Below, piece after piece: positions 1 to 16,823 of a stretch of 16,823 bases of DNA; within the stretch, counting starts at the first letter, position 1; each line of letters begins with the position of its first letter. Source of the DNA: Candidatus Hadarchaeota archaeon (GTDB taxonomy: Archaea; CAYQAE01; CAYVLA01); assembly GCA_964621445.1 (NCBI GenBank), contig CAZUNO010000041.1, forward strand, positions 1 to 16,823, given 5' to 3'. The notes below the pieces were generated by a model. That model saw only the letters and a program-made list of their open reading frames with translations, was not told the origin of the DNA and did not search any database. Position numbers and translations under genes: made by a program.

Positions 1-652
1 TTCGATAAAAACCCGGACCAAAACCAAAACTCAACCAGAGCTAAACAGATACATCCAAAATACTCTTCTTTCCAGTTAAGTGATTACAATTACCAGTCCA
101 TGACGGATTCTCACACCGGATGATAGGATATCTCCCTTCGAGAGAATTCCAGGCTTTCCTCTCCAGACAAAATGATTCGATACTCTCTTCCGCCACAAAA
201 ATGCAAATCCAGAATTTGCAAACTTTCAAGTCCAACCTATATGGTCAATAAACCATTCTGGTAGTAGGCCACTCGCAAATAATCAGCCTGCTCTCGTCAT
301 TAAGCGCATAGACGGACGTTGTAGGTGTCTCTAGTTGATTCTTTGAAGCTGTACCGTAAACGATTCATTTGCCTTTTTGAACTGCTGTTGGTCGAATATA
401 TTGAATTAAATCAACTTGCGAACCGCCGAGGACAGGCGCGTCATAACCACGAATACTCTCTCGAGGATAATGATAGACAGCGGTGGGTTTCTAAAGAGTA
501 CCCAGGTGCGGGCCTATTTAGCCATCAGCGCCGGATGCAGGGGTATTTTTAGATGCCAATACTCATTCCTGGATAATTACCTGCCCACTCTATATGGATA
601 GGATAGGGGAGTTTTTGGCACCCAAATCAACATAGAAATAATCTCTATCAGC

Positions 653-673
653 ATTAATTGCAATTGTAATTAT
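653..673 (+). promoter_or_regulatory. Putative antitoxin operator, copy 1 (ATTAATTGCAATTGTAATTAT)
   Basis: 21 bp identical to 6163-6183. It contains the perfect palindrome AATTGCAATT and the near-palindrome ATTGCAATTGTAAT, and lies directly upstream of the ATG of a paralogous antitoxin. Confidence 0.65.
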
Positions 674-674
674 T

Positions 675-859
675 ATGATCACCACAATTACGGTGAAGGA
701 GAGGACACGGAGGAAGCTTCAGCAACTCAAGGAGCGGAAACCGTACCACTCCTTTGATCACCTATTGGAGATGGAAGAAAAGGACTGCCCGGCTGCAGAG
801 ATATCAGTATGGGCTTGGCGCCATCAAGATTTACGTTTCGGGCAGGGAGACCGCTATGA
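675..859 (+). pseudogene. VapB-type (RHH) antitoxin pseudogene
   Basis: The first ~33 codons MITTITVKERTRRKLQQLKERKPYHSFDHLLEM match 6184..6378 (MPTTITVKEKTRRKLQELKKRKGSPSYDRLLED). Similarity is then lost. ATGA at 856-859 mirrors the ATGA antitoxin/toxin overlap at 6375-6378. Confidence 0.75.
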
Positions 860-1246
860 AGGTCTATGGCTACCGGAAGGGGTCCCAAGGATGGCATCCG
901 CATGCCGCCGGCTATAGATAAAGTAGGAGATGGGGGCTCTAGCGCCCTCTTAACCGACTTTCACATCGGTCCATTCTCGCCATTCTCAAGAGCCACGGAA
1001 TGGGATGGTTTGAGACAAACAACTTCCTGGCCTCCTTCACACGCAACAGGGGACTAACGGTTCATTCCGGGACTGGTTGGGAGGCTAAGGGCAGCCGAGG
1101 TGATAAGGGAGGAAGGTCTTGACTTTGACGATGCTCTCCTAGCCCTAACCGTGAGAAAACTTTCCAAGAAGTCGGTGATATCCCCTGAACCGCCCCTAGA
1201 AAGCGTCGATGGTGTGAATAAAGTAACGCCCGAATCTCTTGAATAG
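856..1246 (+). pseudogene. VapC/PIN toxin pseudogene (multiple frameshifts)
   Basis: Stitching + frames gives ...ASACRRL/IDKVGDGGSSALLTDFHI/SILAILKSHGMGWFETNNFLASFTRNRGLTVHS/PGLVGRLRAAEVIREEGLDFDDALLALTVRKLSKKSVISPEPPLESVDGVNKVTPESLE*. GLDFDDA is a typical archaeal VapC motif. The N-terminal catalytic Asp and the C-terminal S-F-D motif are lost. Confidence 0.75.
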
Positions 1247-1834
1247 TCACTAGTAAGCACGGATTCGATTGAGATGCAGAATTAAGCTCCAGATCAACCA
1301 ACCGTCTTTGCACCACGATCAGAGTTACCCCGGGACTCCAAGAAAGGCCAAATGGCGGAAACTTGGTTCGGAAAGGCCGGAACCACATCTCCACGTGATC
1401 CTTTCCAGCGCTGAACCATTGGAGATGCCGCGAAGAAGATCCGAGATGGCAGGTCTCATGGGCCTCACTCCGTGGGCAATCAATATCGGCAAAGGCATCA
1501 ACCCATCAAATTGTTGGCATACCTAGCTAAAGACATCCCTGTGAGCGAAATTACAATTTCCCTGAATAGCCAAACACAATCCATTGCGTTTGGTACTTGA
1601 ATCTGCTTCCTCTTTGGACGTTTTTCATTCCTCTGCATACAAACCCAACCCTTTCTATTCCTATTGGTTAGACCCGCTTCCGATTCTTTTAAGGCGATTT
1701 TACAATAGAATGAACTGACGCAGCATACTAGGCGTGGAAATCAAGGACAGGAAGTGCTGACCCCTCACGTAGCCCAAAATCAAGATGATAGATCCAGAAA
1801 AGTTTAGACGAAATTTAGGGCGAAAAACGACAAA

Positions 1835-1842
1835 GGAGGTGA
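1835..1842 (+). promoter_or_regulatory. Shine-Dalgarno site of the tasA-like gene
   Basis: GGAGGTGA ends 7 nt before the ATG at 1850. Confidence 0.8.
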
Positions 1843-1849
1843 TAAAAAA

Positions 1850-2527
1850 ATGAAAATGAGAATAGCGACAAACCTGTTGATAATGGTTATAGCAGCAGCA
1901 ATGATCGGAGGATCACTAGCCAACTTCCACGACAGCGAGGTCTGCGCAGGTAACACGTTCACCGCAGGGTCACTCGACCTAGAAGTTAACGGTCAGAGCG
2001 GTGTCTGCGTACCGTGGACCAGCGCAAGCAACATGGCTCCAGGAAATACCTATTTCTCTGGATTCAAGACGCTCGCCAACGCTGGAACCATTGATGGAGA
2101 ACTCAACGTCACCATCCAGAACCTAATGTGCCACGAGAACGGCGTGCTTCCACCCGAAGCAGCAGCAGGAGACAGCGTGGGAACACAGCTGGACCCGGAC
2201 GGATTCAGCCAAGAGGGAGGCTACGGAGAACTCTGGGACCAGATAACGTTCAGCCTCGTCATAGACGATGGAGACGGAGTTAGAAACTGGAAGGACACAA
2301 CTATGTATCTATACCCAGACGAATCAGGGTATTACAGCATACCCGTTGATAGCCCGATACAGCTTGATAGCGACTTCCAAGCAGGAGAATCCATGGACTT
2401 TGGCATAGAAGTCACATTCATCGATGACCAGAACACAGCTTATGGATGGATACTTGACGGTGTGCCGAACAACGCAGCCATGGGTGACAGCATCAGTCTG
2501 GATCTCAACTTCCAGTTGACGCAGTAA
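1850..2527 (+). CDS. TasA/CalY (camelysin, M73)-family secreted fibre subunit with SipW-class signal peptide
   Basis: Basic N-region and hydrophobic stretch, then GGSLA|NFHDSEVCAGNTFTAGSLDL, matching the SipW-cognate motif (T-x-A|x-F-x-D-x-E...N-T-F-x-A-G-T-L-D-L). NMAPG, NAGTIDG and a C-terminal N-x-x-x-G-D-S...F-x-L-x-Q are also TasA/CalY-like. Adjacent to sipW. Confidence 0.88.
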   Translation: MKMRIATNLLIMVIAAAMIGGSLANFHDSEVCAGNTFTAGSLDLEVNGQSGVCVPWTSASNMAPGNTYFSGFKTLANAGTIDGELNVTIQNLMCHENGVLPPEAAAGDSVGTQLDPDGFSQEGGYGELWDQITFSLVIDDGDGVRNWKDTTMYLYPDESGYYSIPVDSPIQLDSDFQAGESMDFGIEVTFIDDQNTAYGWILDGVPNNAAMGDSISLDLNFQLTQ

Positions 2528-2534
2528 ATCTAAA

Positions 2535-2551
2535 TTTTTTCTTTTTTTCTT
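2535..2551 (+). terminator. Archaeal-type T-tract terminator after the tasA-like gene
   Basis: TTTTTTCTTTTTTTCTT begins 8 nt after the stop codon. Confidence 0.6.
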
Positions 2552-2603
2552 AACTCTCCGATAGCAGGTGGAGACATCCCCTGCCGGGAAAGAGGTAGAA
2601 GAA

Positions 2604-3224
2604 ATGGACAGACAGGAACTAACAGAGGCCATTATAACAACGGTGGTGAGCATAATCACCGTGATAACCGTAATCTGTGCAGCCCCAGAAATAGTAGGAT
2701 CAAACGGAGCATGGGTCTGCTACGGGCAGTCAATGGAACCCACAATAATGATGGGAGACATGATACTCAGCAAAGAAACACCCCCAAGCCAAATAGAGAT
2801 AGGAGACATCATCTTCTTCAAATACAAAGACAGCATCATCGGACACAGAGTAATAGAGGAATCAGACGACAACTTCAAAACCAAGGGAGACAACAGCGAA
2901 CCAGACCCCTGGATCGTACCCGGAAAAGCCGTGATCGGAACATACAGAACGAGGATACCCTACTTCGGATACCTAGTCCACTTCATCAAGAGCAAATGGT
3001 TCTGTGTATTCGCATCCCTCATAGGAGGATACCTAATGCTAATAGCAGGATACGACACCTACACAATCATCAAAGGAACCAAGAAAGCAGCAGAAACCAC
3101 AGCCAGAAAAACAAAAGAAGGATACGACTGGCTCAAAAGACTTGTAACACACTACCATTACAGGGGAGAATGGTGGAGAGGCTGGTTATGGGAATTCCCA
3201 AAATGTAAACTTGGGCGAGAATGA
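2604..3224 (+). CDS. sipW: Signal peptidase I, SipW/S26B (ER/archaeal-type)
   Basis: Catalytic Ser box GQSMEPTIMMGD, His box IGHRV and KTKGDN..PD, with N- and C-terminal TM helices and RIPYFGY. ATG 2604 has GAGGT upstream; the ORF track start at GTG 2568 is an alternative. Confidence 0.9.
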   Translation: MDRQELTEAIITTVVSIITVITVICAAPEIVGSNGAWVCYGQSMEPTIMMGDMILSKETPPSQIEIGDIIFFKYKDSIIGHRVIEESDDNFKTKGDNSEPDPWIVPGKAVIGTYRTRIPYFGYLVHFIKSKWFCVFASLIGGYLMLIAGYDTYTIIKGTKKAAETTARKTKEGYDWLKRLVTHYHYRGEWWRGWLWEFPKCKLGRE

Positions 3225-3225
3225 A

Positions 3226-3924
3226 ATGCTGGTAGAAGAGGTACTCAACAGCTTAAAAGCATTAGGAGCACACCAACTCCAAAGTTCAACGGAAATTGCC
3301 CGAGAGGCTTATGCAACAGCAAGAATCGCGCTACGAATACCGATAGGAATAATAAGACAAATAGAAACGCAGCAAGAGATAATTCTCCTGGCGGCAATAA
3401 CCGCGACGGCAATAGCATTAACAACGCTCATATACACCAAAGCGGACAAGAAGACCAAGAGGCTGTCTCCTTTACTGATATCTTCTATGCTTATATTCTC
3501 AGCAATCTGGATAGGGGGATTTAACGCAAAATTCACAGACAGGGAAACACGTGCAAACACCTTCACAGCCGGGACAAACTTCCTGAAGTACACCATCCAT
3601 GGGGGTAAGGCAACATATACGGACCCCAACCAGAACAGGACGCTGGGCTGGATACGAAACGATCACATCGGAAGGAACCTGGAGATTGAGGACATACAAA
3701 TCTCGTCATTCAATCCTGAATGGACTACCGACCTCTGGGCATCGGAAACAAACTCCGAGGCATCGGACGGCGAACCTAGAAATACTACCATAGGACCCAG
3801 CGAAAAGAGATGGATATGGATGAGAACCACGGCCCCCAACGGAGACTACCAAGATGTCAAAGTGGCATTGACCGTGAATAGTACTCATATCGATTTACCG
3901 GCCAATATTAGTGTGGATCGTTGA
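3226..3924 (+). CDS. Second SipW-class substrate: membrane-tethered minor fibre/accessory subunit
   Basis: Two hydrophobic segments are followed by IGGFNA|KFTDRETRANTFTAGT, an internal SipW-type cleavage motif. The beta-rich C-terminal domain has four N-x-S/T sequons (NRT, NTT, NST, NIS). ATG 3226 lies 1 nt after the sipW stop. Confidence 0.75.
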   Translation: MLVEEVLNSLKALGAHQLQSSTEIAREAYATARIALRIPIGIIRQIETQQEIILLAAITATAIALTTLIYTKADKKTKRLSPLLISSMLIFSAIWIGGFNAKFTDRETRANTFTAGTNFLKYTIHGGKATYTDPNQNRTLGWIRNDHIGRNLEIEDIQISSFNPEWTTDLWASETNSEASDGEPRNTTIGPSEKRWIWMRTTAPNGDYQDVKVALTVNSTHIDLPANISVDR

Positions 3925-4189
3925 AAACCTGAGATTATGGATTCCAATTTATTTATCCCTCCAGTTTATCCCAATAGGAAATCCTTTTTGACCCGCAAAT
4001 ACCAGAATCGGGCCCCCGAGCCTCTTCCTTCATACAGGCATTATTGGGCCACGACTCCCTGTAGACCACCCAGATATACAGCCCCATACCCAACCAAAAG
4101 CTGCTCCAAGATATCCGGCAAACCGTCCCTGTGAACTCCGCTCCCAAATATTGGTCCCTCGGCATCGCGGCAATCTCTTGGCAATCTGA

Positions 4190-4233
4190 AATAATTTTGA
4201 CAATAATTTTAATTATTAACAATAAATATATTT
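4190..4233 (+). promoter_or_regulatory. AT-rich promoter/operator region of the AbrB-VapC module
   Basis: Tandem AATAATTTT repeats and a TAAATATA TATA-like box upstream of the antitoxin gene. Confidence 0.4.
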
Positions 4234-4269
4234 ATGTCATTCTGTTTAGATAATAAGGGGTGGAGATCC

Positions 4270-4521
4270 TTGTCGGTTGAAGTTGGTAAATACGGACGAA
4301 TAGTCCTTCCCAAGAAGCTAAGGGAGGAGTACGGCGTGAAGGATGGAACAAGACTGATCATCGAAAGCCTCGAAGACCGTATTGTGCTGCTTCCGGTGAG
4401 AGACTACGAAAGACCGACCGATGCCCTTTACGGCAGCATCAGTCTCCATGAGCCCCTAGACGAACCCAAAGAGGTGGCCAGGGAGCACATCCAGCGCATG
4501 TTGGCCGAAGACCTCGAGTAG
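4270..4521 (+). CDS. vapB: AbrB/MazE/SpoVT-family antitoxin
   Basis: VGKYGRIVLPKKLREEYGVKDGTRLII is a classic AbrB swapped-hairpin motif. Start is probably TTG 4270 (SD GGGGTGGAG); the ORF track starts at 4234. Lies upstream of a PIN gene. Confidence 0.9.
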   Translation: MSVEVGKYGRIVLPKKLREEYGVKDGTRLIIESLEDRIVLLPVRDYERPTDALYGSISLHEPLDEPKEVAREHIQRMLAEDLE

Positions 4522-4530
4522 GAGATGTAA

Positions 4531-4929
4531 ATGAGGTTCGTCGACACCAATATCTTCATCTATGCGATAACCGCCCACCCGCGCTTCGGTGAGGTTTCAA
4601 GAGAGATCCTGAAACGCATAGAGAGGCAGGAGAAAGCAGCAACATCGACACTCGTACTTTGCGAGGTTGCCTGGGTGCTAGAGGCGATGGGCAGGGAAGG
4701 AGAGATCAGGAACGTTCTAGAGAAGATACTGTCCTACAGGAATCTGGATATCCTGGGATTCGGGGACAGGGAACTCATCATGGGGGCAAGTAACATGGCA
4801 TCAAAGGGGATGGATTTCAATGATGGTGTCAATATGGCCATAATGATGAGGGAGGGGATATCCGAGGTCTATTCCAATGACTCCAAACATTTCGATGATG
4901 TCGATTCCATCAAGATGCTCTTCGAATGA
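4531..4929 (+). CDS. vapC: VapC PIN-domain ribonuclease toxin
   Basis: Acidic tetrad intact: FVDTN, LCEV, DFNDG, YSNDSKHFD. Confidence 0.93.
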   Translation: MRFVDTNIFIYAITAHPRFGEVSREILKRIERQEKAATSTLVLCEVAWVLEAMGREGEIRNVLEKILSYRNLDILGFGDRELIMGASNMASKGMDFNDGVNMAIMMREGISEVYSNDSKHFDDVDSIKMLFE

Positions 4930-5383
4930 CGGAACACTGGAATGCTCCCTTCGAGTTCGAGAAGGCCATCAGAGCTGCTTATTCGGATGTAACGGCAGAA
5001 ACATGTTAACCTTCTCAAACCGATCCAACTTCTCCCTACGGAAAGGTCGTCGTACATGCCTGTGCTGCGATATAAGCCCCAATTCCCTGGAAATAAGACT
5101 TCAAAAAGCTAGCGAGCTAACGAAACCAAATAATGGAATCAGCCTACTTGAACCAGGCATCATCCATTCTTACGGTTCCCTGGTCGACACTGACTCCAAA
5201 TCTATGTCTTCCCAAACTCTCTGGTGAGCAAAATTCGTCTGCCCGAATCATTTACTCACGCCGCTGCAAAATCGATCCTCTTTCTGTCACCTGATTATAC
5301 AGAAACCGGGGGAGTCCGGACTTAGCTAAATCGTCTCGGCAAAATCTATCAGTATCAAAAGCTACTCGTACTTTGGTGTATTA

Positions 5384-5655
5384 GTGTAAACAGTCAGAAT
5401 AGGGGAGAGACAAAAAAAAGACTCCAGAAACTCCTAGCCAGGCGATTCATGGAACGTGACAAGAAGATAACATTTCAAGAAGCCCTAAGCAAGAGCGTGG
5501 ACCACGCTATAGATGACGATGAATATATCCAGGACCTACTCGGCACCCAGCCTCTCGAGGAGGAATATGCCTGGCGAATGCTGGATAAACCAAGGCATAC
5601 GGGGATAAAGGACCTATCCAGCGATATCGATAAGTGGCTATACGAGGTATCATAA
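5384..5655 (+). pseudogene. RHH antitoxin, 5' end disrupted
   Basis: GTG-TAA-ACA-GTC-AGA-ATA-GGG-GAG followed by a 1-nt deletion near 5408 reconstructs M(K)TVRIGE(E)TKKRLQKLLARRFMERDKKITFQEAL...DLSSDIDKWLYEVS. The DLS-x-x-ID-x-x-LY tail is typical of archaeal VapB. The 5449 ORF is the remaining C-terminal part. Confidence 0.7.
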
Positions 5656-6062
5656 TGTCCACCTTTCTAGATACCGAAGTTCTGGTAGCCGCCAGAAATG
5701 CCGACGATGAAAAACATGGCAGGGTCAAGGAGCTGGTAAGGTCGGGCCTGACCTGGGAACATGGCTTTGCATACACCTCGCACTATGTCCTGGATGAAGC
5801 GGTTACCCTGATGCTGGTGAGAACCGGAAGGCATGACTTGGCAGTAGATGTAGGCGATTTCATCCTCCGCTGCGATTGAATAACAAAATTATCAGCCTCC
5901 AGAGACGACTTCAACCATGCCTGGGAGAAATTTATGACCCTCCAAAAGGAGTCCCTGAGCTTCACGGACTACACCTCCCTGGTGCTTATGGAAAGGAACC
6001 AAATTGAGGAAATCCTGAGCTTTAGCCCAGGCTTCGATGCACTAGTTGCCAGACGCTATTAA
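5655..6062 (+). pseudogene. vapC: VapC PIN toxin with internal TGA
   Basis: MSTFLDTEVLVA...YVLDEAVT...ILRCD*(5877-5879)ITKLSASRDDFNHAWEKFMTLQKESLSFTDYTSLVLMERNQIEEILSFSPGFDALVARRY*. The frame continues past the stop. The last catalytic Asp (SFD) reads SFS. TAATG overlap with the antitoxin. Confidence 0.88.
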
Positions 6063-6146
6063 CCCGTGCTGATACTCCCCTATAGGACCCGGAAACACCA
6101 AAGACCGCGGAAGACCACCTAGAAACCTGATTTTTGATAGCTCATT

Positions 6147-6183
6147 TGAAACCTTTATCAATATTAATTGCAATTGTAATTAT
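6147..6183 (+). promoter_or_regulatory. BRE/TATA-like promoter plus palindromic operator of vapBC (probably leaderless mRNA)
   Basis: GAAACCTTTATCAA lies about 25-35 nt upstream of ATG 6184 and is followed by the 21-bp element shared with 653-673. No SD is present. Confidence 0.65.
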
Positions 6184-6378
6184 ATGCCGACGACGATCAC
6201 AGTCAAGGAGAAAACGCGAAGAAAACTTCAGGAACTCAAGAAGAGAAAGGGTTCCCCATCCTATGATCGCCTGCTAGAAGATATGGCAGATCGCGAACTC
6301 AAAATGAGGGACTCTCTCTTCGGTAAAACCAAGGGGCTTTCCAAGAATTTCAAAAGGGAACACGAGGATAGAGCATGA
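6184..6378 (+). CDS. vapB: VapB-type RHH antitoxin
   Basis: TTITV..TRRKL..LK....SYD.LL pattern, SLFG...F.REHEDR tail, and ATGA overlap with the PIN gene. Confidence 0.88.
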   Translation: MPTTITVKEKTRRKLQELKKRKGSPSYDRLLEDMADRELKMRDSLFGKTKGLSKNFKREHEDRA

Positions 6379-6773
6379 GAATCCTCTTCGACACCTACGC
6401 CTGGATCGAATACCTTGAGGGGTCGAAAGAAGGAGAGATGGTTAGAAGTCTGCTCCAGGAAGAAGGAAACGAAATCTATACCTCAACCCTTTCGATCGCC
6501 GAGCTTTCCGACGCCTTCCACCGGGGCGGCATGGAGACCGATCTAGAATGGAGCGAGATACAGAACTTCATAGAACTAAACTCCATACTGGAATCACTGA
6601 ACGCTGGGCAGATGGCACGTGCAGGCAAGGTCAAGGTCGAGAAGCGCCGGGAAAGGAAAGGGTTTGGACTTATGGATGCCATAATACTGGCCACCTCAAG
6701 AAAACTGGATTCCAAGCTCCTCACCGGTGACCCGCATCTTATCCATGAGCCAAACTCTATCCCTCTGCTTTGA
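6375..6773 (+). CDS. vapC: VapC PIN-domain ribonuclease toxin
   Basis: LFDTYAWIEY, SIAEL, GLMDAIILAT and LLTGDPH: acidic tetrad intact. Confidence 0.93.
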   Translation: MRILFDTYAWIEYLEGSKEGEMVRSLLQEEGNEIYTSTLSIAELSDAFHRGGMETDLEWSEIQNFIELNSILESLNAGQMARAGKVKVEKRRERKGFGLMDAIILATSRKLDSKLLTGDPHLIHEPNSIPLL

Positions 6774-6782
6774 CGGTAAAAA

Positions 6783-7092
6783 AGATACTGAACGTATAGA
6801 GAAACAAGAAAATGCAGCCACATCAAACCTCATCCTTTGTGAGGTGGCCTGGGTGCTGGAGGACATGGGCAAGCAAGGAGAGGCCAGAAACGCTCTAAAG
6901 AAGCTAATATCCTACCGAGATAGGGAGAGAGGAAAATTCATCATGGAAGCAACCAACATGCCAGCAAAACGGATGGACTACAACGACGGTGTCAACCTGG
7001 CCGTAATGATGAGGGAGGGGATATCCGAGGCCTACACGAATGATACCAAGCATCCCGGTGGTGTGGATTTTCTCAAGCCTATCTTTGAATAA
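6783..7092 (+). pseudogene. 5'-truncated paralog of the VapC at 4531..4929
   Basis: RIEKQENAATSNLILCEVAWVLEDMGKQGE...DYNDGVNLAVMMREGISEAYTNDTKH aligns to 4604-4929. It lacks the first ~24 codons including the first catalytic Asp and has a ~5-codon internal deletion. Confidence 0.88.
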
Positions 7093-7102
7093 CTGAACAC
7101 CT

Positions 7103-7121
7103 CCTTCCCGATTTGGGAAGG
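7103..7121 (+). terminator. Hairpin CCTTCCC-GATTT-GGGAAGG downstream of the vapC paralog
   Basis: Perfect 7-bp stem. A related CCTTC...GAAGG stem lies at 4948-4965 after the intact copy. Confidence 0.45.
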
Positions 7122-7628
7122 TCTTTAGATGTTAGATGACATTCTACTCTGGCGATCAAGCAAAGTACCAACCGCTCCTGCCCCGATGCGCGCGAATAAA
7201 CGGCAACCTATTGGTAGCAACCTTGAGTTCCCCTCTGTATCAGATAACCAGCACCACTACTTGACTGTTGGCTCGATCAATATCATATATGGCACAGGGC
7301 CTCCTGTTGAAATGCCATTTTGATGGTTTTGTTAGGCATTTGAAGCCCGGCAGCTGGGAATCAAGGTCCTTAAGGGGAAGGACGAGTTCCCCAGAGCCAT
7401 ATGCAACCGGGGAAAATGAAAGGCCATTAAACCCCATAAGCTCAAATAGAAAACCTAGAAATGAATCTCGTGTTCTTGGATTCAAAATTATTATTCATCT
7501 TCGCCAGTGCCGCCAACCCGTAGAACCCGGGTGCAAGGGCATTCTTCGAGATCCAACGGTTACCTCAAAAATCTGGTGCTCCGAGGCCAAGAAAATACCG
7601 AGGTCGATGTTCGAGTCAGGAATCCTGA

Positions 7629-7709
7629 GTCGTCATAATAGCCAACATGCTTAGAAACGGGGTGAAAAGAATCGTCGCCGATAACGTAAAGGACTTCTCT
7701 CTCCACTAG
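7629..7709 (+). pseudogene. C-terminal remnant of another PIN/VapC gene
   Basis: VVIIANMLRNGVKRIVADNVKDFSLH* resembles the PIN C-terminal D-x-x-I-x-A-x-M-L-x-N-G-V-x-x-I-x-T-x-N-x-x-D-F motif. The upstream sequence is degraded. Confidence 0.6.
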
Positions 7710-8347
7710 CATCGAGATAATCGTGTCTGTGAAAGAGATGAATTTTTGCCTTGGTTTTTTAGGGGTTTTAAGTTGGGGAAATCTTCAGTGGTTAGAATAG
7801 AGGCAAAACTAACATTATTTTCCCTAAGCAGGTCCTTTGCACCTTCCTCCCTATCCACAATAGCAATGGCTTTTATGATTTCAGCGCCGAATTTGTCTAC
7901 TTCTTTAGCCGTGCTCAGAAGTGATGAGCCAGTTGTGGTGACATCATCAACTAATAAAACCCGGTTATTGGTCTGGATCGGTCCTTCAACAAGATTATCC
8001 GTGCCATGATTCTTTACCTCTTTTCTTACATAGAAAGATTTGACTGAACTATCATGACTTTGAAAAGCTTCCAGGGCAGTAGCAACTGCAATTGGAATTG
8101 CGCCTGTTTCCAGTCCTCCGATAGCATCAACCTTAAGATCCCTAACCTGTTTGGCAATGATTTTAGCAATGATGAGAAGACTATTGGGATCCAGAATAAT
8201 AGGCTTCAAATCGAAAAAATAATTGCTATGCTTTCCCGAGCTTAACAAAAAAGAACCCGTCTTAAGCCCTTTTTCAAGAACCAGATTTCTTAGAAGATTG
8301 ACATAATCGGTTTCCGGAATATCATTTCTAGACTTGGTGACATTCAA
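7706..8347 (-). CDS. pyrE: Orotate phosphoribosyltransferase
   Basis: GSFLLSSGKHSNYFFDLK, the VRKEVKNHGT flexible loop, the PRPP-binding VLLVDDVTTTGSS and IVDREEGA. TTG start with GGAGGG SD. Confidence 0.93.
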   Translation of the reverse strand: MNVTKSRNDIPETDYVNLLRNLVLEKGLKTGSFLLSSGKHSNYFFDLKPIILDPNSLLIIAKIIAKQVRDLKVDAIGGLETGAIPIAVATALEAFQSHDSSVKSFYVRKEVKNHGTDNLVEGPIQTNNRVLLVDDVTTTGSSLLSTAKEVDKFGAEIIKAIAIVDREEGAKDLLRENNVSFASILTTEDFPNLKPLKNQGKNSSLSQTRLSRC

Positions 8348-8721
8348 TACTATCCCTCCACTGTACTTTCCGGTTTATTGAAACATAAACCAAGGTAATG
8401 TAGACTATGTCGCTATGCCAGGAAGTGGAATCCCTCATTTGAACAATTAGCGTCCGAGAGCTACTCATGCCTTTGCACTTCCCTGTATTCCAATTCTGTT
8501 GAGACTATTAAAGATCTGTTCGGAGGAATATTCTGAGCCAGAACATGAAAAAGTCCATGGCAAAATCCTTGCTCCTTCTTATACAAGAGCCGTAACCAAT
8601 CACTCTTATTATTTAGTAATATAATTGATTTAGCAGGGTTCTCCAAATCTGAAGAAGTCCTTAACATGGGAACAGACATCGGTTCATTAAATCTTTATTC
8701 ATTGAAAAACGTTATTCAAAT

Positions 8722-9159
8722 ATGGAGTCTTGCCTATCTACTACCGGAGTTGAACTTGAAAGAATCTTTTCCAATGAAATTGATGAGGAGTGCTTCAGGA
8801 AAGCTCTCATAACTTTGAGGAAGACCAATTGTAAACAGGTGCATAGTGAAATATTGCTCTCATCAATGGCTGATTTTTTTTCGCGTATCTTGGATCATTT
8901 TGACAAACTACGTTACTATGACCTTGAAAAGAGAGTGGGTTTGAACTTGGATAAGGAGTCCAAAAGGGTTTTCTACTCTCTTAAAACGGAGGTTGAGAAG
9001 CTAATAGCTACTTTAAAGGAACCGAAGGAGATCTCTTATGAAGATGCTTATTGTGAGTTAGCCCAAATGTTAAGATCGTGGAAGGAATTGCCCAAGGATA
9101 ATGGCGAATCGATCGTTGACAAAGGAAGGAATATGAGAAGGGGTAAGAATGATGATTAA
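8722..9159 (+). CDS. Hypothetical charged alpha-helical protein (possibly the 3' part of a longer degraded gene)
   Basis: 145-codon ORF in AT-rich DNA with protein-like composition. The frame is open upstream to 8665. No family recognised. Confidence 0.55.
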   Translation: MESCLSTTGVELERIFSNEIDEECFRKALITLRKTNCKQVHSEILLSSMADFFSRILDHFDKLRYYDLEKRVGLNLDKESKRVFYSLKTEVEKLIATLKEPKEISYEDAYCELAQMLRSWKELPKDNGESIVDKGRNMRRGKNDD

Positions 9160-9215
9160 TGACGGTACGTCTTCCAACCGTGGACACTCTAAATGATCCA
9201 TGCCCATCAATGCCT

Positions 9216-11318
9216 TCAATTGTCCGATCCATCCGCGGGCAGGACGAGGGTAACTGTAGTACCCTCTCCTTCCTTGCTCTTCACGGAGATGGTTCCAGCC
9301 TGGGCCTCAGCCAGGCGTTTACACACGGCCAGGCCAAATCCCTGACCCTGGGCCTTGGTGGTGAATAGGGGTTCAAAGACCTTCTCCATCTGCTCTCGTG
9401 GTATCCCGGCTCCTGTATCCTTGACCTCTATGATTGCATTTCCGTCTTCCCGACAGGCCCGGATTGCTAGATCTCCCTCCTCGGGCATGGACTGTACCGC
9501 ATTGGTGACCAGGTTGGTTAATATCCTTTTCAGCATGCCCCGATCTGCTCTTAGCTCCCCCTCCCCAATCTCAATGTTCACCGAAACCTTCACATCCTCC
9601 GGGAGATATGTGTCCGAAAGGATCTCTTCCATCACTTCAAGTAGGTCCACTGGCTGGATTTCTGGTTTTAGTGTCCTGGAGTAATCCTGGATGTCGGAGA
9701 CTATCTTGTCCATGTACCCCGTTTCACGCACGATGTTCTCCAAAAATTCCAGAATTTTGGACCGTCTCTCCCGGTTCAGTTCGCTGTGCCGGATCTCTTT
9801 CCTAATCAGGTAGAGATTATTTACCACCGCCTGCAGAGGGTTACGAAGGTCGTGGCCAACCATGGCCGAGGTCTCCCCGATGGCCGCCATCCTCTCCTTC
9901 TCCTTGAGCTGCATGGTCCTCTCCTCCACCAACTTCTCCAGGTGTTCGGAGTATCTTTCAATCTGCTTCTGTGCCCGCTTATGCTCGATACCGCTACCGA
10001 TTATGTTAGCGGCGGTTGACAAAGTCCCTATGTCCTTTTGGTTCCAGTTGCCGGTCTCAGTAATATCGTCGAAGCCCACGAAGCCGGCTACCTTTCCTTC
10101 AATTCTCACCGGAAGCACCAACAGAGAACAGATATCCTGGCTCTCCATTATCTCCATTTCTTTCCTGCCCTCCGAGGGAATTTCGGAGGGATCAGCGATG
10201 TGTATGGCCTTTCCCGATCTAATCCTTTCCGTAACCCAGGGAAAAGCATCTATGGGAAGATCCTGAATCTTCTCCTTCTCTGGCTCCACTCCTAGGGCAC
10301 ACCATTCGTGGGTATTTTCCATGACCTCTGTATCTCTAAACAGGAATAGACAACCCCGGCTGGCCCCGCTCAGATGTCCAATGTCCTCCAGGGCCCTCTC
10401 GACGGCCCAATCCAGGTCGGAAGCAGCCACAAACCTTGAGGAAATGCGAGCCAGGACCATCTCCCCTTTTAGGTGCCTCTCCAGCTTCCTACGGGTCATA
10501 ATCTGGTCGGATATGTTTGCCAGTAGCAGGGCAAGGGCATCGATGAGGTCCCTCTCCTCCTTAAGGAAGGGCCCCTCATCCATTCTGGGCTTCTCCTCCA
10601 GATAGCATACCTCCACCAACCCGCAGGAGCCCTTCTGACACTCGATAACCGAGGTCTGCCTCCACTCGGTTTCCCTGAAATTTTCGCTCCTGAACTCGTG
10701 TTCTCCCAGGACTATCCTGGCGCAGGCAATCCTTGGGTACTGCCAGCTCGAGGGAATGAGGTGAACGGTCCTGCTCAGGATGTCCTCCAGGGACAGGTTG
10801 GGGTTGGTACTCAGCCTCGATACCTGGTAAAGGAGGTCAAGTTCCTTGTTTCGTTCGCCCAGGTCGTGGAGGAACCTCTCCTTTTCCTTCTCCTCCCTCT
10901 TGCGCTCGGTGATGTTGGTGAATGATACGGCCACGCAGTTATCGGGGAGCGGGGAGACCTGAACCTTGAACCAGGCAGGATTGATTCGCCTATTACCATA
11001 TGCAATCTCCCCAAGATCTGCGGGCTCTCCCGTCCTAGCCACCCTGGCATAGATCTGGGGAACCCCCTTGTCCCTTAATCCGGGAAAGCTCTGGTCCAGG
11101 GTCTTACCGATCACCTCTCCAGGAGGTATACCGGTGAATTCCTCGGTAATTTCATTGGCGTAGATCATTCTCAGCGAGGAGTCGTCGGTCCTGTCCTCCA
11201 GTCGGTAGATGTGAAGGCCGATGACAAGGCCGTCCAGAATATGCATTGAAATGCGGACGGGGAGGGCAACACCTTTCTCCGGTTTATTTGACAAGTTCTT
11301 TTCACCTTCATGAGCCAC
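9216..11318 (-). CDS. Cytoplasmic sensor histidine kinase (PAS - GAF-like - GAF - HisKA - HATPase_c)
   Basis: H-box MVGHDLRNPLQ, N-box NLVTNAVQSM, G1 DTGAGI, F-box FEPLFTTK, G2 GQGFGLAV. PAS (YAN...FTG...VIGK) and GAF (NTHEWCA...GFVGFD) domains. No TM segment evident. Confidence 0.93.
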   Translation of the reverse strand: MAHEGEKNLSNKPEKGVALPVRISMHILDGLVIGLHIYRLEDRTDDSSLRMIYANEITEEFTGIPPGEVIGKTLDQSFPGLRDKGVPQIYARVARTGEPADLGEIAYGNRRINPAWFKVQVSPLPDNCVAVSFTNITERKREEKEKERFLHDLGERNKELDLLYQVSRLSTNPNLSLEDILSRTVHLIPSSWQYPRIACARIVLGEHEFRSENFRETEWRQTSVIECQKGSCGLVEVCYLEEKPRMDEGPFLKEERDLIDALALLLANISDQIMTRRKLERHLKGEMVLARISSRFVAASDLDWAVERALEDIGHLSGASRGCLFLFRDTEVMENTHEWCALGVEPEKEKIQDLPIDAFPWVTERIRSGKAIHIADPSEIPSEGRKEMEIMESQDICSLLVLPVRIEGKVAGFVGFDDITETGNWNQKDIGTLSTAANIIGSGIEHKRAQKQIERYSEHLEKLVEERTMQLKEKERMAAIGETSAMVGHDLRNPLQAVVNNLYLIRKEIRHSELNRERRSKILEFLENIVRETGYMDKIVSDIQDYSRTLKPEIQPVDLLEVMEEILSDTYLPEDVKVSVNIEIGEGELRADRGMLKRILTNLVTNAVQSMPEEGDLAIRACREDGNAIIEVKDTGAGIPREQMEKVFEPLFTTKAQGQGFGLAVCKRLAEAQAGTISVKSKEGEGTTVTLVLPADGSDN

Positions 11319-11682
11319 TAAATAGGTGTATGGTCACAGGTCGGTGGAACAACTGCGAAAACTATGGTTTCTTTTGGGCGGGCATTCCCATGAAAACCTG
11401 AAAATAAGTCGTTCTTTCCGGCTTTCCTAAATCGCGGCCGGAAGAAATTGACCTACCAGTTTCCAGAGCCGGCCCTTAGCCTTGTCTTAGAGGGACCCCA
11501 GGTCCCTGACAAAGAGTCTCAGAATCGTCTTTAGCTGCTTATGAAAAAAACGGAATTAAGAAAATCTCTGATTTTTGGGGTTCGATGGCTATTTGCCAGA
11601 ATCTATTAACCTTACCCGCTCACCCATACATCCACTATAAAAAAAGATTCTGACCACCAAATTTCATGCCGGAATTTGAAAT

Positions 11683-11915
11683 ATGATGGACCTGATTGCG
11701 GTAGTAATCTACATAATCTGTTTGGAAGGCACATCTACAATTCAGCTAGCATTGGTCCTTGGGACCTCCTGGGAAGGGTTGCATGGAGCAACAAGTTCAA
11801 GGGTAAATTTCCCACCAATTATCGGATTATGAGCGTCCTAACACTACCATTGTTTGCTTTTTCAACCCCCGTGGCTCTGGAAAGCGCGGGAATGACGAAT
11901 ATCTTTCCAGGTATT
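11683..11915 (+). pseudogene. Frameshifted, 3'-truncated small membrane protein gene
   Basis: MMDLIAVVIYIICLEGTSTIQLALVLGTSW /(-1 near 11772)/ GRVAWSNKFKGKFPTNYRIMSVLTLPLFAFSTPVALESAG resembles the uncharacterised membrane family with Q-L-A-L-x-L-G-A-P-W-G-x-x-A-W-G-G-x-x-x-G-x-L-P-x-x-x-R-I. Family recognised from memory only. Confidence 0.55.
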
Positions 11916-11919
11916 AGCG

Positions 11920-11985
11920 ATTTTCTTACGGCCTCTACAGACTCTGAATAATAGCGATGAGAAGGTCGGTATCAAGGCATACCAT
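11920..11985 (-). pseudogene. N-terminal stub of VapC
   Basis: MVCLDTDLLIAII starts 2 nt after the antitoxin stop, with TAG at 11935-11937. A shifted frame gives EAVRK. The remainder is absent. Confidence 0.8.
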
Positions 11986-11987
11986 TT

Positions 11988-12230
11988 CTAGGTCCCCAGC
12001 TCCAAAATTTGGTCGTATTCTTTCCACATCCCCTCAATCTCCTCCTGTATGCCGTCAATCTCACCAGGTGAGCCTTTCCACCTACCAGCGTAACTTGATA
12101 AAGGCCTGCTTTTGAGCTTACCAAGCGCCCTTTCTATAACCTCGGTAAAGCTCTCGCCATCCTTCTTCATGCTGGCCAGTAGATCGTAGGCTTCTTGGGA
12201 GATGGTTATCGTCTTTCTAGTTCTAGGCAT
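11988..12230 (-). CDS. vapB: VapB antitoxin (DUF217/VAPB_antitox-like)
   Basis: KTITISQEAYDLLASMKKDGESFTEVIERAL and L..YAG.W motifs. Start is probably ATG 12230; the ORF track gives 12254. Confidence 0.9.
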   Translation of the reverse strand: MPRTRKTITISQEAYDLLASMKKDGESFTEVIERALGKLKSRPLSSYAGRWKGSPGEIDGIQEEIEGMWKEYDQILELGT

Positions 12231-12374
12231 ATTTTTCTTGTATTTTAAATCCATCTTATCAGATTCCTCAGAAACATTGTATTTTTTTCCTGTCCCCCTT
12301 GAACTCTACTAAAGATAAGAGAATTTCCCCCTGATCGAGATGCAACCCGGAGGAACGGTCCTTCCGATCAATAA

Positions 12375-12453
12375 CTAAAGTATAAGCTTTAAAATTAGTG
12401 GCAGAGCCACTATTATGATAAGTGTTACGAAACAGTCATAACTGCATGTTCCG
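12375..12453 (-). pseudogene. Broken C-terminal transmembrane segment of the dcd-like gene
   Basis: After TAG the frame reads RNMQL*(TGA)LF, and a +1 shift gives VTLIIIVALPLILKLIL*. Confidence 0.7.
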
Positions 12454-13065
12454 CTAAATACTTTCTACAGTTTCCTTGAAGGCGCCTACACTATTGTCAA
12501 GTCCTCTAACGCTTTCCTGGAGGGACTTTACCGCAAATAAAACTTCGGCAAAACTCATGCCTTTCATCTCCATCAGGTACGAGATATCCTCAGATCTAAA
12601 GTCGAACTGATTCTGATAATCGCCGGAGTAACCTCGGCTTGCCTGGGTATCAGTTCTCGAGAACTCAACTGTGCAGAACAGTTCTCCATAACTCATAGTA
12701 ACTGGACGGTTAGTAGTATTAAAAAGAGACAAGCTGAGGATGCCGTGAAAACCCGGGTCAATCTGAGGCCCCGAAAACATAATCAACCCCTTCCTTGTGA
12801 ACTTTGACCTCAAGCCCATTCGGCCGCAAATACCTTGAGACAGATGGAGTTGCTCCAGCGTCTGAACTGCGACGAACTCCGAGCGATCTATGGTGATAAA
12901 CCCATCATCTTCCGTCAAAGGTATTACTTTATCTTTGAAGGCCTTGCGACCGAGTCTGAGGTCCACGGACGCAGGCTGAAGTTGAGTCTCCTTGTTAATT
13001 TCTAAAGTTATCCTTATCTCGCCTTTCCTCATGGTTTCTTCCAGGTCCGTGTCAGACATAACCAA
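12454..13065 (-). CDS. dCTP deaminase/dUTPase trimeric-fold protein with C-terminal coiled coil (3' end damaged)
   Basis: QPASVDLRLG, GLRSKFTRKGL, QIDPGFHG and Y.G.YQ.Q motifs. The deaminase catalytic Glu position reads Ser, so dcd is not assigned. Confidence 0.85.
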   Translation of the reverse strand: MVMSDTDLEETMRKGEIRITLEINKETQLQPASVDLRLGRKAFKDKVIPLTEDDGFITIDRSEFVAVQTLEQLHLSQGICGRMGLRSKFTRKGLIMFSGPQIDPGFHGILSLSLFNTTNRPVTMSYGELFCTVEFSRTDTQASRGYSGDYQNQFDFRSEDISYLMEMKGMSFAEVLFAVKSLQESVRGLDNSVGAFKETVESI

Positions 13066-13349
13066 AATGAATCCCCTAATGAGAAAGGCACATTATCTAA
13101 AAAAGGATTCTTGTACCCCCTTCCGGGACGAATAAACACAGAGGCGAAGTTGGAGGGATGGGGGCCACCGCATCCAACTGTCCACCGGACGTATCAATAT
13201 CATATAGCTCGTTCAAGGGTAGACAATTTGACCATTTTACCATCCATCTACCGTCAATTTTAAAACGCAACGGCTGTAGAACCCAATGAACTCAAACTGA
13301 AGTCTGGAATTTCTCTTTCAATTCAACTTAAAAAAAGACACGAGGGCGT

Positions 13350-13556
13350 TTAAGCAGCTAATTTCTTTTTACCCTTTAGTATCGGCTTTATTATCTCCAG
13401 AACCGTTTCGCTGGCATCCAAAATTTCTATCTCGATCGGCTTTCCAGCTTCGTTGTAATGTGTAATGATCGGGCCCGATTGCTCCCCAAAGACCGGCTTT
13501 TCATCACTGAGCTCCAGTATCATTATATCAGTTTCTGGATCGTATCTATATTTCAT
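13350..13556 (-). CDS. DUF2283-family putative antitoxin
   Basis: MKYRYDPETDIMILEL...IITHYNEAGKPIEIEILDAS signature. Overlaps the upstream DUF4258 gene and is followed by a T-tract on the minus strand. Confidence 0.88.
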   Translation of the reverse strand: MKYRYDPETDIMILELSDEKPVFGEQSGPIITHYNEAGKPIEIEILDASETVLEIIKPILKGKKKLAA

Positions 13557-13779
13557 ATCTTTCACTTCTCGCTCTATATGTAGTTATGACAACATTGCTA
13601 TTCTTTTCTTTTTCAAAAACCACCCTTAAGACGTAGCCATTAAGATTGAGCTGTGCCATACATCTTCCTGAATGCCCCTCCATTATGCTATCCGGGCTTT
13701 CCAGAGCTCTTTCTACTAATTCTCTTGGCAAGCCATATTTTTCCATTCTACGCTTGGCGTGATCCGATATTACTGCCAT
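13546..13779 (-). CDS. DUF4258-family (RelE-like) putative toxin
   Basis: ISDHAKRRMEKYGL...ALESPD...LRVVFE...VVITTY, paired with DUF2283. Confidence 0.88.
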   Translation of the reverse strand: MAVISDHAKRRMEKYGLPRELVERALESPDSIMEGHSGRCMAQLNLNGYVLRVVFEKEKNSNVVITTYRARSERYEI

Positions 13780-14016
13780 CCCACTGCCTGGTTTGGGCGT
13801 TTAATTGATAACTATTAATCCTGCATTTATGACAAGCTGGTTATATAAACAAGGAAATCGATGTTTCCCCCCGTAAATTAACTTGTTTACCTTTCCCCTA
13901 ATTTCCCCTCCCTGGGCTCTGAACATCATTTTGGAACCGACTTCTTTTTTCCTAATATCCCGATCATGGAGGCTCAAGCAAAGGAAATTGTCTTGTCGAG
14001 CAACTGCTAATTCGAG

Positions 14017-15215
14017 AAGCCTGCGCCGGATCATGAGGGACCAGAGCAGGAAACCGCAGTCCATGAAGGTCTCGGTCACCGCCAGCCACTCGATGATGTA
14101 GATCCAGAGGAGTGTACGGTTCTTTACCTGGACCGCCTCCTCCTCGGCCTCCTTCAGGATCTGGTCCACCTCGTTATAGGTTTCCAGGACCTCCTCGAAT
14201 CGCTGGTCCAGGTACTGAGGAAGGGCACTGGCCGTGGCCCGGTCCAGCTCGTCGATTCTCTTGGTAATGGTATCGGTGTTGGCCCCGAAGGACTCGCAGA
14301 ACTCGAGCAGGGCCAGTAAAAGGGACCTCCTGGTCCCCGTCTCCAGTATCTTCCCCCTCGCGGCGTGTACCAGGGCGATGTCCTGGGGCACCCGTCGACG
14401 GTCCAGATAGATCATCATGTTTCCCACGTAGTCGTAGGCGTATTCCCACCTGCTCCCGAAGATCTCCACCAGGCGGCAGGACTCGCTGGTCAGGGCGAAT
14501 GTCCTGGCACCGTTGGGCAGCTCCCAGTCCACCATCAAGGGGTCGTTCCCCGATCCGGTGATCACGTGGGCCAGCTGTCGCGCTCCGGGCTTGACCTTCA
14601 CGATATTGTGGTGCCATATGGCCCCCGAGAGGGCCGGATCCCCGGTGTTCCAGGGATGCTGGACATGAACTCGTTTTCAGGCTCGTCTATCACCAGCAGC
14701 TGTAACGGGGAGTCATCCCATTGGCCGATAACGTCCTCCGTGGGGAGCAGTTTGCCCACCGAGGTCTCACCCCACGGCGAGTACCCAGCGGAACCGCCGA
14801 AGGACTGCCAGCCCCCGCACATAACCATTCCCAGCTCCCTCTCGGAGACCCCCCGGGCCAGCTTGTCGATGTGGGGGGACACGGCGTGGACGTTGGCCTC
14901 GAAGAGCACTATGACATCGTAGTTTGCGGAGAGGTCGCTCAGGGACCTGGGCATATATAGCCTGACCATCCTGTGTACATCGGCGGTGGTCATGGCGGCC
15001 ATGGGGCCGTAGGCCATGAAGTCCCGGATGGTGGCCTGGACGAAGGTCATGCTGAACATGGGGTCGGATCGCATCATCCAAAAAGGCCTGGATCGCGCCA
15101 CGCAGCCCACGTACAAAACACCGACCTGGCCGTTTTCCAGGGCCTGGATCCCCTCGGGTATAAGAAGAGCTAGGAGGGCCAGGAATAGAATGGTTTGTAA
15201 ACGGCTGGGGCACAA
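14017..15215 (-). pseudogene. Frameshifted secreted/membrane protein with class I glutamine amidotransferase-like (DUF1355-like) domain
   Basis: Signal peptide, YDVIVL and GMVMCGGWQSFGG...LLP motifs. A 1-nt deletion at 14653-14655 joins ...MSSIP to WNTGDPALSGAIWHHNIVKVKPGA.... The C-terminal TM contains charged residues (ETFMDCG) and ends MIRRRL. The GC-rich tract ends near 14017. Confidence 0.7.
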
Positions 15216-15368
15216 TCCGATTTATAATTGTGGGGGACCCTCTTTAAGATTGACCTTCTCACAGAGATTTTCCGGGTCCCAAAGACGTGTTTCCAAATTA
15301 AAAAGGAAAATGCTATGTCAACTCTGAGAGCTGATGAATAAGGAGAACTGATAAAAAAATAAATGGGT

Positions 15369-15788
15369 TTACTCTAATGCAATCTTTCCTTTTTGCAATA
15401 GATAGTAACCATTTCCAGTTGTAATATAGGTCAGCTTTACAATTTCTTGTAGAGCACCGTAGCATGAATCGTTATGTTCAATACGTCCAGCAAGGCTGTC
15501 CAAAGCAGCCGAAAGTTTATCGAAGAAATCTGAAGGAAGCACAATAGTCTTATCCCCACCTCTAATGATGTTCGTTCTATTCTTTATTGTATTATAGGCC
15601 CCATGTAGAATGAAATCTGTAGTTACAAGTTCCAAATCCCACCCTTCATTTAAGGCCCTATTGGTTACTCCATAAGCTGCGCTAAAAAAATACAACTTTC
15701 TATTCATTTCAACTTCTTGTCTCATCTTCTTTGCAGCAAAGTGAAGCTCTTCGACAATTCTGTTTCTTAATTCATCTGATATATCCAT
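15369..15788 (-). CDS. Hypothetical alpha-helical protein (139 aa), third gene of the PIN module
   Basis: ATG 15788 has a GGGGAG SD and overlaps the upstream gene by 17 nt. Motifs KLYFFSAAYG and TTGNGYYL. T-tract downstream. Confidence 0.8.
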   Translation of the reverse strand: MDISDELRNRIVEELHFAAKKMRQEVEMNRKLYFFSAAYGVTNRALNEGWDLELVTTDFILHGAYNTIKNRTNIIRGGDKTIVLPSDFFDKLSAALDSLAGRIEHNDSCYGALQEIVKLTYITTGNGYYLLQKGKIALE

Positions 15789-16170
15789 ACGACTCCCCAA
15801 CCGCAGTTGTGTGATTCTTTTCTTGAATAGATACTGAATCCTCACTTTCACCAATAGAATGTGGGTAATTGACTGAAAAACGCTCCTCATTAATATAAAA
15901 AGAACCTGAGATACCTTCTATTGATGGATAGGCTGATTCATTAGACTCCTTTTGGAGCCTTGACCATAACTCCGTTTCAGCCTCCTTCAATATCCGTCTC
16001 GCTTCCTTTACCTCTCTTCCCGAAGGCACATGATCATAATCATCCAGTAGATTTTGAACTTGTTCAAGGTTTAGATCCAGGCGCTCCGCAGCCTCTGCAT
16101 AAGTAATATCCGAACGTACTAGTTGGGCAAGGACCTCTTTTACTCTTTCATCCATTTCCGTATTGGGCAC
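15772..16170 (-). CDS. HTH-containing antitoxin-like protein (UPF0175-like N-terminus) with C-terminal extension
   Basis: DITYAEAAERLDLNLEQVQNLL HTH. The GTG start directly follows the PIN stop, with SD GGAGGT. Ser/Glu-rich tail. Confidence 0.75.
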   Translation of the reverse strand: MPNTEMDERVKEVLAQLVRSDITYAEAAERLDLNLEQVQNLLDDYDHVPSGREVKEARRILKEAETELWSRLQKESNESAYPSIEGISGSFYINEERFSVNYPHSIGESEDSVSIQEKNHTTAVGESYGYIR

Positions 16171-16758
16171 CTAAAGACCTCCTAATCTATCGATAATTGG
16201 ATCTTTGTAATCCTGAAACTTCTCCTGCGCGTCATCCACTAACCATTGGGATTCCTTAATACCTTTAACTATGTTCTCAATCTCATCGTACTTGAAGATA
16301 TTTAGAGAAATAACTATGAAATCACGAAGGCTGATTATGTCCCTGCTTACTAAATACGAAATCAGTTGTATCGGCGAAAACGGTCTAAGCTTTGATCCCC
16401 AAGCATCCCCAAAATCCCCCACTGCCCTCACCAGTGTAGTGTCATTAGTAACCAAATAATCACAATCGGCATCAAGAGCGGTGATGAATGCATGATGATC
16501 TTTTCTCCCTGCTACTTTTATATTTCGCTCTCTCAGTTGTTTCCTAAATTCGATGAATCTTTCCGGTTTTGAGCGAGGCACTTTATTAAGTGAAGCTGGA
16601 GGGTCCCAACCTGAAACCTCATCAATATTAACCTCGCACATAATACACTCTTCTCCATCCTCTGTCAATAGTTCAATTACCTTATTTTGGAGATTGTCAA
16701 ACTTATGTTCGATTTTCTTATAGGCTATGATTGATTGGGCGTCAAAGGCGAACTTCAT
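16171..16758 (-). CDS. PIN-domain protein with C-terminal helical extension
   Basis: FAFDAQS, NIDEV, KDHHAFITAL and DYLVTND: PIN acidic tetrad present. About 60 extra C-terminal residues. Confidence 0.82.
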   Translation of the reverse strand: MKFAFDAQSIIAYKKIEHKFDNLQNKVIELLTEDGEECIMCEVNIDEVSGWDPPASLNKVPRSKPERFIEFRKQLRERNIKVAGRKDHHAFITALDADCDYLVTNDTTLVRAVGDFGDAWGSKLRPFSPIQLISYLVSRDIISLRDFIVISLNIFKYDEIENIVKGIKESQWLVDDAQEKFQDYKDPIIDRLGGL

Positions 16759-16823
16759 CTAATCAATCGATTGTATAATTGTGTAAAAACTCTATCGGTC
16801 TGAAAGTTAAATATTTTATAAAA

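Follow-up and report, generated by a model that had tools for sequence, protein, structure and literature searches.

A three-gene locus with a TasA/camelysin-family protein and its own SipW-type peptidase in a Hadarchaeota genome

In Bacillus subtilis, TapA provides the first strand of the fibre and tapA overlaps sipW, as given in the parts of the source papers available to us (PMC9674648; PMC10151520). In archaea, PF12389 genes are patchily distributed and often neighbour a signal peptidase I gene and further genes of TasA type, according to the accessible portions of two surveys (PMC9245690; PMC12518558); the pairing of a TasA-like gene with a signal peptidase is already published for archaea. 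Proteins closely related to bacterial TasA are widespread in archaea yet untested (bioRxiv 10.64898/2026.01.04.697558). Here a locus of this kind is described from a 16,823-nucleotide stretch (the window; positions 1-16,823 of contig CAZUNO010000041.1, assembly GCA_964621445.1) of an uncultured Candidatus Hadarchaeota archaeon. The locus is probably a set of genes, acquired horizontally, for building a TasA-type extracellular fibre of the known biofilm kind, in which a SipW-type peptidase would cleave the ORF3 protein, whose strand would then start a fibre of ORF1 subunits.

The locus and its genomic setting

The original prediction of three co-oriented intact genes agrees with the open frames at 1850-2527 (225 aa), 2568 or 2604 to 3224 (218 or 206 aa) and 3211 or 3226 to 3924 (237 or 232 aa), and all three genes are genuine and undamaged (Table 1). 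The start of ORF2 is more probably ATG 2604, with GAGGT at 2592-2596, and that of ORF3 more probably ATG 3226. The strong Shine-Dalgarno site proposed for the major subunit was found ahead of ORF1. The oligo-T tract behind this gene is likely a partial terminator favouring the shaft subunit, and of 15 further loci inspected, five likewise have 10-11 T in 12 behind the shaft gene. A shadow frame at 2711-3208 is taken as non-coding, and a sigma-70 promoter scan gave nothing exceeding shuffled sequences.

Table 1. Features of the three-gene locus and its 3' flank
Feature	Position	Strand	Basis or description
Shine-Dalgarno-like site of ORF1	1835..1842	+	GGAGGTGA, 7 bases upstream of ATG 1850
ORF1, TasA/camelysin-family shaft subunit, 225 aa	1850..2527	+	PF12389 and TIGR04088 exceed cut-off; TasA-fibre fold match
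ORF1 signal peptide, residues 1-24	1850..1921	+	Hydrophobic 5-23; predicted cut after Ala24
ORF1 putative donor strand and linker	1922..1969	+	Aromatic at 2, acidic at 4, NTFTAG end; N-terminal profile 46.0 bits
Oligo-T tract	2535..2548	+	11 T in 12, unique on the + strand of the window
ORF2, locus-dedicated SipW-type (S26B-like) signal peptidase, 206 aa	2604..3224	+	TIGR02228 above cut-off; two membrane helices
ORF3, second substrate, 232 aa	3226..3924	+	51-residue N-part, helix 52-70, basic loop, helix 80-98, strand, beta-rich domain
ORF3 putative donor strand, K102 to G116	3529..3573	+	22.4 bits on N-terminal profile
Tyrosine integrase 3'-end remnant, 80 bases	4031..4110	+	85% identity to broken integrase on contig C61; in-frame stop

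The proposed TA-island setting was borne out. The window holds five verified broken genes and many intact ones; the operon is indeed intact among pseudogenes, but the selection read from this is weakly founded, since many neighbouring genes are intact as well. The integrase remnant flanking the operon is possibly an old attachment site. No tRNA genes were found in the window, and a suspected PIN remnant at about 940-1245 received no support from Pfam. The host is a deep-branching archaeon that probably dwells in mats, and the three genes are absent from the four relatives compared. It is doubtful that the system is self-contained, as had been suggested, because the locus has neither an anchor gene nor a DUF5305 gene, while a candidate anchor gene and a DUF5305 gene are present on another contig of the genome; the only DUF5305 gene found sits on contig C45.

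ORF1 and ORF3 as predicted fibre subunits

ORF1 belongs to the TasA/camelysin family, with 36.3 bits on PF12389 (gathering cut-off 22.5) in a Pfam profile search whose match is limited to residues 2-82, and carries a SipW-cognate signal peptide by TIGR04088 (25.5 bits, cut-off 19), both as anticipated. Against the Bacillus TasA equivalog NF046066 it reached 19.2 bits, far under the cut-off of 450. Among 39 matches listed, 36 are full-length relatives at 35-71% identity. P1 is Ala in 119 of 133 motif-bearing relatives, and the putative strand of ORF1 begins with N-F-H-D. Mature ORF1 is acidic (pI 4.05, 15.4% D+E). The monomer model (pLDDT 80) leaves residues 18-43 unstructured, as expected for a donor strand, and has low confidence and no strand in the donor segment.

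The TasA-like fold class of the original prediction was recovered as the best Foldseek match, the TasA fibre 8aur (E 7.2e-5, probability 1.00, TM 0.45). Only three matches among the 500 counted had E <= 0.001, namely the TasA fibre, CanA and the TasA monomer. Re-alignment put TasA entries at ranks 1-3 (Z 6.5-6.8, 138-144 residues, rmsd 3.5-4.0), although these Z scores tie with unrelated beta-sandwiches of the jelly-roll and CUB type (Kremen 6.8). A search of the ORF1 sequence against solved structures found nothing below E 0.098.

PF12389 bears the name of a metallo-endopeptidase family, and ORF1 might accordingly be a secreted protein that does not polymerise, either a camelysin-like protease or a calcium-binding surface protein, with ORF3 as a mere second client of SipW. 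The long conserved acidic insertions of ORF1 are absent from TasA, and the archaeal members of its TasA cluster are all untested (bioRxiv 10.64898/2026.01.04.697558). However, no HExxH motif was found in ORF1, the strand motif is conserved across its family and common to ORF3, the best structural matches are fibre subunits and the layout of the locus agrees with that of fibre loci. This alternative is regarded as improbable, and ORF1 is treated below as a shaft subunit.

The NTFTAG motif shared by ORF1 and ORF3 is encoded at exactly the predicted positions, 1952-1969 and 3556-3573, with 15 of 18 bases alike, and is absent from the rest of the genome, 6.4 million six-frame codons in all. Scored on a profile built from 133 TasA-like N-termini, the ORF3 strand ranks third among 3666 genome frames (background <= 3.0 bits). 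ORF3 thus has the donor-strand motif of a second substrate, as proposed, but is not an ordinary secreted subunit: with two hydrophobic helices (52-70 and 80-98) ahead of the cleavage site and the strand starting at residue 102, it has no plain N-terminal signal peptide. Its predicted cut after Ala101 is flanked by Ala at P1 and Phe at P2'. For a two-helix ORF3 with its N-terminus outside, the 51-residue tail must traverse the membrane without a signal peptide.

The beta-rich domain of ORF3 had no Foldseek match at E <= 0.001 and nothing credible in Pfam; its single-sequence model was poor (pLDDT 50, best Z 4.2), and Atlas leads reached only 0.80-0.87, in clusters containing DUF11, CARDB and M73. 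ORF3 gave no row for the TapA family TIGR04087 up to E 1, no homologs were present among 277 candidates of 127-406 aa, and no paralogs of the domain occurred in the genome or in the related loci fetched. Complex prediction of ORF1 38-225 with ORF3 102-232 returned 0.00 in two runs, in which the partner fold was uncertain and the controls remained unfolded, and is given no weight for or against the pairing. ORF3 is likely a tip or initiator, the alternative being a minor shaft subunit.

An uncut ORF3 could instead stay in the membrane as the base, its tethered strand tying the last ORF1 subunit to the cell. This would suit its pair of membrane helices joined by a basic loop (5 K/R, 1 D), the lack of any other anchor gene in the locus and its TIGR04088 score of 16.1 bits, under the cut-off of 19. 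Even so, the Ala and Phe of its site are those of cleaved substrates, an N-terminal extension is expected to block TasA fibres, although a literature search found no paper on this point, and an acceptor-type anchor candidate exists on contig C45. TasA-type strands use a processed N-terminus, by the available part of PMC10151520. A membrane-bound base is therefore unlikely, and cleavage of ORF3 is the preferred reading.

The peptidase, its fusions and a model of assembly

ORF2 scored 84.5 bits on TIGR02228 (cut-off 51.85), and S43, H81, D96 and D101 sit in the usual Ser/His/Asp motifs, which we take to be catalytic; its earlier identification as a SipW peptidase stands. On the Bacillus SipW equivalog NF046067 it reached 70.7 bits, under the cut-off of 190. 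In a peptidase tree that included one shortened and three over-long sequence rows, ORF2 grouped with locus-linked peptidases, apart from the housekeeping enzyme of the genome on contig C22 (split 95/96), and was sister to a clade of fused peptidases, not inside it (support 81/79).

ORF3 starts one base past the sipW stop, a register kept by a related strain. Were ORF2 and ORF3 a single fused gene, recently frameshifted or read by programmed frameshifting, the locus would be damaged or recoded. Ahead of the ATG of ORF3 its frame stays open for 26 codons, from 3148, fused forms are the rule in the clade of ORF1, and of the four substitutions that the related strain has in the junction region, two are silent in no frame but that of ORF3. 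Against this, contigs from three runs of one study cross the junction without an indel, the related strain keeps the SipW frame and has a stop in the ORF3 frame just ahead of the ORF3 start, codon scores at 3144-3204 do not favour the ORF3 frame, and a fused product would carry a surplus helix, which would place the strand in the cytoplasm. A frameshift or assembly error was rejected on the indel-free contigs and codon scores, and a single fused gene is very improbable. ORF3 was also rejected as a true fragment of fused peptidases, profile comparison giving 2.9% probability and aligning the strand only. As the peptidase of the window is sister to the fused clade, descent of the two separate genes from a fused one is at most a possibility.

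A complete sipW lies near the shaft gene in 17 of 28 related loci; eight of these are fused to a strand and domain, one stops right after a third helix, six stand alone and two have four helices. Further SipW-tip fusions were found on contig C39 of the same genome and in other archaeal genomes (G318, G128 and G044). The fusions consist of SipW, a helix-basic loop-helix unit, a cleavage site, a strand and an Ig-like domain, and ORF3 has the layout of their C-terminal half; both this two-helix layout and the fusions had been missed in the original prediction. Of 12 fusions, which are also the sequences from which the pattern was derived, 11 show the cleavage-plus-strand pattern after their last helix, versus 11 among the 2541 membrane segments in the genome and 0 of 7 peptidases with other extensions. 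By the independent N-terminal profile, two of nine fused proteins scored about 8-10 bits and the other seven <=1 or not at all.

A tentative reading, which we find plausible without holding it the likelier, is that a polyprotein often starts the TasA-type fibres of archaea: the peptidase would cut off its own tip, which follows a second signal helix inside the protein and combines a fixed strand with an exchangeable Ig-like part; ORF3 would be a detached tip that kept its hairpin for docking at the peptidase. If so, one gene would supply both processing and nucleation. A peptidase releasing its own donor-strand domain would hard-wire fibre nucleation to processing, which, if true, would explain function without chaperone or usher and spread between lineages as two-gene units. 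The fused (C39) and split (window) forms within one genome are a natural pair for comparing cleavage in cis and in trans. No paper describing a peptidase-tip fusion was found, supplements aside, and figures S16 and table S3 of the AbpX preprint may show such loci.

From the families, motifs, ORF1 fold class and gene layouts, we infer cleavage and polymerisation of ORF1 and ORF3 as follows. The Sec route would take both proteins into the membrane, judging by their motifs, and the strong ribosome site and T-rich partial terminator would keep ORF1 in excess. By analogy with SipW of Bacillus and TafD of Haloarcula, the peptidase of the locus would cut ORF1 after Ala24 and ORF3 after Ala101, in each case after a small residue two residues ahead of an aromatic one, freeing an N-terminal strand; the two-helix hairpin would hold ORF3 beside the peptidase until then. 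As in TasA/TapA, ORF3 would donate the first strand to an ORF1 subunit, and each ORF1 would pass its own strand into the next jelly-roll, leaving the beta domain of ORF3 as a variable tip. The acidic loops of ORF1 may bind calcium, as in AbpX, and the TasA-like gene on contig C45 may supply a membrane stopper in trans. Processing and nucleation would reside in one protein in many archaeal relatives, of which the window would hold the two-gene equivalent.

Comparison with described fibre systems

The locus is best read as encoding a donor-strand fibre of TasA type served by its own SipW; the proposed fibre-assembly system is retained without its bundling-pilus and self-contained parts. The superfamily fold of ORF1 is shared with Pyrobaculum AbpA (Foldseek E 4.7e-3; Z 5.8), but AbpA ranked only tenth in the fold search, ORF1 is nearer to TasA, and nothing here favours bipolar bundles. 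The locus of the Pyrobaculum bundling pili has eight genes, that for AbpB included, and lacks a dedicated peptidase, as far as the available part of PMC9245690 goes, whereas the window has such a peptidase, and no 410-aa three-domain AbpB-type partner was found in its locus.

The AbpX loci of Pyrodictium abyssi (bioRxiv 10.64898/2026.01.04.697558) resemble the window in the aromatic 2/acidic 4 strand, a pI of about 4, about 15% D/E, a dedicated peptidase, and predicted tip and minor subunits. Their peptidases have ten helices versus two here, and the AbpX fusion is peptidase-DUF5305, not peptidase-tip; the locus in the window is without DUF5305. The Tafi of haloarchaea and the taf-like clusters of Thermococcales and Archaeoglobales (PMC11821415; PMC12337348) likewise require a dedicated peptidase for processing and join tip, shaft and anchor by strand donation, and a DUF5305 partner occurs in loci related to the window. 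Unlike Tafi, the n-region of ORF1 lacks an RR pair, hence a twin-arginine signal, DUF1102/Taf subunits are unmatched and DUF5305 (TafG) is missing from the locus. TafD, with its four helices and C-terminal domain, differs from the two-helix peptidase of the window, and the strand pattern is missing from peptidases built like TafD (0 of 7).

Another close likeness is to tapA-sipW-tasA of Bacillus subtilis (TasA PDB 8AUR, 5OF1/5OF2; TapA), which, in the parts of the literature available, shares the PF12389 subunit, the SipW-class signal, the dedicated SipW and a second substrate that abuts sipW and shares the mature N-terminus. It differs in that ORF1 has 14-19% structural identity to TasA, long acidic insertions and no membership of the TasA equivalog, that ORF3 has one membrane helix more than TapA and no match to its family, and that the order in the window is shaft-sipW-minor. 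The accessible portions of the archaeal surveys (PMC9245690; PMC12518558) make no mention of a peptidase fused to a strand-bearing tip, and the lineage of the present host, unlike the homologues surveyed there, is a small phylum. The lineage may be another one, as first proposed, but the kind of system was already described for archaea, and taken alone the locus is an ordinary member of it, in a compact three-gene form fit for expression tests.

The three-gene locus and its shaft subunit

The observation of three co-oriented genes stands: plus-strand frames for the shaft subunit (ORF1), the peptidase (ORF2) and a second substrate (ORF3) occupy 1850-3924. Judged by ribosome site, ATG 2604 is the better start for ORF2, and the ORF3 start, ATG 3226, lies one base past the ORF2 stop. 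NTFTAG, reported in both substrates, is present at both places and, in a six-frame reading of the genome (3.2 Mb, 96% complete), nowhere else; the window is contig C41 of this genome. Profile searches agreed with the families originally proposed: ORF1 matched TIGR04088 (25.5 bits; cut-off 19) and PF12389 (36.3 bits; cut-off 22.5; residues 2-82), and is by its sequence profile a PF12389 member, and ORF2 matched TIGR02228 (84.5 bits; cut-off 51.85), with S43, H81, D96 and D101 in the usual catalytic motifs. Against the Bacillus TasA equivalog model ORF1 scored 19.2 bits, far under the cut-off of 450.

Of 218 candidates in the homolog search with ORF1, 39 rows remained: the query itself, two partial matches and 36 full-length relatives (35-71% identity). 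Their alignment keeps 17 columns invariant, and acidic or glycine residues within insertions account for many of these. Its profile matched 6107 representatives at E <= 0.001 and 26 at 1e-30, and ORF1 thus belongs to a small subfamily within a large family. The predicted model is a beta-sandwich (pLDDT 80; 37 sequences) with residues 18-43 unstructured. In Foldseek, three of the 500 matches counted reached E <= 0.001 (TasA fibre, CanA and monomeric TasA), the TasA fibre 8aur being the best (E 7.2e-5, TM 0.45). Structural re-alignment placed TasA entries at ranks 1-3 (Z 6.5-6.8, 138-144 residues, rmsd 3.5-4.0). Because Kremen (Z 6.8) ties with TasA (6.5) in a wide structural search, the fold alone gives only the class of ORF1. 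The mature protein has a pI of 4.05 and 15.4% D+E, and lacks HExxH; that it is a secreted, non-fibrous protein is improbable. The T tract behind ORF1 may act as a partial terminator, and 10-11 T in 12 bases were found behind the shaft gene in five of 15 other loci examined.

Features of the window
Feature	Location	Strand	Remarks
ORF1	1850-2527	+	GGAGGTGA upstream
T tract	2535-2548	+	sole such site on the plus strand of the window
Integrase remnant	4031-4110		broken neighbour; 80-base tyrosine integrase 3' end, 107 bases behind ORF3
Antitoxin fragment	696-770		broken neighbour
PIN-domain (VapC-like) gene	5655-6059		broken neighbour; one in-frame TGA at 5877, rest whole
Truncated PIN copy	6790-7089		broken neighbour
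Split surface protein	13801-15215	-	broken neighbour
Duplicated TA pieces	640-770; 6150-6270		34-base upstream box and antitoxin start
vapC gene and copy	4613-4937; 6791-7100		copy at 76-77%, without start
Probable frameshifted PIN remnant	940-1245		by eye; Pfam gives no support
Extra pyrE-like and dCTP-deaminase-like genes	7706-8347; 12454-13065 (-)		also L006 (contig C39):9406-10044
Three genes	15369-16758	-	one HTH-like, then a 195-residue gene that looks PIN-like; none matches a family above cut-off

The second substrate and peptidase-tip fusions

A search of 277 candidates, 127-406 residues long, found no relative of ORF3. Its strand scored 22.4 bits on a profile built from 133 TasA-like N-termini (the motif holders among 186 proteins), rank 3 of 3666 genome frames, compared with 46 for ORF1, 27 for the shaft protein on contig C39 and at most 3.0 for background; judged by sequence, the donor-strand motif of ORF3 is real. 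The strand begins at residue 102, after hydrophobic helices 52-70 and 80-98 joined by a basic loop, and a domain predicted to be beta-rich follows. Between codons 1 and 88 there is no alternative ATG, GTG or TTG yielding a plain signal peptide. That ORF3 stays uncut as a membrane base is unlikely.

Related loci were collected from genomes (8) and metagenomes (20); one of the 28, L034, ends within its match. A complete peptidase gene follows the shaft gene in 17 of the 28, and in eight of these 17 it is fused to a helix-basic loop-helix-cleavage site-strand-domain tail (L019 and L021, Hadarchaeota; L025 and L026, unclassified archaea; L030, L037, L042 and L045). One peptidase (L020, Methanomassiliicoccales) ends directly after the third helix, six stand alone (including those of WWE3 and two Anaerolineae) and two bear a four-helix extension; in the remaining 11 loci the peptidase is cut by the contig end (three) or absent from the examined DNA (eight). 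Fused tails vary, with Big_3_5 Ig-like domains in L045 and L019 and other domains elsewhere, and the next gene is usually of DUF5305 type. The host genome carries the fused form too, on C39. A genome search gave matches in 32 of 351 genomes, and the 30 loci fetched included further fusions in G318, G128 and G044.

Behind the last helix, 11 of 12 fused proteins show the cleavage-plus-strand pattern, against 11 of 2541 genome membrane segments and none of seven peptidases with other extensions; the pattern was derived from the same sequences, several of them near-duplicates, representing about seven independent lineages. On the independent N-terminus profile most fused strands score poorly. In a quick tree ORF1 falls in a 12-row clade (support 99) with Hadarchaeota and Methanomassiliicoccales proteins, and in all four members with a complete peptidase the enzyme is fused or bears a fusion remnant.

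Several individual loci were also recorded. L006:287-2093, close to the start of C39, is the second TasA-like locus of the genome, a shaft gene and a fused peptidase whose tail holds a helix, cleavage site, donor strand and 129-residue acidic domain. At L020:3240-3540 the sequence past the stop codon of the fused-type peptidase holds a strand motif in decay. L081:700-2607 (G128) and L087:730-2631 (G044) are fusions on ten-helix AbpX-type signal peptidases, with C-terminal helix, cleavage site, W/E donor-strand motif and cysteine-rich domain. L070:3-1529, from a 1 Mb archaeal genome (G318), is a peptidase-tip fusion whose tail runs to 325 residues or more. L038, L039 and L065 hold two to five tandem TasA-like genes, four-helix or stand-alone peptidases and multi-domain strand carriers.

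In layout, ORF3 is the equivalent of the fused tail, a likeness that may stem from either fission or convergence, and ORF2 is sister to the fused clade in the peptidase tree (support 81/79). That ORF2/ORF3 is a broken or recoded fusion is highly improbable. The reading frame of ORF3 stays open as far back as 3148, and a related strain has two substitutions silent only in that frame, too few to weigh; however, contigs of three runs (one study; one run perhaps from the source sample) span the junction and carry no indel, the related strain has, on by-hand reading, a stop in the ORF3 frame just 5' of an ATG in the same register, and codon scores give no preference to the extended frame. Neither the tree position of ORF2 nor a profile comparison of ORF3 with the fused tails (match probability 2.9%) demonstrates descent from a fused gene.

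Genomic setting

The host phylum comprises five genomes, and the host ribosomal protein L4 shares 45-51% identity with its best named archaeal matches. The genome has three PF12389 genes, whereas PF12389, TIGR04088 and the ORF1 profile are absent from all four relatives (91-100% complete), and this pattern points to acquisition. The best holders of the locus are microbial-mat metagenomes from one study.

The integrase piece shares 85% identity with a broken integrase of contig C61, where the TA genes at 5449 and 6184-6773 also have close copies. The split surface protein belongs to a large paralogous family of membrane-anchored proteins (about 420-450 residues; weak GATase1-like match) with many intact genome copies. 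The pyrE-like and dCTP-deaminase-like genes adjoin genes of no assigned function in stretches of low GC; dCTP deaminases have a role in phage defence. The intactness of the locus amid pseudogenes, once read as a sign of selection, says little, since nine other window genes with Pfam matches above cut-off appear whole; conservation at family level says more.

The third PF12389 gene, on C45, faces the only DUF5305 gene found in the genome, which is cut by the contig end; the pair is recorded at L064:5624-6238 and C45:12735-13674. The PF12389 gene encodes an N-terminal membrane helix and lacks the strand motif; by analogy with TafF, its product is a candidate acceptor-only anchor or stopper acting in trans.

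Proposed assembly and known systems

Assembly probably follows the TasA/TapA model (excerpts of PMC9674648, PMC10151520) and TafD-dependent processing (excerpt of PMC11821415), every step past the sequence features being inferred: the ORF2 peptidase would cleave ORF1 and ORF3, ORF3 would donate the first strand, ORF1 subunits would chain by strand exchange, and the ORF3 domain would cap the tip.

According to excerpts of PMC9245690, PF12389 is patchy yet widespread in archaea and the Pyrobaculum locus has no dedicated peptidase. Archaeal TasA/AbpX genes adjoin signal peptidase I (PMC12518558, in part). The consulted portion of the AbpX preprint (bioRxiv 10.64898/2026.01.04.697558) describes tip, minor subunit, peptidase and DUF5305, with a peptidase-DUF5305 fusion, and calls archaeal TasA homologs untested. 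TafD has two domains and four helices, its C-terminal domain being of unclear role in the excerpted text (PMC11821415); further context is found in parts of PMC12337348, PMC10903470 and PMC10269814. Literature searches, at the level of main texts, turned up no paper describing a peptidase joined to a donor-strand tip that could be cleaved off.

The locus is neither an ABP, AbpX nor Tafi locus; the bundling-pilus reading is not supported, AbpA ranking only tenth in the Foldseek search with ORF1. It is most likely a TasA-type fibre kit, and reads as working like Bacillus tapA-sipW-tasA. This kind of system is already known; what makes the locus a variant worth a bench test is a second substrate with two helices, together with its fused counterpart.
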